Assembly (NCBI GenBank): GCA_040905525.1
Contig: JBBDRJ010000018.1
Coordinates: forward strand, 88,769-152,768
DNA from: Actinomycetota bacterium
GTDB lineage: Bacteria > Actinomycetota > JAICYB01
Length of the DNA stretch: 64,000 bases
Direction of reading: 5' to 3'
Part shown: positions 1 through 64,000 of the stretch, one piece after another
Layout: each line of letters begins with the position of its first letter
Numbering within the stretch: position 1 is the first letter of the stretch
Position numbers and translations under genes: made by a program
The notes under the pieces: model-generated
What the model was told of the DNA's origin: nothing
Database searches by the model: none
The model's input: only the letters and a program-made list of their open reading frames with translations

Positions 1-560
1 CCGAGGGCGATCCCGGTTGCTGCTCCGCGCTCGCCGGCGATCGCTGCCAGCACGAGCCCCAGGCTCAGCCGCACGAGCGGTTCGGCCACGAGCGTGATGA
101 CGACGTGCCGATAGGCGCCCACGCCGTAGAGCCGGCCTCGCTCGACGGCCAGCAGGCTGGCCGCGGGAGCCGATAGAGCCAGAGCGAGAACCAGGCCACC
201 AGGCAATCCGATGAGTGCTCCGATGGGTTCGCTGGCAGCCACGAGGATCAGCGATGTTGCGAGGCCGATCTTCCACAAACGCGGACGCAGCTCGGTGACG
301 ATGGATGGTGACTGGGCGCTTCCGGCGCTGAGGCTTCCGGTGAGCACGTGCACGATCAGGTACAGCGCGGCGAACGCAGCGAAGTGCGAATAGTCGTCGG
401 GGGAGAGCAGGCGCACCAAAGCGAATGCGAAAAGCAGATTTCCCACGCCCGCCGCCAGCTGGCCCGCCGCCGCGAGCGACTGATCGCGCGCCGGTGAGGA
501 CGCTCCGCCGCCGGACGCGGGGGCACTGAGCTGCGCGCGAAGGCTGGTAAGCACTCTCAT
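1..560 (-). CDS. Polysaccharide biosynthesis protein / Wzx-like flippase (partial, C-terminus beyond window start)
   Basis: Manual minus-strand translation from ATG at 558-560 (MRVLTSLRAQL...GNLLFAFALVRLLSPDDYSHFAAFAALYLIVHVLTG...) gives a hydrophobic multi-TM N-terminus typical of MOP/Wzx proteins; runs off the window edge so absent from the ORF track; ATGA overlap with the upstream gene stop. Confidence 0.5.
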   Translation of the reverse strand, partial: MRVLTSLRAQLSAPASGGGASSPARDQSLAAAGQLAAGVGNLLFAFALVRLLSPDDYSHFAAFAALYLIVHVLTGSLSAGSAQSPSIVTELRPRLWKIGLATSLILVAASEPIGALIGLPGGLVLALALSAPAASLLAVERGRLYGVGAYRHVVITLVAEPLVRLSLGLVLAAIAGERGAATGIAL

Positions 561-1696
561 GGCGGTGATGGCGGTGGAGTGAGATGTAGACCACCGACGT
601 CTTCCGGATGAGTCTCTTCCCCGCCGTCGAGCAAAAGACGCAGAAGCCGGAATCCTTCGTGCGCCGCATCGATCTCGCGCGAGATCGTGTCGGGCACAGC
701 CGGTTCGGCATCCAGGCTGAGGCGGATCGTTTCCGTCAATGCCTCAGGGCCGAGTCGCTTCGACACGCATGGCTGACGAAGACGTCGTGACAATCCGATG
801 AGCTTGGCTTCGTGGCCGTACGAGACGAATGGCGTCCCGGCGGTCGATGCGGCGATGAGCGCGTGATAACGGAACGACACAACGAGCCGGCAGGCCGCGA
901 AGGTGTCCCGGGCCTGCTTCAGGTCGCGCGGCGGCGGAAGGAGCTCGACCCCCAATGAAGCCTGCAGCTCTCTAGCCAGATGCGTGTCACCGGGCGAAGT
1001 TCGACCGTTCTGCCACGGCTGAAGCTTGATCTCGACGCCCTCGGATACAAGAGGGCGAAGGGCGGCAGTGATGCGAGCCGTTAGGGTTCCGTCGTCCGCC
1101 AGGTGACTGAGGGCGACGATCACCTCGTCGCGGCGCTGCGCAGAGATCCGATGCGGTGGCTGAAACCTCGGCTCTCCTTCTAGATCGAAGAGCGCCCATG
1201 CAGGATCGGCTCCGATACGGAAGGGCGGACGAACGCCGGCCTCGGCGAGTAGAACCGCGGACTCTTCGTCTCGCAGTACCAGCAGACCCGAGCGGTGCGC
1301 GAAGGCGCGCGCGAGGATGTCCGCGTATGCGTTGTCGAGCTTCCCGGCGCCTACTCCGAGCATCGCAACCGACTTGCCCATCGCGCGAGCACCGGCAGCC
1401 AGGACGAGGCCCTTGCGCAGCAGATCGTTCGCCGATCGCCCCGCTGAGGGATGAAGCGTTTTGAAGATCGTGCCGCCGGCGAACACGACGGCATCGGCGC
1501 GGACCGCCTGCAAAGCTACGTCTTTGGGGTCGCTCGACGAAACCGCGTCGCAACCGCGGCAGGCGCGGGTGTCGGCGGGGTCGCTCGACGTCGCGACCGC
1601 ACGCCACCCATCGAGGTGGCGCAGGAACGCTTCGAGGAGCGCTTCGTCGCCGGGGTTATGCTGCCCGAACGCGCCTACGAGCAAGACTGTCGGCAT
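557..1696 (-). CDS. Polysaccharide pyruvyl transferase family protein
   Basis: ORF 557..1789; from internal Met MPTVLLVGAFGQHNPGDEALLEAF...VVFAGGTIF...FRYHALIAA resembles CsaB/WcaK-type pyruvyl transferases; start set at 1696. Confidence 0.65.
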   Translation of the reverse strand: MPTVLLVGAFGQHNPGDEALLEAFLRHLDGWRAVATSSDPADTRACRGCDAVSSSDPKDVALQAVRADAVVFAGGTIFKTLHPSAGRSANDLLRKGLVLAAGARAMGKSVAMLGVGAGKLDNAYADILARAFAHRSGLLVLRDEESAVLLAEAGVRPPFRIGADPAWALFDLEGEPRFQPPHRISAQRRDEVIVALSHLADDGTLTARITAALRPLVSEGVEIKLQPWQNGRTSPGDTHLARELQASLGVELLPPPRDLKQARDTFAACRLVVSFRYHALIAASTAGTPFVSYGHEAKLIGLSRRLRQPCVSKRLGPEALTETIRLSLDAEPAVPDTISREIDAAHEGFRLLRLLLDGGEETHPEDVGGLHLTPPPSPP

Positions 1697-2858
1697 GCAG
1701 CACCTCCTCGTAAAGATCGAGGTGTGCCCGGGCTGACTCCGCCCACGTTCTTCCGGCACGCAGCGTTTCGCTACTGTGGCGGATGGCATCCAGTCGAACC
1801 GGATCGTTCAGGATGTCGTTCAGCGCGCGCGCTAACCCGTCGGGATCCAGCGGCACGCGCAGATCTTTCGGTGCTTCTATGCAGTCGCCCACAGCGGGCG
1901 ACACCACAACGGGAGTTTCGAAGCCCAGGGCTAGCGCGAGCGCGCCGCTCGATGAGAATGGATCCGGATACGGGAACAGCGCGATGTCAGCGGCGGAGAA
2001 CCAGCGCGCAACATCTCTCTCGGAGACGTAGCCCGTGAACCGGGCAACGTCGCCGAACTGCGAAATTAGCTCCGCCAAGTAGCCGCGCTTGGGGTTTCTG
2101 CGGGCAAGGCGCGGATGCTCACCCCCGGCCACGACGAGCCGGAAAGCGCCCGATCGGCGGGACGCTTCCAGGGCCGCTTCGAGGCCCTTGTACGGCGCGA
2201 CGAAACCGAAGCACAACACCGTCGGAATCGAGCCGAGGCCCAATTCACTTCGGACCGTGCTTCGGTTGACGCGCTCGAGTAGTTCGATCCCATGCGGGAT
2301 CACGGCCGCATCGGGAAAATTCCGGGTGAACGACGCCTCATGGACGACCACCGCGTCGGCGAAACGACGTATCGCACCCTGCACCGAAGCGATGCCGGTG
2401 CGGGCCAGGAAGCTCGGCGATCGCACGCGGTGCATGCGGACGAAATTGCGGTCGACTGCACCCGGGTCGACAACCTGGTGCGGTGTTACGACAACGCGAC
2501 GCCCGGCGCGGCGAAGGGCGGCGAGCGCCGGGACCAGGCAGGCGAGCGAAAGGGCTCCGCCGTAGAGAAAGAGCTCGAACTGGACGTGTACTACTGGCGC
2601 GTTCGTGGACCTGGCTGCCGCGACCGCGTCGATGAGCGCGGTTGGGCCCCGACGGAAGCACCGCCGCACCGTCACCGACCCGTCGCTGGACGTTGCCGGC
2701 TCGTCCGGCTCATGAGCACAGACCACATCCACATTTGCGCCGGCGCCGGCCAGCGCGTGCGCCAGGTTCGCCGTGTAGGACGCCACACCGCTGAGTCCGG
2801 CGTGGCGCTTACCAGCTGGTGGGTACAGCGACACGATCGCGATGTCGGTATTCGGCAT
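1656..2858 (-). CDS. Glycosyltransferase family 4 (GT1/GT4 fold)
   Basis: 400 aa ORF; N-terminal MPNTDIAIVSLYPP...GVASYTANLAHALAGAGANVDVV and C-terminal GT4-like region (FPYPDPFSSSGALALALGFETPVV). Confidence 0.8.
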   Translation of the reverse strand: MPNTDIAIVSLYPPAGKRHAGLSGVASYTANLAHALAGAGANVDVVCAHEPDEPATSSDGSVTVRRCFRRGPTALIDAVAAARSTNAPVVHVQFELFLYGGALSLACLVPALAALRRAGRRVVVTPHQVVDPGAVDRNFVRMHRVRSPSFLARTGIASVQGAIRRFADAVVVHEASFTRNFPDAAVIPHGIELLERVNRSTVRSELGLGSIPTVLCFGFVAPYKGLEAALEASRRSGAFRLVVAGGEHPRLARRNPKRGYLAELISQFGDVARFTGYVSERDVARWFSAADIALFPYPDPFSSSGALALALGFETPVVVSPAVGDCIEAPKDLRVPLDPDGLARALNDILNDPVRLDAIRHSSETLRAGRTWAESARAHLDLYEEVLHADSLARRRVRAA

Positions 2859-2872
2859 CTAGAACAGCGGCT

Positions 2873-3643
2873 CTAAGACGCGGCGCGGGAGGGAACGAGG
2901 GTCGGGACGCGCTCGCTGGTTTCGATCGTGTCGTCGTCGGGCAAGGGGATCGTTTTGTGGTGAAGCCACAGGCGCAGCGCGGAGACCGCCATCTTCTTGG
3001 CATCGGCCGCGGCGTTCACGTGACTGCCATCGCGGTCGATCCAGATGGTCGGCACCTCGACGATCGTGAAGCCCAAACGTCGCGCCGTGACGAGCACGTC
3101 CACGTCGAAGAGGAAGTCACGTGAAGAGAGCAACGGAGTGATCCGTCGAACGAGATCGTAGGAAAGTACCTTCGCCCCGCACTGCGTATCGGTGTACGGG
3201 AGTCCGAAGAGGTTGCGGACGACGAGTGAGAAGCCGACGCTCGTCAACCGCCGGCTCATCGACCGTCGATTCGGCAGCACGGCCGCGGGATGGTAACGAG
3301 TCGCTATGGCGCCGTCGGCCGTTTCGGCCGCCTCGACGAGCCGGAGGAATTCCGCCGGCGGTGTCGCGCAGTCTGCGTCGACGAAGCCGATGAGATCGGC
3401 CTCACAGACACGGAACGCCTCCATGAGCACGCCGCCCTTCCCGAGCTTGGGGAACTGCAGGAGGCCGACCCGGTGGTCGGCCGACATATGGCGGCGCACC
3501 ACGTCGATCGTTCGATCCGTGCATCGGTCGAGCGCAACGATGAAGCGGGTGTCGGGCGACGTGCATCTGGCCCGGTACGCACGAAGTGTGCGACCGATCC
3601 GCTTCTCCTCGTTGTGGGCGGGGATCACGACATCTAGTCGCAC
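2873..3643 (-). CDS. Glycosyltransferase family 2
   Basis: 256 aa; LDVVIPAHNEEKRIGRTLRAY...FVDADCATPP... typical GT2 (DPM1-like) motifs. Confidence 0.8.
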   Translation of the reverse strand: MRLDVVIPAHNEEKRIGRTLRAYRARCTSPDTRFIVALDRCTDRTIDVVRRHMSADHRVGLLQFPKLGKGGVLMEAFRVCEADLIGFVDADCATPPAEFLRLVEAAETADGAIATRYHPAAVLPNRRSMSRRLTSVGFSLVVRNLFGLPYTDTQCGAKVLSYDLVRRITPLLSSRDFLFDVDVLVTARRLGFTIVEVPTIWIDRDGSHVNAAADAKKMAVSALRLWLHHKTIPLPDDDTIETSERVPTLVPSRAAS

Positions 3644-3987
3644 GAAAGAGACCTCCTCGGTGTCGAGACTGCGCGGACGCTATGAACCAGACCTACACGC
3701 GGCTTGAACTTCCGCTACATCTGCCGTGTCGTGTTGCAGACGACATTCACTACATCCTTCCCCCGGTTTTGTCGACGGTGACGTCGTAAGAACGTGCAAG
3801 TTCCATCGCCGAGTGCCCAAGCGATCAGATCGCTAAACATCACCTGGTCAGGGCGGTGCAGCGCCGTTAACGCAGGTGAGGGGTGTAAATGAAAAGAGAT
3901 TAAGAAACGGCTAAGAGTTGCAGACCGAGGCGCGGCGCCGGGTCACCGACGAGTAACATCCGCGGGAAGGAACAAGAGGGGGAGAAC

Positions 3988-5568
3988 ATGGGGGATCGCG
4001 ATCTCGTCGTCAAAGAGCTCGTTTATCACCGGCAGCTGATTCCTTCGGTCGCGCGGAACGCAACCAAGACCGCGATGATCGATGGCCCGTACCGGGCCAC
4101 CTTCGAGCAGCACTTCGAGCGCGTCTGCCGCCTGGCCAACGCTCTGGGCTCAGAGCTCGGCGTGAAGCGGGACGACCGCGTGGGGATCCTGGCTCTCAAC
4201 AGCCACGCCTTCGTTGAGCTCTACCAGGCGTGCTTCATGGGCGGCGGCATCATCAACGGTCTCAACATCAGGCTGGCGCCGAAAGAGCTCGAGTTCATCC
4301 TCCAGGACTCCGGCTCGAAGGTCGTGCTCACCGATGCGATGTTCGCCGGCGTGATCGAACAGATCCGTCCGAATCTTCCCGACCTCGAGAAGGTGGTGCT
4401 CATCGGCGAGGGCGACGCCGCTCATGACGTGCGTTACGAGGACCTGGTTGCCGCCGGAAGCACCGACATCCCACCCGAGACCGAAGAGTCCGACCCGGTG
4501 ATCCTCAACTACACGGGCGGCACGACCGGTCTGCCCAAGGGCGTCCTCATCGACCAGCGAGCCGGGACGCTGCACAACTACCGCGTCTTCCTGGCCATCG
4601 ATATCGACAAAGACGAGATCTACCTGAACCAAACACCGATGTTCCACGGTGCTTCGGTGTTCAGCGTTGTCGGGACGGCTACCGTCGGTGGAACGCTTGC
4701 GTCGATCCCGGCCTTCGACCCCAAAGTCGTCATGGATGCGATCGAGACCCATCAGGTGACGGGGACGACGATGGTGCCGACGATGATCGGGATGACGTTC
4801 TCGCATCCCGATTTCGATCCCTCCCGGTTCGCATCGTTGCGTCTGCTCGCCTACGGTGCATCTCCGATGCCGGAAGCGCTACTCACGAAAGTCATGGAGC
4901 TCCTTCCGCAGGTCGAGCTGTATCAGGCCTACGGCATGACGGAGGCCACAGCCGTGACCACGGTACTGACGCCAGAGGATCACCGGCGCGGCGGTACGCT
5001 CCTGCGCTCGGCCGGGAGAGCGGTCCCTGGTGTCCAGATCACTATCCAAGATCCCCAGGGCAAGATCTTGCCGTCCGGTGAGGTCGGGGAAGTGTGCATG
5101 ACCTCGGGTTCGTATCTCCGTGAGTACTGGAAGCGCCCCGAAGAGACGGCTCAGACCTTCCGCGGCGGTTGGTACCACTCGGGGGACGCCGGCTACCTCG
5201 ACGAGGAGGGCTACCTCTTCCTGGTCGATCGCGTAAAGGACATGATCGTGTCCGGCGGCGAGAACATCTACACCAGCGAGGTCGAGAACGCGATCTCGAA
5301 GCATCCGGCCGTGCTGCAGGTCGCCGTGTTCGGCATCCCGAGCGAGCGGTGGGGTGAGGCCGTGCATGCCGTGATCGTCTTGCACGAAACGGCCACGGCC
5401 ACGGAGGACGAGATCATCGCGCACACGCGAGATTGGATCGCCGGCTACAAGGTGCCCAGGTCGGTCGAGTTCCGCGCCGAGCCGCTACCCCTGTCCGGTG
5501 CGATGAAGGTGCTGAAGCGAGACCTGCGGGCGCCGTACTGGGAAGGCAAGGAGCGCAAGGTCAACTAG
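3988..5568 (+). CDS. Acyl-CoA synthetase (AMP-binding, FadD-like)
   Basis: 526 aa; AMP-binding motif YTGGTTGLPKGV, GEVGEV, C-terminal SGGENIYTSEVENAI...YKVPRSVEF; RBS AGAGGGGGAG upstream of ATG. Confidence 0.85.
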   Translation: MGDRDLVVKELVYHRQLIPSVARNATKTAMIDGPYRATFEQHFERVCRLANALGSELGVKRDDRVGILALNSHAFVELYQACFMGGGIINGLNIRLAPKELEFILQDSGSKVVLTDAMFAGVIEQIRPNLPDLEKVVLIGEGDAAHDVRYEDLVAAGSTDIPPETEESDPVILNYTGGTTGLPKGVLIDQRAGTLHNYRVFLAIDIDKDEIYLNQTPMFHGASVFSVVGTATVGGTLASIPAFDPKVVMDAIETHQVTGTTMVPTMIGMTFSHPDFDPSRFASLRLLAYGASPMPEALLTKVMELLPQVELYQAYGMTEATAVTTVLTPEDHRRGGTLLRSAGRAVPGVQITIQDPQGKILPSGEVGEVCMTSGSYLREYWKRPEETAQTFRGGWYHSGDAGYLDEEGYLFLVDRVKDMIVSGGENIYTSEVENAISKHPAVLQVAVFGIPSERWGEAVHAVIVLHETATATEDEIIAHTRDWIAGYKVPRSVEFRAEPLPLSGAMKVLKRDLRAPYWEGKERKVN

Positions 5569-5582
5569 CGGAGTTCGCTTCG

Positions 5583-6044
5583 TCAGCGAACCGTGAACGC
5601 TGTGCGCATCCCAAGCTTGTAATGGACTTCGGTCTCCCCGTCTTCGGTGTCCACGCGATTGCAGACCAGGGCGTACGGGCCGGGATCAAGATCGAGGGTA
5701 AGAGTCTGGCTGTCCCCAGGCTCGATATCTTCGATCTCGTCTACGCCATCGACCTGGTCTTCGTCTACGGATCCGTCCGTTTTCGTTGGTAGTTGGCCGG
5801 GATCGAGGTCGGTGGAGATGACAACGAACTCGTGAATGTCCTCTCCGGTGTTCTCCACCGTGAACTCGACTTCGCCGGCGGCTCCGACGTCTGGATCTGG
5901 CCCTACGGAAAACTCCCTCAGTTCAACGGCGATATTCCTCGAGGGCGCAACCGTCGGCGACGGAGCCGTCTCTGGCTCGTTGGAGGTACAGGCCGGCGCG
6001 GCGAGTATCAGCACCACAGGCAACGCCAGGATTCGCGAGCGCAT
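5583..6044 (-). CDS. Putative lipoprotein with cupredoxin-like domain
   Basis: 153 aa; signal peptide + lipobox-like LAAPAC; acidic; possible copper-ligand pattern H...C...H...M (IHEF...VCNRV...VHYKLGM). Confidence 0.45.
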   Translation of the reverse strand: MRSRILALPVVLILAAPACTSNEPETAPSPTVAPSRNIAVELREFSVGPDPDVGAAGEVEFTVENTGEDIHEFVVISTDLDPGQLPTKTDGSVDEDQVDGVDEIEDIEPGDSQTLTLDLDPGPYALVCNRVDTEDGETEVHYKLGMRTAFTVR

Positions 6045-6098
6045 CCTATCCCCTTGGGCTCAAGCTACCCACCCCACGTTACACCTCGGTCGAACGGA

Positions 6099-7133
6099 TC
6101 AGTTGCTGAGCTGGTCGAACGTGCACTCCTCCGGCTTCTTGTCGTCACGCCAGCGGACGAATCCGGCCGCGTGCCGGAACCGCTGGCCGGATTGCACGTA
6201 GTCGTAGGTGACCTCGCACACCAGCGTCGGTTCGATCGATGTCCACTCGTATTCCTTACCGCCCGTCCAGCGGCTCTGAGCTCCGGGCCCCCACTCTTCC
6301 GGCGCCCCGAACCCGGCGCCGCTTACGTTGTGCAGCGGCTCCAGGATCTTGACCAGTTCTTTGCGCTCCTTAGCGCTGAACGACGCGGTGTGGCCGATGT
6401 AGCGCAGGTTCCCATCGTCGTACAACCCCAGTAGCAGCGATCCGACGCCACCGTGCTTGTGCGGGCGGTACCCGCCCACGACGCAGTCGGCCGTGCGCTT
6501 GTGTTTGATCTTGATCATCACCCGGTCGCCGGGCGAATAAGGAAGTGTCAGCTTCTTCGCGACGATACCGTCGCATTTCACCTTCTCCAGCTCGACGAAC
6601 CAGTCCTGCGCGACGTCGGCATCGTCCGTGCAGGGTGTGAGATGGAACGTCGGACCGGGCAACGTCGCCGGTGCGCCGGGTTCCTTGGGACGCTTCTTAC
6701 CGAAGACTCCCGTCAGGACGCGCAGCCGTTCGGCGAGCGGTTCGTCACACAGGTTCTTGTCGGTGCCGAGGATGTCGAACACGACGAAGCTGGCCGGGGT
6801 CTCGCCGGCCAGCTTGTTCACGCGCGACGCGGCCGGGTGAAGCCGCGCCTGCAAAGCGTCGAAGTCGAGCCCGGAATCCGACGGCAGGATGATCTCGCCA
6901 TCGACGACGCATGGATCGGGCAATGCGTCACGCAACAGCTCCTCGACCTCGGGGAAGTACCGATTAAGGGGACGGCCGTTACGACTGTCGATCTGTACGA
7001 GATCGCCATCACGGAAGACGATCGCTCGGAAGCCGTCCCACTTCGGTTCGTAGATCCACTCGTCGCCGCGTGGGACCTCGTCTTTGCCCTTGGCGAGCAT
7101 CGGCTTCACGGGAGGCTTAACGGGTAGTGACAT
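6099..7133 (-). CDS. ligC: ATP-dependent DNA ligase (LigC-like, ligase domain only)
   Basis: 344 aa; adenylation motif I KWDGFR (KxDG), overall ATP-dependent ligase core with no appended polymerase or nuclease domain. Confidence 0.75.
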   Translation of the reverse strand: MSLPVKPPVKPMLAKGKDEVPRGDEWIYEPKWDGFRAIVFRDGDLVQIDSRNGRPLNRYFPEVEELLRDALPDPCVVDGEIILPSDSGLDFDALQARLHPAASRVNKLAGETPASFVVFDILGTDKNLCDEPLAERLRVLTGVFGKKRPKEPGAPATLPGPTFHLTPCTDDADVAQDWFVELEKVKCDGIVAKKLTLPYSPGDRVMIKIKHKRTADCVVGGYRPHKHGGVGSLLLGLYDDGNLRYIGHTASFSAKERKELVKILEPLHNVSGAGFGAPEEWGPGAQSRWTGGKEYEWTSIEPTLVCEVTYDYVQSGQRFRHAAGFVRWRDDKKPEECTFDQLSN

Positions 7134-7167
7134 ACTCCGATGGTCTCAGGTCTTCGGGGGAGGCGTC

Positions 7168-8160
7168 ATGCGATTCGTTGAAGCGGGCGGAGCAAGACTC
7201 TCGGTCATCGGGCTCGGCTGCTGGCAATTCGGTTCATGGGACTGGGGGTACGGTAACGACTACGCCCAGACGACCTCGATCGAAATAACGAACCGAGCAC
7301 TTGATCTCGGCGTGAACCTTGTGGACACCGCCGAGCTCTACGGATTCGGGCGGTCCGAGAAGATCGTGGGCCGGGCCATCGCCGAGCGGCGGCACGAGGC
7401 GTTCCTGGCGACGAAGCTCCTTCCAGTGATGCCCGTTGCGCCGATCGTCGAGCAGCGGGCGAAGGCGAGCATCGCCCGCATGCACGTGACGAACCTCGAT
7501 CTCTATCAGATCCATTGGCCGAATCCTGTCGTCGGTGACGGCACGGCGATGACCGGGATGCGCCGGCTGATCGACGCCGGCCTGGTTCGTCACGCAGGAG
7601 TTAGCAACTATCCGTTGTCGCGGTGGATGTCTGCGGATCGGGCTTTGGGCATGCCGGTACTGTCGAACCAGGTCCGTATGAACCTCGTCGATCGGCGTCC
7701 GCTCGTCGACCTTGTCCCCTTCGCGCGCAGCGAGGGACGCATCGTGATCGCCTACAGTCCGTTGGCGCAGGGGCTTCTCGGCGGGCGCTACGACCCCGAC
7801 AACGTGCCGACCGGAGTGGCGCGTCGCTCCAACCCGCTGTTCCTGCCCGAGAACCTCGAGCGAGCCACAACGCTGATAGGTGCGCTTCGTGACATAGCGG
7901 CGAGTCATCAATGCACGCCGGCTCAGATCGCGCTGGCCTGGGTGGTGCGCCATTCCAACGTCGTCGCGATCCCGGGTGCCTCGAGCGTTGAGCAGTTGGA
8001 GGCCAACGTCGCTGCGGCCGAGATCGAGCTCACTGAATCGGAAGCCCGCCAGCTCGAGGAAGCCGCCGACGCCTTCGAGCCCATCAGAGGAGCGGCCGCT
8101 GTTCGAGAGATGGCCGAGTCGGTCGTGTCCGGCCTTCGCGGCCGATTGGGACTTCGCTAG
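7168..8160 (+). CDS. Aldo/keto reductase
   Basis: ORF 7084..8160; start moved to ATG 7168 (RBS GGGGGAGG); MRFVEAGGARLSVIGLGCWQFG... typical AKR N-terminus. Confidence 0.8.
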   Translation: MRFVEAGGARLSVIGLGCWQFGSWDWGYGNDYAQTTSIEITNRALDLGVNLVDTAELYGFGRSEKIVGRAIAERRHEAFLATKLLPVMPVAPIVEQRAKASIARMHVTNLDLYQIHWPNPVVGDGTAMTGMRRLIDAGLVRHAGVSNYPLSRWMSADRALGMPVLSNQVRMNLVDRRPLVDLVPFARSEGRIVIAYSPLAQGLLGGRYDPDNVPTGVARRSNPLFLPENLERATTLIGALRDIAASHQCTPAQIALAWVVRHSNVVAIPGASSVEQLEANVAAAEIELTESEARQLEEAADAFEPIRGAAAVREMAESVVSGLRGRLGLR

Positions 8161-8210
8161 GCAGGAACGTTACAGTAGGACTGTCATATAGCTGGCTCTG
8201 AGGAGCTCCG

Positions 8211-9383
8211 ATGACCACGCCTACGCAGACCTTCGACTGGACCGATCAGGCCTTTCTGTCCGACCCCTATCCGCATTACCGCGCGCTGCGCGAGCGCGAC
8301 CCTGTGCACTACAACGCGTCGCGTGGGACGTGGGCGCTAACGCGCTACAACGACATAGTCGCCGTCTTGCGCGATCACGATCGGTTCTCGGCCGAACGCG
8401 GGCCGGGCGCCGAAGACCCGGACTTCCCCCGCTCGATGCTCGGCTCCGATCCGCCCCATCACACTCGGCTGCGGAACCTCGTGAACAAAGCGTTCACCGC
8501 ACGAACCGTCGAGCGGCTTCGGGTGCGCATCCAAGAGCTCGTCGACGCCAATCTGGACCGAGTCGCCGAGCGTGGAGAGATGGAGGTCGTCAACGACTTC
8601 GCTTACCCCCTGCCGATCACGGTCATCGCCGAGATGCTCGGGGTGCCGGCGGACGACCGCGACTTCTTCCGCGAAGCGTCGTCCAAGATCGCGGTCGCTC
8701 TCGGCCCGATCGAAGACATGCAGATCGCCATGCGCGCCCTGGAGGGACGCAACCAGCTCATCGCATATTTCAACGAGCTCATCCCCAAGCGATCCGGCGA
8801 CGACGGCGACGATCTGATCACGGCATTGCTCCGGGCAGAGGAAGCCGGTGACTTCCTCAGTCACGGCGAGCTCCTGGCCATGCTGCTCCTCTTGCTCGTG
8901 GCCGGGCACGAGACGACTGTGAACCTCATCGGCAACGGATTGATCGCTCTCCTGCGAAATCCGGATCAGCTCGAACGTCTGCGAAGTGAAGAAGGGATCG
9001 AGCGGAAAGCAACGGAGGAGTTGCTGCGCTACGACTCTCCCGTCCAGTTCACCGGACGGGTCGTCCTGGAAGATGTCGAGATCGGCGGCAAGACCATCCG
9101 CGCCGGTCAGGGGCTGACGACGCTTCTCGCTTCGGCAAACCGCGATCCGGAGCTCTTCGAGGATCCGGACATGCTCGACCTGACCCGCGATCCGTGCCCG
9201 CACCTGTCCTTCTCGGCCGGGATCCACTTCTGCCTGGGTGCCCAGCTGGCGCGCCTGGAGGGCCAGATCGCCCTGTCGACGATCGTTCGCAGATTCCCCG
9301 ACATCGCGATCGCGACCGACAAGCTCGAGTGGCGGCCGGCGCCGATCCTGCGCGGTGTGGTGGCGTTGCCGGTTACGTTCTAG
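8211..9383 (+). CDS. Cytochrome P450
   Basis: 390 aa; heme-binding loop FSAGIHFCLGAQLA, AGHETT, ELLRYDSPV. Confidence 0.9.
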   Translation: MTTPTQTFDWTDQAFLSDPYPHYRALRERDPVHYNASRGTWALTRYNDIVAVLRDHDRFSAERGPGAEDPDFPRSMLGSDPPHHTRLRNLVNKAFTARTVERLRVRIQELVDANLDRVAERGEMEVVNDFAYPLPITVIAEMLGVPADDRDFFREASSKIAVALGPIEDMQIAMRALEGRNQLIAYFNELIPKRSGDDGDDLITALLRAEEAGDFLSHGELLAMLLLLLVAGHETTVNLIGNGLIALLRNPDQLERLRSEEGIERKATEELLRYDSPVQFTGRVVLEDVEIGGKTIRAGQGLTTLLASANRDPELFEDPDMLDLTRDPCPHLSFSAGIHFCLGAQLARLEGQIALSTIVRRFPDIAIATDKLEWRPAPILRGVVALPVTF

Positions 9384-9581
9384 CGCGTGACTGAAGACTG
9401 ATCACAAGGAGTCGCTACGCTCCATCCTGAGAGTCGGCCCTGCAACGTAATATTCGTTCTGCTCGACAGCCTCAATCGCCATGTCCTGGACGCCTACGGG
9501 GACGGCAGCGAGTTCGACACGCCCAACCTCGACCGCTTCGCGAAGGGCGCGATCAAGTTCGAGAACCACTACTCCGGCGCG

Positions 9582-10982
9582 TTGCCCTGCATGCCTGCGC
9601 GGCACGACCTGCTATGTGGTGCATGGGACTTTCCATGGAAGCCGTGGGGCTCGATAGAGATCTGGGAGGAGCCGCTCACCGAGGCGCTTCGACGCGAAGG
9701 TGTGTGCACGAAGCTTGTCAGTGATCACCCGCACCTGTTCGAGAGCGGCGGCGAGAACTATCACGTGGGCTTCTCCGCGTGGGACTACCAGCGTGGGCAC
9801 GAAGGCGACCCCTGGCGCACGCGCCCCGACGCGTCGTGGCTCGGCGCGCCGTCGTTCGGTCGCGGCTGGCTGCCCTACGACACCTCCCGCGGCTGGTTCC
9901 GAAGCGAGGAGAACTTCCCCGGCCCCCGGACGATGACCGCGGCCGCGCGCTGGCTCGACGAAGAGGCGCAGGCGAGCTCGGGCCGGGACTCGATGGACGG
10001 CCTGCCCGAACATGCCGACCGTTACGAGCGCTTCCTGCTCTTCGTCGACGAGTTCGACCCGCATGAGCCTTTCGACACACCCGAGCCGTACGCCTCGATG
10101 TACGACGAGGCTTGGGAAGGACCGCACCTCATCTGGCCGCCGTACATACGCGGCGCGCAGGAGCGGGGCGTGCTCACGTCCGAACAGGCACGCCAGGTGC
10201 GCGCCCAGTACGGCGGCAAGCTCACGATGATCGACGCATGGTTCGGCCGGATGCTCGACGCAATCGACAACAACGAGTACTGGGACGACACGGCGGTAAT
10301 CGTGACGACAGACCACGGGCACTACCTGGGCGAGAAGGACGCGTGGGGGAAGCCGCCCATCCCGATCTACGAGACGATGGGACACATCCCCTTGCTCGTC
10401 CGCTGGCCGGGAGCCGAGCCGCGAACCATCAACGCCCTGACGACATCAGTGGACATCGCAGCCACCATCGTCGACGTGTTCGGAGCGTCCTTCCGTCACC
10501 CGACGCACGGTCGTTCTCTGCTCCCGTTGATCACGGGGGAGTCGACGTCGGTTCGTGACTGGATGCTCTCGGGGATCTGGGGCCGCGAGATCCACCTGCT
10601 CTGGGAAGGAAAGAAGTACGCGCGAGCACCGGTGGGCGCCAACGTGCCGCAGAGCCTGTGGTCCAACCGCTGGTCGACTATGCCCGTTTGGCGTTTCGCG
10701 GATCTGAAGCTGCCGGTCCCCGACGACCGCGCGATCCTCGACCACATGCCGGGGTCGACGATCCCCGTTATCCGCCAACCCTTCCGGGAAGGGGACATGC
10801 TCCCCTTCTGGGCGTGGGGTCCCTTCGACGGCAACGAGCTCTACGACATCTCAAACGATCCGGGCGAGGACGCCGATCTCGCCGGTACACCGCTCGAGAA
10901 GGTGGCGGCCGACCTGCTCCACGACGCTCTGAAAGAGATCGAAGCTCCGAGCGATCACTATGTTCGGCTCGGCCTAGACTGA
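9582..10982 (+). CDS. Sulfatase family protein (formylglycine-dependent type)
   Basis: 466 aa from TTG; CMPAR (C-x-P-x-R) at the very N-terminus, TTDHGHYLGEKDAWGKP; conserved N-terminal region continues in frame upstream to about 9444 with no canonical start (see findings). Confidence 0.7.
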   Translation: MPCMPARHDLLCGAWDFPWKPWGSIEIWEEPLTEALRREGVCTKLVSDHPHLFESGGENYHVGFSAWDYQRGHEGDPWRTRPDASWLGAPSFGRGWLPYDTSRGWFRSEENFPGPRTMTAAARWLDEEAQASSGRDSMDGLPEHADRYERFLLFVDEFDPHEPFDTPEPYASMYDEAWEGPHLIWPPYIRGAQERGVLTSEQARQVRAQYGGKLTMIDAWFGRMLDAIDNNEYWDDTAVIVTTDHGHYLGEKDAWGKPPIPIYETMGHIPLLVRWPGAEPRTINALTTSVDIAATIVDVFGASFRHPTHGRSLLPLITGESTSVRDWMLSGIWGREIHLLWEGKKYARAPVGANVPQSLWSNRWSTMPVWRFADLKLPVPDDRAILDHMPGSTIPVIRQPFREGDMLPFWAWGPFDGNELYDISNDPGEDADLAGTPLEKVAADLLHDALKEIEAPSDHYVRLGLD

Positions 10983-10986
10983 CTCC

Positions 10987-11661
10987 GTGACAGACAAGGA
11001 CATGCTCGACATCACGTTCTACATGGCTTGCCTGAAGCTGGTCGGACGTCGCTGCGTGGTCATCGGCGGCGGTCCGGTTGGCCTCGAGAAGGTCGACGGT
11101 CTGCTGGAGTGCGACGCCGACGTCACCCTGATCGCGCGGGAAGCGGTGGATGCCCTGAAGGAGCTCGCGAACGAGGGCTCCATCAAATGGGAGCAACGCT
11201 CGTACGAGGGCCCGGCCGACCTCGAGGGCGCCTTCATCGTGATCGCCGCCACCGAGAAGACGGATCTCAACACTCAGGTGTTCAACGATGCCGAGCATCG
11301 GGCAATGCTCTGCAACGTCGTCGATGTACCGCCGTTGTGCAACTTCATCCTTCCGGCCATCACGCGCACCGGACCCATCGCTATCGCGATCTCTACGGCC
11401 GGTGCCTCGCCCGCGCTGGCCAAGCGGATGAAGCGCGAGATCGCCGAGACCTACGGCGCGCCGTACGCGCGTCTGGCCGAGATCCTCAACGCTTATCGCG
11501 AGTGGGCGAAGTCCACGCTTCCGACCTACCAGGACCGCAAGGAGTTCTTCGAGTCGATCGTGAACGGTACGCCCGACCCCGTCGAGCTCCTGCGCGCGGA
11601 CGATGAGCAAGCCGTTCACGATCTGATCGCGTCACGGCAGAGGACGGCCGTCCCCGCCTGA
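10987..11661 (+). CDS. Precorrin-2 dehydrogenase / sirohydrochlorin ferrochelatase family (CysG N-terminal-like)
   Basis: 224 aa; Rossmann motif VVIGGGPVGLEKVDGLL, overall siroheme synthase N-domain-like. Confidence 0.65.
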   Translation: MTDKDMLDITFYMACLKLVGRRCVVIGGGPVGLEKVDGLLECDADVTLIAREAVDALKELANEGSIKWEQRSYEGPADLEGAFIVIAATEKTDLNTQVFNDAEHRAMLCNVVDVPPLCNFILPAITRTGPIAIAISTAGASPALAKRMKREIAETYGAPYARLAEILNAYREWAKSTLPTYQDRKEFFESIVNGTPDPVELLRADDEQAVHDLIASRQRTAVPA

Positions 11662-11667
11662 TCTCAT

Positions 11668-12585
11668 TTGACGGCGATCGAGATTGTCGGCCTTCGTAAA
11701 ACGTTTCGCCGCCGCTTAGGCCGTGCCAACCTCGCCGTCGACGGGCTCTATCTCCGGGTGCCGGCCGGCGGCGTCTACGGATTCCTCGGCCCCAACGGAT
11801 CGGGCAAGACCACGACCATCCGGTGTCTGCTCGGCCTGGTCCGTCCCGACGAAGGTGAGTGCCGGATGCTCGGCGCGAACACGCGCGGAGGGCTTGCCGA
11901 AGTAGTGGACCGAGTGGGTTCGATCGTCGAGACGCCGTCGTTCTTCGGCGGATTCTCGGGCCGGACGAATCTGGAACTGCTGGCCGGAGCGCGCGGGTTC
12001 TCGCGAGCTCGGATCGACGAAGCGCTCGAGCGCGTCGGGTTGGCCGATCGCGCCGGCGATCGCTTCCGCACCTACTCCCTGGGGATGAAGCAACGTCTCG
12101 GTTTGGCCGCCGTCCTTATCAAGGATCCGGAAGTGCTCGTGCTGGACGAACCGGCCAACGGGCTGGACCCAGCGGGCCTCAAGGAGGTCCGCGACCTGTT
12201 GCGATCGCTCGCCGACGACGGACGAACGGTTTTCCTGTCCAGCCATCTGCTCGGCGAGGTTCAGGCCATCTGCGATTCGGTGGCGATCCTCTCGCGCGGA
12301 CGCTGCATCGCGCAGGGACCGGTGGACGAGGTGCTGGCCGTCCGCGGAGGAAATGCGTTCGTCGTTCGAGCCGCCAAGATCAGAGAGGCGAAGCGCGCAC
12401 TCGACCAGGCCGGGTTGATGGCGACGTTCCGTGGGGACAAGAGCCTGCGCGTGATCGCGCAGTCGCAAGGCCCCGCCAGGATCACGCGAGCCCTAGCCGA
12501 GGCCGGCATCTACCTCACGGAGCTCCGGCCCGAGGAGATCAGCCTCGAAGCCGTCTTTCTAGAGCTCACGGGCGAGGAATCATGA
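11668..12585 (+). CDS. ABC transporter ATP-binding protein
   Basis: 305 aa; Walker A GPNGSGKTT, signature YSLGMKQRL, Walker B VLVLDEP; TTG start. Confidence 0.85.
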   Translation: MTAIEIVGLRKTFRRRLGRANLAVDGLYLRVPAGGVYGFLGPNGSGKTTTIRCLLGLVRPDEGECRMLGANTRGGLAEVVDRVGSIVETPSFFGGFSGRTNLELLAGARGFSRARIDEALERVGLADRAGDRFRTYSLGMKQRLGLAAVLIKDPEVLVLDEPANGLDPAGLKEVRDLLRSLADDGRTVFLSSHLLGEVQAICDSVAILSRGRCIAQGPVDEVLAVRGGNAFVVRAAKIREAKRALDQAGLMATFRGDKSLRVIAQSQGPARITRALAEAGIYLTELRPEEISLEAVFLELTGEES

Positions 12586-13547
12586 TGCGTTTGATCCTCA
12601 CCGAGATCCGCCGCGCGTCGCAGCGCCGGTTGTTCCGCGTCGCGCTTCTCGGTGCAGTGGCCGGCGTAGTGGCGGTGGCAATCTTCAACCTCGGCACATC
12701 GGACCCGAACGTCGAGTCGGCCCGCGCCGGCGCCCGGCAGCAGATCGCCGACTGCGAGCGATTCGCGGACGAGGAACGAAGTCGCATCGCCGAGAAAGGG
12801 CAAGACGCGTTAGGTGAGGCGTTCTTCGACTGCCCAGCGGTCTCCGAGATCGTCGAGTACTACGACAAGACGTTTCGTTACACCGATGCCGTCTCCGCGA
12901 TGGTCGAGGGCGGGGCCATCTTCGGTGCCGTGGTGGCCTTTTTCCTCGGCGCGTCCTTCGTCGGTGCGGAATGGGGATCGGGGAACATCGCGACTTTCCT
13001 GACGTGGGAGCCGCGGCGCGGTCGCGTCCTCTTGGCCAAGCTTGCGGCCATCGTTGTCGTGAGCGCAGCGGCCGTGGCCGTCCTGCTGTTGCTCGTAGTG
13101 CTCATCCACTTTCCGGTCGCGTTCTGGCGGGGAACGACGGAAGGTGCGAACGGTGCTTTCTGGGGATCGGTCGCCGAGTCGGCCGGTCGGGCGGCCGGAC
13201 TGGCCGGAGTGTTCGCAGCGGCTGGAGGCAGCATCGCGATGATCACGCGGGGCACAGCCGGGGCATTCGCGATCGGCGGCGCCTATGCCGGCGTGATCGA
13301 TCCGCTTCTCGCCTTCTGGCGCGACGGACTTCTACGTCCCTGGCTTCTCTTTCGCAACGTTCCGCAGTTCCTGGGCTATGCGGTCGAGCGGCCGATCACC
13401 AACGACTTCACCGTCGGGAGTGACGGGGGCGCGTCGTTCGAGTTCGTCGTCCTATCGGCCTGGCGTCCGACGTTCGTGCTGCTGTCCTACGTCGCTGTTC
13501 TCGTAGCCCTCGGCTACGCCGCGTTTCGCGTGCGCGACGTCACCTAA
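12582..13547 (+). CDS. ABC transporter permease (ABC-2 type)
   Basis: 3' part of ORF 11859..13547; ATG 12582 overlaps the ATPase stop (ATGA); hydrophobic multi-TM protein MMRLILTEIRR... Confidence 0.7.
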   Translation: MMRLILTEIRRASQRRLFRVALLGAVAGVVAVAIFNLGTSDPNVESARAGARQQIADCERFADEERSRIAEKGQDALGEAFFDCPAVSEIVEYYDKTFRYTDAVSAMVEGGAIFGAVVAFFLGASFVGAEWGSGNIATFLTWEPRRGRVLLAKLAAIVVVSAAAVAVLLLLVVLIHFPVAFWRGTTEGANGAFWGSVAESAGRAAGLAGVFAAAGGSIAMITRGTAGAFAIGGAYAGVIDPLLAFWRDGLLRPWLLFRNVPQFLGYAVERPITNDFTVGSDGGASFEFVVLSAWRPTFVLLSYVAVLVALGYAAFRVRDVT

Positions 13548-14491
13548 CGCTTCGCCAGACGCCCGACCTCTTCCATCTCGTCATCGCTCAGCCGCCAGCC
13601 CGCGGCATCGACATTGGCGCGAACCTGCTCCGGCTTGGTCGCGCCCGCGATGACGGAGGCGATTACCGGCTTGGAGGCCAGCCAGGAAATGGCCAGCTCG
13701 AGGAGCGTATGGCCGCGCGCCTCGGCGAAGGTGCGCAAACGTCCGATGATCTCGAAGTTCTCGTCGGTCAGCGTCTGCTCGGCCCGCTCGGGCATGGCCT
13801 GGGCCATGAGTGTTATGCGTGTGCCTTCGGGGCGGTCGTCCTTGGACTTGTACTTGCCGGTCAGCAATCCTGAGGCGAGTGGGAAGTACGGCAACAGGCC
13901 GAGCCCGTTGCGCTCGCAGGCGTCGTCGACGTCACCTTCCAAACCGCGCTCGAGGAGGCTGTAGTTGTTCTGTGCCGATGCGAACGGCGTGAGGCCCTTG
14001 TCGCCGGCGATCCGCGTGCATTTGTCGATGTGCTTGCCGGCATAGTTCGAGCATCCGATCTCGCGAACCTTGCCCTCGCGGACCAGCTCGTGCAGTACCC
14101 CGAGGGTCTCGTCGAAGGGTGTGTCCCGATCGGGGAAGTGGTGCTGGTATAGGTCGATTCGGTCCGTGCCCAGCCGTTTGAGGCTGTCTTCTACGGCTTG
14201 CTTGATCCAGCGCGGGCTGCCGCCCTGCGACTGTCCGTCGTCGCTCATGGGGGAGCCGAACTTCGTGGCGATCACGACCTCGTCGCGGCGGGGGCCGAGG
14301 GCCTTTCCGAGGAATACTTCGGACTTGCCGCGACCTCCGTATACGTCGGCCGTGTCGAAGAAGTTGATCCCGGCGTCGATGCATGCGTCCACGACGGCTT
14401 TGGTGCCGGCCTCGTCCATCCGCATGCCGAAGTTGTTGCAGCCCAGCCCGACCAGCGACACCTCGACGCTTCCCAATTTCCGCGTTTCCAT
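13544..14491 (-). CDS. Aldo/keto reductase
   Basis: ORF 13544..14863; start moved to internal Met METRKLGSVEVSLVGLGCNNFG; AKR motifs throughout. Confidence 0.8.
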   Translation of the reverse strand: METRKLGSVEVSLVGLGCNNFGMRMDEAGTKAVVDACIDAGINFFDTADVYGGRGKSEVFLGKALGPRRDEVVIATKFGSPMSDDGQSQGGSPRWIKQAVEDSLKRLGTDRIDLYQHHFPDRDTPFDETLGVLHELVREGKVREIGCSNYAGKHIDKCTRIAGDKGLTPFASAQNNYSLLERGLEGDVDDACERNGLGLLPYFPLASGLLTGKYKSKDDRPEGTRITLMAQAMPERAEQTLTDENFEIIGRLRTFAEARGHTLLELAISWLASKPVIASVIAGATKPEQVRANVDAAGWRLSDDEMEEVGRLAKR

Positions 14492-14620
14492 CTTGTTAGT
14501 TTGTCGACGGATGCCAGAGAGGTCCAAACCGGCGCGGGAGGAGATTCGACCTAGGCTCGGAGGGAGCAGGTCGTATTCGGTGGCTCGACAAGACACGTCA
14601 GAGAGAGAGGCTGGGACGGC

Positions 14621-15694
14621 ATGATGCACCTCGCGGCGGCGGCCCAGACGGCCGGTCAACAGCCGTTCGTCTCGCTCGACGTGCCTTTCTGGACATGGCC
14701 TGTGCTCGGCGCGGCACTCACGGTGCTTCTCGTCGCCGACCTCTTGCTCGTCCATCGAACTCCCCACGACGTGAAGTTCCGAAACGCTGCGATCGAGTCG
14801 GCCGTGTGGATCACGATCGGAGTTGGGTTCACCGGCTTGCTGGCCTGGGCGTACGGTGGTCAAGCCGCCACGGAGTACATCACCGGATTCCTGATCGAGA
14901 AGAGTCTGTCGATCGACAACGTCTTCGTCTGGTCGGTGATCTTCACCTACTTCGGAGTACCGGGGATGTATCAGTTCCGGGTCCTCTTCTGGGGAATCTT
15001 CGGGGCCCTCGTCCTACGCGGTCTGTTCATCTTCACGGGGATCGCACTCCTCGAGAGGTTCGACTTCGTGCTTTACATCTTCGGCGCGTTCTTGCTGTAC
15101 ACGGCCGTCAAGCTCGCGCGTCATTCGGGGGGAGAAGTGCACCCCGAGAGCAACGTCGCGCTCAAGCTCATCCGGCGCGTGGTTCCCATATCGACGTCCT
15201 ACGACGGTCAGAAGCTGTTCACGCGTTCGACGGGACGGCTGATCGCAACTCCGCTGTTCGCGGTCCTGATCCTCATCGAGACGACCGACGTGCTCTTCGC
15301 GTTCGACTCGATCCCGGCGATCCTCGCCGTTTCGCGCGAACCGTTCATCGTGTTCTCGGCCAATGCCTTCGCGATTCTGGGTCTTCGAGCGCTGTACTTC
15401 TGCCTCGCCGGACTCGCCGGCAAGTTCCGCTACCTGAATCAGGGGCTAGGTGTGATCCTTGCGTTCGTTGGTGTGAAGATGCTGATCGTCGAGTGGTATC
15501 ACGTGCCGACGTGGGCCAGCCTCGGCCTGATCGCCGTCGTCCTTGCGGTGACGATCACCCTCAGCTTGCGCGCCGATAAGCGCGCCCGTGGACAAGGACA
15601 AGCGGCGTCGGTTACCCCCACGCCGCCTGACGTGATGACGGACGCACCGATATCACGCGGGCCCGAGGACGAAGGTCGTCCCCCCAGCTTGTAG
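14621..15694 (+). CDS. TerC family integral membrane protein
   Basis: 357 aa; multi-TM with TerC-like segments (EKSLSIDNVFVW, DSIPAILAVS). Confidence 0.75.
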   Translation: MMHLAAAAQTAGQQPFVSLDVPFWTWPVLGAALTVLLVADLLLVHRTPHDVKFRNAAIESAVWITIGVGFTGLLAWAYGGQAATEYITGFLIEKSLSIDNVFVWSVIFTYFGVPGMYQFRVLFWGIFGALVLRGLFIFTGIALLERFDFVLYIFGAFLLYTAVKLARHSGGEVHPESNVALKLIRRVVPISTSYDGQKLFTRSTGRLIATPLFAVLILIETTDVLFAFDSIPAILAVSREPFIVFSANAFAILGLRALYFCLAGLAGKFRYLNQGLGVILAFVGVKMLIVEWYHVPTWASLGLIAVVLAVTITLSLRADKRARGQGQAASVTPTPPDVMTDAPISRGPEDEGRPPSL

Positions 15695-16390
15695 GGCGAT
15701 GCGCGGCCCGTCGTAGCTCCACTCCAAACGGTCGATACCGGGCTCGGCCGTACCGGCTTCGATCCGTATCCGTCCGCCGGCCGGCCAGATGAGCTCGATC
15801 CATCCCTCTCCACCGTCGGCCACCTCGCCCTGCAGCAGCGCTTGGTACAGGCCGAGCGAGCGATCTATGTCGTCGGTGGCTACCACGACGCGATCCAGAT
15901 GAGCTCGCACGGCTGCCGGCTCCGGCGGTTCCGGCCACCAGCGACCCGGGCCGTATTCGCCGGCGACGGCGTCGAAGTCGACGGCATCGAAGGCCGATTG
16001 CGCGATCTGCACCACAGTGCCGCCGGCTTCCTTCGGATGGATGAACGCTTCCTTCCAGAAGTCGTTTTCGATATTCACCCCGACGGGGTGGTAACCGGCT
16101 TTCGTCACGCGCTCCAGCTCGCCGCGGATGTCGTCGGTCTTGAACGTCAGGTGATGGGGACCTTCGCCGTCGCGGTCGAGGAAGCGCTCGAGGAAGTCGT
16201 TGGCCTCCACGTTGAAGGGCTCGAGGAGCTCAATGCGGAGGTTCCCGGCTTCGACCTGCATCGCGCGGAATCCGATGTTTACTCCACCGAAGATCACAGG
16301 AACGCCGAGGTCGCCGACGAGAGCGTTGAGGACCTCGGTGACGTCGTTGACGGCGATCGCCACGTGATCCAAGTCGATCCTCTTCACCAC
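15653..16390 (-). CDS. VOC family protein (glyoxalase/bleomycin resistance/dioxygenase fold)
   Basis: ORF 15653..16672; start moved to GTG next to the upstream stop (VVKRIDLDHVAIAVNDV...); two VOC-like halves. Confidence 0.6.
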   Translation of the reverse strand: MVKRIDLDHVAIAVNDVTEVLNALVGDLGVPVIFGGVNIGFRAMQVEAGNLRIELLEPFNVEANDFLERFLDRDGEGPHHLTFKTDDIRGELERVTKAGYHPVGVNIENDFWKEAFIHPKEAGGTVVQIAQSAFDAVDFDAVAGEYGPGRWWPEPPEPAAVRAHLDRVVVATDDIDRSLGLYQALLQGEVADGGEGWIELIWPAGGRIRIEAGTAEPGIDRLEWSYDGPRIALQAGGTTFVLGPA

Positions 16391-17835
16391 TTCTCTCCGA
16401 TCTCCGAGGACGGGGGTTCGTCCAGCAGGTGCTCGCGTGCGAACGCGTGCCAGTTCGCTTCGGCCTCGAGGTGGCCGAGCACGGCAGCCGTGCCGAACGT
16501 GTAGCGCTGCCAGATCATCAGCATCGCGGGGAACTGGAGCATCTCCTGGATGTCGCGGAACCGAGAGTCGGGAAGGGCTACGTCGCGGAACGTATCGCCG
16601 ACGATCTTGCGCGTGTATCGGAACGGCTCGTTGTCGACGATCGGACGAAGCATGGCGCAGAAGAACTCCCACAGCCGCTCGTTGTCGACGATGGTTCCGC
16701 CGGGGATCACTCCGAGGTCACGAAGCGATGACTCCAGGAGCTGAGGGTCGCGGTGCACCATGGCGAGTCCCGGCGCACGCACCAGGCGTCGCTCGTCTGC
16801 GTCGAGGCGCTTGACCAATCCAAAGTCGAGGAAACAGATCCGTCCGTCGTCCATGAAGATGTAGTTGCCCGGATGCGGGTCTCCCGAGAAGAGCCCGTCG
16901 ACATTCACCGACCCGTAGACGAAGCGGTTGATGATCTCTCCGTAGCGGTTCTTCTCTTCTTGAGAGTCGCCGAGCACGTCGTAGAAGCGGCGTCCGGACA
17001 CCAGCTCCGAGGTCAGAACGCGCTCGGCCGAAAGCTCCGGGACGACCTCGGCGATCTTCACGAAGGTGTGGCCGCGGTACTTGTCGGCGAAGTACTCCTG
17101 GTTGGCGGCCTCTTTGTAGTAGTCGAACTCCTCGGAGAATCGCTCCACGACCTCTTCCAGCAGTGCGCGGGCGTCGAATCCGCCGAACATCGCGGACACC
17201 GTCTGGAAGAGCATGTCGGCGTTCTGCAAATCGGCGAGGATCGCCTTGTCGACGCCCGGGTACTGAACCTTCACCGCGACATCGCGTCCGTCGTGCGTTT
17301 GCGCGCGATGAACCTGACCGATCGATGCCGCGGCCATGGCGACGGGCTCGAAGCTCGCGAAAGCTTTCTCGGGCGGGGTGCCCAGCTCGCTTTCGACGAC
17401 GTCGACGACGAGCTCGTAGGCCATGGGCGGCGCAGCCGATTGCAGCTGGGCCAACTGTTTCTGCACGCCGTCCGGAAGCCCGTCGATGGCGAAGGACGCC
17501 ATCTGGGCGAGCTTCATCACGGCGCCCTTCATGTTCCCCATGACCTCGAGGACGTCGGAGGCCGAGCGCATGGCCGCCTCTTCCCTGATCTCCTTCTTTT
17601 TTTCTCTGCTGCGACCGATGGTCCGGACGCGCGCCGCACCCATGCGGGCTCCCAGCGATGTGCCCATGCGGGCGAGCTGCGCGCGGCGCTCCTCGGGATC
17701 GGTGACGATGCCTTCGCCCTCGGAAGGACGACGCCTCCTCAGGTATCCGCGGACGGCGTCTCTAATCGACCGGGCGAACAGCTTGAGCATCTGGGGCGTC
17801 GACGACCGGCGGGGGCGGGGGCGCGGACGGGACAT
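16384..17835 (-). CDS. ABC1/UbiB family atypical protein kinase
   Basis: 483 aa; ASIGQVHRA...DVAVKVQYPGV and downstream kinase-like motifs typical of ABC1/AarF. Confidence 0.8.
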   Translation of the reverse strand: MSRPRPRPRRSSTPQMLKLFARSIRDAVRGYLRRRRPSEGEGIVTDPEERRAQLARMGTSLGARMGAARVRTIGRSREKKKEIREEAAMRSASDVLEVMGNMKGAVMKLAQMASFAIDGLPDGVQKQLAQLQSAAPPMAYELVVDVVESELGTPPEKAFASFEPVAMAAASIGQVHRAQTHDGRDVAVKVQYPGVDKAILADLQNADMLFQTVSAMFGGFDARALLEEVVERFSEEFDYYKEAANQEYFADKYRGHTFVKIAEVVPELSAERVLTSELVSGRRFYDVLGDSQEEKNRYGEIINRFVYGSVNVDGLFSGDPHPGNYIFMDDGRICFLDFGLVKRLDADERRLVRAPGLAMVHRDPQLLESSLRDLGVIPGGTIVDNERLWEFFCAMLRPIVDNEPFRYTRKIVGDTFRDVALPDSRFRDIQEMLQFPAMLMIWQRYTFGTAAVLGHLEAEANWHAFAREHLLDEPPSSEIGEKW

Positions 17836-17836
17836 C

Positions 17837-18502
17837 TCAGACGGGCTGGGCGCCGCTCTTGGAAGCGGGGGACACCCCCGCGCCCCCGGGCAGGTCGAGG
17901 GCCAGGCTTCGCCACAGATACCAGGACGCGACGGATCGCCACGGTCGCCAGGGCTCCGCCACGCGCGCCATGTTGTCCTTCGTGGGTTCGAGGTTGTAGG
18001 CGCGCTTCACGGCGTTGCGGATGCCGAGGTCGTCGACGGGCCAGACGTCGGGGCGTCCGAGCTTGAAGATCAGGAACATCTCGGCCGTCCACCGCCCGAT
18101 GCCCTTGACGGCCACGAGGTCGGCGATGATCCGCTCGTCGTCGTAGCGGCCGATCCCGTTGAGCCTGAGCTCGCCGCCGACCACGTGCTGAGCCAGGTCT
18201 TTCGCGTAGGCGACCTTGGCGTTGGACATACCGGTGGCGCGTAGTTGCTTAACGGTGGCGGAAAGGATGTCGACGGGCAGGATCTTGCGTCCGTTGGGGT
18301 GCAGTGCGACGAGGCGCTGCCAGATCGTCTCGGCGGCCTTGGCCGAAAGCTGCTGGCCGACGATGGCGCGCAGGATCGTCGTGAAGTTGTCGCCCCGGGC
18401 GCCGGGCTTCAGCGCACACGGACCGACGGCCTTCACGATCCGGCGCATGACCGGATCCGAACGCGACAGATGCTTGGTTGCGGTAACGACGTCCAACGGC
18501 AT
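17837..18502 (-). CDS. DNA-3-methyladenine glycosylase II family (AlkA-like, HhH-GPD)
   Basis: 221 aa; HhH-GPD region VKGIGRWTAEMFLIF...D. Confidence 0.7.
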   Translation of the reverse strand: MPLDVVTATKHLSRSDPVMRRIVKAVGPCALKPGARGDNFTTILRAIVGQQLSAKAAETIWQRLVALHPNGRKILPVDILSATVKQLRATGMSNAKVAYAKDLAQHVVGGELRLNGIGRYDDERIIADLVAVKGIGRWTAEMFLIFKLGRPDVWPVDDLGIRNAVKRAYNLEPTKDNMARVAEPWRPWRSVASWYLWRSLALDLPGGAGVSPASKSGAQPV

Positions 18503-18541
18503 GGGAGCCGAGGCTATCGGTCCTGGAGCCCCTCTGCCTCG

Positions 18542-19372
18542 CTAGCGGATGAGGCGAGACATCCGGCGGTCGGCCAGAATCTTGCCTCCGGTCTGGCACG
18601 TCGGGCAGTACGTGATCTCGTGTGACTCGAACGACACCCGTCGTAGATCGGATGCGCAAACCGGACAAGGCTCGCCGGCCCGGTTGTGGACGACCCAGTG
18701 ATCGCCGAGCTTCGTAGGAAGTCCGCCGGCTCGCTTGCGCTCGTGCACGAGTCCGTCCTCCAGCACGGCGGCGATGGACTCGAGCAGGCGCTCTCGTTCG
18801 GTTGGCTTCAGCGATTTGAGCGAGGCGAAGGGCGACAGCTTCGCCAGGTGGAGCGCGTCGTCGGTGTAGCCGCGTCCCAGGCCCGCTACGGTTCGCTGGT
18901 CGCGCAGGATCGTGTGGATGCGGCGGTTGTCGTCCGAGGTTCGGATGAGCTCGACGAACTCGGGCGAGTCGAGTTCCGGGCCGAGCTTCACCAGCGGGCC
19001 GTCGTCGCCGGGAGCCAAGACCCACCACCCGGCCTTGCGATCCGTCCCGTACTCCTTGATCAGGACCGCACGTCCCTCGAAGACGATGCGCGCCACCGAT
19101 CCTTTGGGCCGTGTCGACTTCGCGGGTTCCTCGATGTCGACCCGGCCCCCTTGGGACAGGTGGAAGAGCAGCCGCGGTCCATCGAAGTCGAGAAAGACGT
19201 ACTTCCCCCGGCGTCCCACGCCGGTGACCGCCTTGCCGAAGAGCTCCTGGGGGCCGGGGGACACGGTCTTGAGCGCGGAGAACTGCAACGGCTCGATCCG
19301 GCGCAGGGTCTTTCCCTTTATGTGCTCGCCGAGTCGCTCGGCGAGTGCTTGCATCTCCGGACGTTCCGGCAT
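18542..19372 (-). CDS. Fpg/Nei family DNA glycosylase (formamidopyrimidine/endonuclease VIII-like)
   Basis: 276 aa; N-terminal MPERPE (catalytic Pro2/Glu3), C-terminal zinc finger CPVC...CPTC. Confidence 0.8.
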
Positions 19373-19402
19373 ATGTCGAGCGTAGCGACTAAACGTGAGG
19401 TA

Positions 19403-20248
19403 CTAATCGCGAGCTTTGGCCAGCTCCGGGCGTCCCGACCAGGTCCAAGCCACGTTCTTCGCGCTCACGCCGATCAACACGCCGTGGGTCGAGCTCGGGT
19501 GCAGGAACAGGCTCGCGCCGTCGTGGTCAGGGTTGCCGGCAAAGCGGGCGCCGGCCGACTTGAGACGCCCACCCAGAGCCGGAACGTCGGCGCACTCGGT
19601 GAAGAACATGTACGGACCCTCGCCGCGCCGAAGGAAGAACTTGCCCATCGCCTTCTCGGTGTCGTGCGGGTACACGACCTCGATGCGGTCGAGCAGGCGG
19701 GGTGGGTCGAACAGGGTGAGCATGCCTTCGTATCCGTACTGGTCGCTCTTGATGGGAGAGAACTTCGCTCCGTCGATCCCGAACGCGTCGGTCCAGAACT
19801 GATTGGCGGCCTCCCAGTCGCCCACCAGGTGCGTCACTTCGTAGATGAACGAGATCGCACCCACCGGTGCGCGCTCCACTAAGGGCCCGACGAACGTGTT
19901 CAGCCCGAACGTTTTCCCCGGATCCAGAAGGAGGTGGTCGTGCTCCTCGGTAAACCCGACCCCCTGCGTAGCCAGATGTTTACCGAGCGCGCCGACATCT
20001 TTGGTCGTGAATACGGCGCCGTAGAGCCCTTCTCCCCAGCGGTCGACGTAGTCGGCGACCGGGCCCGGACCGGTGGGCACGGCCAGCCGGATCAGGTCGG
20101 TGCCACAGGAAAGCGAAGTAACGTCGGCGCCGATCAGATCGCTGTGCTGTTCGCGTGCGATCTCGGTTCCGAAGATCGCTTCGTAGGTCTTGGCCGCGGC
20201 GGCTGCGTCGCGTACCGCGAGGATCACACCGTTCATCGTCTCGATCAT
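19403..20248 (-). CDS. VOC family protein
   Basis: ORF 19403..20305; start moved to Met MIETMNGVILAV giving ATGA overlap with the upstream P450 stop. Confidence 0.6.
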   Translation of the reverse strand: MIETMNGVILAVRDAAAAAKTYEAIFGTEIAREQHSDLIGADVTSLSCGTDLIRLAVPTGPGPVADYVDRWGEGLYGAVFTTKDVGALGKHLATQGVGFTEEHDHLLLDPGKTFGLNTFVGPLVERAPVGAISFIYEVTHLVGDWEAANQFWTDAFGIDGAKFSPIKSDQYGYEGMLTLFDPPRLLDRIEVVYPHDTEKAMGKFFLRRGEGPYMFFTECADVPALGGRLKSAGARFAGNPDHDGASLFLHPSSTHGVLIGVSAKNVAWTWSGRPELAKARD

Positions 20249-21456
20249 GCCGACCACCTCACTGGTAGGGAATGAAGGCCTCGAAGTGTGATCGTGTCCC
20301 GCCACTGCGGTTCGTCGGTCGCAAGCTCCAGGTTCGGGAATCGGCTCAGGAGCGCATTGAAGACGATCTGTCCTTCCAAGCGCGCGAGACCGGCTCCGAG
20401 GCAGAAGTGCGCACCGGCGCCGAAGGACAACACGGATGTCTTCTCTCTTGTGATGTCGAGACGGTCGGGATCGGTGAAAACAGCAGGATCGCGGTTGCCG
20501 GCTCCGAGAAGCACTACGGCGAGCTCGCCCTCGGGTATCACCGTCCCACCGACCTCTATTTCTGCGGTCGCGGTGCGAGCCGTGAGCTGAACAGGGGAGT
20601 CGTAACGCAGGAGCTCTTCAACGGCACTCTTCGCAAGCGACGGATCGTTGCTCAGCTTGCTCATCTGATCGGGGTTCCGGAGCAGCGCGAGCAACCCATT
20701 GCCGATGAGGTTCTGGGTCGTCTCGTGCCCGGCGATGAAGACCAGGACGCACAGCGCCATCAGCTCGTCGTTCGCGAGACGATCCTTCTCGTTCTCAGCT
20801 GCGAGCAACGCGCTGACGAGATCGTCCTGCGGAGCTTCGCGTCTCTTCTCCATCAGCCCCAGGAAGTAAAGGGCGAAATTGCCGAGCGTGCCCATTGCCT
20901 TCTCGAGTGCTCCGGGCGGCAGCCAGGGATCGAGGATCGGCGCGACGTCCCCAGACCAACCGCGGAACAGATCGCGGTCTTCCAGCGGCACACCCATGAG
21001 CTCGCAGATCACCAGTGCTGGCAGCGGATAGGCGAGATCCGCGATGACGTCCATCTCTTTGTTGCCGGCGACGTCGTCGAGCATCCCGTTCACCAGCTCC
21101 GTGATGTGTGCACGAAGTCGTTCCACGGTGCGCGGCGTGAAGGCCTTGTTGACCAGGACGCGCAGTCTCGTGTGGTCCGGCGGGTCGGTGAACAGAAGCA
21201 CGCGCCCGGCCGCGTTCCCCATGAAATCGAAGCTATCGTCGCCCGAGGCTTCGATCGTCTCCTCGCGTAGTTCGGCGAGGGCGGTCGCTTTGCGTGGATC
21301 GACGGAGAAGCGGTCGTCGCGCAGGACGGCGAGGATGTCGTCGTACCGCGTGAGGGTCCAAAGGCCGGGATCGGCGCGGTGCATCGGCGCGGTCTCTCGG
21401 TAGTGGCGATAGACGGGGTAGGGGTCTGCGCGATGACTTTCGACGACCTCCGCCAT
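20245..21456 (-). CDS. Cytochrome P450
   Basis: ORF 20245..21615; start moved to Met at 21456 (MAEVVESHRADPYPVY...); heme loop FGAGAHFCLGAGLA; paralogous to the P450 at 8211. Confidence 0.85.
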   Translation of the reverse strand: MAEVVESHRADPYPVYRHYRETAPMHRADPGLWTLTRYDDILAVLRDDRFSVDPRKATALAELREETIEASGDDSFDFMGNAAGRVLLFTDPPDHTRLRVLVNKAFTPRTVERLRAHITELVNGMLDDVAGNKEMDVIADLAYPLPALVICELMGVPLEDRDLFRGWSGDVAPILDPWLPPGALEKAMGTLGNFALYFLGLMEKRREAPQDDLVSALLAAENEKDRLANDELMALCVLVFIAGHETTQNLIGNGLLALLRNPDQMSKLSNDPSLAKSAVEELLRYDSPVQLTARTATAEIEVGGTVIPEGELAVVLLGAGNRDPAVFTDPDRLDITREKTSVLSFGAGAHFCLGAGLARLEGQIVFNALLSRFPNLELATDEPQWRDTITLRGLHSLPVRWSA

Positions 21457-21604
21457 AACGGGCGAGATCGGCGCGTCGAAGACCTGCTCTTCCGTGGTCA
21501 ATGAGGCCCTTCCTCGCTTCGGCAGGAAGCGCCTCAGCGATGGGTTTTGACTCTGTAAAGAGCATGAACGACGCTTGGGGCCACCGCAACGAGAGGGGAG
21601 TGCC

Positions 21605-22432
21605 ATGACGGACACGAAGACCGATACCGACGTCGTTTCCTACGAGGTCTCCGAGGGGATCGCCACGCTCACGCTCAACCGCCCAGACCGTCTCAACGCG
21701 TGGACCGGTGGCCTGGCCCGCCGTTATTACTCCTTGCTGGAGCAGGCGGCGGCCGACGACAACGTCCGCGTGATCGTCGTCACTGGGGCCGGGCGCGGCT
21801 TCTGCGCCGGTGCCGACATGGACAGCCTGCAGGGCAACGCCTCCACCGACGAATCGGATGCCGGGCTCGACCGTCCGATCTGGTTCCCCACCACGATCTA
21901 CAAGCCGATCATCGCGGCCATCAACGGTGCCTGCGCCGGGATCGGGTTCTGCGCGGCCCTCATGTGCGACCTGCGTTTTGCCGCCGCCGGCGCGAAGTTC
22001 ACAACGGCCTTCGTCCGGCGTGGACTCATCGCCGAGCACGGCAGCTCGTGGGCCCTTCCGCGACTGATCGGGCACGCAGCGGCTCTCGACCTTCTCTACT
22101 CGGGCCGCGTGTTCTTGTCCGAGGAAGCAAAGGAGCTCGGTGTCGTGAACCAGGTTTTCGCGCCGGAAGAGCTCGTGGAACGCACGCGCGAGTACGCGAA
22201 GGACCTGATCGATCACTGCTCGCCACGGTCGATGGCCACGATCAAGGCCGAGATCTACCGGCACTGGAACATGGACCTGGCACCTTCGGTGAAGGAAGCC
22301 AACCAGCTGATGACGCGCTCGTTCGGATTCCCCGACTTCAAGGAGGGCGTGCAGAGCTTCGTCCAGAAGCGCAACCCGGACTTCGATCCGCTGCCCGCCG
22401 ACTACGACGTCCTGCCGAAGGACTGGACCTAA
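21605..22432 (+). CDS. Enoyl-CoA hydratase/isomerase (crotonase family)
   Basis: ORF 21575..22432; start at ATG 21605 after RBS GAGAGGGGAG; VIVVTGAGRGFCAGADM oxyanion-hole motif. Confidence 0.85.
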   Translation: MTDTKTDTDVVSYEVSEGIATLTLNRPDRLNAWTGGLARRYYSLLEQAAADDNVRVIVVTGAGRGFCAGADMDSLQGNASTDESDAGLDRPIWFPTTIYKPIIAAINGACAGIGFCAALMCDLRFAAAGAKFTTAFVRRGLIAEHGSSWALPRLIGHAAALDLLYSGRVFLSEEAKELGVVNQVFAPEELVERTREYAKDLIDHCSPRSMATIKAEIYRHWNMDLAPSVKEANQLMTRSFGFPDFKEGVQSFVQKRNPDFDPLPADYDVLPKDWT

Positions 22433-23133
22433 GCCAGAGCTCGCAGCGCGTCGCGAAGGCTTTGAGAGATCGGATGATCCTTAGGTAGGCGCGCGGTCAC
22501 GCCTTCGACGAGATCGTGCTGGCTCAGCTCGAACTCTTCTCCGCCGGCCCGAAAGACGTAGCGATCGCCGCGCTGCTCGACCTCACCTTTCCCGGCCTCT
22601 TTGATCGCGAAGAGCGCGATCTTCGCGCGGTTGGCCGTGCGCCCGGCGCGCTCAGACGCATCGACGGGTCCGTCCATGTCGTCGTAATGAGTCGCGTACT
22701 CATTGACGAGATGGAACCCCATCAAACCGACGGGGTAGGCCCCGACGGAGCTCGACATGGAACCATCCCGGCCGCGTTCGCGCATCCGCTTCCGCACGTC
22801 GCTGTTGAGGCGCCACCACTCCTCCAACACTTCTGCGGCAGAGCGATCGGCTCGGATGTTCACCTGCCAGGCGTTGAATCCGTCGCCTCCTTCGGCGCCG
22901 TTCTTCGCGGCCTCGGCGAAGAGGTCCGAGACGGTGTCGTCGAGACAGGTCGTGTGATACGTGTCTCCGCCCGCCAAGTGAGAGACGATCTCGCGGCGCC
23001 GCCACCCTTCGCAGCGTGTCTCGGGCTCCCACTCCTTGCCGCTCAGAGATGAAAAGAATCGATGGAGTCGCTCGGACTCCGCGTCCATCAGATCGAACGG
23101 ATCGAGTGATTCGATATCCGACGTGTCGACCAC
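22429..23133 (-). CDS. DinB-like / maleylpyruvate isomerase family (mycothiol-dependent type) protein
   Basis: 234 aa; loose resemblance to the DinB/YfiT fold (W..REIVSHLAGG...H); assignment tentative. Confidence 0.4.
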   Translation of the reverse strand: MVDTSDIESLDPFDLMDAESERLHRFFSSLSGKEWEPETRCEGWRRREIVSHLAGGDTYHTTCLDDTVSDLFAEAAKNGAEGGDGFNAWQVNIRADRSAAEVLEEWWRLNSDVRKRMRERGRDGSMSSSVGAYPVGLMGFHLVNEYATHYDDMDGPVDASERAGRTANRAKIALFAIKEAGKGEVEQRGDRYVFRAGGEEFELSQHDLVEGVTARLPKDHPISQSLRDALRALA

Positions 23134-23183
23134 AGCTACCTCCCTTGCGGCTTAGACTGCGGACCCATCAACTCAAGGAGAAC

Positions 23184-23699
23184 ATGATGCCGACCTACGC
23201 AACTCTCGTGACGAGCCTGGGTGAGATCAAGGTGCGACTCCTGCCGGATTCCGCACCCGTTACCGTCGAGAACTTCGTCGGTCTGGCCACCGGCGCCAAG
23301 GAATGGACGGACCCGGAGTCAGGCGGGAAGAGGTCGGAGCCGCTCTACGCAGGAACAGTCTTCCACCGCGTGATCCCGAACTTCATGATCCAGGGCGGCG
23401 ATCCCCTGGGGACGGGCACCGGCGGCCCCGGATACAAGTTCCACGACGAGGTCGACAGCGGGCCGTCCTTCGACGGTCCGGGCTACCTCGCGATGGCCAA
23501 CTCCGGCCCGAACAGCAACGGGAGCCAGTTCTTCGTGACCGTGGCGGCTACGCCGCACCTCACGGGCCGCCACACGATCTTCGGCATCGTGGAAGAGGGC
23601 CAAGACATCGCCGACGCGATCTCCAAGGTCGACACGGATAACCGGGACCGTCCGCGCGACGACGTGGTCTTGCAGGAAGTGAAGATCGAAGAGAAGTAG
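23184..23699 (+). CDS. Peptidyl-prolyl cis-trans isomerase (cyclophilin type)
   Basis: ORF 23016..23699; start at ATG 23184 after RBS AAGGAGAA; cyclophilin motifs FHRVIPNFMIQGGDP, GSQFFVT. Confidence 0.9.
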   Translation: MMPTYATLVTSLGEIKVRLLPDSAPVTVENFVGLATGAKEWTDPESGGKRSEPLYAGTVFHRVIPNFMIQGGDPLGTGTGGPGYKFHDEVDSGPSFDGPGYLAMANSGPNSNGSQFFVTVAATPHLTGRHTIFGIVEEGQDIADAISKVDTDNRDRPRDDVVLQEVKIEEK

Positions 23700-23702
23700 G
23701 TA

Positions 23703-25088
23703 CTAGACCGGCGCGCCGGGCGCCGTCAGCGGCCAGGGCCTCTCGCGTTCTACGGCCAGGGCCAGGTCGAACAGCGTCGCGTCCTTGTGGTGACGTCCCA
23801 TCACCTGCATGCCCACCGGCAATCCCTCGAAGGTTCCGACAGGTATCGACACCGCGGGGTTGCCGACGATGTTGGCCGGGATCGTCAGCGCTCCGTTGTT
23901 CTCCGGGCCGACCTTCTGCTCGCCCACGCGGAGGTTCAGGGTCACGTCGGCCGGATAAGCGACGTCGGGGTTGGTCGCGCTGATCACCAGGTCGACGTGG
24001 TCGAACACAGCGGCCATGGCCTCGTTCGCATCCGTTCGCTGGGCCTCGACGCGCGCAGCGACCTGAAGATTGAAAGCCTGCTCGGCGATCGTCATGCCGA
24101 ACGCCATCTCTTCGGTGAGGTCGTCCTTGCAACCGGGCCACAGGCCTTCAAGAGCCTTGTGGAGCTGCACGAGATTGGAGACGGCCCACTCGAAGCCGAG
24201 CTCCGGCATCTTCACCGGTGCGTCGACGAGGACGAGCCCCACGTCCTTTGCCAGCGCCTCGGCCGCCTCGGCAACGATGTCGGCGACTTCGGGACGAACC
24301 ACGGCCGATCCCAGGTTCGCAGATATGACGGCCCGCAGACCCTTGAGCTCGTGGGAGCCGAGGTTGCTCTCCCAGCCTTCGGTCTTCGGAAGGCTGTACG
24401 GGTCGCGCATGTCGTAGCCGGCGCACACGTCGTACCACCGGGCCGCGTCGCGCACCGATCTGGCTACGCACCCGAGGACCACCGTCATTGGTGCGATCTC
24501 CGTGCGAGGTCCGCGCGGGATGCGTCCGGCGGTTCCTTTCATGCCCAGCAGCCCGTTGAAGGCTGCGGGTATCCGTATAGACCCGCCCCCGTCCCCACCG
24601 CTGGCGATCGGTACGAGTCCGCCCGAGACGGCGGCGGAGCTGCCTCCCGACGAGCCGCCGGCCGTCCGCGCCGGATTCCAGCCGTTGCCGGTGACGCCGT
24701 TCAGCTTGGAAACGCTTACGTTGAGCCCGCCGAACTCGCTGGCCGTGCACTGGCCGACCGGGTTGGCACCCGCTCCGAACAGCCGCGTGGCCCAGGTGCT
24801 CGTGTAGGTGGCTTTGCGGTCGCGGAAAACCAGCGAGGCTTCATCGTGCGGCCAGCCTTTGATCGAGTCGAGCTCCTTGATCCCGACCGGCACGCCGCCG
24901 AAGGGAAGGCTCGTATCCGCTGCTGCGGCGCGCTCACGCGCACCTTCGGCGTCGATGAACGAGAAAGCGTTCAGGGTCGAGTTCTCGATCGCCTTCAGGG
25001 ACGCCTCGAGCGCATCCAGCGGTGTGAGCTCACCGGCGCGCATGGCGTCGACGAGCGAGCAGGCATCCCCCAGCCACGTTTCCGTCAT
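23703..25088 (-). CDS. Amidase (amidase-signature family)
   Basis: ORF 23703..25217; start moved to Met at 25088; AS signature GGSSGGSSAAVSGGLVPIASGGDGGGSIRIPAA. Confidence 0.85.
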   Translation of the reverse strand: MTETWLGDACSLVDAMRAGELTPLDALEASLKAIENSTLNAFSFIDAEGARERAAAADTSLPFGGVPVGIKELDSIKGWPHDEASLVFRDRKATYTSTWATRLFGAGANPVGQCTASEFGGLNVSVSKLNGVTGNGWNPARTAGGSSGGSSAAVSGGLVPIASGGDGGGSIRIPAAFNGLLGMKGTAGRIPRGPRTEIAPMTVVLGCVARSVRDAARWYDVCAGYDMRDPYSLPKTEGWESNLGSHELKGLRAVISANLGSAVVRPEVADIVAEAAEALAKDVGLVLVDAPVKMPELGFEWAVSNLVQLHKALEGLWPGCKDDLTEEMAFGMTIAEQAFNLQVAARVEAQRTDANEAMAAVFDHVDLVISATNPDVAYPADVTLNLRVGEQKVGPENNGALTIPANIVGNPAVSIPVGTFEGLPVGMQVMGRHHKDATLFDLALAVERERPWPLTAPGAPV

Positions 25089-25131
25089 CGCGGGGATGGT
25101 ATCGAGCAACAGGTCTAGAGTTCTATTCCCG

Positions 25132-25737
25132 ATGGAATTCCAGGACGTTGTGCGGAAACGAAGGATGGTCCGCAACTTCCAGGATCGACCGGTCCCTACG
25201 GACGTCCTCGACCGCATCCTGGAAAACGCTCTTCATGCGCCCTCGGCCGGATTCACTCAGGGGTGGGCTTTCCTCGTGTTCGATGGATCCGACGAGACCA
25301 AGCGGTTTTGGGATGTCACGTTTCCCTGGGACCGGCGCCAGGGATTCCGGTGGCCGGGCTTGTTCCAGGCCCCGTTGATCATCGTGCCCCTGTCCTCGCA
25401 GGATGCCTATCTGGACCGTTACGCAGAACCGGACAAGGGATTCCGGGACCGGAATCCGGACCGGTGGCCCGTTCCCTACTGGCACATCGACACGGGATTT
25501 GCCGCTCTGCTCATGCTTCAGACCGCCGTCGACGCGGGACTGAGCGCTCTGTTCTTCGGGATCTTCCGTCCCGCCGAATTCAGAGACGCGTTCGGCATCC
25601 CCGAGGCCTACACGCCGATCGGAGCCATCGCTATCGGCTATCCCGCCGACGACGAGCCGTCACCCTCGTTGAAGCGAGGCCGGCGCTCCTTGGACGACGT
25701 GGTGCATCGCGGCTCATGGGAGGGTAGGAGTATCTAA
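25132..25737 (+). CDS. Nitroreductase family protein
   Basis: In-frame ATG 25132 inside ORF 24808..25737; MEFQDVVRKRRMVRNFQDRPVP...HAPSAGFTQGW. Confidence 0.7.
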   Translation: MEFQDVVRKRRMVRNFQDRPVPTDVLDRILENALHAPSAGFTQGWAFLVFDGSDETKRFWDVTFPWDRRQGFRWPGLFQAPLIIVPLSSQDAYLDRYAEPDKGFRDRNPDRWPVPYWHIDTGFAALLMLQTAVDAGLSALFFGIFRPAEFRDAFGIPEAYTPIGAIAIGYPADDEPSPSLKRGRRSLDDVVHRGSWEGRSI

Positions 25738-25739
25738 AG

Positions 25740-26858
25740 ATGAGGATCGCCCAGGTCGCGCCCTTGTACGAAAGCGTTCCCCCGAAGTACTACGGGGGGA
25801 CCGAACGCGTCGTTTCCTATCTGACCGAAGAGCTCGTCCGGCAGGGCCACGACGTCACGCTCTTCGCCGCTGGCGATTCGGAGACGCGAGCGCTCCTGGC
25901 TCCGGGAACCCACCGCAGCCTGCGTCTTGACAAGCACTGCATAGACGAGATCGCCCACCACATCCTCTTGCTCGAGCGCGTGGAACAGCTGGAGCACGAG
26001 TTCGAAGTCGTGCACTACCACCTCGGCTATCTGCATTTCCCCATGGCGCGACGCCTGGTGACGCCCCACGTCTCGACCCAACACGGCCGGCTCGACATGC
26101 CCGACCTGCAACCGCTCTATCAGGAGTTCCGCGATCTGCCGAACGTCTCCATCTCGAACGATCAGCGGTTCCCGATGCCGTGGATGAACTGGACGGCGAC
26201 CGTGTACCACGGGCTGGCCGAGGACAATTACGCGTTCCACCCGGAGCCGGGCTCTTATTTCGCCTTCCTAGGCCGGATCTCACCGGAGAAACGTGTTGAC
26301 CGCGCGATAGCCATCGCCAGCCGGCTGGGCGTCCCGTTGAAGATCGCGGCCAAGGTCGACAGGGTGGACGTCGAGTACTTCGAGACCACCATCCAGCCGT
26401 TGCTCCATGCACCCGATATCGATTACGTCGGCGAGATCGGCGAGGGCGAAAAGGCGGAGTTCCTCGGTCACGCCATAGCGCTGCTCTTCCCGATCGACTG
26501 GCCCGAGCCTTTCGGTCTGGTGATGATCGAGGCGATGTCGTGCGGAACCCCGGTCATCGCTTACCGGCGCGGGTCGGTCCCCGAGGTCGTCAAGGATGGC
26601 GTCACGGGCTTCGTCGTCGACGATCTGTCCAGCGCCGTTGCGGCCGCCGAACGCGTGTCGGCCGTCGACCGCACCCAGTGCCGGGAGGAGTTCGAGAACA
26701 GGTTCTCGGCCCGCCGGATGGCGGAGGACTACCTGTCCGTCTACAAGCAGGTACAAGAGCATCCGGTCGGAGTCCTCGCCGACATCCCGCCGCCGGACGC
26801 GGCGGCCATCGCCTTGCGGAAGGCTCAGAACGACGAGCGCATGCGGTCGTCGGACTAG
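25740..26858 (+). CDS. Glycosyltransferase family 4
   Basis: 372 aa; MRIAQVAPLYESVPPKYYGGTERVV, C-terminal GT4 core EPFGLVMIEAMSCGTPVIAYRRGSVPEVV. Confidence 0.8.
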   Translation: MRIAQVAPLYESVPPKYYGGTERVVSYLTEELVRQGHDVTLFAAGDSETRALLAPGTHRSLRLDKHCIDEIAHHILLLERVEQLEHEFEVVHYHLGYLHFPMARRLVTPHVSTQHGRLDMPDLQPLYQEFRDLPNVSISNDQRFPMPWMNWTATVYHGLAEDNYAFHPEPGSYFAFLGRISPEKRVDRAIAIASRLGVPLKIAAKVDRVDVEYFETTIQPLLHAPDIDYVGEIGEGEKAEFLGHAIALLFPIDWPEPFGLVMIEAMSCGTPVIAYRRGSVPEVVKDGVTGFVVDDLSSAVAAAERVSAVDRTQCREEFENRFSARRMAEDYLSVYKQVQEHPVGVLADIPPPDAAAIALRKAQNDERMRSSD

Positions 26859-26861
26859 ATC

Positions 26862-29018
26862 GTGTCCGAGGTCGTCAGGGTCCGCGATCAGTTCTACATC
26901 CTCGCTACGTCACCGCTGGCCGATAACCAAACGCGGGTCCTGAAGCAGGGCCATACTTTCGCCATCTTCGACCTGTACGGAGACGTACGGCGCCTGGGCA
27001 GCGGTGAGCAAGGCTTGTATCACCACGGCACTCGTTACCTGTCGCGTTCCGTGCTGCGTCTGGGAGGTGAGCGTCCACTGCTGCTCGGGTCGTCGGTCAG
27101 CGAGGACAACATCGTCTTCGCCGTCGACCTCACCAATCCTGACATGACCATTGGTGGCATCTTCGTCCCGCGTGGTGCGTTGCACATCTTCCGATCGATC
27201 TTTCTTTGGGAGGGCGCCTGTTATCAGCGGCTGCGGCTCTTCAGCTACGCGCAGACCGACCTCGACGTCGACCTGACCCTCGCATTCGAGGCGGACTTCG
27301 CCGACATCTTCGAGGTCCGCGGTGTTGTTCGCTCGGAGCGGGGAACGATCCACGAACCCCGCGTTCAGGACGGTTCGGTCGTCGTGGCCTACGACGGACT
27401 CGACGGCGTTGAGCGCAGAGCCCGGGTCGTTCCGTCCTCTCCTGCAACACCGGACAACTCGGAGATCGATTACCGGGTCAACGTTCCGCCCCATTCGCCG
27501 CGCGAAATCTTCGCGACGATCGTGTGCGACCAGGGTCCGGAGATTCGTCGGGTGGATTCCTACGCAACGGCCATCGTGAGCCAGCGTGAGGCGCAGAAGC
27601 GTATGTCGGCCGGACAGACAACCGTTCGAACGTCAAACGAGCTCTTCAACTCTTGGGTGGCCCGATCTTTCTCCGACCTGCGGATGATGATCACGGAGAC
27701 GCCGTACGGACCTTTCCCCTACGGCGGTGTCCCCTGGTTCAGCGCACCATTCGGGCGCGATTCGATCATCACGGCGCTGGAGCTGCTCTGGGTGGATCCG
27801 GCTCTGGCCCGGGGGGTCCTCGCCTACCTCGCCGCGACGCAAGCCACCGAAGCTGATCCGGTGCGCGAGGCGGAGCCGGGAAAGATCGTCCACGAGCAGC
27901 GCAACGGCGAGATGGCGGAGCTCGGTGAGGTTCCGTTCGGCAACTACTACGGCTCGGTCGACTCCACGCCGTTGTTCATCGCGTTGGCCGGCGAGTACTT
28001 CAAAGTGACGGGTGATCTGGACTTCATAAGGTCGATCTGGCCCAACATCGACGCCGCCCTCGAATGGATCGATCGCTATGGGGACGCCGACGGCGACGGA
28101 TTCGTCGAGTATCGCGGATCGGAGCGCGGACTGGTCCAGCAGGGGTGGAAGGACTCGCACGACTCGGTGTTCCATGCCACGGGCGAGATCGCTCCGCCGC
28201 CGATCGCCCTCTGCGAGGTGCAGGGCTACGTGTACTGGGCCAAGCGTCGTGGTGCACAGGTCGCGGCCGCCCTTGGCTTCGAGGACCGGGCCGAGCTGCT
28301 GGCGAAGCAGGCCACTTCGTTGCGCGAGTCGTTCGACGTCGCCTTCTGGTCCGATGAGCTGAACACATACGTCTTGGCTCTGGACGGCGACAAGCGTCCG
28401 TGCGCAGTGCGGGCGTCGAATGCCGGACATTGCCTGCTGGCGGAGATCGCCTCCCCGGAGCGCGCGGCCAAAGTCGCTACAACCTTGCTGTCCGACGCGT
28501 TCTACTCCGGGTGGGGGATCCGGACGCTGGCCACGACCGAGCCGCGGTACGGACCGATCACCTATCACAACGGATCGGTGTGGCCGCACGACAACGCCAT
28601 GATCGCTTACGGGCTCTCGCGCTACGGACACAAGGAGGCCGCGCAGCGCATCCTCGGCTCCCTGCTCGACGCGTCTACCATCCTCGAGTTTCAACGTCTG
28701 CCCGAGCTATATTGCGGATTCCCGAGACGACCGAGCCAGGGTCCGATCGAATACCCGCTGGCCTGCGCGCCTCAGTCGTGGGCCGCCGGTTCGGTTTTCC
28801 TTCTGCTCCGCGCGTGCATGGGCCTGACCATAGATGCCGCGACGAAGCAGATCTCGCTGATCCGACCGGTGCTCCCCGAGTTCTTGCGAGAGCTCGAGAT
28901 AAACGGCTTACGCGTCGGTGATGCTTCCGTCGATCTCAGGTTGCATCGTCACGAAGAGGACGTCGGAGTCAACGTCCTGCGCCGGGAAGGCGACGTCGAG
29001 GTAGTGGTCATCAAGTAG
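26862..29018 (+). CDS. Amylo-alpha-1,6-glucosidase family protein (glycogen-debranching-like N-terminal domain + GDE C-domain)
   Basis: 718 aa; GDB1-like N-domain and (alpha/alpha)6 C-domain motifs (GWKDSHD, HNGSVWPHDNAM). Confidence 0.7.
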   Translation: MSEVVRVRDQFYILATSPLADNQTRVLKQGHTFAIFDLYGDVRRLGSGEQGLYHHGTRYLSRSVLRLGGERPLLLGSSVSEDNIVFAVDLTNPDMTIGGIFVPRGALHIFRSIFLWEGACYQRLRLFSYAQTDLDVDLTLAFEADFADIFEVRGVVRSERGTIHEPRVQDGSVVVAYDGLDGVERRARVVPSSPATPDNSEIDYRVNVPPHSPREIFATIVCDQGPEIRRVDSYATAIVSQREAQKRMSAGQTTVRTSNELFNSWVARSFSDLRMMITETPYGPFPYGGVPWFSAPFGRDSIITALELLWVDPALARGVLAYLAATQATEADPVREAEPGKIVHEQRNGEMAELGEVPFGNYYGSVDSTPLFIALAGEYFKVTGDLDFIRSIWPNIDAALEWIDRYGDADGDGFVEYRGSERGLVQQGWKDSHDSVFHATGEIAPPPIALCEVQGYVYWAKRRGAQVAAALGFEDRAELLAKQATSLRESFDVAFWSDELNTYVLALDGDKRPCAVRASNAGHCLLAEIASPERAAKVATTLLSDAFYSGWGIRTLATTEPRYGPITYHNGSVWPHDNAMIAYGLSRYGHKEAAQRILGSLLDASTILEFQRLPELYCGFPRRPSQGPIEYPLACAPQSWAAGSVFLLLRACMGLTIDAATKQISLIRPVLPEFLRELEINGLRVGDASVDLRLHRHEEDVGVNVLRREGDVEVVVIK

Positions 29019-29808
29019 CACTGCTCAGCCACTGCTCCCACGTTATGCGTCCGTCGGCGTGGGTGGGGGTGAGGTTGTAGCCCGCCCGAAAGCCGGCCAT
29101 CGCCTTGCCCGGGATCGGAACCGATAACACGGCCCGGCGCTTTCCGACGGCCTGCAGGTAGGTGTCGACGATGTAACGCATGTCGAGGACCTTGGGGCCG
29201 CCCATGTCCGGCACGTGCTGCGACGGACCGGCGTCCACGATGGCCACCATCCGGTCGGCGACCTCGCCGGCGTCGAGCAACTGCGACTTGAAGCCCTTCG
29301 GCGCCATAACGATGGGAGCGGCGCTGAGCCGCCGGCAGAACTCGAAGGCCAGCGTGTGCCACTGCGTCGTGCGCAGGATCGAGTACGGCAATCCGCTGCG
29401 TTCAATCACACCCTCGGTCTCGAGCTTGGCCCGGTAGTACCCAAGGGGCACTCGATCTACGCCGACGATCGAGATGTAGACCACATGGGGCGTGCCCATC
29501 TCCGAGGCTTTGGCCACGAGACGCTCGGTCGGCTCGACGTCGGTCTTCCGAGGCAACTTGTAGCCCATGCCGCGCAGGCCCGAGTCGCCCGCCCCGCTCG
29601 CGCAGTGAACGATCGCGTCGACCGATGACAGGGCGGCGTCCAGACCTTCACCGGTGGTGAGGTCGCCCTGTACCGATTGAACTCCGGCGACCAGATCGGG
29701 GTTGGCGCGCCGGGAGAGAACCTTCACGTCGTAGCCCTTGGCCACGAGACGCGGGACGAGCTCGCGTCCGAGATTTCCGGTGCCGCCGGTGACGAGGACT
29801 TGGGTCAC
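29011..29808 (-). CDS. NAD(P)H-binding protein (NmrA-like/SDR superfamily)
   Basis: 265 aa; N-terminal VLVTGGTGNLGRELVPRLVAKGYDVKVL Rossmann motif. Confidence 0.7.
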   Translation of the reverse strand: MTQVLVTGGTGNLGRELVPRLVAKGYDVKVLSRRANPDLVAGVQSVQGDLTTGEGLDAALSSVDAIVHCASGAGDSGLRGMGYKLPRKTDVEPTERLVAKASEMGTPHVVYISIVGVDRVPLGYYRAKLETEGVIERSGLPYSILRTTQWHTLAFEFCRRLSAAPIVMAPKGFKSQLLDAGEVADRMVAIVDAGPSQHVPDMGGPKVLDMRYIVDTYLQAVGKRRAVLSVPIPGKAMAGFRAGYNLTPTHADGRITWEQWLSSAT

Positions 29809-32800
29809 CGCTTCTTGTCCTTAGCGGTTCGCTGCGGAAGCGACGGCAGGGCCAGGCGGGGACGCTTGGTCATGTCCGGTTCCAGCGGACGGTGCTTGCG
29901 CAGCGCTTCGCGCATCAGGCGCAGCGCCGTGTCCATCTGGGGGTCACGGCCGGCGGCGTGATCTTGCGGTGAGATGTCGACATCGTGCGTTGGGTCCGTC
30001 CCGTAGTTCTCTACCCCCCACCCGACGTCGGTGAACCAGAAGGAGTACTCGGGCTGCGTCGTGATCCCGTTGTCGACGAGCACGTGGCGCATGTTGATGC
30101 CGACGACGCCTCCCCACGTTCGCTTCCCGACCACGGGGCCCATCTGCTTCATCTTGAAGACGTGAGAGAAGATGTCGCCGTCCGATCCGGCGAGCTCGTT
30201 GGTTATGCACACCAGCGGCCCGGCGGGTGAGTCTTCCCAGTACGGTTCCGGGTCGCCCCAGCGCGTGACCGCATAACCGACTCGTTCGCGCGCGAGCTTC
30301 TCGAGGATGATCGATGACACGTGGCCGCCCCCGTTGTAGCGGACGTCGATGATCAGGCCGTCGCGGTGCATCTCCGCGCTGTAGTACCGGTGGAACTCCG
30401 AGAACCCCTCGGGCCCCATGTCCGGGATGTGGATGTACCCGACCCTTCCTGCTGTTGCCTCGTGGACGAAGGCCCGGTTCGTCTCGACCCACTCGCGGTA
30501 AAGAGGGCCCGAATCGTCGGCCAAGGTCTTGACGACGACCGTGCGCGGGTTGCGTCCGCGCGTATCGCCCAGGACGAACTCGACGTCGACGCCGGCTTGG
30601 TGGACGAGAAGCAAGTGCGGCGGCCGGTCCTCTGAGACCGCCTGGCCGTTGACGGCGAGGATCGTGTCGCCCTCCCTGGCCTGAACCCCCGGTGCGGCGA
30701 AAGGCGAGTTGTGCTGTGGATCCCAGCTGTCTCCGCGCACGATGTGGGTGATCGTCCAGTGGCCACCGCGAAAGCTCACCCGGCTCGCGAGCAAGCCGAC
30801 CCGGTACTGCGGCGGCGGCTTGATATCGCCGCCCATCTCGTAGGCGTGGGATGTCCCGAGCTCGCCGAGCATCTCCCACATGAGGTCGGAGAACTCCATA
30901 CGGCTCGCAACCTTCTCGACGAGCGGGCGGTAGCGATCGTGGATCCGACGCCAGTCCACGCCGGACATGTCTGCGACCCAGAAGTGCTCTCGCTGGAAGC
31001 GCCAAGCCTCGCGGTACATCTGCCGGTATTCAGTCGCCGGGTCGACGGAGACGCGGACGCGTCCCAGATCGATCCATCCGCTGCGTCGTCCCGGCTCGTC
31101 TTCGGCCTTGGGATCCGGCTTCTCGCCGGCCTTGAGCGCTCGAAGCTTGGGTCCGGCCCGGTAGACCAGCGTCGATCCGTCGGCCGAGACCTGGAAGGCC
31201 GAGACGCCTTGCACGATGGTGTCGAGCTTCAGCTCGTTCAGGTCGTATACGTCGATCTTGCCTTTGGGCTTCTTGTCGTCGACCTCGAAGATGTCGTCGC
31301 CGAGCGTGCCAACTACGGGCCAGCTTGTGAACAGAACCTTTCCGCGTATGCCGCGCACCTGTGTGTAGCGGCCCTCGGGCATCGGGAAGGCGGCCACACG
31401 GTCATGGATGCCTTCCAGATCGACGGCGACCGGTTCGGGTGCAGACTTGGAGTCCTTTTTCTCGGCAGAGCGCTTGGCCTTCTTGTCGGCGCCGGCTTCG
31501 GGATTCTTCTTTTCGTTCGGCTGGGATCCGAAGCCGCGGGGCTTGGGAACGAAGGGCGAGGGGTCGGCGTCGCGCAGCGTGATCAGATGTGGGCGGACCG
31601 ACCGGGGGAACCCGTAGGAGAAGAACAGAGTGTCGGAAACCGGATCGAAGATCCGGTGCGACAAGAAGTACAGGTATTTGCCTTCGGGGTCGAAGGCGGG
31701 CGAGTAATCGAAGAAGTCAGGGCGCGTCACGTCCTGCGTGGCTCCGGAGGACACTTCGCACAGCCGGATGGAGGCGTTGCGAGCCGTCGACGCATAGCTG
31801 TACGCGACGTATCGGCCATCGGGTGACCAGGCCGGCCCCGATATCACGCGATGAGGGCTCCGATCGAGCACGCGGCTTCGATCGCTCTTCAGATCGATCC
31901 AGATCAACTCGTTGCGATGATTGGTCAAGACGACCTGTTGGGCCGTGGGTGAGGTGACGAGCTCCATCGGCCGGCCGATGTCTACGCGGTCGAGTCGCTT
32001 CGTCCGGCTGGCGTCGGAGGCGGAATAGACCTCGATGGCTTCCTCGCCGCCTTCGTCGGAGACGCAGACGAGGGCCTCCCCGTCGCTCGTCCAGTGCGGA
32101 AGCCGGTAGCGCACGCCGTCGCGCTGGCCGTACTGACGTACGGCCAGCTCCCACAACGGCATCGTGAACAACTTTCCCCGAGTTGCGAGCGCGACGGCGT
32201 GCCCATCGCCGTGGACGCCCCAGCTGTGCAGGAAACGTTTGGCATCGACGAAGCGCCGGTTGCGTCCGATGCGCGGGCTCCGGAAGTCGACGTCCACCCT
32301 TTCCGAGATGTCGGTCGCCGGGTCGTAAGTCCAGATCTCCGCGGCCAGCTGATAGGCGATGCGTTGTCCGTCCGTCGATGCCCATCGCGCGTAGTACGTG
32401 TCGTGATCGGTGTGGCGGCGGACGTCCCGCCCCGCTGGGGTGCAGGAGTAGAGGTTGCCGATGCCTTCGTGGTCGGACAGGAAGTAGATACGACCTCCGA
32501 CCCACAAGGGGGAGGCAAGGTTCCCCTCGACGTTGAGTAAACGCCTGAAACTTCCCCGACCTTGCGCGTCGATCCAGATGTCGCCTCGCGTTCCTCCGCG
32601 ATACCGCTTCCAGCGGGCGGGGTCGATGGTGTGGCGGCCGAGGACGATTCCTTCCCCGTTCGGTGCGTAGGCCAGCTCGGTGGCCGGGCCGACGTTGATC
32701 TGCTCCGGGATCCCTCCATCGGGGTCGAGCGCGTACACGCGGTAGTCGCCGCGGTTGGCCAGGCCGGAGTCGCTCATGAAGAGGATGCGACCGTCGGGCG

Positions 32801-33110
32801 TCCAACCGCGCACGGCGGTGAGAGAGCCGAGATAGGTGCGGCGGCGAGCCTGGCCCCCGTCGGCAGGCATGACGTAGACCTCGGCGTGCGCCTCCTCGGT
32901 TCCCGTGAACGCGATCAACTCTCCGTCTCCCGAGACGATCGTGCGCCCGACCGGGCCGAGGTTGGATGTGAGCCGGCGGGCGACACCTCCAGAGCGAGGA
33001 ACGGTCCACACGTCGTCCTCGCTTATGAAGACGATGCGATCGCCCGCGATGGACGGGGATCGGAAGTACCCGCTGTTGATCGTGTCGGTGTCCATCATGG
33101 CGGGGGTCAA
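29805..33110 (-). CDS. Tricorn protease homolog (S41 peptidase with beta-propeller and PDZ domains)
   Basis: 1101 aa; TTG start; repeated propeller-like segments, C-terminal S41 core (GPVVGKRTWGG); size and architecture match tricorn. Confidence 0.8.
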   Translation of the reverse strand: MTPAMMDTDTINSGYFRSPSIAGDRIVFISEDDVWTVPRSGGVARRLTSNLGPVGRTIVSGDGELIAFTGTEEAHAEVYVMPADGGQARRRTYLGSLTAVRGWTPDGRILFMSDSGLANRGDYRVYALDPDGGIPEQINVGPATELAYAPNGEGIVLGRHTIDPARWKRYRGGTRGDIWIDAQGRGSFRRLLNVEGNLASPLWVGGRIYFLSDHEGIGNLYSCTPAGRDVRRHTDHDTYYARWASTDGQRIAYQLAAEIWTYDPATDISERVDVDFRSPRIGRNRRFVDAKRFLHSWGVHGDGHAVALATRGKLFTMPLWELAVRQYGQRDGVRYRLPHWTSDGEALVCVSDEGGEEAIEVYSASDASRTKRLDRVDIGRPMELVTSPTAQQVVLTNHRNELIWIDLKSDRSRVLDRSPHRVISGPAWSPDGRYVAYSYASTARNASIRLCEVSSGATQDVTRPDFFDYSPAFDPEGKYLYFLSHRIFDPVSDTLFFSYGFPRSVRPHLITLRDADPSPFVPKPRGFGSQPNEKKNPEAGADKKAKRSAEKKDSKSAPEPVAVDLEGIHDRVAAFPMPEGRYTQVRGIRGKVLFTSWPVVGTLGDDIFEVDDKKPKGKIDVYDLNELKLDTIVQGVSAFQVSADGSTLVYRAGPKLRALKAGEKPDPKAEDEPGRRSGWIDLGRVRVSVDPATEYRQMYREAWRFQREHFWVADMSGVDWRRIHDRYRPLVEKVASRMEFSDLMWEMLGELGTSHAYEMGGDIKPPPQYRVGLLASRVSFRGGHWTITHIVRGDSWDPQHNSPFAAPGVQAREGDTILAVNGQAVSEDRPPHLLLVHQAGVDVEFVLGDTRGRNPRTVVVKTLADDSGPLYREWVETNRAFVHEATAGRVGYIHIPDMGPEGFSEFHRYYSAEMHRDGLIIDVRYNGGGHVSSIILEKLARERVGYAVTRWGDPEPYWEDSPAGPLVCITNELAGSDGDIFSHVFKMKQMGPVVGKRTWGGVVGINMRHVLVDNGITTQPEYSFWFTDVGWGVENYGTDPTHDVDISPQDHAAGRDPQMDTALRLMREALRKHRPLEPDMTKRPRLALPSLPQRTAKDKKR

Positions 33111-33128
33111 TATACGGCCGAGGACGCT

Positions 33129-34211
33129 TCAGCCGCGCCCGGCCGCGGCGACGAGCGGAACCAGCATCTCGTCGGACGTCAGGCTTCCATGGCCGCTTCG
33201 GAGAAGTCCTTCGCCGGGATTGTTCGGATCAACGAACCCGATGGGGGCGTACGCCGCGAGAACGACGTCGCCGATGCGGCGGCGAACTTCGGGGGACGGG
33301 GGACGGGTGCCGAGCCATCCCTCGTCGATCAACCGGTCGCGGGTGAAGCACCAGGCCCGATCGGAGAACAGCGCGCTGGCTGCCTCCAGCAGATCGGCCG
33401 CGGCTCCGTCGCGTGCGTGCAGATAGCGGAAGCGGCTCTCGCCCGATTGGGCAACGCACATATCGTCCAGAAGGCCACCGAGCTCGATGCGTTCGTCGAA
33501 ATGTACGTGGCCGTGGTCGGCGGTCACCACTAGTGCCGTTGTCTTCGGCAACGCGTGCAGCAATTCGTCCACTAATCGATCGCAGAATCCGAGCTCGCGC
33601 TCGAAGAACCCGTCCCGCATGCCGTGCACGTGAGCGACGAGGTCTGGTCCGTCGTAGTACGCGTACACGAACCTGTTGCCCTGCCCGGTGAGCAGGCGGC
33701 AATGCTCGACCAGCCCGGACGTCGAGTGATAACCGTGGAACGCCGCGCCTCGGTACAGCATGGCGGTGAACTTCGAATCGCGGAACCCGGCACGAGACAC
33801 GACTGGAAGAACCTGTCCGCCGAAGGCCTCGCGCGGCTGAATCTCATCCGGTTCGGGTGGGGTCTGTCCCTGCATCGCCCAGCGAATGACGTTCAGCACG
33901 TTGCGCCCGAGCCAGATCCGGTAGCCGACAACGCCGTGTGCGGCCGGCGACAACCCCGTCGATATCGAAGTGAGTGCGGTCGGAGTGGTCGATGGCACAA
34001 CCGAAGTGATCGCACCACCGTCGAGAGCCGCGAGATTAGGCAATCGCTCGCGCCGCCGCTGGAGCTCGTTCCAGCCGAGTCCGTCGAGGATGAGCAGAAC
34101 GACCGAATCGGCTTCGCGCGCGGGATCCGGCACCCACGCGGCCTTTGATTGCAGACCGCGCACGAGATTAGTGATGCCCGCGCCTTCGTATTCGGGACGA
34201 ACCGGATCCAC
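33129..34211 (-). CDS. Alkaline phosphatase family protein (type I phosphodiesterase/nucleotide pyrophosphatase fold)
   Basis: ORF 33129..34271 (GTG); alternative GTG at 34211 overlaps the upstream stop by 1 nt; metal-site motifs LILDGLGW, VVTADHGH. Confidence 0.6.
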   Translation of the reverse strand: MDPVRPEYEGAGITNLVRGLQSKAAWVPDPAREADSVVLLILDGLGWNELQRRRERLPNLAALDGGAITSVVPSTTPTALTSISTGLSPAAHGVVGYRIWLGRNVLNVIRWAMQGQTPPEPDEIQPREAFGGQVLPVVSRAGFRDSKFTAMLYRGAAFHGYHSTSGLVEHCRLLTGQGNRFVYAYYDGPDLVAHVHGMRDGFFERELGFCDRLVDELLHALPKTTALVVTADHGHVHFDERIELGGLLDDMCVAQSGESRFRYLHARDGAAADLLEAASALFSDRAWCFTRDRLIDEGWLGTRPPSPEVRRRIGDVVLAAYAPIGFVDPNNPGEGLLRSGHGSLTSDEMLVPLVAAAGRG

Positions 34212-35104
34212 TAGCTTCCGACGGCGGCTTTTTGCGCGTTGGCCACGATCGCGTTCACGACCAGCGGCCACGCGTCCTTCGGAAGATCGTGGCCCATGCC
34301 TTCGATCGTCACGAGCCTGGCCCGCTCGATGACATCGGCCATCTTCCGACCGTTGGCCACCGGGACGAGCCGGTCGTCGGTGCCGTGGATCACGACGATA
34401 GGGATCGTGAGCTTGACCAGGGAGGCGCCGCGCCCGGGGGCGGCTCGGACCGCGAGCATCTGGCGCACTCGGCCTGCAGGTGCGTAGCTGCGGTCGTAGG
34501 TGCGTGCCGCGATGTCGCGCATAGCGTCCTCGTCGAAGGGGAAACCGCGACCGGCCATGATCCGGCGGTGACGCACGTCCTGCTCGATCGCCTCATCACG
34601 CTCGGTGGCCGCCGGCTCGGTGAAGATCGTGAGGACGTCCACGTCGTCGGTAAGAACGGGATCCTCTCCCATCGCGGACATGATCGAGGCGAGAGAAAGC
34701 ACACGATCGGAATGACGGATCGCGAGGACCTGTCCGATCATCCCGCCCATCGACTGCCCGGCTATGTGGGCTTTGGTTATCCCCAGGCGATCCAGGAGCC
34801 CGGCGACGTCGTCGGCCATGTCGTCGACCGTGTAGGGAAGACCGGGCGATGCCTCGTCGATTGGCGCTTCCGCGGCGTCACGCCGGAGCGAAGCGGAGGG
34901 GCTATCGAACTTCGTGGTCAGTCCGACGTCCCGGTTGTCGAAGGTGATCACGTGGAAGCCTTCGTCCACCAGGAGGTCGCGGAAGCCTTCCGGCCACCGG
35001 ATGAGCTGGGAGCCCAGCCCGTTTATCAGGACGAGGGCCGCGTCGTCCGGCGCCCCGAACGTCTCGTAGTAGATCTCGATGCCGTTGGCCTTGGCGATGG
35101 GCAT
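34211..35104 (-). CDS. Alpha/beta hydrolase
   Basis: ORF 34211..35311; start moved to Met at 35104 (MPIAKANGIEIYYETFG); nucleophile elbow GQSMGG; the upstream ORF extension is an artefact of the tandem repeat. Confidence 0.8.
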   Translation of the reverse strand: MPIAKANGIEIYYETFGAPDDAALVLINGLGSQLIRWPEGFRDLLVDEGFHVITFDNRDVGLTTKFDSPSASLRRDAAEAPIDEASPGLPYTVDDMADDVAGLLDRLGITKAHIAGQSMGGMIGQVLAIRHSDRVLSLASIMSAMGEDPVLTDDVDVLTIFTEPAATERDEAIEQDVRHRRIMAGRGFPFDEDAMRDIAARTYDRSYAPAGRVRQMLAVRAAPGRGASLVKLTIPIVVIHGTDDRLVPVANGRKMADVIERARLVTIEGMGHDLPKDAWPLVVNAIVANAQKAAVGS

Positions 35105-35163
35105 GCACAGATGCTCCGCCAGTTGGCGCTTGCCTCGCAAGCGCTGCGGGTACGCTGCAATCA

Positions 35164-36765
35164 ATGGCCGGGAGCATCCCCGCCTCTTCGCCTGCCTTTT
35201 CGCCCGCCTTTTCGCCCGCCTTTTCCAATGAGCCGTTCGCCGATCTTCGATCCGCGGAGGTTCGCGAAAAGTTCGGTGCTGCAGTATCGGCCGCCGCCCG
35301 CTCTGCCGCATTCGAGGCTCCGCTGATCATCGCCGGCGAACGCTTAGCCACCCAAGGAAGGATCGACTCGGTCGATCCTTCCGATCCGGGGCGCGTCGTT
35401 TGTCGGTCGGGGAGGGCCGGCCGGGCCGAGGTAGATCGCGCGGTCGAGGCCGCGGCCCGCGCGCAGGGCGCGTGGGCCGCCACCTCGCCGCGCTATCGGG
35501 CCGACGTGGTTCTTCGGGCGGCCGCGATCATGCGCGAGAAGCGATGTGAGCTGGCCGGCCTCGAAGTGATCGAGGCCGGCAAGCCGTGGACTCAGGCCGA
35601 CGCCGATGTATGCGAGGCGATCGACTTCTGCGAGTACTACGCGCGAGAGGTCTTGCTTTTGGCCGAAGGCGCGCCGGTGCTGCAAGCCCCCGGAGAGTCC
35701 AACTCCTACGGCTACCAGTCGCGGGGGATCGTCGCCGCGATAGCTCCCTGGAACTTCCCGCTAGCGATCCCATGCGGGATGGTGACGGCGGGATTGGTTT
35801 GCGGCAATGCGGTGATGCTTAAACCGGCGGAGCAGACACCGGGTGTTGGGCTGCGACTGATCGAGATCCTTCTCGAAGCGGGCGTGCCGTCCGGCGCTTT
35901 GGCCTTCCTGCCCGGAGTCGGAGAAGAAGCGGGTGCGGCTCTCGTCGATCACCCGCAGATCTCCGTCATCGCCTTCACGGGCTCGAAGGACGTCGGACTG
36001 CAGATCATCGAGCGTGCCGCGGTCACCGGACGAGGACAGCGTCACGTGAAGAAAGTGATCGCAGAGATGGGCGGCAAGAACGCGGTTGTCGTGGACGCCG
36101 ACGCGGACCTCGACTTGGCCGTACCGGCCATCGTCGACAGCGCGTTCGCGTACGCGGGCCAGAAGTGCTCGGCTGCTTCGCGCCTCATCGCCGTCGGCGA
36201 CGTCTACGACGCGGTCGTCGATCGGCTCGTGGAGGCGACTAGATCGGTGCGGGTCGGCCCCGCATCAGATCCCGAGACCGTGGTCGGACCGGTCATCGAC
36301 GAGATCGCCTTCCGGCGGATCGGCCGTTACCAGGAGATTGCTCGTGAAGAAGGCGAAGTTCTCGTTCAGCGCACCGACATCCCGGACACGGGTTGGTTCG
36401 TGGGGCCAACCGTGGCCGCCTGCGAAGATCCGGACGCACGCATCGCCACCGAAGAGATCTTCGGCCCCCTGATCGTCTGTTTGCGGGCGGACGACTTCGG
36501 GCGCGCGCTCGAGATCGCGAACTCCACCCCGTACGCACTCACCGGCGGCGTGTTCTCGCGTACGCCGGCGCATATCCGGCAGGCTTCCGAGCAGATGCGT
36601 GCGGGCAACATCTACATCAACCGGAAGATCACGGGAGCCCTGGTCGGACGCCAGCCCTTCGGCGGATACGGCTTGTCCGGTGTGGGCTCCAAGGCCGGTG
36701 GCCCCGACTACCTGCTGCAGTTCTGTGAGCCGCGTGTGATCACGGAGAACACGGCGCGGCCTTGA
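35164..36765 (+). CDS. pruA: L-glutamate gamma-semialdehyde (1-pyrroline-5-carboxylate) dehydrogenase, aldehyde dehydrogenase family
   Basis: 533 aa; ALDH motifs (EMGGKNA, catalytic-Cys region GQKCSAAS) and P5CDH-like C-terminus GGYGLSGVGSKAGGPDYLLQF; N-terminus carries a (PAFS)3 repeat. Confidence 0.7.
   Translation: MAGSIPASSPAFSPAFSPAFSNEPFADLRSAEVREKFGAAVSAAARSAAFEAPLIIAGERLATQGRIDSVDPSDPGRVVCRSGRAGRAEVDRAVEAAARAQGAWAATSPRYRADVVLRAAAIMREKRCELAGLEVIEAGKPWTQADADVCEAIDFCEYYAREVLLLAEGAPVLQAPGESNSYGYQSRGIVAAIAPWNFPLAIPCGMVTAGLVCGNAVMLKPAEQTPGVGLRLIEILLEAGVPSGALAFLPGVGEEAGAALVDHPQISVIAFTGSKDVGLQIIERAAVTGRGQRHVKKVIAEMGGKNAVVVDADADLDLAVPAIVDSAFAYAGQKCSAASRLIAVGDVYDAVVDRLVEATRSVRVGPASDPETVVGPVIDEIAFRRIGRYQEIAREEGEVLVQRTDIPDTGWFVGPTVAACEDPDARIATEEIFGPLIVCLRADDFGRALEIANSTPYALTGGVFSRTPAHIRQASEQMRAGNIYINRKITGALVGRQPFGGYGLSGVGSKAGGPDYLLQFCEPRVITENTARP
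35190..35225. repeat. 12-bp tandem direct repeat x3 (gcc[t/c]gccttttc)
   Basis: gcctgccttttc gcccgccttttc gcccgccttttc, preceded by a degenerate partial unit; in frame within the pruA 5' end, encoding PAFS-PAFS-PAFS. Confidence 0.7.
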
Positions 36766-38156
36766 CCGACACCACCATGCAAGACCGACAACGGGGCGCG
36801 ACTCGTGTAGCGATCTCGGCGCTCGCGTGGACGGCGTTGCTCGCCGGAGCCAAGACGACGGTGGGCGTGCTCACCGGATCCGTTGCCGTTCTGGGCGACG
36901 GTTTGCACTCGATCCTCGACGTCGTCGTCGCGGGGGTGACGCTTTTCGCCGTGAGGCTGTCGGGAAAGCCTCCCGATCGGGAGCACCCCTACGGGCACGG
37001 ACGCATCGAGAACCTCGCCGCGCTCGGCGAAGCCTTCGTCATGTTCATCGTCGGCGCCGGCGTGGGGGCCGAGGCCGTGCGCCGGATCGTGAACGATGCC
37101 GAGATAACGGCTCCGGTATACGCGATCGCCGTTACCGCGGCGGCGCTGGTCATCGGCGCGTGGCGCTCGCGCGTGCTTCGGCGCGCGGCCGCCCGTTTCT
37201 CCTCGCCCGCCCTGCAAGCCGATGCCCTCAACATGACGGCAGATGTCGGTGAGTCTCTTGCCGTTCTGATCGGACTCGGTGCATCGCGCCTTGGCTTCCC
37301 GGCCGGGGATCCCATCGCGGCCCTGGTCGTCGTGGCGACGATGTGGGTCATGGCGGGACGCATCGGATGGGCGGCGGTTAATGTCTTGATGGATCGGGTA
37401 CCGGCCGGTCTGCAGGAGCGCGTCGCGGCGGCCGCCCGTGGCGTGAGCGGCGTCGCGGGCGTCGGCGATCTCCGCGTCCGGGAGTCGGGGCCGAACGTGC
37501 ATGCCGAGGTCAACATCAGCGTCGGCCGCACGGCGTCGGTCGAACGATCTCACGAGATCACCGAAGCCGTGGAGGCTGCCGTTGCGAGCGCTGTGCCCGG
37601 GGCCACGGCAACCGTGCACGTCGAGCCGAGCACACGAGGAGAAGACTTCGTCGCGCGCACCTTCGCAGCAGCGAATCGTCTCGGGCTGGCCGATCAGGTG
37701 CACAACGTGCTGGCCATCCGTCATCCGGAAGGGCTCTGGCTGATGCTGCACGCGAAGGTTCCGGCCTCCACGCCGCTGGCCGACGCGCATGCCATAACCG
37801 ACGAGCTCGAGCGCGAGATCCGCAAGGAGATACCGGCGCTCGCGCGGGTCGAGATCCACGTCGAACCGCACGAGCCACCCATGATGCGCGGGTCCGATGT
37901 AGGCACCGAGCGCGCGCGGCTGACCCGTGACGTTCAACGCGTCGCCGAGAGACACGATCCGATCACGCGGTGCCACGAGGTGGCCATCAGTGAGGCCGAG
38001 GATGGCCTGCACCTCGTTCTGCACTGCGAAGCGCCTGGAGGCACGACGATCGGCGAGATTCACGACGCGTCACTGTGGATCGAGGACGAGATCCACCGTC
38101 GCTACGACGAAGTGCGCAGCATTACCGTGCATTTCGAGCCGCAGCGGTTATCGTGA
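36762..38156 (+). CDS. Cation diffusion facilitator (CDF) family transporter with tandem C-terminal cytoplasmic domains
   Basis: 464 aa from TTG 36762 (alternative ATG 36777); CDF TM core (HSILDVVV, HPYGHGRIEN) followed by two successive CTD-like segments. Confidence 0.7.
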   Translation: MTDTTMQDRQRGATRVAISALAWTALLAGAKTTVGVLTGSVAVLGDGLHSILDVVVAGVTLFAVRLSGKPPDREHPYGHGRIENLAALGEAFVMFIVGAGVGAEAVRRIVNDAEITAPVYAIAVTAAALVIGAWRSRVLRRAAARFSSPALQADALNMTADVGESLAVLIGLGASRLGFPAGDPIAALVVVATMWVMAGRIGWAAVNVLMDRVPAGLQERVAAAARGVSGVAGVGDLRVRESGPNVHAEVNISVGRTASVERSHEITEAVEAAVASAVPGATATVHVEPSTRGEDFVARTFAAANRLGLADQVHNVLAIRHPEGLWLMLHAKVPASTPLADAHAITDELEREIRKEIPALARVEIHVEPHEPPMMRGSDVGTERARLTRDVQRVAERHDPITRCHEVAISEAEDGLHLVLHCEAPGGTTIGEIHDASLWIEDEIHRRYDEVRSITVHFEPQRLS

Positions 38157-38169
38157 TGCGATTCACGAA

Positions 38170-39333
38170 ATGAACACCTACCGGCGCATACAGGCTGATC
38201 CGGCTGATTACTTCGCGGCCGAGGAAGTCAAGAAGGCAAAGGACTATCAGCGGCCGCTCACGGTGGCGCGCGCGATCTCGCTCGTGCTCAACGCCGGTCT
38301 TATCGTGGCCGTGATATCGACCGACGCAGCGCCGCGTCTGGCGGATGCTGCCGGCATCGATGCGTGGCCGCTGCGGCTGCTGTTCGTCCTTATCTTGTTG
38401 ACGCTGGCTCTCACGATCATCGATCTGCCCATCTCGATCTGGACGACCTTCTCCCACGAACGCAAATGGGAGTTCTCAACCGAGACCCCGGGCGGATTCG
38501 TTGGGGACGAGGTCAAAGGCTTCGTGCTGGGGATAGTGCTTCAGGGAGCGCTCTTCCTGACGCTGTGGTGGCTCATCCAAACGACCGAACTTTGGTGGCT
38601 GGCCGGGTGGGCCGCGTTCTTCCTCTTCAGTGTGGTTCTGGCGTTCCTGTTCCCGATCGTCATCATGCCGATCTTCAACAAGTTCACGCCGCTGGAAGAC
38701 GAAGGTCTTGCGACGAGGCTGCGCGCATTGGCCGAGGGAGTCGGGATGCGCATCAGCGGCGTTCAGGTAATGGATGCCTCCAAGCGGACGCGCAAGGACA
38801 ACGCTTTCTTCGCCGGGCTCGGCGGTTCACGCCGCATCGTGATCTTCGACAACCTCTTGTCCCAGCCCGCCGACGTGATCGCGAGCATCGTCGCCCACGA
38901 GCTCGGTCACTGGCGCCGCCGCCACGTGGCGAAGGGGATCGTGCTGGGCACCGTCACGTCGCTCTCGTTGTTCGTGGTTCTGCGTTTCGTAGCGTCGTGG
39001 GATGCAGCGCTCGATTGGGCCGGTGTCTCGAGCGTCCGTGATCCGGCGGCTCTGCCTCTCGTCCTGCTCGTCTTCGCCCCCGTCAGCTCGGCTATCGGCA
39101 TCGTGCAGGCTTGGATCTCTCGTGCGCACGAGCGACAGGCCGATATCGATGCGTTGGAGATCACCAACGACCGCGAGGCCTTCGCAGAGACCCACCGAGG
39201 ACTTTCGACTCGAAACCTCATCGACCTCGCGCCCTCGTGGTGGCGATACGTCCGAGCGAGCCACCCGCCGCCGGCCGAGCGTCTTCGGCTGGCCGATGAA
39301 TGGCGCCCCTCCGAGCGATCGAAAGTAAGCTGA
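38170..39333 (+). CDS. M48 family zinc metallopeptidase (Ste24/HtpX-like)
   Basis: ORF 37927..39333; start at ATG 38170 (MNTYRRIQADPADYF); HExxH motif VAHELGHW, multi-TM N-terminal half. Confidence 0.8.
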   Translation: MNTYRRIQADPADYFAAEEVKKAKDYQRPLTVARAISLVLNAGLIVAVISTDAAPRLADAAGIDAWPLRLLFVLILLTLALTIIDLPISIWTTFSHERKWEFSTETPGGFVGDEVKGFVLGIVLQGALFLTLWWLIQTTELWWLAGWAAFFLFSVVLAFLFPIVIMPIFNKFTPLEDEGLATRLRALAEGVGMRISGVQVMDASKRTRKDNAFFAGLGGSRRIVIFDNLLSQPADVIASIVAHELGHWRRRHVAKGIVLGTVTSLSLFVVLRFVASWDAALDWAGVSSVRDPAALPLVLLVFAPVSSAIGIVQAWISRAHERQADIDALEITNDREAFAETHRGLSTRNLIDLAPSWWRYVRASHPPPAERLRLADEWRPSERSKVS

Positions 39334-39338
39334 GGCCC

Positions 39339-40280
39339 GTGGCCTACGCTCCGCCCGACACACGTCCTCCACACCGCTCGACGGCCGATCGCATCGTGCG
39401 CGTCATCGGCGTCCTCGGCCGGATCTTCGTGGCGGCCGGGCTGGTCCTGCTCTTCTTCACCGGCTATCTGCTGTGGGGCACCGGTGTCTACACCAAACAG
39501 CAGCAGGTGGATGCCAAGAAGGTGCTCGAAAGCAATCCGATAGTCGACCAAGCAGAGATATCAGAAGGCGATATTCCACCGGCCCGGCCCCCACAAGGCT
39601 TGAAGCTGGGGGACCCGCTGTTCTCGATCAAGATCCCGAAGATCGGTCTGGACACGGCGATCGTCCAAGGCGTGGGACGCGAGGAGCTCAAGAAGGGTCC
39701 GGGATTGTTCCCCGACTGCGACGAGTACGGCGGCAGGGACTGCGTGCCCGAGGCTAAGTATCCCGGCGAGAACGGCAATGTGGCCATCTCAGGCCACCGC
39801 ACTACATACGGCGCTCCCTTCTACCGCATCCAGGAGCTGGCCCAGGGAGACATCATCGACTTCATCTCCGGCCGCGCGCGGTACCGCTACAAGGTGCGGG
39901 GCTCGGAGATCGTGGATCCGGTGGCCGGCTTCAACGTTGTGCTCCAGCACGGCAAAGACGAGCTCACGCTAACGACCTGTCACCCGCGGTTCTCGGCGGC
40001 GCAGCGGTTGATCATCAACGCAGATTACGTCGGTGCATCGTTGGTGGCAGCGCCGCAGGGTCCCACCGGCGGCGGCGCGCGGCCGAGCGCTCAGCCTGTC
40101 GTGGGCGCCGACGTTCTGATCCTCGCCAGCATCGCTCTCGCCAGCGCTTTAGCATCGCTCGGACTATCGAAGCGCTACAAGCATGTTGCCGCCTACATCG
40201 CGCTCGGCCTGGCAGGCGCAGCCGGCCTGTGGATAGGCGTGTTCCCGCGAGTGATCGCGCTTATGCCGGCGAACTACTGA
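39339..40280 (+). CDS. Class E sortase
   Basis: ORF 39300..40280; GTG 39339 (after GAGG) avoids overlap with the upstream gene, ATG 39300 also possible; N-terminal TM anchor, catalytic region TLTTCHPRFSAAQRLII, C-terminal TM. Confidence 0.65.
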   Translation: MAYAPPDTRPPHRSTADRIVRVIGVLGRIFVAAGLVLLFFTGYLLWGTGVYTKQQQVDAKKVLESNPIVDQAEISEGDIPPARPPQGLKLGDPLFSIKIPKIGLDTAIVQGVGREELKKGPGLFPDCDEYGGRDCVPEAKYPGENGNVAISGHRTTYGAPFYRIQELAQGDIIDFISGRARYRYKVRGSEIVDPVAGFNVVLQHGKDELTLTTCHPRFSAAQRLIINADYVGASLVAAPQGPTGGGARPSAQPVVGADVLILASIALASALASLGLSKRYKHVAAYIALGLAGAAGLWIGVFPRVIALMPANY

Positions 40281-40284
40281 CCAA

Positions 40285-40686
40285 CTAAGCCTTGCGACGA
40301 GTTCGCGTACGTGTCGGCGCGGCCGGCTTACTAGACTCGGCGGCGATCTCGGCCCTCAGCCGGACCGATTGCTGCCAGTGCCACCAGAAGATGGCCGCCG
40401 CGGCGAGGGCGAATATGCCGTTCTCGGCGAGTGACGCGATGCCGCGATCGCGTTCGGCGTCGCCGGTGTCGAAGCCGCCGCTCCTGATCAAGGGGGCGTC
40501 TTCATCTACGAGCGTGGGAAATGCGAATCCGGAGTCACCGCCTTGCGCTGTTGTTCCGGGTGCGGCGATGCGGATGAGCGCGTAGACCGCGCTCGCCGAA
40601 GAGAACAGGACGACGACGACGGTCACCAGGCAGACGGCGTACAGGTAGATCTGGAAGGCTCGGCGGCCCGGTCGTTCGTCAGGCAT
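40285..40686 (-). CDS. Hypothetical small membrane protein
   Basis: 133 aa, two predicted TM segments; overlaps the upstream gene by 8 nt; no recognisable motif. Confidence 0.4.
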   Translation of the reverse strand: MPDERPGRRAFQIYLYAVCLVTVVVVLFSSASAVYALIRIAAPGTTAQGGDSGFAFPTLVDEDAPLIRSGGFDTGDAERDRGIASLAENGIFALAAAAIFWWHWQQSVRLRAEIAAESSKPAAPTRTRTRRKA

Positions 40687-41269
40687 CGCGTTTCTCCTCT
40701 TCCAAGAGCCGTTGTCCGGCTCGCGCGTGGAACATCATGATTCCCAAAGCAACGATCAAGATCGTGCCGCTCTCCGCTGCCTGCCTTCCGGCACCGCTTC
40801 GAGCACCCGATGCCATGCAGGCGGGTGTGCGCACGTCGCCGAACTCGGGTCGCACCGGCTGAGGCGGCCTGACGGGCGAGATCTGTCCCGCGACAGGCGG
40901 TTCACTCGCAGCGCCCAGCCGCGCTGAGCTCTCCAGCTGTCTGCGGATCCCGGGCGGCAGTTGGTCGAGGAATTCCCCGGGGGGTGGGACATCGATGGTC
41001 TCTTCGTCCGTGAAGGCCGGCTCGGTACACGAGTAACCGAGGGGTTGATCGGCGATGGCCGCGGCGATGGACGACGTCAGGCCCCTCAGAGACGCGAACG
41101 CGGCAAGGAACGAAACGAACAGCACTATTCCGAGGTAAGCCGTGTAGGGATTTCGCAGGGGCGCTTCGTCGCGCCGGCCCAGCACCAGCCATACACCGAG
41201 GACGACGAAGGCCGCTATCCCGAGGACGAGAAGACCAGCGAGCAGGGGGAGCGCTCCGCCGAGCAGCAT
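40679..41269 (-). CDS. Hypothetical membrane protein
   Basis: 196 aa with 2-3 hydrophobic segments and a Pro-rich linker; divergent from the ECF sigma gene. Confidence 0.4.
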   Translation of the reverse strand: MLLGGALPLLAGLLVLGIAAFVVLGVWLVLGRRDEAPLRNPYTAYLGIVLFVSFLAAFASLRGLTSSIAAAIADQPLGYSCTEPAFTDEETIDVPPPGEFLDQLPPGIRRQLESSARLGAASEPPVAGQISPVRPPQPVRPEFGDVRTPACMASGARSGAGRQAAESGTILIVALGIMMFHARAGQRLLEEEKRDA

Positions 41270-41381
41270 CGCTGGAAATCATACGCGTGAGGCCGAAATA
41301 CACAACCCGACCCCGCGGGTTCCATTGGAAGTGCCGCTTCCGCGAGGTGCAGGTCGTGTCGGTAGGGTTGGAGCAACGGCC

Positions 41382-41942
41382 ATGGAGAGCGGCAACGAGG
41401 TAGCCAAAAGCGACGAAGAACAGGTTCGGCGCTTCGAGGAGTTGATCGTTCCTGAGATGCCGTTCCTTGCACGGATCGCGCGAGCGATGTCCCACTCGCA
41501 GGCCGAGGCCGACGACCTCGCCCAGGAGACCTTGGTCAAGGCCTTTCGGGCCATCGAGCGGTTCGACGGACGCTATCCCCGCGCCTGGCTCACGCGGATC
41601 GCTCGCAACACGGCGATCAATCGAGACCAGAGAAACCGCGAGTTCCTGCTCGCCGACGAGGGCGTCGTGGAGCCGGAGCCCGCACCCGACGAGGTCACCG
41701 ACCCCGAGGACATCGTCGTCGGACAACAGATGGACGAGACACTCCGGGCCGCTCTTGACGACCTGCCGCCGGACTTTCGGATCGTCGTCCAGCTCGTGGA
41801 CGTCGAGGACATGACCTACCAGGAAGCTGCCGACGTGCTGGACATTCCCATCGGGACGGTAATGAGCCGGCTGCATCGGGCGCGAACGCGCCTGCGTCGC
41901 GCGCTTAGCGGCACATCCCTGGACCGTGGGGCGGCGCTATGA
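41382..41942 (+). CDS. ECF (sigma-70 family) RNA polymerase sigma factor, SigR/SigH-like
   Basis: ORF 41325..41942; start at ATG 41382 after GGAG; region 2 (ETLVKAFRAIERFDGRYPRAWLTRIARNTAIN) and region 4 (MTYQEAADVLDIPIGTVMSRLHRAR); paired with a ZAS anti-sigma gene. Confidence 0.8.
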   Translation: MESGNEVAKSDEEQVRRFEELIVPEMPFLARIARAMSHSQAEADDLAQETLVKAFRAIERFDGRYPRAWLTRIARNTAINRDQRNREFLLADEGVVEPEPAPDEVTDPEDIVVGQQMDETLRAALDDLPPDFRIVVQLVDVEDMTYQEAADVLDIPIGTVMSRLHRARTRLRRALSGTSLDRGAAL

Positions 41943-42226
41943 GCTTGATCGCCTACGTCCCGGGGACGCACGCCTGGCGAAAACGCCGGCATGACGAGCT
42001 GTGCCGTGACACCTACGAGCACATCCAGGAGATCGTCGACGGCGAGATGACCCCGAGCAAAGCCAAGCAACTCAAGGCCCACCTCGACGCTTGTGAGGGA
42101 TGCGAGGTCGAGGCCGAGGTGATCCGCTCGCTTAAGGAAGCGATCGCGCGAGTTGGTCAGCAGACCGACCAGCAGTGCGTGCGGCGTCTGGACGACCTGG
42201 CCCGCCGGCTCTGCTCCGGCGAATAG
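41939..42226 (+). CDS. Zinc-binding anti-sigma factor (ZAS family, RsrA/RshA-like)
   Basis: 95 aa; ATGA overlap with the sigma gene; ZAS motif C...H-x3-C-x2-C (ELCRDTYEHI...HLDACEGC). Confidence 0.7.
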   Translation: MSLIAYVPGTHAWRKRRHDELCRDTYEHIQEIVDGEMTPSKAKQLKAHLDACEGCEVEAEVIRSLKEAIARVGQQTDQQCVRRLDDLARRLCSGE

Positions 42227-42250
42227 CTCGCGACCGCCAACGCTTCGCTT

Positions 42251-42898
42251 GTGGTAGCCGCGGGCGCGGCGGCCTGCCCCGTAGGATTCCTCATCGTGGG
42301 AGATCTGGGGTTGCTGATGGCTTTGCGCGTCCAGGGGATCGCCTCGCCGGTGCGCGCATCTGTAGCGTCGGGCGACGAGCTTTCCGCTGTAACGGCTCGA
42401 CTGACCGAACTCGTTTCGGAGGAGGTCGTGACCGAGCGCTCCGGACGGCACGTGGGCTTCACGCTCACGAACAAAGGCGCCGAGCTCCTCGGCCAGCTCC
42501 TGTCCGAGGAGGGACTACGCGCAAACGAGCGGCTTCAACATTGCTACAACAGGTTCCTCATGGTGAATGAGTCCGTTCTCCAGGCCTGCTCCGATTGGCA
42601 GGTTCGCCGCGATAGTGGCATGAACATCCCAAACGACCACTCCGATCCGTCCTACGACCATGCAGTGATCGACGCTCTCGTCGAGTTGCACGGCCGGACC
42701 AAACGCTTCTTGAAGCAGATGGCGGCGTGCTCCGCACGCTTCCTGCTGTACGAGGCGCGGTTGGACGACTGCGTCGAGCGCCTGCTTTGCGGCGATCGAA
42801 CGGCGTTCAATGCGCTGTTGGTTGAGAGCTACCACACGGTGTGGTTCGAGCTTCACCAGGACCTGATGCTGACGCTCGGCTTGGAACGGGAGGGGTAA
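42251..42898 (+). CDS. Hypothetical protein (possible winged-helix N-terminus, Cys-containing C-terminal domain)
   Basis: 215 aa ORF (start may be the internal Met near 42317); no recognisable catalytic motif; immediately downstream of the sigma/anti-sigma pair. Confidence 0.4.
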   Translation: MVAAGAAACPVGFLIVGDLGLLMALRVQGIASPVRASVASGDELSAVTARLTELVSEEVVTERSGRHVGFTLTNKGAELLGQLLSEEGLRANERLQHCYNRFLMVNESVLQACSDWQVRRDSGMNIPNDHSDPSYDHAVIDALVELHGRTKRFLKQMAACSARFLLYEARLDDCVERLLCGDRTAFNALLVESYHTVWFELHQDLMLTLGLEREG

Positions 42899-43503
42899 TG
42901 GAACTCGTCCTCGTCCGACACGCTTTGCCGGTCCGCATAATCAACGCGGAGGGTGCCGCCGATCCTCCACTGACGGAGCTCGGACGTCGGCAAGCCCAGG
43001 CCGTCGCCACGTGGTTGGGGGCCGAGCGGTTCGATGCCTTGTACGCGAGCCCGTTGGTGCGCGCGCGAGAGACGGCCGAACCGCTCTCCTCATCCCTCGG
43101 TCTCGATGTTCAGATCGAGGACGGCATCGCGGAGTACGACCGCCGATCGGAGACCTATATCCCGATCGAAGAGGTGAAGAGCAGCGACGACCCTGAGATC
43201 CAGGCGCACTGGCGTGCGCTGGCTGAGGATCGGCTCGAGGATCTGATCGAAGACGCGCACACCTTCAGGCCGCGCGTGGTCGACGCCGTCACCCGCATCA
43301 TCGCCAAGCATGCCGGCGAGCGTGTGCTCGCCGTGTGTCACGGCGGCGTTATCAACGTGGCGCTTGCGGAGGTCATCGGACTACAGCGAAGCTTGTGGTT
43401 CGAACCGGCGTACGCATCCATCCATCGTGTGGTTGCCTCGCGCGCCGGCATCCGTAGCATTGCGAGCATCAACGAAACAGGTCACTTGCGCGGTCTCGAC
43501 TAA
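42898..43503 (+). CDS. Histidine phosphatase family protein (phosphoglycerate mutase-like)
   Basis: ORF 42841..43503; start at ATG 42898 (MELVLVRHALP = RHG-type motif), overlapping the upstream stop. Confidence 0.75.
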   Translation: MELVLVRHALPVRIINAEGAADPPLTELGRRQAQAVATWLGAERFDALYASPLVRARETAEPLSSSLGLDVQIEDGIAEYDRRSETYIPIEEVKSSDDPEIQAHWRALAEDRLEDLIEDAHTFRPRVVDAVTRIIAKHAGERVLAVCHGGVINVALAEVIGLQRSLWFEPAYASIHRVVASRAGIRSIASINETGHLRGLD

Positions 43504-45113
43504 GCCCGTTCGAGCACCTTCACGAATCCGGCGGAGCCGTCCACCTCGACGGTGTCGCCGTCGTGCAGCACCGAACACGCTCCCGTCGCCGCAACCACGG
43601 CCGGGATCCCGAGCTCACGTGCGACGATGACGGCGTGCGACAACTCGCCGCCGACTTCGACGACGACGGCGGCAGCCGGGATGAACATCGGCGTCCACCC
43701 AGGGTCGGTTATCGGAGCCACGAGGACCTCGCCGGGCGATGGAGGCGTGCTGCGGTATGGATCGAGAACGACACGTACTCGTCCTTTCGCCGTCCCCGGG
43801 CTCCCGGCGACGCCGCGAAGCTCGTCGACCGGTCCGGCGTGGGCGGCTACGCCCACATGCAACCAGTCCTCGATCGGCGGAACCTCGCCGAACACGACGA
43901 GCGGTGCCGCCAGCTTGGAGAGCTCTTCGAAGCGTTTCGTTCTTGACGCCAGGTCGTGCGGCAGCTCGCCGTCGAGTGCTGCGGTGTAGAGCTCGGCAAA
44001 GGTCAGCATGAAGACCTGTCCGGGGTCGGTCAGGACCTTCCTATCGAGGAGCCTTTTGGTCAGCTCGTGCGCGTCCAGCCTGGCTTCGTTCAGCAGGACG
44101 ATGCAGTTCGTCTTCGTTCGTTCTCGCCCTGGGATGTAGAACTTCGCCGCTTCGAGCCAGAAGCCGAGCTCGGGCCAATCCTTGCCGAGGGCTCCTTCGA
44201 CCTCAACGAGCGCCGAGGTGCGGATGTCCTCGATCGGACGCTTGGGCTCTGCCCCCTTGGCCTTGTCGATCAGCGATCCAACGACGTCCGGAACGAGTTC
44301 CCACGACGGCGTTGCGAGCTCCCATTCGTTCGCGCCACGGAAGCCGTGATCGATGATGAAGTCGTTGAAGCGGATGTCGAAGTCGTGGCCCTCGAGCCTG
44401 GCCAGTTCGGCGATCTCCTTGGCCGGGCCGGCCGAGTCGACGTCCCCCAGGCCGCTGACGATGCGTCGCGCCAGGTCGTCTCCCCGTTCACCCAGAACCT
44501 GGCGCAGGCCTTGCTGAAGGCCGCCGAAAGCCACGCTGGAAAGACTGGACGTGAGGATGTGGTCGTAGAACAACGTTTCGACGCGATCGGCCATGTTCTC
44601 CATGTTGGTGAGTAAAGCGATGTCGGTTTGTCCCGACCGGCGGTCGCGCGAGATCCGGCGGAACGCAGCAGCCATCGCACGGTCGGCTTCCACGGCAGCC
44701 ATGGGCGGGTTCTTGAGCAACGAGGAGACCCCGAGCTCACAACGCTTCCGTCGCTCTTCGTAGCCGGGCTCAGCCGGTGGTTCGTGGGACGGAAGCTTCA
44801 CGCCGATGGCGAAGAATTGGTGGTCGATCTCCTCCGGTGATGTTCCGGGGGACAGATCCGCGGCGCGCCTGATGAGCGACAGGTTCAGGTATGCGTACGA
44901 GCCGAAGAACCCGAGGATGCGGAACTCGTGGTCGGACGGGTCGATGACGGGGAGGTCGCGGGTCCACAGGCGTCGCCAGCCGCGCTCTAGACGGGGGGTG
45001 AACAGCGTCCGTGTTAGCGGAGTGACGGCCGTCGGGAAGACCTCGCCGATGTTGCCCCTCGTGTACAGCGGGAACTGCTGGTCGGGCTCGGTGTCGAAAG
45101 GCCAGAGCGCCAT
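43500..45113 (-). CDS. PEP-utilising enzyme mobile (swivel) domain protein
   Basis: 537 aa; C-terminal phospho-histidine swivel domain GSPGTAKGRVRVV...VLVAPITDPGWTPMF...GGELSHAVIVARELGIPAVV; no recognisable ATP-grasp N-domain. Confidence 0.65.
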   Translation of the reverse strand: MALWPFDTEPDQQFPLYTRGNIGEVFPTAVTPLTRTLFTPRLERGWRRLWTRDLPVIDPSDHEFRILGFFGSYAYLNLSLIRRAADLSPGTSPEEIDHQFFAIGVKLPSHEPPAEPGYEERRKRCELGVSSLLKNPPMAAVEADRAMAAAFRRISRDRRSGQTDIALLTNMENMADRVETLFYDHILTSSLSSVAFGGLQQGLRQVLGERGDDLARRIVSGLGDVDSAGPAKEIAELARLEGHDFDIRFNDFIIDHGFRGANEWELATPSWELVPDVVGSLIDKAKGAEPKRPIEDIRTSALVEVEGALGKDWPELGFWLEAAKFYIPGRERTKTNCIVLLNEARLDAHELTKRLLDRKVLTDPGQVFMLTFAELYTAALDGELPHDLASRTKRFEELSKLAAPLVVFGEVPPIEDWLHVGVAAHAGPVDELRGVAGSPGTAKGRVRVVLDPYRSTPPSPGEVLVAPITDPGWTPMFIPAAAVVVEVGGELSHAVIVARELGIPAVVAATGACSVLHDGDTVEVDGSAGFVKVLERA

Positions 45114-45245
45114 GGTCGCTCCTTTTCGTATGCCCTAGGTTTACCGCGTGGGTGCCGCCTGCGACAACGGCGGTTGGTTGACGGCAGGCCAAAGTGGTGC
45201 TGGTATCAGCGGTCCAGAGCTGTGCGTTGAAAGGGTGGAATCCAA

Positions 45246-46706
45246 ATGGCCATCGACGCACCGGATCGCGCAGCAACCGTCGGACCCACATTGCCCGAAT
45301 GGACCCGCCCGGCGACGCCGGTCGGTCCGTTACTCGCCGCCGCCATCGTCATCGCCGCCGTCGCCTTCGACATCGCCGCGCGTTCGCAGGCCGTGGGTGT
45401 CGGTGCATCGATACTGATCGCGACCTTCGCCGGTGTATTGTTCGCAACCGGTCACCTGGAGAATGCGCAGAGCCGCGGACTTGCGTTGGTGGCCGTTGGC
45501 TTCGGCGCTCTGCTCTCGATCCGAACGAGCCCTTGGCTCGTACCCTTCGACGTCCTGGCCTCGATCGGGTGTCTGGTTGCTGCGGCTTCTCTCGCGCAAG
45601 GCGGGAGCCTCTTGGACATATCCGGACCGAAGGCGGTGCTCCGCGGTGTGCACGCCGGGGTCAACGGCCTGTTCGGGCTCGGCTACGTCACGCGCGGGCG
45701 TGGGACGAAGTTTGCGCCCGCGATGCGCGGTTTGGCGATCGCCATTCCCCTGGCCGTCGTTGTCGGGATCCTGCTCGCCTCGGGTGATGCCGTGTTCGCG
45801 TCCGCCTTCAAGTTCGACGCCGTCGATCTCGTCAGTCACATGCTCCTGCTCTTTTTCGGGCTGTGGCTGGCGGCGGGGCTGGCCCGAGTATGCGCAACGC
45901 CGAAGATAGACGAACCCGACGCGACGATGCCGCGGCTGGGCAAGGTGGAGTGGGCGATCGTTCTCGGCGCGCTCAATCTGGTGTATCTCGGCTTTGCCGT
46001 AGCACGCATCGTGGCCGTGTCCGAAGGTGGCGCTCGCGTTCTGAAGACGGCCGGCCTGACCTACGCTGAGTACGCGCGCTCAGGCTTCTTCGAGCTGCTG
46101 GCCGCCGCCGCCATCACTCTCGTCGCCCTGATCGTCCTGCGGGCTACTGCCGATGTATCGGAACCGAGATCGCGCGGGGTCTTCTCGGTCCTTGCGTGCT
46201 CGGTCATCGCGCTCAATCTGCTGGTCGTCGCTTCGGCGTTCCAGCGGCTTGCGCTCTACGAGCAGGCGTTCGGTCTTTCGATGCTCCGCTTTTACAGCAT
46301 GGTCTTCTGTATCTGGCTCGCCATCGCGCTCGTGGCGCTGGCTCTGTGGATCGCCGGCGTCGCAGGCCGGCGCCCCTGGTTCTGGTCGATAGCTGCTGGT
46401 ACCGCGCTCGCCTTGCTCCTTGCGCTGAACATCGCGAATCCGGAAGCGATCGTCGTTCGCCACAACGCGGGTGCGGATACCGTTGAGGGCTTCGACGCCG
46501 AGTACGCGAACGAGCTATCCGAGGACGCCGTTCCGGCCCTTAGCGATGCAGCTAAGGAAATGGACGAAGGAGCGAGGGGAGAGGTGGAGCGTCGACTTTG
46601 CCCGGCCCGTCCCCCTTCTGCCACCGGATGGAAGAGCTTCAATCTCAGCAGAGAGAACGCCGCTACGGCTCGCATCTTGTTTTGCTCTCGGTCCTCCGGG
46701 CGTTGA
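45246..46706 (+). CDS. Polytopic integral membrane protein, function unknown
   Basis: 486 aa, 10 or more hydrophobic segments; no catalytic motif recognised. Confidence 0.5.
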   Translation: MAIDAPDRAATVGPTLPEWTRPATPVGPLLAAAIVIAAVAFDIAARSQAVGVGASILIATFAGVLFATGHLENAQSRGLALVAVGFGALLSIRTSPWLVPFDVLASIGCLVAAASLAQGGSLLDISGPKAVLRGVHAGVNGLFGLGYVTRGRGTKFAPAMRGLAIAIPLAVVVGILLASGDAVFASAFKFDAVDLVSHMLLLFFGLWLAAGLARVCATPKIDEPDATMPRLGKVEWAIVLGALNLVYLGFAVARIVAVSEGGARVLKTAGLTYAEYARSGFFELLAAAAITLVALIVLRATADVSEPRSRGVFSVLACSVIALNLLVVASAFQRLALYEQAFGLSMLRFYSMVFCIWLAIALVALALWIAGVAGRRPWFWSIAAGTALALLLALNIANPEAIVVRHNAGADTVEGFDAEYANELSEDAVPALSDAAKEMDEGARGEVERRLCPARPPSATGWKSFNLSRENAATARILFCSRSSGR

Positions 46707-47200
46707 ACTTGCGGGACGCCCTCGACACCGACCTTCCTTTTCTCATCTCCATGTGGTTCGAAGCCGCTTTCTGGGATCCAGCCACTCGGCGCCCCACGAT
46801 CGAGCAGGCGCTGGCCGTGCCCGAGCTCGCCATCTACATCGACGGCTGGGGGAGGACGGGTGACGGCGCCGTGATCGCAACCGATGACGAACCGGTTGGA
46901 GCGGCCTGGTATCGCCTCTTCGCGGCCGAAAAGCCCGGCTACGGATTCGTCGACGAGCGCACGCCCGAGCTCGGGATCGGAGTAGTGGCCCACAGACGCC
47001 GCGAGGGCATCGGCGCCGCCCTTCTCGACGCGCTGTGCGAGCGCGCGACGTCGGACGGCTTCGAGCAGATCAGCCTCGCGGTGTCCGGCGGAAACAACGC
47101 GATACATCTCTACGAAAGGGCTGGATTCGTCGTCGTCTCGCCCGAGGGGACTGGCTGGAAGATGGTCAAGGCTCTAAGGGGTTCGTCCGGGGACGCATGA
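46703..47200 (+). CDS. GNAT family N-acetyltransferase
   Basis: ORF 46598..47200; TTG 46703 overlaps the upstream stop; acetyl-CoA binding motif RRREGIGAALLDAL. Confidence 0.65.
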   Translation: MNLRDALDTDLPFLISMWFEAAFWDPATRRPTIEQALAVPELAIYIDGWGRTGDGAVIATDDEPVGAAWYRLFAAEKPGYGFVDERTPELGIGVVAHRRREGIGAALLDALCERATSDGFEQISLAVSGGNNAIHLYERAGFVVVSPEGTGWKMVKALRGSSGDA

Positions 47201-49077
47201 TAGTTTCGCATTTCGAACGCTACGCCACAGCTGGAGGGGGGACAGGTTTGACGAGAGACATCACCGCCGAGGCGAAAGAGATCGACGCCGCCGTTGACGG
47301 CAAGACGGTATGCAACATCTTCCAGGACGCCGCTAAGAAGTTCGCCGACAGCGAAGCGCTCAGGTGGAAGGACGGAGACGAATGGAAATCCATGACCTGG
47401 GCCGAGTACGGCGAAGGCGTCCGTGATTTCGCCAAAGGTCTCATAGCGCTTGGTCTCAAGTCGGGCGAGTTCGTCAACCTGATCGGTTCCAACATCCCCG
47501 AGTACGTGATCTCCGACCTCGGTGTGCTTCATGCAGGCGGCGTTCCCGTGTCGCTGTACAACACGCTCGCGCCCGAGCAGATCGAGTACATCATCAACCA
47601 CTGCGAGGCGCAGTACGTGATCTGCGAGAACCGCGATTACCTCGAACGACTCTTGAAGGTGCAAAACGAGATCCCGAACATCCGCAAGGTCATCTTGTGG
47701 CGCGACGCCGACGAGTTCGCCGACAACGACTGGATCGTTTCCTACGAAGACATCGTCTCCGAGGGCCGCAAGCAGGACGACACGGAGTACGAGAAACGCT
47801 GGAAAGCGATCGACCCCGAGGACCTGGTCACTCTTATCTACACGTCGGGAACCACCGGGCCCCCCAAGGGCGTCATGGTTTCGCACCGCAACGTGAATTG
47901 GACGGTGAATTCCTTCCTGAGGGTAATGCCGCTGCGCGCGGGCACGAAGCAGATCTCCTATCTGCCCATGGCCCACATCGCGGAGCGCATGATCGGCCAC
48001 TACGGCCCGTTGCAGATCGGGTCTGTGATCTCCTTCTGCCCCGACGCGCGTCAGGTCGCCGCTTACCTCCGCGACGTAAAGCCGACGTGGTTCTTCGCCG
48101 TGCCGCGCATCTGGGAGAAGCTCTACCAAGGCATCCAGAACGCCATCGAGGGTTCGCCCGACGATCAGAAGCAGGCGGCCCACGATGCCATCGCGGTTCG
48201 CAAGCAGATCGTCGCGTTGCAGCATGCCGGTAAGGATGTGCCGGAGGATCTGACCAAAAAGGGCGAGGAGGCCGAGCCCGTCGTCGCGTTCATCCGAGCT
48301 CTGGTTGGTCTCGACGAGGTCGACGTTGCCGGTACGGGCGCCGCACCGATCGCACCCGAGATCATCGAGTTCTTCTGGGCCCTCGGCGTCGAGCTGTACG
48401 AGGTGTACGGGCAGTCGGAGGACACGGGGCCGACTTCGTGGAACCGTCCCGGCATGATCAAGATCGGCACGGTCGGTCCGTCCATCCCCGGCGTCGAGGT
48501 GAAGCTGGCCGACGACGGCGAGCTGCTCGTGCGCGGCGGAAACGTCACGACCGGCTACTACAAGGAGCCCGAGCTCACAGCTGAGACATTCGACGAGGAG
48601 GGCTGGCTGCACTCCGGTGACGTGGCTGAGATCGACGAACGGGGCTTCATCAAGATCGTCGATCGCAAGAAGGAGATCCTCATCACCGCTGGGGGCAAGA
48701 ACATCGCGCCCTCGAACGTCGAGAACATGCTCAAGCAGCATCCTCTGATCGGTCAGGCGTGCATGATCGCGGACAAGAGACCGTATGCGACCGCACTGAT
48801 CTCGTTGGATCCCGATGATGCGGCCGCGTGGGCAAAGAAGCAGGGCAAGCCTACGGATCTGCCCTCGCTCTCACAAGACCCGGATGTCGTCGCCGACATA
48901 CAGGCCCACATCGACCAGATGAACACACGGCTTCACAACCAGGAGCAGATCAAGAAGTTCACGATCCTTCCCATGGACTGGTCGGTTGACTCCGGTGAGG
49001 TCACGCCGACGCTGAAGATGAAGCGCAAAGTTGTGAACCAGAAGTTCGAGGATGAGGTCGAGAGGATGTACGCCTAA
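47197..49077 (+). CDS. Long-chain fatty-acid-CoA ligase (AMP-binding)
   Basis: ORF 47035..49077; start ATG 47197 (ATGA overlap with the GNAT stop); YTSGTTGPPKGVMVSH, GWLHSGD, C-terminal lid. Confidence 0.85.
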   Translation: MIVSHFERYATAGGGTGLTRDITAEAKEIDAAVDGKTVCNIFQDAAKKFADSEALRWKDGDEWKSMTWAEYGEGVRDFAKGLIALGLKSGEFVNLIGSNIPEYVISDLGVLHAGGVPVSLYNTLAPEQIEYIINHCEAQYVICENRDYLERLLKVQNEIPNIRKVILWRDADEFADNDWIVSYEDIVSEGRKQDDTEYEKRWKAIDPEDLVTLIYTSGTTGPPKGVMVSHRNVNWTVNSFLRVMPLRAGTKQISYLPMAHIAERMIGHYGPLQIGSVISFCPDARQVAAYLRDVKPTWFFAVPRIWEKLYQGIQNAIEGSPDDQKQAAHDAIAVRKQIVALQHAGKDVPEDLTKKGEEAEPVVAFIRALVGLDEVDVAGTGAAPIAPEIIEFFWALGVELYEVYGQSEDTGPTSWNRPGMIKIGTVGPSIPGVEVKLADDGELLVRGGNVTTGYYKEPELTAETFDEEGWLHSGDVAEIDERGFIKIVDRKKEILITAGGKNIAPSNVENMLKQHPLIGQACMIADKRPYATALISLDPDDAAAWAKKQGKPTDLPSLSQDPDVVADIQAHIDQMNTRLHNQEQIKKFTILPMDWSVDSGEVTPTLKMKRKVVNQKFEDEVERMYA

Positions 49078-49203
49078 GCGCGCGAGCATCCAGATACCGC
49101 CCGGCCGCGCGGACGAGCGGGAGATGGGTATCGGCCGGCTCGACGGGCTCATCACGCGAGAGCTCATCGACGGGTCCGTTGGCTGGAACCGCACCGACCG
49201 CGG

Positions 49204-49428
49204 TTAGCCGAGCGAGGCCTTAAGCTTGTCGTACTCGGGGAACCAGCCGGCCTTGTGCTTGGAGTGCACCATCTTCCCGTCCACTTCGACGTCGAATATG
49301 CCGTCCGAGGCCGGAACGAGCGTCAGATCCTCGATGTCGTCCTCGTAGTCGGCGAGGAGCTTGCCCACCAGATCGAGCGCTTGTTCGGTGTAGCCGCAGT
49401 CGTAGCAGTACGTGATCTTGATGTGCAT
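49204..49428 (-). CDS. Rdx/SelW-like small redox protein
   Basis: 74 aa; N-terminal CxxC (ITYCYDCGY) in thioredoxin-like context typical of SelW/SelT/Rdx. Confidence 0.55.
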   Translation of the reverse strand: MHIKITYCYDCGYTEQALDLVGKLLADYEDDIEDLTLVPASDGIFDVEVDGKMVHSKHKAGWFPEYDKLKASLG

Positions 49429-49444
49429 GTGCTAATCACAGTAC

Positions 49445-51367
49445 ATGGCCGACTATGTCTGGCAGCCCTCCGACGAGGTGATCGATCGAGCCAACGTCAC
49501 GCGGCTGGCGAGAAGCCACGGACTGACTGGATACTCCGAGCTCCTCCATCGATCGCGCGAAGAGATCGAGTGGTTCTGGGACGCAGTCGTCTCCGATCTG
49601 AACATCGAATTCAGGGTTCCGTACGGCCCGGTCCTCGACGTGTCTCGCGGTGTGCAGTGGCCGGAGTGGTTCGTCGGCGGAGGGATCAACATCGCAGAGA
49701 GCTGCGTCGACCGATGGCGCTCCAGCGGACGCGAAGCGATCGTCTGGGAAGGTGAAGAGGGAGCAACCCGGCGGCTGACCTACGACGAGCTGGGTGCCGA
49801 GGTGGCCCGCGTCGGTACCGGACTGCGTTCCCTCGGTGTGTCCAACGGCGATGCCGTCGGCTTGTTCCTGCCGATGGTCCCCGAGGCCGTCGTGACGTTC
49901 CTGGCGTGCTGCCGCATCGGAGCCGTCGTGGTGCCGATCTTCTCCGGGTTCGCGGCGTCGGCTGTGGCTGTGCGCCTAAACGACGCGCGCGCGAAGGTCC
50001 TTGTGTGCGCCGACGGATTCTTCCGTCGGGGTGTCCTCGTGGCGATGAAGGAAACGGCCGACGACGCGGCCGCGCAATGTGCATCCGTCGATCACGTGGT
50101 GGTCGTGCCACGGACGGGTCGAAGCGTGACGATGAGCGATCGGGACATCGGTTGGGGCGAGCTGTTTTCGTCGTCGGAAACGCCGATGGCGGACACCGGT
50201 TCCGAGGACCCGTTCATGATCGCCTACACCTCGGGGACCACGGGCAAGCCGAAAGGCTCCGTGCATGTTCACGGCGGATTCCTCGTGAAGATCGCAAGCG
50301 AGGTCGCGTACCAGACCGACTACCAACCCGGCGAGCTTCTCTTTTGGTTCACCGACCCCGGCTGGATCATGGGTCCGTGGGAGATCATCGGCACCCTCGC
50401 ACTCGGCGGAACGATCTTCCTCTACGACGGAACCCCCGACCACCCGGCCCCCGATCGACTGTGGGCCATGGTCGAACGCCACGGCATCAACATCCTCGGC
50501 GTGTCGCCGACGCTCGTACGAGCCCTGGCTCCCCTCGGCGACGAGCACGTCGCCTCGCACGATCTGTCGACGCTGCGCATACTCGGCTCGACGGGAGAGC
50601 CGTGGAACACCGAGCCGTACCTGTGGTTCCACAACGTCGTCGGTGGTGGGCGCTGCCCGATCGTCAACTTCTCCGGGGGAACCGAGGTCGGCGCGTGCTT
50701 CCTGTCGCCAACTCCGGTGACACCGCTCAAGGCGTGCTCGCTCGGGGGCCCGGCCCTCGGCATGGCCGTCGACGTTTTCGACGCCGACGGCAAGCAGGTG
50801 CGCGGAGGCGTCGGCGAGCTGGTGTGCACCAAGCCGTGGCCCGGCATGACGCGCGGGATATGGGGCGATCCCGACCGCTACATCTCGACGTACTGGTCAC
50901 GCTGGCCGGATGTCTGGGTTCACGGGGACTGGGCCTCGATCGACGACGACGGCGAGTGGTACCTGCACGGCCGTTCCGACGACACGCTCAACGTTGCCGG
51001 TAAACGCGTAGGTCCGGCTGAGATCGAATCGGTGCTCGTATCGCACGCCGCCGTCGTCGAAGCCGCCGTGATCGGTGTTCCGCACGATGTCAAGGGCGAA
51101 GAGATCTGGTGCTACGTGGTCGTCGGGGCCCGTGTGGATGCGGACGAAGCTCTTCGGGACGACCTGTCCAAGCTCGTGGAGCGCGATGTGGGCAAAGCCT
51201 TCCGCCCCGGCGCCGTCCGTTTCGTGACGCAGCTTCCGAAAACGCGTAACGCGAAGGTCCTCCGCCGCGCCGTCCGGGCCGCGGCCCTCGGCGCAGACCC
51301 CGGAGATCTTTCGAGCCTGGAGAATCCGTCCGCTCTGGAAGAGATCGCCGCCGTGGGTAAACAGTAA
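49445..51367 (+). CDS. AMP-forming acyl-CoA synthetase (acetyl/acetoacetyl-CoA synthetase-like)
   Basis: 640 aa; YTSGTTGKPKGSVH, WFTDPGWIMG, C-terminal PKTRNAKVLRR. Confidence 0.8.
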   Translation: MADYVWQPSDEVIDRANVTRLARSHGLTGYSELLHRSREEIEWFWDAVVSDLNIEFRVPYGPVLDVSRGVQWPEWFVGGGINIAESCVDRWRSSGREAIVWEGEEGATRRLTYDELGAEVARVGTGLRSLGVSNGDAVGLFLPMVPEAVVTFLACCRIGAVVVPIFSGFAASAVAVRLNDARAKVLVCADGFFRRGVLVAMKETADDAAAQCASVDHVVVVPRTGRSVTMSDRDIGWGELFSSSETPMADTGSEDPFMIAYTSGTTGKPKGSVHVHGGFLVKIASEVAYQTDYQPGELLFWFTDPGWIMGPWEIIGTLALGGTIFLYDGTPDHPAPDRLWAMVERHGINILGVSPTLVRALAPLGDEHVASHDLSTLRILGSTGEPWNTEPYLWFHNVVGGGRCPIVNFSGGTEVGACFLSPTPVTPLKACSLGGPALGMAVDVFDADGKQVRGGVGELVCTKPWPGMTRGIWGDPDRYISTYWSRWPDVWVHGDWASIDDDGEWYLHGRSDDTLNVAGKRVGPAEIESVLVSHAAVVEAAVIGVPHDVKGEEIWCYVVVGARVDADEALRDDLSKLVERDVGKAFRPGAVRFVTQLPKTRNAKVLRRAVRAAALGADPGDLSSLENPSALEEIAAVGKQ

Positions 51368-51370
51368 GTC

Positions 51371-52258
51371 ATGGATGTCCGCATCACGCATCCCGACAAG
51401 GTCCTGTTTCCACGGGACGGCTATACCAAGGCCGACGTCGTCGGCTACTACGTTGAGGTCTCCGACGCGATGCTGCCGTTCATGCGTAACCATCCGCTGG
51501 CCATGCTCCGGTTCAACGACGGCATCGACCGCGAAAGGTTCTTCCACAAGCGCACGCCGAAGTACTTTCCGTCTTACATCGACCGCGTGCAGATAACGAT
51601 CGGCGACGAGAAGGTGAACTACTCGGTCTGCAACAACCTCGAGGCGCTGGCCTACATCGCAAACCACAACTCCATCGAGCTCCATCTACTGACCGTCCGT
51701 GCCGACGACCTGGAGCACCCCGACAGGATGGTCTTCGACCTGGACCCGTCTATCGATGACTTCGAGATGGTGCGCGAAGCGACGCGCTGGTTGCACGAGC
51801 TTCTCGATGAGGTGGGCCTGCCCGCTTTCCTCATGACGAGCGGATCGCGCGGGCTGCACACCTGGGTCCCCCTGGACCGCAAGTCCGACACCGAGGAGGT
51901 CCACTCCTTCGCCGGCGAAGTCGCGAGAGTTCTCGTCGATCGCCATCCGGAAGTCCTCACCACCGAGTTCGCCAAGGCCGATCGCGGATCGAGGATCTAT
52001 TTCGACGTCGCGCGCAACGCGCCGGGGCAGCACGCGGTCGCTCCGTACTCCCTGCGGGCGAAAGACGGCGCTCCGGTCGCCACTCCGATCACGTGGGACG
52101 AGCTGGACGATCCCAAGCTCACCCCGCAGCGCTGGACTATGAAGACGGTGACCGGGCGCATCGGCGACGATCCCTGGGCGGGCATGGCCAAGAAGGCTCG
52201 ATCACTCAGCCGCGCTCGCAAAGCGCTCGACCGCTTGGCACGGCGGGGCTCTGTCTGA
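51371..52258 (+). CDS. Non-homologous end-joining DNA polymerase domain (LigD Pol/PrimPol-like, standalone)
   Basis: 295 aa; primase-polymerase motifs (MVFDLDP, SGSRGLHTWVPL); no fused ligase or nuclease domain. Confidence 0.75.
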   Translation: MDVRITHPDKVLFPRDGYTKADVVGYYVEVSDAMLPFMRNHPLAMLRFNDGIDRERFFHKRTPKYFPSYIDRVQITIGDEKVNYSVCNNLEALAYIANHNSIELHLLTVRADDLEHPDRMVFDLDPSIDDFEMVREATRWLHELLDEVGLPAFLMTSGSRGLHTWVPLDRKSDTEEVHSFAGEVARVLVDRHPEVLTTEFAKADRGSRIYFDVARNAPGQHAVAPYSLRAKDGAPVATPITWDELDDPKLTPQRWTMKTVTGRIGDDPWAGMAKKARSLSRARKALDRLARRGSV

Positions 52259-52324
52259 GTATCGTTCGGTTCCCATACGACACGTTCAGGATCCGCCGAA
52301 GGCGGCCCCTGCGATTGGAGGAAC

Positions 52325-53173
52325 ATGAGCCCTGCGCTTTCGTCCGACCTCGTCGGCCTCAAAGGAGACCCGGTTCCCTACTCGTGGGACTCCAAGGACG
52401 TCATGCTCTACAACTTCGGGATCGGCGCTCGTCCCTACGACGACCTCGATTTCCTGTTCGAGGGCAAGGGCCCCAAGGCCATCCCGACCTTCGCCGTCAT
52501 CGGCGGAATGGCGGGTATGGGCGTCATGGGACAGATCGAGGGCATCAACCCGATGCTCATCCTCCACGGTTCGGAATCGATCACGCTCCACCGCGAGCTC
52601 CCGCCCGACGCCAAGGTCACGCTCGAAGGCGAGATCACAGAGATCTGGGACAAGGGTCAGGCCGCCGTCATCGGCATCGAGACAACCGCCAAGGACGACA
52701 AGGGTCCGCTGTTCACGGCCAAAGCGAGCATCTTCGCCCGCGGCGCTGGCGGGTTCGGCGGTGAGCGCGGTCCGTCGGCCAAAGGATTCAACGAGCCGCC
52801 GGAACGAGAGCCCGATCACGTCATCTCCGACGAGACGCGGTTCGAACAAGCGGCGATCTACCGTCTGTCCGGGGATCGCAACCCTCTGCACATCGACCCG
52901 GAGTTCGCGAAGGTCGGCGGCTTCGATACACCGATCCTGCACGGCCTGTGCACGTACGGCTTCGTGGGGCGCGCGATCCTCAAGGCTGTGTGCGGAAACG
53001 ATCCGGCGAACTTCAAGTCGTTCGACGCGCGGTTCGCCGACGTCGTCTACCCGGGCGACACGATCACCACCAAGCTATGGGTGGACGGCCCAGAGGGAAA
53101 AAGTGCGATCGTCCAGGCAGAGACGCAAAGGGGCAACGTCGTCATCGCGAACGCGAAGGCGACTTTTGCGTGA
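52325..53173 (+). CDS. MaoC-like (R)-specific enoyl-CoA hydratase / dehydratase (double hot-dog)
   Basis: 282 aa; hot-dog fold signature YRLSGDRNPLHIDPEFAK...GFDTPILHGLCTYG. Confidence 0.8.
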   Translation: MSPALSSDLVGLKGDPVPYSWDSKDVMLYNFGIGARPYDDLDFLFEGKGPKAIPTFAVIGGMAGMGVMGQIEGINPMLILHGSESITLHRELPPDAKVTLEGEITEIWDKGQAAVIGIETTAKDDKGPLFTAKASIFARGAGGFGGERGPSAKGFNEPPEREPDHVISDETRFEQAAIYRLSGDRNPLHIDPEFAKVGGFDTPILHGLCTYGFVGRAILKAVCGNDPANFKSFDARFADVVYPGDTITTKLWVDGPEGKSAIVQAETQRGNVVIANAKATFA

Positions 53174-53180
53174 GAAGCGT

Positions 53181-54140
53181 CTAGAGCTCGATCCCCAGCA
53201 TCGAGCCCAACGCCCGGCCGATCCCGAACGAGATCGCGGCCACGCCAGCGCCGAGTGCCAGCATGACGCCGAAGCGACGGCGGAACGACACGCCCTGCAT
53301 CACTGACGAGTAGTACGAGAAGGCCGCGATGATCAACACTGCGGCCGCCCACGAGATGAACAGCGCGGTGTGACGGTCGGACAGGAAGAAGAACGGCGCC
53401 ACGAGTCCTAAGACGACGAAGATGTAGGTCACGCCGGTGTAGGCGGCGGCCTTACTCGGTCTCAGGGCCGTCGCCTCGCCGATGTCGACGGACAGGAAGT
53501 TGGACGCCGCCATCGACATCGACGCAGCGATCCCGACTACCAGGCTGGCGAAGCCGATCAGCTTCGGGTCGGAGATCGACGAAACCAGGCCCGTCAGGCC
53601 CCCCGTGAGCTCGACCAGTGCGTCGTTCAGTCCAAGCACGGCGGCGCCGAGATAGGCGCGCCGTTCGTCCTTCACTCCCTGCTCGAGCGCCTGCTCGTGC
53701 TCCTCCTCCTCGCGAAGCATCCGCGCGACACCCTCGCGCTGATCGGGTTCGAGCGAGTCTTCCTCGAGCAACTGCCGGTAGGTCGCGATGGCTTTGTCCT
53801 CGCCGCGCTCGAGCCAGCGGATCGTGAAAGCCGGGCCCAGCAGTCTGCTCGACGCGACGAGCAGCAGATGTTTGAGGCGTGATGCACGCAAGCGTTCTTC
53901 GGGGATCTGGCAGACGTTCAGCCAGAACCTTACGTGTCCGTCCTCCTGTTCGGCGAGCTGGTTGAGCATGGAGCGGCTCTTGGGATCGGGTGCTCGCTCC
54001 GCGAGGGCCCGATAGATGCGGCACGCGAAAAGTTCCTCGGTTGCCTGCTGCCGAGCCACGTGCTGCAGATCGCTCGCCACGATTGCAAGTCTCTCATGCG
54101 CGCCGAATGTGCCACATATGTGATAGACGCTTGTACACAT
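53181..54140 (-). CDS. Ferritin-like domain / VIT1-CCC1 family iron transporter fusion (MbfA-like)
   Basis: ORF 53181..54191 (start uncertain, set to internal Met); N-terminal ferritin-like helices with E...E..H motifs, C-terminal VIT1-like TM domain. Confidence 0.65.
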   Translation of the reverse strand: MCTSVYHICGTFGAHERLAIVASDLQHVARQQATEELFACRIYRALAERAPDPKSRSMLNQLAEQEDGHVRFWLNVCQIPEERLRASRLKHLLLVASSRLLGPAFTIRWLERGEDKAIATYRQLLEEDSLEPDQREGVARMLREEEEHEQALEQGVKDERRAYLGAAVLGLNDALVELTGGLTGLVSSISDPKLIGFASLVVGIAASMSMAASNFLSVDIGEATALRPSKAAAYTGVTYIFVVLGLVAPFFFLSDRHTALFISWAAAVLIIAAFSYYSSVMQGVSFRRRFGVMLALGAGVAAISFGIGRALGSMLGIEL

Positions 54141-54993
54141 GAACACCGATCTACTTCTGAAGGACGCCGAGGCGACGCTGGTCGCCGTCAACGAACGGTT
54201 CGGCTGGCAAGGCGACGAGGACGATCAGGCGTGGGACATCCTCACCCACGTTTTGCGACGCCAACCCGATCCCGACGAGGACCTGCCACTCGACGTCGCT
54301 TATCGATTCGACGAGCTCGTGAAGAGGCGGGCGACGGGGGAGCCGCTCGCGTTCATCCTCGGCTGGGTCGAGTTCCTCGACTTCAAGATGGCGATCGAAC
54401 CCGGGGCGTTCATCCCTCGGCTGACCAGCGAGTTCCTCGCCAAGCAGGCGATCCGCCGGCTGCGAAAAAGAGCGAAGCCGATCCACATCGACCTGGCCTG
54501 CGGGATCGGACCCGTGGCCATCGGCTCGGCTCGGGCCGTTCCCAAGGCGAAGGTTTTCGGGGTCGACATCTCCAAGAAGGCGGTCAGGCAGGCTCAGGCC
54601 AATGCGACGAAGCTCGGTGCCGGCAACGCGACGTTCCTAAAGGGCGACATGTTCTCGCCGCTGCCCGAAGAGCTGCGCGGCAAGGTCGACGTCATATCCA
54701 TCCACCCTCCTTACGTACCCAAGGCTGAGGTGGCCGACCTGCCGGAAGAGATCAAGGAGTACGAGCCCGCGCACACCCTCACCGACGCATCGTTGGACGG
54801 ACTGGGGCTGACGCGCCGGGTGATCTCGGAGGGCCGGGAGTGGCTGGGGCCCAAGGGCTGGGTGCTCATCGAGATCGTCCCGACGGAGTCCATCCTGGTT
54901 CGCAGGATGTTCCGCGAGCACGGCTACTTGGAGGTGCGCAGCACACATGGTGAGCTCAAGCTGACGCGGGTCATCTGCGGACGGATGCCATAG
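54139..54993 (+). CDS. Class I SAM-dependent methyltransferase, HemK/PrmC-like
   Basis: 284 aa; SAM motif DLACGIGPVAI, HPPY (NPPY-like) motif IHPPYVP. Confidence 0.6.
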   Translation: MNTDLLLKDAEATLVAVNERFGWQGDEDDQAWDILTHVLRRQPDPDEDLPLDVAYRFDELVKRRATGEPLAFILGWVEFLDFKMAIEPGAFIPRLTSEFLAKQAIRRLRKRAKPIHIDLACGIGPVAIGSARAVPKAKVFGVDISKKAVRQAQANATKLGAGNATFLKGDMFSPLPEELRGKVDVISIHPPYVPKAEVADLPEEIKEYEPAHTLTDASLDGLGLTRRVISEGREWLGPKGWVLIEIVPTESILVRRMFREHGYLEVRSTHGELKLTRVICGRMP

Positions 54994-55019
54994 CCGAAGA
55001 CCTTCGCGCCGACGCAGTC

Positions 55020-56519
55020 GTGGTCGGCGCTGGACACAACTCGCTTGTTGCAGCCGCCTACCTCGCCAGGGCTGGCCTGAATGTTGTCGTCTGCGAGCGT
55101 CGCGACGTTCCCGGCGGTGCAACGGTCACCGAGGAGATCGCTCCGGGCTTTCGTGCATCGACGGCGAGCTACGCACTGTCGCTGCTTCGACCCGACGTCT
55201 ATGCCGACCTCGATCTCGCGCGTCACGGGCTGAAAGCCGTCCCGAAAGATCCGCAGATGTTCGTGCCTCTTCCGGACGGCCGTTCGTTCTTCGTGTGGCG
55301 CGACCTCGAGCGCACGATCGCCGAGCTCGAGCGCATCCATCCCGGCGACGGCGAGGCCTACCGTTTTTGGTCTGCTTTTTGGGAGGACGTTGTGCGCATC
55401 ATGCGGCCCGTTCTCGATTCGGCCGATCCGGTCGACATCGAGCGGTATCTCGGCTCCCTGGGCAAGCCCGATATCTACAGGTGGTGTGTCCGCGGCAGCG
55501 CATCCGACATCGTCGAGCGGTTCTTCTCGGCCCCGGAGGTGCAAGGTGCGTTCGCATCTCAAGGCATCGTCGGTACGTGGGCGAGCGTTAGGGATCCGGG
55601 AACGGCGTGGGTGATGACAAAGCACGCGCTCGGCGGCGATATCTACGGCTCGTCCGGCACATGGGGGTTCGCGATCGGCGGCATGGGAGCGGTGAGTGGA
55701 GCGATCGCGTCGGCCGCACACGAGGCCGGAGCCGACATCCGTTGCGATGCGAGCGTCACAGACATCCTCGTCGACGGGGGTCGAGCGGCCGGTGTTCGTC
55801 TGAGCGACGGGACCGTCGTTCGAGCCACCGCGGTGCTCTCGGGTGCCGATCCAAAGGCCACGTTCTTGCGCTTGTGTCCGTCCGGCTCACTCGACCCCGA
55901 CTTCGGCGAGCGCGTCTCTTCCTGGCGGACGCCGGGGTGCGTGCTGAAAGTGAATCTGGCTCTCAGCGAGCTCCCCGATTTCATAGCGGCACCGGGAGCA
56001 GGACCCCAGCACCACGGGACGGTGGAGATCTCACCGTCGCTCGACTACCTCCACGACGCGCACGATGACGCCCTCAACGGCCGTCCGTCGGCCAGGCCGT
56101 GGATGGAGGTGTTCGTTGCCTCGGCCGTCGACCCGACCCTCGTGGACGGCGACGGCCACGTCGTTTCAGCTTTCACGCAATACGTTCCGCCGGTTGCCGA
56201 CGATTGGGTCGCCATGCGTGAGAAGGCGGTGGGCAATGTGATCGACACGCTCGCGTCGTATGCGCCGAATGTGCCGGGAGCGATCGTCGCGTGCGAAGCG
56301 CTCGGCCCCCCCGAGCTGGAGGCGCGATTCGGCCTGGCGGGCGGCAACATCTTCCACGGCGAGATCCTGCCGGAGCAGTCGTTCGACAAGCGCTTCGATT
56401 ACCGCACACCGGTTGACGGCCTCTACCTTTGTGGCTCCGGTGCGCGGCCCGGTGGTTGCGTCACCGGAGCGGCGGGTCGCAACGCCGCGCGAACGGTGCT
56501 AGCCGACTTGGGGAGGTAA
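55020..56519 (+). CDS. FAD-dependent oxidoreductase, phytoene desaturase (CrtI) family
   Basis: 499 aa from GTG; dinucleotide-binding GAGHNSLVAAAYLARAG; conserved N-terminal strand appears to continue upstream without a canonical start (see findings). Confidence 0.7.
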   Translation: MVGAGHNSLVAAAYLARAGLNVVVCERRDVPGGATVTEEIAPGFRASTASYALSLLRPDVYADLDLARHGLKAVPKDPQMFVPLPDGRSFFVWRDLERTIAELERIHPGDGEAYRFWSAFWEDVVRIMRPVLDSADPVDIERYLGSLGKPDIYRWCVRGSASDIVERFFSAPEVQGAFASQGIVGTWASVRDPGTAWVMTKHALGGDIYGSSGTWGFAIGGMGAVSGAIASAAHEAGADIRCDASVTDILVDGGRAAGVRLSDGTVVRATAVLSGADPKATFLRLCPSGSLDPDFGERVSSWRTPGCVLKVNLALSELPDFIAAPGAGPQHHGTVEISPSLDYLHDAHDDALNGRPSARPWMEVFVASAVDPTLVDGDGHVVSAFTQYVPPVADDWVAMREKAVGNVIDTLASYAPNVPGAIVACEALGPPELEARFGLAGGNIFHGEILPEQSFDKRFDYRTPVDGLYLCGSGARPGGCVTGAAGRNAARTVLADLGR

Positions 56520-56522
56520 GGC

Positions 56523-57293
56523 ATGTGCTACGAGACGACGGCGCGACCGCCGGCCCCGCCCATCCAGGGTGGTGCGGCGACGGGGGAGTCGATAACGCTT
56601 AAAGCCTCGGACGGAAACGAGTTCGCCGCCTTCAGCGCGAAGGCGGCCGATGCGGGCGGCCCGGGGATTGTCGTGCTTCCCGACGTCCGCGGCTTGCACG
56701 CTTTCTACGAGGATCTTGCGCTTAGATTCGCCGAGCAGGGAGTGCATGCCGCGGCGTTCGACTACTTCGGACGAACGGCGGGCGTTGGGCGCCGATCCGA
56801 CGATTTCGATTTCTGGCCCGAGGTCATGAAGACCAAGCCGGACACCGTTGCCCTTGACGTGGCCGCATCGGTCGATCACCTGCGGTCCCCAGCCGGCGGC
56901 GGCGCCACGTCGATCTTCACCGTCGGCTTCTGCTTCGGCGGCGGGAACTCCTTCAATCAAGCCGCGCGCGGGCACGGGCTGTCGGGAGTTGTCGGCTTCT
57001 ACGGACGCGTAGTGCCGCGTGACGAGAGCGACTCGGACGCACCCATCGACAAGGCAGAGCGTTTCGAGTGCCCGGTGCTCGGGCTATTCGGCGGCACCGA
57101 CCAGATGATCACAGCGGACGGCATCGAAGCCTTCGGCAAAGCTCTGGACGCCGCCGGTGTGGCCAAGGAGCTCAAGATCTACGACGGAGCGCCGCACTCG
57201 TTCTTCGACCGCGCCTTCGATCAGTTCAAAGCCGAATGCGACGACGCGTGGACGCGGATCCTGGGGTTCATAGAAGCCAACAGCAGCCGTTAG
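56523..57293 (+). CDS. Dienelactone hydrolase family protein
   Basis: 256 aa; alpha/beta fold with nucleophile region GFCFGG. Confidence 0.75.
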   Translation: MCYETTARPPAPPIQGGAATGESITLKASDGNEFAAFSAKAADAGGPGIVVLPDVRGLHAFYEDLALRFAEQGVHAAAFDYFGRTAGVGRRSDDFDFWPEVMKTKPDTVALDVAASVDHLRSPAGGGATSIFTVGFCFGGGNSFNQAARGHGLSGVVGFYGRVVPRDESDSDAPIDKAERFECPVLGLFGGTDQMITADGIEAFGKALDAAGVAKELKIYDGAPHSFFDRAFDQFKAECDDAWTRILGFIEANSSR

Positions 57294-58300
57294 CCGGTTC
57301 GCGCGACTAGTCCGAAGAGCGACTCCCGCGGCACCAGACGCCGCGGTCGCTCGACGCTGAATCCGTTCCTGTCGAATAGCCCGACGGTTTCGTCGAGTGT
57401 GGGCAGGGCGGTGTTTCCTTGTGTATTTCGGAGAACGTTGTCGAAGTGTGTGGCGATTCGCGATCGGCCCTGGACGTAGCTGACAACGACGACCGAACCA
57501 CCCGGCGCAAGAAGCTCGCGAAGAATGAATATCAGCTTCGTGCGCTGAGCATCCTCGAAGTAGTACAGGTTGTGAAAGAGAGTGATCATCTCGAAGAGTC
57601 CACCGAGTTCATGCGGCGGATCGAGGATGTTGGCTGTGACAACCCGCACGCCGCTGATGCCCCACTCCTTCAGATTTCGAACGGCCAGATCGGTTGCCGC
57701 TTCGTGCATGTCGACACCGACCGCTTGGACGTCCGACAGGGCTTTGGCCGCGCAGCGCAGGTAGATGCCGGAGCCGCACCCGATGTCGAGGAGAGATGCG
57801 GGACGCGAGTCCTTCAAGCAGCGATCAAGGAAAGCAAGGGTTGGGGCCTCGAGGATCCGCGACGACCTGGCAACGATGTCTCCGGTCTCGTCGAGGTAGT
57901 TGCCGAGAGGCGCACCCCGAAGTCTGTCGCGGACGGTTCCGTACGCCGCGCCGTGATAGCTGAAACACTCTTGGATCTGAGCGAAGTATGCGTCGCCGAT
58001 GTCGCTGACGAGAGCCCGTGCCCGCCGTCCTCGAAGACGATATCGACCATCCTTGATTGCGATCTCGCGCCACGCGATGCCCTCAGCCAATAAGCCATCG
58101 AGCAACTCGGTTCTCGTTACGCCGAGGTCTGTGACGAGCTCTTTTCGCGTGCGTGGTGTGCGGAGCGCGTGTAGCAAGCCGCTGTCAGTCGCTCCGAGAA
58201 GGAACAACGCGCGCGAGGCCGGGTACAGATCGAGCATTACAAACGTTCGGCCGATCAGGTGGCCTCCTCTGATGAAGCGTCTCAGCGCTTGGAGCCACAT
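57290..58300 (-). CDS. Class I SAM-dependent methyltransferase (O-methyltransferase-like)
   Basis: ORF 57290..58819; start moved to Met at 58300 (MWLQALRRF...); SAM motif LLDIGCGSGIY preceded by a dimerisation/winged-helix-like region. Confidence 0.7.
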   Translation of the reverse strand: MWLQALRRFIRGGHLIGRTFVMLDLYPASRALFLLGATDSGLLHALRTPRTRKELVTDLGVTRTELLDGLLAEGIAWREIAIKDGRYRLRGRRARALVSDIGDAYFAQIQECFSYHGAAYGTVRDRLRGAPLGNYLDETGDIVARSSRILEAPTLAFLDRCLKDSRPASLLDIGCGSGIYLRCAAKALSDVQAVGVDMHEAATDLAVRNLKEWGISGVRVVTANILDPPHELGGLFEMITLFHNLYYFEDAQRTKLIFILRELLAPGGSVVVVSYVQGRSRIATHFDNVLRNTQGNTALPTLDETVGLFDRNGFSVERPRRLVPRESLFGLVARTG

Positions 58301-58345
58301 GAGGCAAGGGTACGCTGGGGGCCGATCAGGGAATCGAGGTATTTG

Positions 58346-59764
58346 ATGCGCTCCTTCCTCGTTGGTGGTCGGCATGAGACGGGCACCGACTCTCGTGCAG
58401 TGCGCAATCCGTACTCCGGCGAGCCTGTCGATGAGGTCGCCGTTGCGTCGTGGGACGACGTGGATCATGCCCTTAGCGTGGCGACCGACGTCTTCGAGTC
58501 GACGCGTAGGCAGAGCGCCTTCGATCGTTCGAAGGTGCTTCTGGCCGCCGCCGGCGCGATCCGCATGCGCGCGGAAGAGCTGACCCGACTGATCGTGGCC
58601 GAGGGAGGTAAGCCCTACAAGAACGCGAAGGTCGAGGTCGCCCGCGCTGCTTCGACGTTGACGTGGGCGGGTGAGGAGGCCAAGCGATACACCGGCGAGC
58701 TCGTCCGCCTCGACACCGAGGAGACGGCGCGCGGACGTCTCGGCCTGGTGCGGCGCTTCCCACTGGGAGTCGTGCTCGGGATCGCGCCGTTCAACTTCCC
58801 TCTCAACCTCGTTTGTCACAAGGTGGGACCCGCGTTGGCCGTAGGCAATCCGATCGTCGTGAAGCCTGCGTCGTCCACGCCGCTAACTGCCATCGCATTG
58901 GGCGAGATCCTCGTGGAAGCGGGAGCCGGCGAAGCTGTCTCGGTGATCACGTGCACGCCGGAGGACGCCGAGCGGGCGGCGCAGGACGATCGGGTAGCGA
59001 AGATCTCGTTCACAGGTTCGACGGACGTCGGTTGGAAGCTGAAGGGACTGGTGCCGCGCAAGAAGGTCACGTTGGAGCTCGGCGGGAACGCGGCGGTCAT
59101 CATCGAGCCCGACGCCGACCTCGGTCATGCCGCCGAGCGCGTGGCTTACGGCGGCTTCTATCAAGCCGGGCAGTCGTGCATCTCCGTGCAGCGCGTGCTC
59201 GTGCACGAGGCGATCGCGGAAACCTTCTGCTCCAGGCTCGCGCCCTTGGTCGAGGCGCTTGTGGTCGGCGACCCGGCGAACGAGGACACCGATGTGGGTC
59301 CGTTGATCGACGAAGCGGCACTCGATCGGGTCGATGCCTGGGTGAAGGAGGCCCTGGATGCGGGCGCGCGCGCGCTGTGCGGCGCGAAGCGAGAAGACCC
59401 GTGCTACCTGCCGACCGTCCTCACCGACGTTCGTGAGGACATGAAGGTCTCGTGCATGGAGGTGTTCGGCCCGGTCGTGACCGTTCAGCCGTACAGGACT
59501 TTCGACGACGCACTACGGATGGCCAACGACTCCGATTACGGGTTGCAGGGTGGTGTTTTCACCAACGACATCGAGAAGGTCTTTCGCGCGCAGCGCGAAT
59601 GGCGCGTAGGTGGCCTTATCCACAACGACGTATCGGCCTTCCGGGCCGATCAGATGCCCTACGGCGGCGTGAAAGCGTCTGGCTACGGCCGCGAAGGACT
59701 TCGCTACGCGATGGACGAGATGTCCGAGACGCGGATCCTGGTGTTGTCCGGTCTGGATCTCTAG
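58346..59764 (+). CDS. Aldehyde dehydrogenase family protein
   Basis: ORF 58259..59764; start ATG 58346 after GAGG; ALDH motifs ELGGNAA and catalytic-Cys region GQSCIS. Confidence 0.85.
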   Translation: MRSFLVGGRHETGTDSRAVRNPYSGEPVDEVAVASWDDVDHALSVATDVFESTRRQSAFDRSKVLLAAAGAIRMRAEELTRLIVAEGGKPYKNAKVEVARAASTLTWAGEEAKRYTGELVRLDTEETARGRLGLVRRFPLGVVLGIAPFNFPLNLVCHKVGPALAVGNPIVVKPASSTPLTAIALGEILVEAGAGEAVSVITCTPEDAERAAQDDRVAKISFTGSTDVGWKLKGLVPRKKVTLELGGNAAVIIEPDADLGHAAERVAYGGFYQAGQSCISVQRVLVHEAIAETFCSRLAPLVEALVVGDPANEDTDVGPLIDEAALDRVDAWVKEALDAGARALCGAKREDPCYLPTVLTDVREDMKVSCMEVFGPVVTVQPYRTFDDALRMANDSDYGLQGGVFTNDIEKVFRAQREWRVGGLIHNDVSAFRADQMPYGGVKASGYGREGLRYAMDEMSETRILVLSGLDL

Positions 59765-60450
59765 GACTTCACGAGACGCGGACGGCGCGGCGGGAGCTCG
59801 ACGTTCGGTGCCAACGCCTTGTACAGCAGCTGCTTGGCCCCCTCGACGAGTCGATCAAGGTCTTCGGGCTCCGAGTAGCAAAGGCAGGCTGCGATGTTGT
59901 CCCGGATCGCCGCCGTCACGAGTCGAGCGGTCATCTCCGGGTCCTCGGTATGCACGAGGCCGAATTCGGCTCCGGTGTTAAAGGCGCTTGTGATCAGCGC
60001 GAGGTAGTCACGCTCGAGCTCCAACGCTTCCCGAACCAGATCGGGGCTCGGGCTCTGACGAACGACAACCTCGACGGCGTCCCGGTGCTGGGTGTGGTAG
60101 TCGACGACGGCGTTGAAGATGTCGTCGATGATGTCGCGATAGTCGACCGGCTTCCCGGCCTCGAGGTTCTCGATCGCGTCGGCCACGATGTTGGCCACGG
60201 CGTCGGTCAATCCCTGCATGAAGTCGCGCTTCAGGGCGAGCAGCAGATGCTCTTTGGATTGGAAGTAGAGGTAGATCGTTCCCTTGGCGACCCCGGCCGC
60301 GTTGGCGACCTCCTCCATTGTCGTCTCGTGAAAGCTCTTCGAGCTGAACAGACCCAGAGCCGCCTCGAGGATCTCGGCGCGGCGTTGCTCGCTGGGCTTG
60401 ACCACCCGGCGCTTCAATACGGACGAAACGGCGTCCCGTACCGACTCCAC
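59761..60450 (-). CDS. TetR/AcrR family transcriptional regulator
   Basis: ORF 59761..60588 (TTG); likely start at an internal GTG near 60450-60456 preceded by GGGG; HTH ETTMEEVANAAGVAKGTIYLYFQSKEHLL. Confidence 0.75.
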   Translation of the reverse strand: MESVRDAVSSVLKRRVVKPSEQRRAEILEAALGLFSSKSFHETTMEEVANAAGVAKGTIYLYFQSKEHLLLALKRDFMQGLTDAVANIVADAIENLEAGKPVDYRDIIDDIFNAVVDYHTQHRDAVEVVVRQSPSPDLVREALELERDYLALITSAFNTGAEFGLVHTEDPEMTARLVTAAIRDNIAACLCYSEPEDLDRLVEGAKQLLYKALAPNVELPPRRPRLVKS

Positions 60451-60584
60451 TTGCACCCCTGAAAGGAAGAAGTGACCTGAAGTCAGAATCGTAGCACCCC
60501 GTTCTCGAATGCACAAGGACATGTAAATGCCCTGTTCAGGGCGATTTGATGGTCCTTCACCGATCCCGAACCGGACGCTCTTGA

Positions 60585-60632
60585 CCAATGACTAACGGTC
60601 GGTCATACTACTGACTGACCGTTAGTCATCGG
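60585..60632. promoter_or_regulatory. Palindromic operator-like site (21-bp imperfect inverted repeat arms, 6-bp spacer)
   Basis: ccaatgactaacggtcggtca-tactac-tgactgaccgttagtcatcgg; core 12-bp arms TGACTAACGGTC / GACCGTTAGTCA are perfect reverse complements; between the TetR gene and divergent gene 60678. Confidence 0.6.
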
Positions 60633-60677
60633 ACCTAGAGGGCGAGCCATCCGGCTGGCCCGAGAAAGGAGGCCGAA

Positions 60678-61091
60678 ATGACGCGGGCAACCAGGACAGG
60701 ACTACAGACCCCGGCCTCCCGGGTCGAAAAGGTGCTCCCCAGGCAGCTCGTGGTGGAGCCGGCAACCCTTGAGATCGGAGCGGCCATCGACGAGGGCGTC
60801 CCGCCCGACCGCAGCGTGCGCTACAACGCCCGCTGGTCACAGCGCGGAGCCGCGGGTTCAGCACGCGTCGAGATCCGACCGACTTCGAAGGTGACAACCG
60901 ACATCGTCGTCGAGCTTTCGCGCGCCACCGGCCCGTGGGCTCTTCTGTGGAGCAAGCCACGCCGCTACCGGCTTGCCTCGCTCTTCGCCCAAGCACTCGG
61001 CTACCACGCCGAGACGCGATCCGGCGAGGACGCCCACGGATTCGAGGTCAGAAGGACGACGCCCGAGCTCGTGAGGGCCCGCAGCGCCTAA
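60678..61091 (+). CDS. Hypothetical protein
   Basis: 137 aa; strong RBS AAGGAGG 7 nt upstream of ATG; divergent from the TetR gene; no motif recognised. Confidence 0.5.
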   Translation: MTRATRTGLQTPASRVEKVLPRQLVVEPATLEIGAAIDEGVPPDRSVRYNARWSQRGAAGSARVEIRPTSKVTTDIVVELSRATGPWALLWSKPRRYRLASLFAQALGYHAETRSGEDAHGFEVRRTTPELVRARSA

Positions 61092-61120
61092 GTCCCCAAA
61101 GCCCCCTCCCCGCAACGAAA

Positions 61121-61158
61121 GAAGAGGCCCCACCCCGGGGCCTCTTCTTCTTTTCGGG
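61121..61158. terminator. Bidirectional intrinsic terminator between convergent genes
   Basis: 11-bp GC-rich perfect stem gaagaggcccc / ggggcctcttc with 5-nt loop, followed by a T-rich tract on the plus strand and preceded by an A-rich tract (T-rich on minus). Confidence 0.6.
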
Positions 61159-61159
61159 T

Positions 61160-62455
61160 CTAGAGGTTTCCGACCTCGGCCTCGAAGCGCTTCTCGGCCC
61201 AGCGAAGCGCTTCCTCGCGCTTGGTCGGGATGTGCTGGCTCGGCCACAGGCCATCGTGCGGGGTGTAGTCCTTGAGGACTTCCTTGGCAACCGTGACCTT
61301 GTGGACTTCTGTCGGCCCATCGGCGATCCCCATCGTTGGGGCGCCCATCCACATCTGCGAGAACGGCATCTCGTTGGACACACCAAGGGCACCGTGCAGG
61401 TGCATCGCCGTGTGAACCGTGTCTATGAGCACCTTCGGCAGCCGCGCCTTCACCGCAGCGATGTCCTTGCGCACCTTGAGGTAGTCCTTGTAGCGGTCGA
61501 TCTTCCAGGCCGACTGCAGGACGAGCAGACGGAACATCTGAATGTCGGTCCAGGTGTCGGCGATCTGCTCCTGCACGATCTGTTTGTTGGCCAACAGCTC
61601 ACCCTTGGTCTCGCGCGAGAGCACCCGCTCGCACATCATGTCGAGGCATCTCCTGAGAGTGGCGATCGAGCGCATGGCGTGGTGGATGCGTCCTCCGGAA
61701 AGGCGCGTCTGCGCTGCCACGAACGCTTTGCCTTCCTTTCCCAGCAGATTGTCCGCCGGGATGCGCACGTCCTCGTACCGGATGTATGCGTGGTGTCCGC
61801 TTCCGAGTCGTTCGGTCCCGGTGCCGACGTTGCGCACCAGGTTCACGCCCGGCGTGTTGCGCGGAACGATGTACATCGACGTGCCGTCGTAGGGGCTGAC
61901 GTCGGGGTTCGACACAGCCATCACGAGAAGGATGTCGGCGCGGTCGCCGGCCGAGGTGAACCACTTCTCGCCGTTGATCACCCATTCGTCACCGACCCTT
62001 TGAGCGCGCGTCTTGAACATCGTCGGGTCGGCGCCGGCGTGCGGTTCGGTCATCGAGTACGCCGAGTAGATCTCGCCGGCGAGCAGCGGCTTGAGCCACT
62101 TTTCCTTCTGTTCGTCGGTTCCGTAGTGAGCGATCGTCTCCGCATTGCCGGAGTCGGGAGCCTGCGCTCCGAACATGCGCGGCGCGAGGCCGGAGCGTCC
62201 GAGGATCTCGTTCATCAGGCCGAGCTTCACCTGGCCGTACCCCTTGCCGCCGAGATCTGGACCGAGGTGGCAGGCCCACAGGTCGTTGTCCTTCACCTTC
62301 TGCCGGTAGACGTCGATCTGAGGACGGATCTTCTCGCGCGGGATCCCGCCGGCCCACATCGCCGTCTCGAACGGCTCGATCTCTTCGGTGACGAAGGTGT
62401 CGATCCAGTCGAGCTTCTCCTGGAACTCGGGATCGGTTTCGAAGTCCCAACTCAT
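61160..62455 (-). CDS. Acyl-CoA dehydrogenase family protein
   Basis: 431 aa; ACAD motifs (YSMTEPHAGAD, C-terminal helical domain). Confidence 0.85.
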   Translation of the reverse strand: MSWDFETDPEFQEKLDWIDTFVTEEIEPFETAMWAGGIPREKIRPQIDVYRQKVKDNDLWACHLGPDLGGKGYGQVKLGLMNEILGRSGLAPRMFGAQAPDSGNAETIAHYGTDEQKEKWLKPLLAGEIYSAYSMTEPHAGADPTMFKTRAQRVGDEWVINGEKWFTSAGDRADILLVMAVSNPDVSPYDGTSMYIVPRNTPGVNLVRNVGTGTERLGSGHHAYIRYEDVRIPADNLLGKEGKAFVAAQTRLSGGRIHHAMRSIATLRRCLDMMCERVLSRETKGELLANKQIVQEQIADTWTDIQMFRLLVLQSAWKIDRYKDYLKVRKDIAAVKARLPKVLIDTVHTAMHLHGALGVSNEMPFSQMWMGAPTMGIADGPTEVHKVTVAKEVLKDYTPHDGLWPSQHIPTKREEALRWAEKRFEAEVGNL

Positions 62456-62490
62456 CGCGCCCTCCTCGCTTAACCTCTTGACTCGCCAGT

Positions 62491-63051
62491 CTAGGGGACC
62501 GGTCTGGTCTCACCGCGACCCGTGATACGCAACAGCTCGCCGGGCTCGAGGTCAAGCAGATCGTCCAGCAGTCGATCCAGCGTGGCCTGGTCGATCGCGC
62601 CGATGTAGGAGCCGGCCACGTTTCCTCGAGGGTCAACGAACACCGTTTCGGGTACGCCGGTTACGCCGTAGCGTTTGGCGACGATGCCGCGCGCGTCACG
62701 CACGCTCCCGTACGGCACTTCGAACTCCTCGATGAACTCGAGAGCACTCTGACGCCCGTCGAGGATTGCTATGCCGAGAAATTCGATGTCCTTGCGGTGC
62801 TCACGCGCACCGCGCGCGAGCACGGCGGCTTCTGCCCGGCACGGCTCGCACCAGGACGCCCAGAAGTTCAGCACCGCCGGTTTACCGCGCAGATCGGCGA
62901 GCGACAACCGTTCGTCAGGATCTTCCAGGGTCGGCAGCGAGAACGAGGGGCCCGGACTTCCGAGCTCGGCCTGGGGCCGGGCCCGGAACAGTCCGATGCC
63001 GGCGATGACGAAGAGGAACACCACGGGGGTGAGCCACAGCAGCCTTCGCAT
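62491..63051 (-). CDS. TlpA/ResA-like thiol:disulfide oxidoreductase (thioredoxin fold)
   Basis: 186 aa; N-terminal TM anchor, active site WASWCEPC. Confidence 0.8.
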   Translation of the reverse strand: MRRLLWLTPVVFLFVIAGIGLFRARPQAELGSPGPSFSLPTLEDPDERLSLADLRGKPAVLNFWASWCEPCRAEAAVLARGAREHRKDIEFLGIAILDGRQSALEFIEEFEVPYGSVRDARGIVAKRYGVTGVPETVFVDPRGNVAGSYIGAIDQATLDRLLDDLLDLEPGELLRITGRGETRPVP

Positions 63052-63062
63052 GCGCCGTCCGG

Positions 63063-64000
63063 CTAGCGCCGCTCAGCGGGCCGAAGAAGCGGCTCGAGCC
63101 AGGGGTGCACATCGGCGGCGCGAACTAGTGGATCGCGTCGCCGGATACCGACGGTTGCCACTGCGGCCAGTGCCAGGCCGATCATCAAGAAACCCCACCA
63201 TTCCTCGTCACGCGGGTCCCAGTCCGTCGGCAAAGCCGCCACGATTTCATCGGTCGAAGCAGCCGGCGGATCGGGCAGCCGCGAACCGGTGCCGGCGCTG
63301 CCGCCGCCCGGGGCAGTTCCGGCGGACAGTGTCCTACCGCGCGCAAGCAACGCAACCGAATCCTTGTAGTGATCCTGAGATCTCATGACCACCGCTAAGA
63401 AAGTCCCGGCTGCCGTCCGCGTTGCGGAGATGAGGCAGTTCCCGGCCTGAGCCGTGAAGCCATTCTTCACGCCGATGATGTTCGGGTCTCGTTCGATCAG
63501 TTTGTTGTGGTTCTTCAGATCCAGGGTCTCGCCGTTCTTCCACGGGATCTTGTAGTGGCTCGTGTCCACCATCGCGGCGAGCACGGGATCGACCAGCAGG
63601 TTTCGGGAGAAGATAGCCATGTCCCACGCCGAGGAGACATGTCCGATGGCGTCCAAGCCGTGTGGGTTGTGGAATCTCGAGTCGAACGCTCCAAGCGCGC
63701 GCGCCTTTTCGTTCATCAGTCTGATGAAGTGGTCGTAGCCGACCGGATGATGGGCGGCGATCGCGACGGCGACGTCGTTGGCCGATTCGAGGAGCAACGC
63801 GTAAAGGAGGTCGCGCACGGTCTCCTTCATCCCCGGCGCAAGGCCGAGGTCGCTTCCGTAGGGCTCCAGCACACGCGGCGATGCAGTAACAACCTCGTTC
63901 AGGTCGTACTGATCGCGCGCGACGAGGGCGGTGACGACCTTGGTGAGGCTCGCCGGCGCAAGGGGTGTTTGCGAGCTTCGCGCGAACAACACTCGATTCT
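63063..64000 (-). CDS. D-alanyl-D-alanine carboxypeptidase (peptidase S11), partial - N-terminus beyond window end
   Basis: ORF 63063..63992; SxxK active site ASLTKVV within 15 residues of the ORF start means the signal peptide and N-terminus lie past position 64000; SxN-like region later. Confidence 0.65.
   Translation of the reverse strand, partial: NRVLFARSSQTPLAPASLTKVVTALVARDQYDLNEVVTASPRVLEPYGSDLGLAPGMKETVRDLLYALLLESANDVAVAIAAHHPVGYDHFIRLMNEKARALGAFDSRFHNPHGLDAIGHVSSAWDMAIFSRNLLVDPVLAAMVDTSHYKIPWKNGETLDLKNHNKLIERDPNIIGVKNGFTAQAGNCLISATRTAAGTFLAVVMRSQDHYKDSVALLARGRTLSAGTAPGGGSAGTGSRLPDPPAASTDEIVAALPTDWDPRDEEWWGFLMIGLALAAVATVGIRRRDPLVRAADVHPWLEPLLRPAERR

Follow-up and report, generated by a model that had tools for sequence, protein, structure and literature searches.

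We report that a formylglycine sulfatase gene on the forward strand of a 64-kb stretch of DNA from an uncultured actinomycete (64,000 nucleotides, hereafter the window) encodes its conserved N-terminus upstream of every canonical start codon. Comparison with the syntenic relatives indicates that the start codon is not lost: the conserved GTG start is in place and is interrupted by an early nonsense codon at codon 5. Our favoured reading, to which we assign a probability of roughly 0.45, is that the sulfatase may still be made at a low level by Shine-Dalgarno (SD)-directed initiation or (re)initiation at an ACG codon at position 9417. Whether this would be a selected natural gene that has ACG as its only productive start, used by way of the SD and of termination-reinitiation after a relic of four codons, is in our judgement rather doubtful.

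The sulfatase frame (plus strand) is open from 9402, as the initial annotation of this DNA had it, up to the terminal TGA at 10980-10982, and TGA 9399-9401 is the stop codon that bounds it on the 5' side. The earliest in-frame ATG, GTG or TTG after TGA 9399 is TTG 9582, and the next ATG, 9591, lies within the formylglycine motif C-M-P-A-R at 9588-9602 (first canonical starts and motif together, 9582..9602, plus strand); the position that had been given for the first start, TTG 9582 just before CMPAR, was confirmed. We likewise agree with the claim that a conserved N-terminal region, including the metal-binding Asp (GAC 9465), is encoded 5' of any canonical start. Between 9390 and 9480 no ATG, GTG or TTG was found in any of the frames, which rules out a frameshift route from another frame. 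Runs of 60 codons without a canonical start make up 4.5% of the in-frame coding windows in the 64 kb, and the start-free stretch is noteworthy for its position over the conserved N-terminus, not for its length.

The gene body (9444..10982, plus strand) is intact, without frameshift or internal stop, and ends with TGA 10980-10982. When translated from 9402 it matches the Pfam family Sulfatase (PF00884) at 104.8 bits (cutoff 25) over residues 15-361, and the C/S-x-P-x-R motif is present as C-M-P-A-R, the relatives having C-[MIVL]-P-A-R-H-D. The first beta-strand, N-V-I-F-V-L-L-D-S-L-N (9444..9476, plus strand), carries the metal-binding Asp (GAC 9465-9467), includes the codons ATA 9450 and CTG 9459, and aligns to NVLFIIIDQL of PDB 4upk. 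A block N[VA][IV]x[VI]LLDSLNR is present in 119/119 full-length homologs, where it is preceded by 3-35 more residues, and its LLDSL part together with the strand-1 Asp is invariant in all 119. The alignment to the homologs (500-520 aa, 98% coverage) is full-length and the closest ones are 517-522 aa long. Homology also begins well before CMPAR: approximately 120 full-length relatives and the solved sulfatases align from Asn 9444, and the alignments with sulfatases and phosphonate monoester hydrolases of the PDB set in at query residue 11-15, the latter enzymes being the best PDB matches.

These matches place the protein clearly within the fold family of the formylglycine sulfatases, albeit without a curated equivalog; none of the NCBIfam equivalogs was reached (PehA, 122 bits with a cutoff of 900; choline sulfatase, 112 with a cutoff of 433). 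These NCBIfam matches are partial and below threshold, and neither they nor the closest structures, those of phosphonate monoester hydrolases, assign a substrate. With the type I (formylglycine) sulfatases and phosphonate monoester hydrolases of the alkaline-phosphatase superfamily (PF00884; PDB 4upk, 2vqr, 6fny) it has in common the C-x-P-x-R motif, the strand-1 Asp and the TTDHGH block, whereas in the gene studied here the N-terminal part is encoded 5' of every canonical start and its translation is uncertain. As predicted from the reading frame, the strand-1 Asp would be part of the translated protein only if initiation takes place at ACG or ATA, or by way of read-through.

Directly upstream lies a cytochrome P450 gene (8211..9383, plus strand; Pfam p450, E=2e-33), which shares its frame with the sulfatase and ends with TAG 9381-9383. 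The same P450 gene directly precedes the sulfatase also in five relatives, namely L002, L083, L085 and L164 (79-80% amino-acid identity) and L165 (87%). In 6/6 syntenic loci, the window included, a GTG is located 2-6 nt past the P450 stop, and in 5/5 relatives this GTG opens the sulfatase. The sulfatase of these relatives is translationally coupled to the upstream P450 in the classic manner, and the P450 of the window is the corresponding upstream partner. In the window the GTG (9387) follows 3 nt behind TAG 9381-9383 and shares the frame of the sulfatase but is stopped at codon 5; what is left of the ancestral start is a mini-ORF of four codons (9387..9401, plus strand) that reads GTG ACT GAA GAC and is followed by the in-frame TGA 9399-9401. 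The suggestion in the initial annotation that the start had been lost and that the gene is a pseudogene has consequently to be divided: there is no loss, GTG 9387 being present and in frame, and the pseudogene option survives provided that inactivation was very recent. The genome uses TGA as an ordinary stop, with 21/54 putative genes ending in it, among them the sulfatase itself. Neither a terminator nor a promoter-like site was found between the P450 and the sulfatase, and no Rfam element, including SECIS and riboswitches, matched the junction at E<=1.

The TGA sits inside a fast-evolving N-terminal linker. Downstream of it, the lineage-specific part SQGVATLHPESRPC (9402..9443, plus strand) belongs to a linker whose long form is restricted to the window and its closest relative, L165. 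In the junction alignment the window is approximately 38-42 nt longer than L002, L083, L085 and L164, and the distance from the GTG to the conserved Pro-Arg-Asn is 4-6 codons in these four relatives, 18 in the window and 21 in L165. The linker of L165 is open and in phase from its GTG; since it is also long and in frame, the long linker predates the stop, and for the same reason we rejected a foreign insertion that brought in both the TGA and the SD. The similarity between the linkers of the window and L165 is not significant, with 305/2000 shuffles scoring as well, and we do not claim that a TTA codon in L165 corresponds to the TGA of the window. Because the linkers are too diverged for an alignment codon by codon, the sense codon ancestral to the TGA is not assigned. 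For the start region the best identity in the metagenome scan was 79% among the matches listed, and the search with the N-terminal protein sequence gave 87% as best identity (L165), with no closer relative that covers the start region.

Between the TGA and the conserved strand the sequence contains a perfect SD hexamer, AAGGAG (9406..9411, plus strand), and 5 nt after it ACG 9417..9419 (plus strand), which we propose as the (re)initiation codon of a 521-aa product. This ACG is the sole in-frame near-cognate codon between TGA 9399 and Asn 9444. SD-led starts with spacers of 5-8 nt are common in the window, and one bona fide gene on the minus strand (43500..45134) has an identical layout, aaggag-cgacc-ATG. 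A 6-mer SD followed 4-9 nt on by an in-frame near-cognate codon occurs in 0.18-0.35% of random frame-anchored 42-nt stretches of the window, and in 2% with 5-mer SDs under the same null, both of these being post hoc figures. GTG 9387, AAGGAG 9406-9411 and the in-frame ACG 9417 had been overlooked in the initial annotation. Two other explanations of sequence features at this site were tried and discarded. That an ATG was lost at the position of ACG 9417 is contradicted by the relatives, none of which has an ATG there, and by the orthologs starting at the post-P450 GTG; and a 13-nt exact match, AGTCGCTACGCTC, at 19378-19390 (minus strand), considered as a copied initiation region or regulatory motif, is put down to chance, 36% of random 63-nt segments matching as well.

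The candidate starts differ in the product they would give. Initiation at GTG 9387 with read-through of the TGA, which is without SD and coupled to the P450 stop, would yield 531 aa with the metal-binding Asp at residue 27; ACG 9417, with AAGGAG and a 5-nt spacer, 521 aa with the Asp at residue 17; ATA 9450, 510 aa with the Asp at residue 6; and CTG 9459, 507 aa with the Asp at residue 3, the last two having no SD within 16 nt. In the homologs the position of this Asp has its mode at 16-20 and is residue 9 or later in 117/119, the two homologs with an earlier Asp being one partial record and one probably truncated call. Ahead of strand 1, Pro is present in 110/119 homologs and Asn in 86/119; the ACG product retains both, whereas the ATA and CTG products lose them, so that the conserved Pro-x-Asn is included with an ACG start and dropped with an ATA start. 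The N-terminal peptides in play are MLHPESRPCNVIFVLLDSLNR and MFVLLDSLNR, the latter corresponding to the ATA 9450 start, and the N-terminus of the ACG-start product would read MLHPESRPC. As in a genuine non-canonical start, the near-cognate codon is in frame, suitably spaced from an SD and 5' of the conserved region; conservation of such a start is lacking, given that all syntenic relatives use the post-P450 GTG.

With (re)initiation at ACG 9417, ribosomes, whether they bind directly or have just left the P450 and the mini-ORF, would engage AAGGAG 9406-9411 and then initiate at the near-cognate ACG five nt downstream of the SD. The expected yield would be approximately 1% of the efficiency of AUG or less, and the product a 521-aa enzyme with a family-typical N-terminus containing Pro-x-Asn and the Asp; translation that starts at GTG 9387 and, rarely, reads through the TGA could constitute a minor second route to full-length protein. 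We favour this reading because ACG 9417 is the sole in-frame near-cognate codon, has an appropriate SD spacing with the same layout as 43500..45134 (minus strand) and gives a family-typical product. It is further favoured by the GTG being ancestral and the TGA an ordinary stop, by the sequence being real and the gene body constrained, and by the junction lacking any terminator or promoter-like site, together with the capacity of ACG to initiate in Escherichia coli. In that bacterium AUA and CUG initiate at approximately 1-2% of AUG, and ACG is among the remaining codons at 0.1-1%, with an N-terminal Met as determined by mass spectrometry (bioRxiv 10.1101/063800).

Several observations speak against ACG initiation. 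In E. coli ACG initiates weakly, and our literature search for natural bacterial ACG starts returned none of relevance beyond the 64-codon study (bioRxiv 10.1101/063800). The SD and the ACG are partly within a predicted hairpin, GGAGU/GCUCC at 9408-9423 (-6.5 kcal/mol, no more stable than that of shuffled sequences), which takes in 4/6 bases of the SD as well as the G of the ACG; it would be expected to melt when a ribosome terminates at TGA 9399. A C-to-T change at 9418 would create a perfect ATG and yet is absent, which points to a very recent lesion or to a lack of selection for expression, and the SD itself could have arisen by chance from the Gln-Gly-Val codons that the old linker contained. 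Finally, the truncated sulfatase of L165, the closest relative with the start region, hints that the gene is dispensable in the clade.

The initial annotation had listed non-canonical initiation, a pseudogene and a sequence error as explanations, and we find this set to be the realistic one. If an error in sequencing or assembly had created the TGA or removed the start, the true genome would carry a normal, open gene starting with GTG; the source being a metagenome-assembled genome (MAG), such errors are a concern, and we nevertheless consider this most improbable. The window matches at 100% identity 7.4 kb of a 45-kb contig (L001) that Logan assembled from SRR27977663, and 7.5 kb of a 313-kb contig (L082) of the GenBank MAG GCA_040879475.1 ("Actinomycetota bacterium"); an assembly error in the start region is unlikely because identical DNA, more than 7 kb of it, is found both in this GenBank MAG and in the assembly of the SRA run, the latter built with a different assembler. 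The protein cluster comprises two NCBI accessions, which come from two contigs, together with two contigs from Logan, and there is no homopolymer run at the start site. On this one DNA three gene calls have been made on the plus strand, at ATG 9591 by Logan (463 aa; P0001), at TTG 9582 by mechanical ORF calling (466 aa) and at ATA 9450 by the NCBI pipeline PGAP (510 aa, MFVLLDS; P0121), and none of the three has a plausible enzyme N-terminus. The NCBI records of the locus, MEX0874454.1 and MEX2539473.1 ("sulfatase", 510 aa), share with our analysis the same DNA and a CDS placed 5' of the first canonical start, and differ in beginning at ATA 9450 and in mentioning neither the interruption of the GTG start nor the SD and the ACG. 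A start at ATA 9450 or at CTG 9459, as the initial annotation had also proposed, would use codons that belong to the table-11 start set and are somewhat above ACG in E. coli, and ATA is within an unusually AT-rich patch (9444-9458) that could leave the site unstructured. ACG is outside the table-11 set and was unavailable to PGAP, and the ATA call is therefore not independent evidence; the GenBank start is a by-product of the permitted start-codon list and not of biology. Lacking an SD within 16 nt, placing the Asp at residue 6 or 3 and losing the Pro and the Asn ahead of strand 1, both starts fit the family poorly and are highly unlikely. Main-route translation from GTG 9387, with the TGA read through or recoded to give the 531-aa product, has on its side that it would use the conserved, coupled start codon, which is in frame, and that near-cognate read-through of UGA occurs at a low level in bacteria. 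It is very unlikely nonetheless: the TGA is a normal stop in the genome and is not conserved, the frame of L165 being open there; UGA followed by U terminates comparatively efficiently in E. coli; and the region shows no SECIS-like or other Rfam element, with downstream folds no more stable than those of shuffled sequence. Programmed recoding would involve a conserved TGA with a downstream element, and the L165 linker is without a stop.

The strongest competitor of ACG (re)initiation is a very young pseudogene, in which the TGA at codon 5 ended productive translation, the cell makes no functional sulfatase, AAGGAG and ACG are there by accident, and the ORF would still be intact because there has been too little time for further decay. 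We consider this quite possible, if on balance somewhat improbable. The stop is early and in frame relative to all orthologs, no canonical start is available upstream of the catalytic N-terminus, and three gene callers place the start differently; the weakness of ACG as initiator in E. coli, the empty literature search for natural ACG starts, the single transition at 9418 that has not happened and the truncated sulfatase of L165 point in the same direction. In L165 homology to the sulfatase ends at approximately residue 189 and is followed by a methyltransferase-like ORF on the opposite strand, so the sulfatase may be dispensable in some clade members, or the L165 contig may be chimeric. Against a pseudogene stands the gene body, which is under strong purifying selection. 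Compared with the sister-strain fragments L166 and L167 (93% identical; 1-kb contigs from JGI samples 3300037440 and 3300037743 that cover the C-terminal 277 codons only), the window has dN/dS values of 0.046 and 0.053 at a dS of approximately 0.3. On the window branch, with L164 as outgroup and clearly derived changes counted, there are 14 synonymous and 2 non-synonymous changes, the neutral expectation over the whole branch being approximately 44 non-synonymous ones. No second lesion, i.e. frameshift or stop, was found in the remaining 512 codons (1.5 kb), and a perfect SD with an in-frame near-cognate codon is expected in just 0.2-2% of such stretches. Of the features by which pseudogenes are recognized, a disabling lesion is thus present (TGA 9399 at codon 5), and relaxed selection and extra lesions are absent. 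Given 2 non-synonymous changes as compared to approximately 44, inactivation, if any, is confined to the last few percent of the window branch, and the dN/dS values are compatible with such a very recent event.

Classic rescue of early nonsense mutants is represented by the restarts in lacI amber mutants and by termination-reinitiation coupling in operons. As in the lacI restarts, the stop is here a few codons past the true start and a downstream in-frame site with an SD could serve ribosomes that have just terminated; as in operon coupling, the gene belongs to a tightly coupled operon, with a gap of 3 nt after the P450 stop. The locus differs from these cases in having ACG and not AUG, GUG or UUG as the sole suitably placed restart codon, and in being known from its sequence. 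It also resembles infC and pcnB, both with AUU, and the near-cognate starts of Hecht et al. (bioRxiv 10.1101/063800), in that a near-cognate codon is positioned behind a strong SD and low efficiency is expected. Starts of the infC type are conserved across species and regulatory, whereas the present configuration is confined to its lineage, GTG being the start codon of the orthologs; moreover, unlike accepted non-canonical starts, ACG is not an accepted table-11 start.

Overall the locus is a modest curiosity, and the event falls among known kinds, i.e. early nonsense mutations for which reinitiation is possible, and non-canonical starts of the sort annotated by NCBI. It misses both the conservation of the start that characterizes genuine non-canonical genes and the relaxed selection or second lesion of established pseudogenes. 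If ACG initiation is not real, what we describe is ordinary, a freshly inactivated gene in a metagenome-assembled genome. If it is real, it would be a rare natural case of near-cognate rescue of an early nonsense codon in a tightly coupled operon, and the sulfatase of this uncultured actinomycete would represent an early nonsense mutation rescued in evolution and caught in the act.

The protein encoded at 9402-10979 belongs to a widespread subfamily (>3,700 homologs), and its top NCBIfam and PDB matches are phosphonate monoester hydrolase/PehA-type enzymes rather than characterised sulfatases, with all NCBIfam matches falling far under the equivalog cut-offs. Within the 5' coding region of this gene, positions 9444-9458 constitute an AT-rich patch (AACGTAATATTCGTT) that includes the rare codons GTA, ATA and GTT, while the relatives have GTC GTC TTC GTC at the same place; the difference could be due either to drift or to selection that keeps the start of the coding region unstructured. 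The N-terminal linker also carries a 13-nt sequence, AGTCGCTACGCTC (9410-9422), which is repeated exactly in the 5' region of another gene (19378-19390, minus strand). A match of at least 13 nt was found for 36% of random 63-nt segments and the repeat is therefore within chance expectation.

In L165 (1067-1869), the nearest relative whose sequence includes the start region, the homology to the sulfatase ends at approximately residue 189 and is followed by a SAM-methyltransferase-like ORF on the opposite strand (973..1728). Either the sulfatase gene is truncated in L165 or this 1.9-kb contig is chimeric.

With respect to stop codon usage, a crude 54-gene model of the whole window gave 25 TAG, 21 TGA and 8 TAA codons, i.e. 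TAG is the commonest, which is unusual for an actinomycete-like genome with 65% G+C; the TAG excess may in part be an artefact of the rough gene model.

The region 7084-12585 encodes an aldo-keto reductase, the cytochrome P450, the sulfatase, a sirohaem-synthase-like protein and an ABC ATPase, and this order is kept in the window, the syntenic locus L164, and L001 and L082, which are identical to the window over 7.4-7.5 kb. The distance between the P450 stop codon and the GTG is 2-6 nt in all six syntenic loci, and in the window four nucleotides separate the sulfatase TGA from the GTG (10987) of the next gene downstream. The block from the aldo-keto reductase to the ABC ATPase looks translationally coupled throughout, and its link to sirohaem hints at a role in sulfur scavenging.

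Follow-up and report, generated by a model that had tools for sequence, protein, structure and literature searches.

A run of six minus-strand genes in a 64,000-nucleotide stretch of DNA from an uncultured soil Actinomycetota bacterium (contig JBBDRJ010000018.1; the whole stretch is hereafter called the window) raises the question of whether two DNA glycosylase genes work together with the cytochrome P450, VOC and ABC1 genes beside them, or are merely expressed along with these neighbours. The initial annotation had suggested that all of them are coupled in one operon, whose genes may respond in concert to alkylating or oxidising agents. The genes follow each other head to tail in one direction, in the order P450, VOC1, Fpg-like, AlkA-like, ABC1 and VOC2 (Table 1).

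Table 1. Features of the six-gene run and its boundaries (positions in the window).
Feature	Position	Strand	Description
P450	20245-21501	-	first gene of run; 418 aa; start corrected
VOC1	19403-20248	-	281 aa; two-domain VOC (glyoxalase-fold) protein
Fpg/Nei-like	18542-19372	-	276 aa; divergent DNA glycosylase/AP-lyase-like protein
AlkA-like	17837-18502	-	221 aa; short AlkA/Mag1-type HhH-GPD 3-methyladenine-DNA-glycosylase-like protein
ABC1	16384-17835	-	483 aa; soluble ABC1/UbiB-family atypical kinase-like ATPase
VOC2	15653-16390	-	245 aa; second VOC-fold protein
Crotonase (enoyl-CoA hydratase/isomerase) gene	21605-22432	+	PF00378, 169 bits; divergent; upstream boundary
TerC-family membrane protein gene	14621-15694	+	PF03741, 175 bits; convergent; downstream boundary
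Intergenic region P450/crotonase	21502-21604		103 nt, divergent; presumed promoter region for both
GC-rich hairpins	15600-15652	-	directly 3' of VOC2 stop; probable transcript end

The junctions, read from the sequence and recomputed, consist of an ATGA overlap between P450 and VOC1 (-4 nt), gaps of 30 nt between VOC1 and Fpg and of 39 nt between Fpg and AlkA, and a single nucleotide between AlkA and ABC1 (TGAgATG); ABC1 and VOC2 share a GTGGTGA overlap (-7 nt, or -4 nt if counted from the second GTG). The contiguity and overlaps that had been described are therefore correct, and the families assigned to all six open reading frames were confirmed by Pfam and NCBIfam. The reading frames also exist where they had been placed, except that the P450 starts at TTG 21501 instead of ATG 21456, since the 15 residues before Met 21456 are conserved in relatives, in which this Met is itself Ile or Leu. 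The range initially assigned to the operon (16384-21456) is too narrow, as the whole unit spans 15653-21501; the 3' end of the TerC gene overlaps VOC2 by 42 nt. Among the 27 directons of the window, which have about 2.2 genes on average, it has the most genes; this is notable but not extreme. By a rough estimate, not a computed one, chance alone would make two glycosylase genes neighbours in a few percent of genomes. GC content is uniform, so that the block is not an island, and all six proteins retain their catalytic motifs.

Terminators and promoters that might separate the genes were looked for along the run. No intrinsic-terminator-like site of note was found inside it, and the predicted folds of the VOC1/Fpg and Fpg/AlkA gaps are no more stable than those of shuffled controls (z -0.5 and -0.6). 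A 101-nt stretch over the VOC2 stop (15600-15700), whose hairpins lie inside the TerC end, gave instead -51 kcal/mol (z -2.8), and only 1 of 200 shuffles was equally stable. Contiguity, partial translational coupling, the lack of an internal terminator and this strong fold make it likely that the six genes are co-transcribed. The 103-nt divergent region is partly conserved among related loci (a TGCGG..CCCA(A)GC..CAT block); a scan that covered sigma-70-type consensus only detected no promoter there or within the run. Neither a LexA box nor a RecA-NDp/PafBC motif was found upstream of the run; this is weak evidence, because these are mycobacterial motifs and this uncultured lineage may use different ones. 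The search for Rfam elements gave none and PADLOC models gave no match. PKS, NRPS and terpene genes, as well as an adjacent regulator, are absent within about 15 kb of the block, and the unit contains no transporter or biosynthetic genes.

The P450 (PF00067, 113.6 bits) carries the haem-Cys motif FGAGAHFCLG, AGHETT and EELLR, and its best PDB matches are BioI (3ejb, 3e-91), CYP267B1, CYP164A2 and EryF; it is CYP107-like. VOC1 has two glyoxalase modules (PF00903 and PF13669), and its AlphaFold model (pLDDT 90) is best matched by HPPD and hydroxymandelate synthase (TM about 0.7, 10-15% identity). VOC2 contains PF13669 (Glyoxalase_4, 45.3 bits) and matches the glyoxalase 3oa4 (2e-10) and methylmalonyl-CoA epimerases in the PDB; compared directly with VOC1 it gave a BLASTP E value of 0.037, and it is not a close paralogue. 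For both proteins the best family match is methylmalonyl-CoA epimerase (TIGR03081), but they scored below its cut-off of 115, VOC1 with 54.7 and VOC2 with 61.8. In all eight loci of the clade described below, the crotonase gene retains its divergent orientation relative to the block. Outside this clade, VOC1 homologues are again paired divergently with a crotonase (35-37% identical to that of the window) in two loci (L088 and L172), and in L172 the pair adjoins thiolase, CoA-transferase and acyl-CoA dehydrogenase genes. This association with beta-oxidation genes points to a probable role of VOC1 in acyl-CoA metabolism rather than in detoxification, and the label "detoxification-type" given to the VOC enzymes is not supported.

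The Fpg-like protein shares with canonical Fpg/MutM the three Pfam domains (Fapy_DNA_glyco, H2TH and zf-FPG_IleRS), the catalytic set of P2, E3 and the Lys of RRGK, and the C4 zinc finger. Its fold is closest to MutM (TM 0.66-0.73 with L. lactis 1tdz and G. stearothermophilus MutM). However, it is only 24-26% identical to these proteins and fell below all equivalog cut-offs in NCBIfam (119.7 vs 203.3 for fpg). With respect to L. lactis Fpg, the void-filling M75 and F111 are replaced by Q74 and A114, the H2TH motif GNIY reads GRGY (Asn to Arg, within GLGRGY), the zinc-finger Arg is H251, and there is an additional C-terminal tail that is basic and invariant. Identity with Nei2 was rejected (NF040775, 54 vs 400). 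The protein is one member of a broad and uncharacterised sub-family in which DNA-contact residues are altered and a basic tail is conserved.

The AlkA-like protein (PF00730, HhH-GPD, 61.3 bits) matches the glycosylases of D. radiodurans (2yg8, 5.6e-41) and S. pombe (Mag1, 3s6i, 4e-38) better than E. coli AlkA (1diz, 3e-11). The hairpin GIGRWTAEMF and Asp158 in WPVDDLGIRN are invariant within the clade. With 46.7 against a cut-off of 229 for NF007641, it is of the short Mag1/AlkA2 type, which is devoid of the AlkA N-terminal domain. ABC1 (PF03109, 204 bits) presents intact ATP-site motifs (AAASIGQVH, VAVKVQ, ExxDxxxEAxN, DPHPGN and DFG). Its nearest solved relatives are of the mycobacterial MABP-1 type (5yjz, 1.5e-53; 7cy2, 1e-45), and the aligned range (residues 50-468) has no membrane anchor. 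MABP-1 (Rv3197 in M. tuberculosis, MSMEG_1954 in M. smegmatis) is likewise a soluble ATPase of the ABC1 type; it binds macrolides and makes its host resistant (PMC6208485, PMC8696161). The window protein scored 182 vs 488 for UbiB and only 202 against the 800-bit MABP-1 cut-off, and thus belongs to an orthologue group different from MABP-1.

Conservation of the gene neighbourhood was analysed in 87 Fpg-like loci (tree tips), window included. The block is confined to one exclusive clade of eight (L001, L002, L005, L006, L044, L170, L171 and the window). It is absent around the Fpg-like orthologues (61-67% identity) of about 79 other species representatives, whose neighbours are unrelated (PLP decarboxylase, SnoaL-like protein, pirin, SDR, MFS transporters). 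None of 80 AlkA-anchored loci contained ABC1, VOC or this Fpg-like family, and seven ABC1- or VOC1-anchored contexts outside the clade showed no linkage to other block genes, which were absent beside homologues of ABC1 (64, 51 and 44% identity) and of VOC1 (46-48%). Synteny in relatives is thus largely lacking. Two other clades do have a distant ABC1 paralogue 1.3-10 kb away from their Fpg-like gene. Within the clade, tight and partly overlapping junctions persist in seven of the eight loci, down to 53-67% protein identity, and in L002, L171 and L044 the VOC1/Fpg and Fpg/AlkA gaps are reduced to between -4 and +6 nt. The crotonase, MDMPI_N, amidase, TerC (convergent in every case) and AKR genes that flank the block are also common to these loci, so that its conservation is indistinguishable from general synteny. 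In L170, a GNAT-like ORF is inserted after VOC1, three opposite-strand genes separate Fpg from AlkA, and VOC2 is absent; since its sister L044 is intact, this disruption is derived and tolerated. The P450 has a discordant history within the clade (identity of 62-64% in L005/L006 vs 88% in L001), which is consistent with allele replacement.

Given which genes are present, how they are spaced, their intact catalytic motifs, the restriction to a single clade and the split variant, all of which were observed, we consider it probable that the block is a composite operon (directon) specific to this clade of uncultured soil Actinomycetota, formed there a single time from small modules that are separate elsewhere. 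It looks like an ordinary patchwork of known families rather than a dedicated DNA-damage defence system. One module would be P450-VOC1, facing the divergent crotonase and most likely engaged in small-molecule or acyl-CoA oxidation; another the divergent Fpg/Nei-family glycosylase/lyase; and a third the short alkylpurine glycosylase with the soluble MABP-1-like ATPase, usually followed by the second VOC. Transcription would start in the region shared with the crotonase, run through the six genes and end at the hairpins after VOC2, with translation probably coupled where P450 meets VOC1, AlkA meets ABC1 and ABC1 meets VOC2. Both glycosylases most likely serve ordinary base-excision repair, the Fpg-like protein acting on AP sites or on purines that are oxidised or ring-opened and the AlkA-like protein on alkylated purines. 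They would simply be expressed together with the neighbouring genes, their joint arrangement being presumably tolerated and not required. Co-transcription, these substrates and the absence of functional interdependence among the block genes are what we infer. Some evidence for selection on co-expression, namely the length of the directon and junctions kept at such low identity, goes against this. Moreover, AlkA- and Fpg-type enzymes are complementary for alkylation damage, acting on 7-methylguanine and on its ring-opened Fapy form, respectively.

An alternative is an operon dedicated to defence against small molecules that react with DNA (alkylators, oxidants, electrophilic natural products). 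In such an operon the agent would be converted or sequestered by the P450 and the VOC proteins and bound or signalled by ABC1; of the resulting base adducts, N3/N7-alkylpurines would be excised by the AlkA-type enzyme, while ring-opened Fapy adducts and AP sites would be left to the Fpg-like one. The tight co-directional packing with translational coupling, the drug-binding resistance function of ABC1's nearest solved relative and the altered lesion- and DNA-contact residues of the Fpg-like protein, which suggest a non-canonical substrate, agree with it, and glycosylases are known to serve in resistance to genotoxic natural products (PMC9040887, PMC8626424, PMC8934636). A tie of ABC1 and VOC proteins to actinobacterial DNA-damage regulation is not far-fetched either, as two ABC1-family proteins (including MSMEG_1954) and two glyoxalase-family proteins fall together with RecA and RecB in the proteome of an M. 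smegmatis pafBC mutant (PMC5656591). However, the linkage does not recur independently in more than 160 anchored loci, L170 has its glycosylases on separate transcripts, and no damage-regulon motif was found. The VOCs resemble acyl-CoA epimerases, ABC1 is far under the MABP-1 cut-off, and the known self-resistance glycosylases come from other families (AlkZ/YcaQ, AlkD). We thus regard a defence operon as unlikely. Of the coupling initially proposed, co-transcription remains plausible, whereas functional coupling and a joint reaction to alkylating or oxidising agents find no support in the one-clade linkage, the split in L170 and the motif searches.

Rather unlikely, too, is a division into two or three adjacent transcription units, e.g. 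P450-VOC1-Fpg and AlkA-ABC1-VOC2. Internal promoters would then lie hidden within the 3' parts of the preceding genes, and the apparent coupling would reflect physical proximity only. L170 has exactly this partition, and its opposite-strand genes imply that AlkA-ABC1 needs its own promoter there. The only two junctions in the window without overlap or near-abutment are VOC1/Fpg and Fpg/AlkA, and neither Fpg nor AlkA is preceded by a recognisable Shine-Dalgarno sequence, as expected if some transcripts begin near or at start codons, which is common in Actinobacteria. On the other hand, the reduced gaps of L002, L171 and L044 leave little room for a promoter, neither gap contains a terminator-like hairpin, and the sigma-70-type scan detected no consensus. 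That the whole block is a catabolic operon for small molecules (acyl-CoA, lipid or terpenoid), with the "glycosylases" recruited to a non-DNA role, is highly improbable: crotonase, P450 and MMCE-like VOCs would suit acyl-CoA or lipid oxidation, and several canonical DNA-contact residues are missing from the Fpg-like protein, but both glycosylases retain their catalytic residues and DNA-binding elements (H2TH and zinc finger in one, HhH hairpin in the other) with clear matches to glycosylase structures, and their genes occur in unrelated contexts elsewhere.

Among known systems, the adaptive-response operons (E. coli ada-alkB with the alkA regulon, mycobacterial ada/alkA-ogt) also group and co-express alkylation-repair genes, including an AlkA-type glycosylase, whereas the block has no Ada regulator, Ogt methyltransferase or AlkB dioxygenase and its AlkA-like protein is of the short type. 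In genotoxin self-resistance loci (AlkZ/YcaQ, YtkR2/AlkD, TxnU/LldU; PMC9040887, PMC8626424, PMC8934636), glycosylase genes likewise adjoin small-molecule-handling genes, in line with the idea of toxin handling combined with adduct excision. Those glycosylases are of the HTH_42 or HEAT-repeat AlkD type and lie within biosynthetic gene clusters; the block has Fpg/Nei and HhH-GPD types and no biosynthetic core genes nearby. The mycobacterial lhr-nei2 operon, which encodes the Lhr helicase and Nei2, an Fpg/Nei-family AP lyase, is DNA-damage-induced through PafBC (PMC11323726) and conserved across mycobacteria. It differs in having a helicase as partner in place of P450, VOCs, AlkA-type glycosylase and ABC1 ATPase linked in one clade, in its true Nei2 and in its PafBC control, for which no motif was seen upstream of the run. 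In both cases, however, an actinobacterial Fpg/Nei-family gene, divergent from canonical Fpg and Nei, shares an operon with a nucleotide-hydrolysing partner that is not a glycosylase.

On the minus strand of the window, six genes form the longest directon among the 27 present, with junctions, read 5' to 3', of -4 (ATGA), 30, 39, 1 and -7 nt. Pfam and NCBIfam searches showed that the six ORFs belong to the families named in the initial annotation, which had also described them correctly as contiguous and tightly joined. The start of the P450 gene had been placed at ATG 21456, too far downstream; TTG 21501 is the likelier start, since the 15 residues that precede the Met are kept in relatives, in which the Met itself is replaced by Ile or Leu. 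Upstream, a 103-nt spacer separates the block from a divergent crotonase gene; its downstream limit is a convergent TerC gene, the 3' end of which overlaps VOC2. The G+C content is about 65% across the window and uniform (0.63-0.68). The Fpg-like and VOC1 proteins show 100% identity to NCBI proteins from an uncultured Actinomycetota MAG, encoded on a 313-kb contig. Judged from their sequences, all six proteins appear functional.

Genes of the minus-strand block and other genes of the window mentioned in the text
Gene	Position	Strand	Length (aa)
P450	20245-21501	-	418
VOC1 (two-module VOC)	19403-20248	-	281
Fpg/Nei-like	18542-19372	-	276
AlkA-like (short HhH-GPD)	17837-18502	-	221
ABC1/UbiB-family	16384-17835	-	483
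VOC2	15653-16390	-	245
Crotonase	21605-22432	+	
ATP-dependent DNA ligase (core-only)	6099-7133	-	344
Second P450	8211-9383		

Internal promoters or terminators separating the genes, which the initial annotation had named as counting against an operon, were not found above background in consensus scans of the block with shuffled controls. The 30-nt and 39-nt internal gaps are folded no more stably than shuffled sequence (z -0.5 and -0.6), and a 101-nt stretch across the VOC2 stop (15600-15700) contains strong hairpins (z -2.8). Co-transcription of the six genes is plausible from these features. As for regulation, the region 21502-21604 and the internal gaps contain neither a LexA box (TCGAAC-N4-GTTCGA, up to 3 mismatches), a mycobacterial motif that may differ here, nor the equally mycobacterial RecA-NDp motif of PafBC/ClpR (TGTCRGTG-N8-TANNNT, up to 2 mismatches), and on this ground regulation of the block by SOS or PafBC was rejected. 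The alignment of the upstream region comprised five informative sequences, because the segments taken at L005, L006 and L044 lay within the crotonase gene. Near-matches to the LexA palindrome (up to 3 mismatches) are enriched window-wide, with 82 occurrences against 51 ± 7 in dinucleotide shuffles; since most of them lie in coding sequence, they probably reflect codon usage and not LexA sites. A riboswitch or other RNA element was rejected as well, given that Rfam at gathering thresholds gave no match, tRNA included, in the whole 64 kb.

Synteny was analyzed by anchoring on four of the six genes (Fpg-like, AlkA-like, ABC1 and VOC1). For the Fpg-like gene, an alignment-based scan of species-representative genomes, complemented by context look-ups, gave 87 loci. 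Besides the window, the complete block was found in six of them (L001, L002, L005, L006, L044 and L171), and a broken form in one more (L170). In the neighbour-joining tree, these loci and the window make up one exclusive clade of 8 among the 87, from which we infer a single origin of the block. The crotonase, TerC and AKR flanks are kept in all loci of the clade, and the MDMPI_N and amidase genes in most, with indels such as an inserted MFS gene or a missing cyclophilin or MDMPI_N gene; the flanks being equally syntenic, the block is not visibly better conserved than its surroundings. It is absent from about 79 other species-level genomes with an Fpg-like orthologue (61-67% identical), where the neighbours of this gene are unrelated (PLP decarboxylase, SnoaL-like protein, pirin, SDR and MFS transporters). 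In one of these genomes (L003, 7064-7588) a fragment of an IS110-family transposase lies directly upstream of the Fpg-like gene, in keeping with how much the surroundings of this gene differ between lineages.

None of 80 metagenome loci with an AlkA-like homologue (43-65% identity) has an ABC1 or VOC gene, or a gene of this Fpg-like family, next to it. Orthologues of ABC1 have identities of 61% or more, and the next homologues, after a gap, reach 52% at most; all partners of ABC1 are absent at a 64% identical orthologue (L169) and at homologues of 51% and 44% identity (L085 and L086), and the block is absent from 7 loci anchored on ABC1 or VOC1. The linkage was not seen to persist in independent lineages over and above background synteny. 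Lack of synteny in relatives, the other observation that the initial annotation considered contrary to its proposal, was thus largely what we found: the block is confined to one clade, and in L170 it is split.

In this split variant (L170, 7965-12566), VOC1 is separated from the Fpg-like gene by a 260-aa, weakly GNAT-like ORF, and the Fpg-like gene from AlkA-ABC1 by three genes of opposite strand (a 106-aa ORF, an ABC_membrane+ABC_tran exporter and a Y_phosphatase3); VOC2 is absent. As predicted from this gene order, the two glycosylases are put on different transcripts. Since the sister locus L044 is intact, the split is a secondary disruption that was tolerated.

A general association between Fpg-like and ABC1 genes was also considered, as a distant ABC1 paralogue (30-36% identical and longer, about 540 aa) is found 1.3-10 kb from the Fpg-like gene in two other clades, one comprising L060, L061, L063, L072, L077, L081 and L083, and the other L012 and L080. 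Different genes lie between the two, at times on the opposite strand, which indicates loose synteny and no operon, and the general association was rejected. The immediate neighbours conserved beside the Fpg-like gene in the former clade are a SnoaL-like protein gene upstream and an opposite-strand pirin gene downstream. The top recurrent neighbour in the first neighbour clustering (cluster 1) was discarded, as it consisted of spurious antisense ORFs typical of high-GC DNA.

The P450 (PF00067 score 113.6; match to 3ejb at 3e-91) is a predicted CYP107-like enzyme with all signature motifs present: FGAGAHFCLG with the haem Cys, AGHETT in the I-helix and EELLR for ExxR. Its identity is 88% between the window and L001, yet 62-64% between the window and L005 or L006, as compared to 76-95% for the other genes of these two loci; the P450 genes compared were 20245-21501 in the window, 3553-4806 in L001, 7881-9128 in L005 and 7880-9127 in L006. 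This discordant history suggests in-situ allele replacement or recombination. Both VOC proteins match Pfam models of the VOC superfamily (VOC1, PF00903 and PF13669; VOC2, PF13669, PF00903 and PF13468), in agreement with its paired beta-alpha-beta-beta-beta modules, and the best named match of each is methylmalonyl-CoA epimerase, with scores (54.7 for VOC1 and 61.8 for VOC2) below the TIGR03081 cut-off of 114.95. In a confident structural model (pLDDT 90), VOC1 adopts a VOC fold of two domains; the nearest folds are those of HPPD and hydroxymandelate synthase, with identities of 10-15%. That VOC1 and VOC2 are tandem paralogues was rejected (BLASTP E 0.037).

VOC1 homologues (46-48% identical) occur in L087, L088 and L172 without P450 and repair genes. 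In two of these three distant contexts a crotonase gene is divergent to the VOC1 homologue (L088, 5788-7840; L172, 976-2771), as it is in the clade, so the crotonase/VOC1 pairing looks older than the block. A P450 gene between the two was found only in the clade (window 19403-22432). In L172 the pair adjoins genes for a thiolase, a CoA-transferase, a ChsH2-like protein and an acyl-CoA dehydrogenase; its gene context points to a relation of the pairing with acyl-CoA metabolism.

The Fpg-like protein exceeds the Pfam cut-offs for PF01149 (57.7 vs. 25.5), PF06831 (44.8 vs. 34.7) and PF06827 (22.1 vs. 21.3), so that the N-terminal beta-sandwich, H2TH and zinc-finger domains are all matched, with the four zinc-finger Cys (C4) conserved. 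It retains the catalytic set, consisting of Pro2 and Glu3 (N-terminus MPERPE) and the Lys of RRGK (in GRRGKY): P2 and E3 show almost no variation as far as 30% identity, and R55, G56 and K57 are invariant within the subgroup. Its model (pLDDT 73) gave MutM as best Foldseek match (TM 0.66-0.73, E 5e-19, 24-26% identity). It scores below the curated cut-offs for Fpg (TIGR00577, 119.7 vs. 203.3; NF002211, 113.9 vs. 212), Nei (NF007763, 62.5 vs. 252) and Nei2 (NF040775, 54.1 vs. 400). In an HMM alignment to L. lactis Fpg, canonical contact residues are absent: the intercalating Met and Phe are replaced by Gln74 and Ala114, the H2TH Asn (GNIY) by Arg167 (GRGY, in GLGRGY), and the zinc-finger Arg by His251 (ESHE). 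All four replacements are invariant across the subgroup. The C-terminus carries an invariant basic tail (16 residues, not shown here), with the sub-family consensus CQTGGxxLADRRLSRLLR, which persists in full-length relatives to about 30% identity. Sequence and model would place this protein in the Fpg/Nei (H2TH) superfamily, outside the Fpg, Nei and Nei2 orthologue groups.

The sub-family to which it belongs comprises about 283 clusters at 50% identity (E <= 1e-30), mostly metagenomic. Within it, the H2TH Asn is replaced stepwise, from GIGNAY through GIGRAF to GLGRGY (relatives P0361-P0510 and L003-L084), and the subgroup of the window no longer has the canonical intercalating Met and Phe or the zinc-finger Arg. 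Many database calls of these proteins start at an internal Met (MQALAERL...) and drop the catalytic N-terminal xPELPE, for instance P0031, P0063, P0071, P0082, P0116 and L170 8770-8788; because the DNA does contain the codons upstream, beginning with GTG, TTG or another start, these are mis-called starts and not truncations. This large uncharacterised sub-family, with catalytic residues kept, contact residues altered and the tail conserved, is a more useful lead than the operon.

The AlkA-like protein matches PF00730 (61.3 vs. 26.2). The segment GIGRWTAEMF...GRPDVWPVDD158, which includes the HhH hairpin and the catalytic Asp158, is invariant across the clade, and in the alignment the Asp158 region coincides with the DDL motif found in S. 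pombe Mag1 and in D. radiodurans AlkA2. Among solved structures, the protein is closest to three short enzymes, 2yg8 (5.6e-41), 3s6i (4e-38) and 4hsb. It is not an AlkA of the E. coli type, which has an N-terminal AlkA domain in its full-length architecture (NF007641, 46.7 vs. 229, with only model positions 111-273 matched), and is predicted to be a short HhH-GPD protein of the Mag1/AlkA2 type.

The ABC1 protein matches PF03109 (204 vs. 22.9) and retains the nucleotide-site motifs of the family, with AAASIGQVH, VAVKVQ, EFDYYKEAANQ, GDPHPGN and LDFG, with KLAQ as its KxGQ motif. Its scores are below the cut-offs for UbiB (TIGR01982, 181.7 vs. 487.55; NF003404, 123.8 vs. 667) and for the MABP-1 model (NF050082, 201.7 vs. 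800). Over its length it aligns to soluble mycobacterial proteins of the MABP-1 type (5yjz, 1.5e-53; 7cy2). To our knowledge, almost no functions have been assigned to soluble ABC1 ATPases in bacteria. MABP-1 is a macrolide-binding ATPase (PMC6208485, PMC8696161). In L086 (7001-11032 and 14020-15060), a gene for a LigD-type primase-polymerase comes directly after two tandem ABC1-family genes, and 3 kb beyond it an ATP-dependent ligase is encoded; this is a single case of ABC1 beside genes of end-joining or BER type.

The surrounding 30 kb encode miscellaneous metabolic and housekeeping proteins, and no regulator adjoins the block. A core-only DNA ligase of LigC-like architecture (DNA_ligase_A_M + A_C) is encoded about 8.5 kb from the block, adjoining genes for an acyl-CoA synthetase, an aldo-keto reductase and a second P450, which is 48% identical to that of the block. 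None of the six proteins matches a PADLOC defence-system model at E <= 0.001, and a role in anti-phage defence was therefore rejected. Given the uniform GC and the flanks that are syntenic in relatives, so was a horizontally acquired island.

The simplest account is that the block is a composite operon particular to this lineage, put together a single time from modules that exist apart in other lineages. The first module would be the crotonase gene divergent to P450-VOC1, probably serving small-molecule or acyl-CoA oxidation; the second would be the Fpg-like gene alone, and the third AlkA-ABC1, with or without VOC2. The genes of the block are probably co-transcribed and partly coupled in translation, and nothing indicates that they depend on each other. 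Of what the initial annotation proposed, an operon is thus likely to be correct, whereas a coordinated response to alkylating or oxidising agents is not supported, given the linkage in a single clade, the split in L170 and the lack of a damage motif.

Some points leave a damage response conceivable, at a low probability. One is the persistence of the tight junctions down to 53-67% protein identity, and another is that promoters of this lineage may not follow the mycobacterial motifs. Moreover, AlkA-type and Fpg-type activities complement each other on alkylation damage, and the block encodes an enzyme of each type. An M. smegmatis pafBC mutant has lower levels of RecA and RecB and, along with them, of two proteins of the ABC1 family (the MABP-1 homologue among them) and two of the glyoxalase family (PMC5656591). 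One may conceive a free-standing system to "neutralise and repair" against a DNA-reactive small molecule, in which the MABP-1-like ABC1 ATPase and the VOC proteins would bind or transform the toxin, the P450 would oxidise it and the matched glycosylases, one of them from the large Fpg/Nei sub-family with its remodelled lesion-contact residues and basic tail, would clear the adducts. Such a system would operate outside a biosynthetic cluster; no PKS, NRPS or terpene genes were found within about 15 kb of the block, and a natural-product cluster or self-resistance locus was rejected for want of core biosynthetic genes or regulators over this distance. We regard the free-standing system as quite improbable. 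If it were real, ABC1 ATPases would thereby be connected with the protection of the genome in Actinobacteria; a real link between ABC1 and DNA damage, hinted at by the pafBC proteome, would be informative, and is not established from this locus alone.

Understood as a composite operon, the block is, as regards novelty, an ordinary mixed-function operon of known families and as it stands matters little. It exemplifies the co-directional, translationally coupled gene strings of high-GC Actinomycetota that unite unrelated functions, in which tight spacing alone is no ground for inferring functional coupling. Among known systems, the lhr-nei2 operon, induced through PafBC, is the best-documented comparator; it encodes a helicase and a protein of the Fpg/Nei family (PMC11323726). 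That pair is both conserved and damage-induced, whereas neither property was observed for the block. The glycosylases known to confer resistance to genotoxic natural products belong to other families and are encoded inside biosynthetic clusters (PMC9040887, PMC8626424, PMC8934636): in those self-resistance loci they are AlkZ/YcaQ or AlkD, whereas the glycosylases of the block are of the Fpg/Nei and HhH-GPD types.

Follow-up and report, generated by a model that had tools for sequence, protein, structure and literature searches.

The 5′ end of pruA in an uncultured Actinomycetota lineage carries a 12-bp tandem repeat just inside the coding sequence, facing a divergently transcribed hydrolase gene. 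Such a placement raises the question of what the array is: a set of regulator-binding sites, a variable tract that tunes the gene, a selected part of the protein, an artefact of assembly, or a tolerated expansion of a shorter ancestral sequence. We addressed this question in a 64,000-nucleotide stretch of DNA containing both genes, referred to here as the window, and in its relatives. We delineated the array by Tandem Repeats Finder (TRF), by the positions of its units and by comparison with shuffled sequence. It comprises four units arranged head to tail, as follows.

35179..35226, + strand: tandem array of 4 x 12-bp units, pruA codons 6-21
35179-35190, + strand: array unit 1, CCCGCCTCTTCG, encoding PASS
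35191-35202, + strand: array unit 2, CCTGCCTTTTCG, encoding PAFS
35203-35214, + strand: array unit 3, CCCGCCTTTTCG, encoding PAFS
35215-35226, + strand: array unit 4, CCCGCCTTTTCC, encoding PAFS

TRF assigned the array a period of 12, 3.9 copies, 91% matches and a score of 80, the highest among the 37 TRF arrays in the window. As a null for this score we used 100 dinucleotide-preserving shuffles of the whole window, in which the top score had a mean of 52 (sd 7, maximum 69) and never reached 80 (0/100). The 12-bp periodicity is perfect across 32 nt (35193-35224). Three of the four units each carry one point difference of their own, and unit 1 (PASS) is the most diverged copy. Unit boundaries coincide with codon boundaries in the ORF 35164..36765, and the array reads PASS PAFS PAFS PAFS. 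It is therefore an in-frame coding tandem repeat, with at least three head-to-tail copies beyond chance and a 12-nt unit, a multiple of three, within a translated ORF. A first-pass annotation, made from the sequence alone, had described three near-perfect units; the three PAFS-coding copies are as it described them, whereas the array as a whole has four units (3.9 copies by TRF).

We next consider the gene that hosts the array, for which the relevant features are these.

35164..36765, + strand: pruA, standalone L-glutamate gamma-semialdehyde (P5C) dehydrogenase, 533 aa (profiles, structures and AF2 model)
35164..35166, + strand: pruA start codon, ATG (start scan; conserved M-A-G start)
35215..35235, + strand: last array unit and conserved motif (PAFS-NEP), corresponding to the ancestral single copy (orthologue, structure and profile alignments)

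The encoded protein is a P5C dehydrogenase without a fused proline dehydrogenase. It covers the profiles TIGR01237 and NF002852 end to end (positions 2-510/511), scoring 637.1 bits against a curated cut-off of 659.65 and 638.1 bits against one of 648, respectively, so that each score falls slightly short. The nearest solved structure is the P5CDH module of Geobacter PutA (4NM9, E 9e-160), and the monofunctional P5CDH structures 3QAN, 3RJL and 1UZB match with E values of 1e-151 to 1e-133; the closest solved relatives are P5CDH enzymes or PutA modules (overall E 1e-160 to 1e-132), as expected of a P5CDH family member. Two residues that we take to be the ALDH catalytic Glu and Cys, E301 (EMGGKN) and C335 (GQKCSA), are invariant across a 23-sequence alignment. 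ATG 35164 is the sole canonical in-frame start from the upstream stop (35002) to codon 115, and the M-A-G start is shared by the orthologues P0002, P0003 and P0004, a conservation that confirms it as the pruA start. ORF register and start-codon scan thus agree with the earlier description of a repeat in frame just past the only usable start. The array directly precedes an F-x-N-E-P motif, the point at which solved homologues begin to align: PDB homologues start at residues 18-20 of PruA, and NCBIfam profiles at residues 19-21.

On the other side of a very short intergenic region lies the hydrolase gene, the apparent ORF of which extends into pruA on the opposite strand.

34211..35104, - strand: divergent alpha/beta-fold hydrolase, 297 aa, ATG at 35104 (MPIAKANG...) (Pfam Abhydrolase_1; P0121)
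35105..35163, no strand: divergent intergenic region, 59 bp, from hydrolase ATG to pruA ATG
35105..35311, - strand: spurious hydrolase ORF extension containing HWKRRAKRRAKRQAKRR, a reverse-strand reading of the pruA 5′ end

The hydrolase is 100% identical to P0121 (297 aa), which is named 'MAG: alpha/beta hydrolase [Actinomycetota bacterium]' at NCBI. Its ATG is preceded by GGAG 9 nt upstream on the minus strand, and orthologous hydrolases are called from a conserved MPI... start. The longer minus-strand ORF, 34211..35311, which includes the Lys/Arg-rich HWKRRAKRRAKRQAKRR, is purely mechanical, and the in-frame translations upstream of the hydrolase in three orthologous loci (L081, L082 and L083; see below) are unrelated to that of the window and to one another. 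The conserved MPIA... start and these unrelated upstream translations rule out the Lys/Arg-rich stretch as a true gene or extension, which bears out the suspicion of the first-pass annotation that it was artefactual. The same annotation placed the repeat about 85 bp from the hydrolase start; this suits the three PAFS units, which lie 87 bp from the ATG, whereas the whole array comes to within 75 bp.

We then compared the locus with its closest relatives. The closest proteins covering the N-terminus, P0001-P0004, share 73-81% amino acid identity with PruA of the window and are 519-521 aa long, that is, 12-14 aa shorter than its 533 aa. A further protein, P0036, is 95% identical and consists of a C-terminal fragment only, and the nearest species representative in the genome scan is 73% identical. 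The orthologues begin with MVGFDLPFANEP in P0001, MAGTRLPAFANEP in both P0002 and P0003 and MAGTLPAFANEP in P0004; apart from that of P0001, these starts take the form MAGT(R)LPAFANEP, and each contains a single unit (LPAFANEP or LPFANEP). Orthologous DNA was compared for P0001 (L081), P0002 (L083-L085) and P0004 (L082), and P0003 was compared as protein only. The window and the loci of P0002, P0003 and P0004 share one gene order, in which Phosphodiest and alpha/beta hydrolase genes point away from pruA, and pruA is followed in its own direction by cation-efflux (CDF), M48 peptidase and sortase genes. The 1.9-kb contig of P0001 likewise has a divergent hydrolase start upstream of pruA, and its downstream gene overlaps the pruA stop.

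In a DNA alignment of the divergent region, both flanks are conserved and a single clean gap, 32-35 columns wide, coincides exactly with the array. The Asn codon follows the ATG at a distance of 63 nt in the window, compared with 27 nt for both L081 and L082 and 30 nt for L083, and the single orthologue unit reads CCC GCC TTT GCG in L082 and L083 and CTG CCC TTC GCG in L081. Copy number therefore varies between related genomes, with four units in the window and one in L081, L082, L083 and the protein P0003. Since the orthologues hold one unit, the window contains a clean lineage-specific insertion of 33-36 nt, and the three additional copies give PruA 12 extra residues. The first-pass annotation had predicted that a change in copy number would alter the N-terminus without a frameshift, and had suggested comparing copy number and the N-terminal extension among homologues; between lineages, the change from one unit to four has just this effect, and the extension is absent from the orthologues, which have one unit each. 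No homologue that we inspected carries a repeat like (PAFS)n, and when JGI metagenomes were scanned for exact 20-mers of the array, 24 loci matched and a PruA relative was encoded at none of them (0/24). Two of these loci, L097 and L109, which have the same sequence, contain a 39-49% hydrolase homologue ~460 bp away in the other orientation, which we judged to be a coincidence.

These comparisons point to a lineage-specific, in-frame slippage expansion of 36 nt, starting from an ancestral Pro-Ala-Phe-Ala/Ser unit and translated as a disordered, near-neutral tail, and we consider this the likely account of the array. The ancestral state would have been a single 12-bp unit, CCC GCC TTT KCG (Pro-Ala-Phe-Ala/Ser), directly before F-x-N-E-P. 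Three copies (36 nt) would then have been gained through replication slippage or unequal exchange between short GCC/CGCC homologies; the CGCC CGCC homologies inside the unit could seed slippage of this kind. After the expansion, three units would each have acquired one point change. The array would be transcribed and translated from ATG 35164 on a probably leaderless mRNA, with no effect or a slight one, so that the outcome would be a tolerated, near-neutral change in length and neither a switch nor a binding site. Codon usage is consistent with this scenario. Of the 191 Phe codons in ten window genes, 9 (5%) are TTT, yet the array itself has three TTT among 12 codons. The rarity of TTT, together with its presence in the single unit of L082 and L083, argues for amplification of an existing unit over a selected sequence. 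The three single-base differences among the four units further indicate that the array is not brand new. In known repeat systems, interruptions of this type lower array instability.

Where the array would lie in the transcript depends on the pruA promoter, for which two features were predicted.

35151..35156, + strand: TACGCT, a -10-like TANNNT box at -13..-8 (numbered from the A of the ATG) and putative promoter element for leaderless transcription of pruA
35166..35184, + strand: small predicted hairpin of codons 2-3 (GGCCGGG) with the unit-1 CCCGCC, also predicted in L082 and L083, with z-scores that are not significant

In Mycobacterium tuberculosis, where leaderless mRNAs are common, 73% of primary transcription starts have a TANNNT box whose centre lies 7-12 bp upstream (PMC3898074). 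We accordingly looked for a box at this distance from the start codon and for the lack of a Shine-Dalgarno sequence (PMC3898074), and pruA displays both. TACGCT is the single TANNNT within 40 nt upstream of the pruA ATG; the box is kept as TAC[GC]CT in four loci, with its first base 13-16 nt upstream of the A of the ATG, and in each of the four the 20 nt that precede the pruA ATG lack an SD-like tetramer. On this sequence evidence, the conserved box and the missing Shine-Dalgarno sequence suggest that the pruA mRNA is probably leaderless or nearly so, which would place the array at about +16 to +63. As RNA, the array is rich in pyrimidines and predicted to be single-stranded (fold z-score near 0), and folding of the 5′ region of the pruA transcript, both for the window and for three orthologues, revealed no significant structure. 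With a pyrimidine-rich tract at these positions, a leaderless mRNA could differ in translation, stability or partner binding.

We also examined the tail in the protein. The AF2 model of PruA, computed from a 23-sequence alignment that is gapped at the N-terminal tail, has a mean pLDDT of 87 and a pTM of 0.88. Residues 1-16 have pLDDT values below 50, which is partly expected because the alignment is gapped over the tail, and secondary structure is absent before residue 31; the remainder of the model is confident. Many Acidimicrobiia homologues of PruA are PRODH-P5CDH fusions, and all 24 of the fused relatives inspected carry unrelated Pro/Ala/Thr/Asp-rich linkers of ~25-30 residues before [FY]x[NHP]EP. 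That linkers of unrelated sequence occupy this position suggests that arbitrary flexible sequence is tolerated there. The model thus suggests that the 12 extra Pro/Ala/Ser/Phe residues probably form an unstructured N-terminal tail outside the catalytic fold, and such a tail could alter translation, stability or partner binding. We also considered the tail as a signal peptide or lipoprotein signal and rejected this reading, as inspection showed no basic n-region, hydrophobic core or lipobox Cys.

Several other explanations have to be weighed against a tolerated expansion. The window comes from a metagenome-assembled genome, so the true genome might hold one unit and the array might have arisen in assembly or sequencing. 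We consider this hardly credible. An NCBI MAG (GCA_040879475.1, contig JBBDKJ010000004.1; L110) differs from window positions 31211-38104 by one mismatch in 6,894 nt, and an independently built Logan contig from run SRR27977661 (L111) is 100% identical to positions 31211-35452 (4.2 kb); both contain the four-unit array base for base, and the two assemblies may share the same reads. An artefactual duplication would be expected to yield identical copies, whereas the units carry distinct substitutions and keep the frame. The same array in both assemblies, the unit-specific substitutions and the intact frame together make an assembler-specific artefact unlikely, and the possibility of an assembly artefact, which the first-pass annotation had named as fatal to its reading, was not borne out. 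That annotation had further proposed that the repeat could be a protein-binding array. As direct repeats positioned 75-122 bp upstream of the hydrolase ATG, next to the very short divergent intergenic region, the four units are placed as might be expected of binding sites for a regulator of the hydrolase promoter, the pruA promoter or both. However, the array is missing from all four syntenic orthologues, which have the same divergent layout and a single unit, so that conservation in orthologous regulatory regions, the mark of a direct-repeat TF array, is lacking. The whole array moreover lies within translated sequence, and its 12-bp period is out of step with the helical repeat. Nor is the unit enriched elsewhere: at ≤2 mismatches, the 64-kb window contains 15 unit sites including the 4 in the array, and the remaining 11 compare with 9.6 expected for the whole window. 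We detected no hydrolase-strand TANNNT box in or near the array and no Rfam match at the gathering threshold in the whole window, and a scan of positions 34900-35500 found no sigma-70 consensus-type promoter or terminator, a negative that is uninformative for a high-GC actinobacterium. With the array absent from orthologues, not enriched in the window and contained in the coding sequence, a binding-site function appears extremely unlikely.

The remaining alternatives assign a function to the repeat itself. One is that the (PAFS)n tail is under selection, for instance because it gives the enzyme a flexible arm with which to oligomerise or to dock a separate proline dehydrogenase, in mimicry of the PutA linker; PruA of the window is standalone, and the tail sits exactly at the PRODH-P5CDH linker junction of fused homologues. 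We nevertheless regard selection for such an arm as highly unlikely, given that the closest standalone orthologues have tails of just 6-9 residues, that a similar repeat is absent from homologues, and that the rare TTT codons and near-identical units indicate recent amplification. Alternatively, the array could be a hypervariable coding VNTR, in which frequent copy-number change in the population tunes the tail, or the 5′-terminal part of a leaderless transcript, and hence the level or behaviour of PruA. The difference between four copies and one among lineages, the perfectly periodic 32-nt core and the start of the array at +16 of a probably leaderless mRNA are all compatible with this idea. 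Yet the array has just four copies, the allele is identical in L110 and L111, the two sequences from the same species, and the point differences in three of the four units, interruptions that normally stabilise a repeat, imply that it has stayed unchanged for some time. A 12-nt unit rules out on/off switching, being a multiple of three, and the RNA fold gives the array no structure to alter. Neither is the arrangement that of a contingency locus, as the unit is in frame and both the start codon and the -10-like box precede the array. Hypervariability is thus improbable, and very improbable is a bolder version of it, in which the array is young and changes fast and, from its place at +16 to +63 of a leaderless pruA transcript, either tunes translation initiation or the tail through its copy number or binds a regulator shared with the hydrolase. 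If that version were true, the array would constitute a heritable, reversible dial on proline catabolism in an uncultured Actinomycetota lineage.

The tolerated slippage expansion therefore remains our preferred reading, and it has practical consequences for annotation. The pruA start should be set at ATG 35164, with the 12 extra residues kept in the protein, and the hydrolase start should be set at 35104, with the spurious Lys/Arg-rich extension removed. Were it to prove polymorphic, the array could also be used for strain typing. As an in-frame coding tandem repeat it is of a well-known kind and touches no long-standing question; its value is as a clean, datable case in which slippage has probably lengthened the gene of a housekeeping enzyme by 36 nt, in frame, in an uncultured Actinomycetota lineage.

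Comparison with known systems places the array more precisely. Phase-variable contingency loci likewise have tandem repeats where a gene begins, but the 12-nt unit in pruA keeps the frame and the array does not sit between promoter elements, so no switching is possible. Direct-repeat operator arrays and iterons also place several direct repeats close to divergent promoters; the repeats in the window, in contrast, are coding, are not conserved in orthologues, are not enriched elsewhere in the window and have no associated regulator. The transcript context resembles that of actinobacterial leaderless mRNAs (Cortes et al. 2013, PMC3898074), with the same TANNNT spacing, no Shine-Dalgarno sequence, a very short intergenic region and conservation among orthologues; the pruA transcription start, however, is a predicted one, and leaderlessness pertains to the surroundings of the repeat and not to the array as such. 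At the protein level, the tail occupies the same place as the linker of PutA (PRODH-P5CDH), for example that of Geobacter sulfurreducens (4NM9), N-terminal of P-x-F-x-N-E (query residue 18 corresponds to 4NM9 residue 477), and it resembles the linkers of Acidimicrobiia fusions in being Pro/Ala-rich. PutA, however, has a PRODH domain upstream where pruA of the window has a divergent hydrolase, and the PutA linker is unique sequence, whereas the tail is one tetrapeptide repeated. The closest counterparts are bacterial in-frame coding VNTRs generated by slipped-strand mispairing. The array differs from these in having four copies, three of them interrupted, and in residing in a cytoplasmic housekeeping catabolic enzyme instead of a surface or host-interaction protein. 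It shares with them the head-to-tail arrangement within a coding sequence, a unit of 3n nucleotides, a copy number that differs without a frameshift and a position in the protein where sequence complexity is low and the structure tolerant.

The pruA stop codon and the TTG start of the following cation-efflux (CDF) gene overlap by 4 nt (36762-36765), and the gene order across 33129-40280, with a Phosphodiest gene and the alpha/beta hydrolase gene running leftward and pruA, CDF, M48 peptidase and sortase genes running rightward, is kept in relatives at 73-75% identity. Together, the overlap and the conserved order suggest that pruA is the first gene of an operon with functionally unrelated genes.

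Comparison with the deposited metagenome-assembled genome (MAG) contig L110 revealed a sole mismatch across 6,894 nt, at position 35494, where the window has T and the deposited contig has G. Codon 111 of pruA is consequently TAT (Tyr) in the window versus GAT (Asp) in the L110 record, and the four closest orthologues with an N-terminus (P0001-P0004) carry Asp or Glu at this position. Because of this codon difference, the exact PruA of the window is without a record; by exact look-up, the D111 version of the MAG was likewise missing from the protein collection.

Besides the repeat at the 5′ end of pruA, the following repeats were found.

35356-35382, inside pruA (codons QGRIDSVDPS): perfect inverted repeat, arms of 12 nt, loop of 3 nt, GGAAGGATCGAC tcg GTCGATCCTTCC
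61119-61150: second perfect inverted repeat, loop 5-7, AAGAAGAGGCCCC...
45335-45379: tandem repeat with the second-highest score in the window (69), 2.1 copies of a 21-bp unit

The first two are the only loci in the 64-kb window with perfect inverted repeats of at least 12 nt, and that at 61119-61150 may be a terminator. Within pruA, the core of the inverted repeat is accounted for by the ID/VD codons, whereas its extension is not. At L082, the locus of orthologue P0004, the counterpart spans 11 nt (GATGGATCGAC tcg GTCGATCCATC) and differs from that of the window by a two-sided change, A-T to T-A, while the loci of P0001 and P0002 (L081 and L083) retain ~7 nt. A small hairpin was also predicted at the pruA start (35166-35184), in which GGCCGGG of codons 2-3 pairs with CCCGCC in the first unit of the pruA repeat; this pairing was likewise predicted for L082 and L083, and the energies were no better than those of shuffled sequences.

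The 5′-proximal part of a DUF4153 gene (45246-46706) holds the tandem repeat at 45335-45379, which falls within a hydrophobic segment of Ala, Ile and Val. Elsewhere, the 12-mer of the pruA repeat occurs three times in tandem on an unrelated metagenome contig (L106, 2509-2540). A 20-mer match was also seen in two metagenome contigs of identical sequence (L097, 565-584; L109, 4656-4675), ~460 bp from a homologue of the hydrolase (39-49%); the orientation of this homologue is unlike that in the window, and we judged the association a coincidence.

Among genome-contig matches, the majority of Acidimicrobiia and Actinomycetota homologues (loci L002-L051) are fused PRODH-P5CDH proteins whose linker is variable and rich in Pro/Ala. 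The P5CDH of the window's clade is standalone, with no adjoining proline dehydrogenase gene.

Follow-up and report, generated by a model that had tools for sequence, protein, structure and literature searches.

Within the window (the whole stretch of 64,000 nucleotides that was analysed), positions 36762..38156 of the + strand hold a complete gene for a cation diffusion facilitator (CDF) transporter with three C-terminal domains (CTDs), as read from the sequence and the list of open reading frames. The gene is one unbroken frame of 464 aa in this list, and exactly this open reading frame had been proposed in the earlier note. Its TTG start codon overlaps the TGA stop codon of the upstream gene (ccTTGAcc), and its own stop codon is the TGA at 38154-38156; P0002 and P0003, two close homologues, begin at the corresponding position and lack a Met at codon 6. 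Annotation pipelines name proteins with three CTDs only "cation diffusion facilitator family transporter", a label that hides their architecture.

The surroundings of the gene yielded no conserved neighbour, metal regulator or riboswitch that would point to a particular metal. A search for metal riboswitches (NiCo/czcD, yybP-ykoY) found none, either at gathering thresholds across the entire window or at E ≤1 between positions 34800 and 38400. Among the Pfam-annotated neighbours (about 29.8-42.9 kb), there was no metal-responsive regulator and no magnetosome gene, and the only regulatory gene encodes an ECF sigma factor. Synteny was seen only with a metagenome-assembled (MAG) locus, L001, that is 81% identical, and no neighbour genes recurred across phyla among the loci compared.

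A CDF core with an HD-ND transport site

The transmembrane domain (aa 19-210, six helices; 36816..37391, +) was delimited by Pfam, by alignment to E. coli YiiP (2qfi) and by AlphaFold. Pfam Cation_efflux (PF01545) matched aa 19-210 with 151.1 bits (cut-off 26.6), TIGR01297 scored 243.7 bits (cut-off 82.35), and the AlphaFold model places six core helices at residues 2-38, 41-67, 82-111, 119-146, 149-176 and 182-209, each 27-37 residues long and with pLDDT >90; the CDF core described in the earlier note is borne out by all three, and its six helices by the model. When the full model was compared with solved structures by Foldseek, the best matches were YiiP and ZnT7, ZnT8, ZnT3, ZnT4 and ZnT1 (TMt 0.6-0.79). 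In the alignment to YiiP, transport site A comprises H49/D53 on TM2 and N157/D161 on TM5, equivalent to YiiP D45/D49 and H153/D157, respectively; the motif is HD-ND in the query, whereas YiiP has DD-HD, and HD-HD is the family consensus. Site B is retained as D72/H75/H79, as are the residues equivalent to the charge interlock (R81 and D211), and D53, D161 and D211 are invariant across 148 sequences. Taken together, these data demonstrate that the gene product is a genuine CDF whose core carries an HD-ND transport site, and its sequence predicts a CDF-type divalent-metal/proton antiporter acting as an efflux pump. The Asn in site A may hint weakly at transport of a harder ion such as Mn2+ or Fe2+; a review calls correlations of the site-A motif with the metal unreliable, and for this reason metal assignment from the motif was dropped.

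YiiP/FieF (E. coli P69380; S. oneidensis YiiP) is the structural model of Fe/Zn-type CDFs, and the query aligns with it over aa 11-290, i.e., the core and CTD1 (E = 4.5e-33, 29% identity), with a matching fold (8f6e, TMt 0.78). Comparison with the NCBIfam equivalogs for FieF/YiiP, MamM, MamB and MntE (NF050169, NF007064, NF033615, NF033616 and NF052621) gave scores of 157.7, 147.2, 159.5, 149.9 and 157.4 bits against cut-offs of 420, 447, 350, 350 and 500, in the order listed. None of the cut-offs was reached, including those for FieF (157.7 of 420 bits) and for MamM and MamB (159.5 and 149.9 of 350 bits); the query is about equally related to all of these groups and is a member of none.

Three tandem C-terminal domains

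Pfam ZT_dimer (PF16916) matched three stretches after the membrane core, and each stretch scored above the cut-off of 26.7 bits when it was scanned alone (aa ~218-289, 64.2 bits; ~303-375, 43.2 bits; ~395-461, 35.8 bits). With these scores, DSSP on the model and the register of the ligands, CTD1 was placed at aa 217-290 (37410..37631, +), and, with Foldseek in addition, CTD2 at aa 296-370 (37647..37871, +) and CTD3 at aa 385-460 (37914..38141, +). Between the latter two lies a linker at aa 371-384 (37872..37913, +), delimited by domain-gap statistics and modelled with high pLDDT; across 255 proteins with three CTDs, the median gap was 18 residues between CTD2 and CTD3 and 7 between CTD1 and CTD2. 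Each CTD was modelled as alpha-beta-beta-alpha-beta (AlphaFold; DSSP), and the full-length model reached pLDDT 95.4 and pTM 0.86, with all three domains at pLDDT >90; a fragment model gave pLDDT 94.5 and pTM 0.73. CTD2 and CTD3 matched the solved CTDs of MamM, CzcD and MamB by Foldseek with TM 0.79-0.88, including a MamM CTD at TMt 0.87 and rmsd 1.9 and the T. maritima CzcD CTD at TMt 0.82. MamM was the best fold match of the extra domains (CTD TMt 0.85-0.88, rmsd 1.6-2.1 Å), and MamB matched them at 0.79-0.82.

These data show that the cytoplasmic part consists of three tandem CTD-fold modules. The extra tandem CTDs reported in the earlier note were thus confirmed by Pfam, AlphaFold and Foldseek, but their number was not: that note counted two, and a two-CTD layout was rejected in favour of three on the Pfam stretches, the separate scans and the AlphaFold model. 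The segments that it quoted are CTD1 (VHAEVNISVGRT...TVHVEP) and CTD3 (CHEVAISEAEDG...TVHFEP), and the copy that was missed is the middle one, CTD2 (VHNVLAIRHPEGLWLMLHAKVP...EIHVEP). That the second of its segments might lack a CTD fold was ruled out by Pfam, the secondary structure of the AlphaFold model and Foldseek.

No solved structure with a three-CTD layout was found, and no single PDB chain spanned both CTD2 and CTD3 by Foldseek (TMq ≤0.44). YiiP has one CTD of ~80 aa, compared with three in the query, and MamM and MamB, which act in magnetosome biomineralisation, likewise have one CTD each; the "two CTDs" of MamM papers are the two protomers of the dimer. Variation of the cytoplasmic region is known from CDFs that lack a CTD and from eukaryotic members with a His-rich TM4-TM5 loop (PMC6465983). 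Such proteins resemble the query in that the cytoplasmic region is plastic in evolution and the core can acquire accessory elements that bind metal; however, the review names CTD loss or a His-rich loop and not tandem multiplication of the CTD (PMC6465983). Full-text literature searches on this architecture found no description of tandem or multiple CTDs in CDFs.

Conservation and age of the triplication

Among representative relatives (50%-identity clusters, n=149), 134 carry three CTDs, 11 carry two, three carry one and a single protein carries five. At E ≤1e-30, at least 592 representatives were found; more than 250 co-linear homologues of ~460 aa extend down to ~27% identity, and over 100 homologous proteins span 444-483 aa. 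The three-CTD form was present at 28 of 80 species-representative genome loci, all 28 being MAGs, and occurs in at least eight phyla; most members of the clade derive from metagenomes of soil and other environments. Deinococcus frigens (L078) was considered as a cultured case with several CTDs and was set aside: its tblastn range had suggested a two-CTD form, but the HMM detects only one CTD. The query is not a one-off, because three CTDs are the normal state of this large clade, and the tandem-CTD feature, conserved in hundreds of co-linear homologues, is far beyond chance.

Within a protein the three copies share only 22-25% identity, and the nearest neighbour of a CTD is the same-position CTD of another protein in 147, 143 and 135 of 148 cases for CTD1, CTD2 and CTD3, respectively. 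Because each CTD is closest to its positional counterpart elsewhere, the triplication is ancient, and a recent internal duplication was ruled out by these two observations. Altogether, these data demonstrate that the three-CTD architecture is deeply conserved and that the three copies are positionally orthologous.

Could the long protein be an assembly, frameshift or gene-fusion artefact, or could its extra domains be degenerate, non-functional repeats? The unusual length for a CDF is all that speaks for such a reading. Against it stand the single uninterrupted frame, a 97%-identical protein from an independent metagenome together with the more than 250 co-linear homologues, the syntenic MAG locus L001, three domains that pass Pfam thresholds and are modelled at pLDDT >90, and the conserved CTD ligands. 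The artefact reading is refuted by the data, and its probability is negligible; in particular, the frameshift fusion that the earlier note had named as a possible source of the open reading frame is excluded by the many co-linear proteins of ~460 aa down to ~27% identity.

Metal ligands and proposed pairing of the C-terminal domains

In YiiP, site C comprises C1 (H232/H248/D285) and C2 (H261'/H283/D285). His261 is the only ligand that comes from the neighbouring protomer, and the Zn that it binds is also coordinated by His283 and Asp285 (PMC6465983, PMC5947572, PMC8282283). The query CTDs align with YiiP H232/H248/H261/H283/D285 in a gapless register. CTD2 (H314/H330/H343/H366/E368) and CTD3 (H405/H421/H434/H457/E459) each carry all five site-C positions, and these ligands are present in 87-99% (CTD2) and 74-94% (CTD3) of 148 sequences. 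CTD1, the counterpart of YiiP's CTD, differs in that it keeps only the C2-type subset H264/H286/E288, the C1 positions being G235 and N251. The complete sites of the query sit in the added domains, apparently between two unlike domains and not, as in YiiP, between identical protomers. In the same register, CTD1 E249/H264/H286/E288 aligns with MamM D249/H264/H285/E289, which are the residues targeted in the matched MamM CTD mutant structures and are the metal ligands of MamM.

Covariation between the ligands was measured ligand by ligand with Fisher tests, which were repeated after filtering to <50, <45 and <40% identity. H434 of CTD3, the equivalent of the cross-protomer His261 of YiiP, covaried with H366 of CTD2 at p = 9.2e-10 (2.6e-8, 2e-7 and 8.7e-5 after the three filters). 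Even with filtering, Fisher tests treat related sequences as more independent than they are. H434 is lost in nine proteins that are mutually ≤45% identical, and eight of the nine have also lost H366. The reciprocal pair 343-457 gave p = 1.2e-6, which became 1.2e-3, 0.018 and 0.1 after filtering, so that significance was gone at the strictest level. The own-domain pairs 343-366 and 434-457 showed no covariation (p = 1 unfiltered, ≥0.49 at each filter), whereas the CTD1 pair 264-286 covaried at p = 1.5e-15 in a homotypic pattern, and the ligand-by-ligand tests detected no coupling of CTD1 ligands with those of CTD2 or CTD3. Furthermore, in a clade that has lost its CTD3 ligands, H434 is kept and H343 is lost. 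When H343 was tested against the CTD3 site as a whole (p = 0.002 unfiltered, 0.1-0.43 filtered), the result was not robust, and the ligand-by-ligand tests took its place. Covariation thus strongly favours a putative cross-domain 434-366 site and weakly favours a putative 343-457 site.

From these patterns we propose, with a probability of roughly 0.6, that the protein forms a CTD1:CTD1' dimer and a heterotypic CTD2:CTD3 pseudo-dimer acting as a metal clamp or sensor. As in other CDFs, the dimer would rest on TM3/TM6 and on the R81-D211 interlock, together with a CTD1:CTD1' pair in which a site of the YiiP C2 type (H264', H286 and E288) keeps the two domains together. CTD2 and CTD3 would pair with each other and so copy the metal-clamped CTD homodimer of YiiP, a packing that is suggested by the pTM values of the models and by the covariation. 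H434 of CTD3 would complete the H366/E368 site of CTD2, H343 of CTD2 would complete the H457/E459 site of CTD3, and each domain would keep its own C1-type site (H314/H330/E368 in CTD2; H405/H421/E459 in CTD3). Up to four metal ions might then be bound per CTD2:CTD3 unit and ~10 in the cytoplasmic region of the dimer, compared with four in YiiP. The two conserved linker lengths, long between CTD2 and CTD3 (~18 residues) and short between CTD1 and CTD2 (~7), would fit a CTD2:CTD3 pseudo-dimer and not a CTD1:CTD2 one, and the pairing would most likely be intra-chain. The resulting module, joined to CTD1 by a rigid linker of ~5-7 residues, could serve as a metal-dependent clamp or sensor that stabilises the transporter or tunes its response to cytoplasmic metal. 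The intra-chain assignment is weakened by two points: intra-chain CTD2:CTD3 and inter-chain CTD2:CTD3' pairing are expected to leave the same covariation signal, and AlphaFold, when given a monomer, tends to build a swapped interface within the one chain.

All solved CDFs show symmetric homotypic pairing of their CTDs (PMC6465983), and the complete ligand sets of CTD2 and CTD3 could in principle form homotypic sites, so that a three-tier stack (CTD1:CTD1', CTD2:CTD2' and CTD3:CTD3') with YiiP-like sites in each tier of a long stalk has to be considered. Such a stack is unlikely in view of the ligand pairs, because 343-366 and 434-457 gave p = 1 while 366-434 gave p = 9e-10, robust to filtering, and because the homotypic signature that these two domains lack is present in CTD1 (264-286); the retention of H434 with loss of H343 in the clade without CTD3 ligands would also be hard to explain. 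It is quite improbable that the extra CTDs instead buffer, store or hand on metal in the cytoplasm, or serve as a docking site for a partner, with no role in dimer stability or allostery. The many conserved His and acidic ligands, the resemblance of the CTD fold to a metallochaperone (PMC8282283) and the variable copy number among relatives (1, 2, 3 or 5), as would be seen for a capacity-type module, agree with this idea; however, the pTM of 0.86, the confidently modelled linkers and the conserved shortness of the link between CTD1 and CTD2 indicate a rigid body on the transporter, the conserved ligands sit exactly at the structural site-C positions of YiiP, and no conserved partner gene for a docking platform was found among the loci compared.

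The suggestion in the earlier note that extra CTDs could alter metal sensing or dimerisation is plausible, and the conserved metal ligands and the covariation of ligands between domains lend it indirect support. Site C of YiiP is viewed chiefly as a structural element, and little speaks for its taking part in transport (PMC8282283); a sensor role in the present protein is speculative for that reason. A more far-reaching version, which we offer only tentatively, is that CTD2:CTD3 may be a natural single-chain CTD dimer, an autonomous clamp that is operated by metal and whose two binuclear sites are not equivalent; it would act allosterically to set the threshold at which the transporter is activated, or its cooperativity. 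Relatives with 1, 2, 3 and 5 CTDs would then represent modular tuning of this set-point.

Reviews describe CDFs as one membrane domain with one regulatory CTD, and all solved structures matched here have this layout; opinion is still divided on whether the CTD is a metal sensor or merely keeps the dimer intact (PMC8282283, PMC6465983). The query is a member of a large and widespread clade in which three CTDs are the norm, and for which no description was found in the literature. The covariation suggests that two of these CTDs reproduce the metal-bridged CTD dimer in an asymmetric, covalently joined form. If this is true, nature would provide in this clade a CTD pair whose two halves, like its individual metal sites, can be altered one at a time, because CTD2 and CTD3 differ in sequence and each site would be independently mutable, unlike in the symmetric homodimers studied so far. 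The number of CTD copies would then be an evolutionary variable, and the question of whether the CTD is a sensor or a structural element would become directly testable.

Domain content and predicted structure

The CDF gene was found in the ORF list at exactly the coordinates (36762..38156, + strand) and length (464 aa, from a TTG start) that an earlier note had given, and Pfam scans placed Cation_efflux at aa 19-210 (151 bits) and ZT_dimer on three stretches of the protein. When scanned separately with ZT_dimer, CTD1, CTD2 and CTD3 scored 64.2, 43.2 and 35.8 bits (gathering score 26.7). The tandem CTDs proposed in that note are therefore real, but they number three rather than two; the two segments it quoted are CTD1 and CTD3, the middle copy having been overlooked. 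The protein scored 243.7 bits with the CDF superfamily model TIGR01297 and ~147-160 bits with each of the equivalog models FieF, MamM, MamB and MntE, far under their cut-offs of 350-500; by these scores it is a CDF that lies close to the Fe/Zn and Mn branches and falls in no named subfamily. YiiP/FieF and MamM/MamB, whose equivalog thresholds the query does not reach, are its closest characterised relatives and are alike in the core.

A full-length AlphaFold2 model built on a 148-sequence alignment (mean pLDDT 95.4, pTM 0.86) comprises six long helices and then three modules of the alpha-beta-beta-alpha-beta type (aa 217-290, 296-370 and 385-460). Foldseek with the whole model against the PDB returned only single-CTD CDFs (YiiP, ZnT1/3/4/7/8 and SLC30A10), with ~280 columns aligned, TMt up to 0.79 and TMq ~0.5, and sequence matches in the PDB stop near query residue ~290; neither search found a solved structure that covers the extra domains. 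Modelled alone, the CTD2-CTD3 fragment (aa 291-464, 35 sequences) gave a pLDDT of 94.5 and a pTM of 0.73, and Foldseek matched each of its domains to the MamM CTD with a TMt of 0.85-0.88 at 1.6-2.1 Å, and to the CTDs of T. maritima CzcD (0.82), PDB entry 2zzt (0.81) and MamB (0.79-0.82). The ZT_dimer scores, the AlphaFold2 modules and the Foldseek matches to solved CTDs confirm a CTD fold in the second segment of the earlier note, and a frameshift-fusion artefact was ruled out, because homologues of similar length are co-linear with the query.

Gene neighbourhood

Four tightly packed genes share the + strand at 35164-40280. The aldehyde-dehydrogenase gene directly upstream (35164-36765, +) has a TGA stop that overlaps the CDF TTG (ccTTGAcc), the ATG of a Ste24-like M48 peptidase gene (38170, +) follows the CDF stop at a distance of 13 nt, and the end of this peptidase gene is overlapped by that of a sortase (39300-40280, +). 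The TTG start is supported by the stop/start overlap and by close homologues, which lack the codon-6 Met and start at the equivalent position; the sequence suggests that the CDF may be translationally coupled to the aldehyde-dehydrogenase gene. The window is syntenic with a locus in an uncultured Actinomycetes MAG (L001; CDF protein 81% identical), where the order of the four genes is kept; it is not kept in other phyla, and no cross-phylum neighbour conservation was found around triple-CTD CDF loci. Searches around the CDF gene turned up neither a riboswitch nor a metal-responsive regulator.

Antisense to the CDF runs an Arg/Gly/Pro-rich ORF of 451 aa (36708-38063, -), which resembles the shadow ORFs typical of high-GC DNA. 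A 1100-aa ORF (29805-33110, -) with Tricorn protease C1, Tricorn PDZ, S41 peptidase and PD40 beta-propeller domains has as its predicted product a tricorn-like protease, here in an actinobacterial setting. Sub-threshold DUF5671 matches were obtained for two neighbouring ORFs of small membrane proteins (40285-40686 and 40679-41269, -), and a gene for an ECF-type sigma factor (41325-41942, +) is divergent from them.

Distribution and origin of the copies

Triple-CTD CDFs are a large, overlooked clade and not a one-off. A word-indexed search returned 396 homologues, and more than 100 of the 120 matches listed were 444-483 aa long, 37-97% identical to the query and co-linear with it. When 1.84 billion cluster representatives were searched exhaustively, 592 matched at E <= 1e-30, the best 150 of which are mostly 455-495 aa. 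When CTDs were counted with an HMM made from those of the triple-CTD family itself, 134 of 149 representatives had three, with two in 11, one in 3 and five in 1, so that copy number in the clade is 1, 2, 3 or 5; a Pfam check agrees (five copies in P0126, two in P0184 and P0231). Three CTDs are encoded at 28 of the 80 best species-representative genome loci, all 28 being MAGs, with labels that are actinobacterial (Actinomycetes, Solirubrobacterales), Chloroflexota-type (Anaerolineae, Dormibacterota, Limnocylindria), or Acidobacteriota, Verrucomicrobiota, and Alpha- and Deltaproteobacteria.

The CTD copies inside one protein are only 22-25% identical, and the nearest CTD in other proteins is the one at the same position (CTD1 147/148, CTD2 143/148 and CTD3 135/148 sequences), a pattern which shows that the triplication is older than the family's spread and that each position has an identity of its own. 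Linker lengths are conserved, with medians of 7 residues for CTD1-CTD2 and 18 for CTD2-CTD3 (255 proteins). Among the architectural variants of CDFs, a structural review describes CTD-lacking members and His-rich loops, tandem CTDs being unmentioned (PMC6465983), and full-text searches of open-access papers and preprints for this architecture found no description of a multi-CTD CDF. The triple-CTD layout is very probably visible in domain-architecture databases and appears to be uncharacterised.

Other arrangements were also observed. P0126 (653 aa) has one Cation_efflux followed by five tandem ZT_dimer domains. P0262 (613 aa) has two whole CDF units in tandem (2 Cation_efflux + 2 ZT_dimer), which either covalent fusion of a dimer or a gene-calling error could explain; P0149 (712 aa) has a TMEM175-like potassium-channel domain N-terminal to a triple-CTD CDF (three CTDs by the family HMM, two stretches by Pfam), and may be a genuine fusion or the product of merging two gene calls. 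An archaeal (thaumarchaeal) MAG labelled Nitrosotalea sp., L005 (DATLSE010000054.1), has at 6001-7344 a triple-CTD CDF that shares 37% identity with the query; all other carriers are bacterial, and this copy could reflect horizontal transfer or binning contamination.

Metal ligands and proposed domain pairing

The membrane core carries transport site A (H49/D53/N157/D161), in which both Asp residues are invariant; the family consensus motif is HD-HD, and that of the query subclade is HD-ND, position 157 (window 37230-37232, TM5) being N in 46 of the 148 sequences and H in another 96. Asn in site A is associated with Mn2+ in MntE and ZnT10 according to a CDF review, which warns that motif-to-metal correlations in CDFs are unreliable; their Asn is on TM2, whereas that of the query is on TM5. 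Asn157 may point to an altered metal preference. Conservation extends to D72/H75/H79, equivalent to site B, and to R81 and D211, equivalent to the interlock.

In YiiP, site C sits at the CTD-CTD interface, with His232, His248 and His283 from one protomer, His261 from its neighbour, and Asp285 bridging both ions (PMC6465983); His261 is the sole cross-protomer ligand (PMC5947572), and in S. oneidensis numbering C1 is H234/H250/D287 and C2 is D287/H263/H285 (PMC8282283). A gapless profile alignment set the register to E. coli YiiP H232/H248/H261/H283/D285, at which CTD1 has G235, N251, H264, H286 and E288, CTD2 has H314, H330, H343, H366 and E368, and CTD3 has H405, H421, H434, H457 and E459. Ligand occupancy across 148 diverse sequences is 87-99% in CTD2, 74-94% in CTD3 and ~71% in CTD1. 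By residue identity, the added CTD2 and CTD3 hold complete ligand sets of the YiiP-type binuclear site, and the canonical CTD1 only the C2 subset.

As His261 crosses protomers in YiiP, the covariation partner of each CTD's His261-equivalent was sought across the 148 sequences (filtered p values are medians after thinning below 50, 45 and 40% pairwise identity). The His261-equivalent of CTD1 covaries with its own His283-equivalent (264-286; p = 1.5e-15; filtered 1.5e-12, 6.8e-8 and 3e-4), as expected for a homotypic CTD1:CTD1' pair. The same own-domain comparison gave p = 1 in both CTD2 (343-366; filtered 1, 1 and 1) and CTD3 (434-457; filtered 1, 1 and 0.49). The His283-equivalent of CTD2 covaries with the His261-equivalent of CTD3 (366-434; p = 9.2e-10; filtered 2.6e-8, 2e-7 and 8.7e-5), as does, more weakly, the His261-equivalent of CTD2 with the His283-equivalent of CTD3 (343-457; p = 1.2e-6; filtered 1.2e-3, 0.018 and 0.1). 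H434 is absent in nine proteins that are at most 45% mutually identical, eight of which have also lost H366; the C1 pair 405-421 is tightly coupled (p = 1e-25), and CTD1 ligands show no coupling with those of CTD2 or CTD3. On the simplest interpretation, CTD2 and CTD3 would form a heterotypic pseudo-dimer sharing two C2-type sites, with CTD1 as the usual inter-protomer pair. CTD2 may instead pair with CTD3' of the other chain; pairing within one chain is favoured by the length of the CTD2-CTD3 linker and by the high pTM that the monomer model and the fragment model both reach.

The protein would act as a metal/H+ antiporter in the form of a homodimer that contains a CTD1:CTD1' pair as well as two CTD2:CTD3 clamps, and its cytoplasmic region could hold up to ~10 ions per dimer, versus 4 in YiiP. 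The clamps would stabilise the assembly and/or tune its metal response, acting through the short CTD1-CTD2 linker, which is modelled with confidence. A sensor role for the clamps is speculative, because YiiP site C is viewed as mainly structural (PMC8282283); the native dimer of S. oneidensis YiiP is lost, via a domain swap, when site C carries the double mutation D287A/H263A (PMC10617992). For the triple-CTD clade, the proposed pairing offers a testable and structurally appealing hypothesis.
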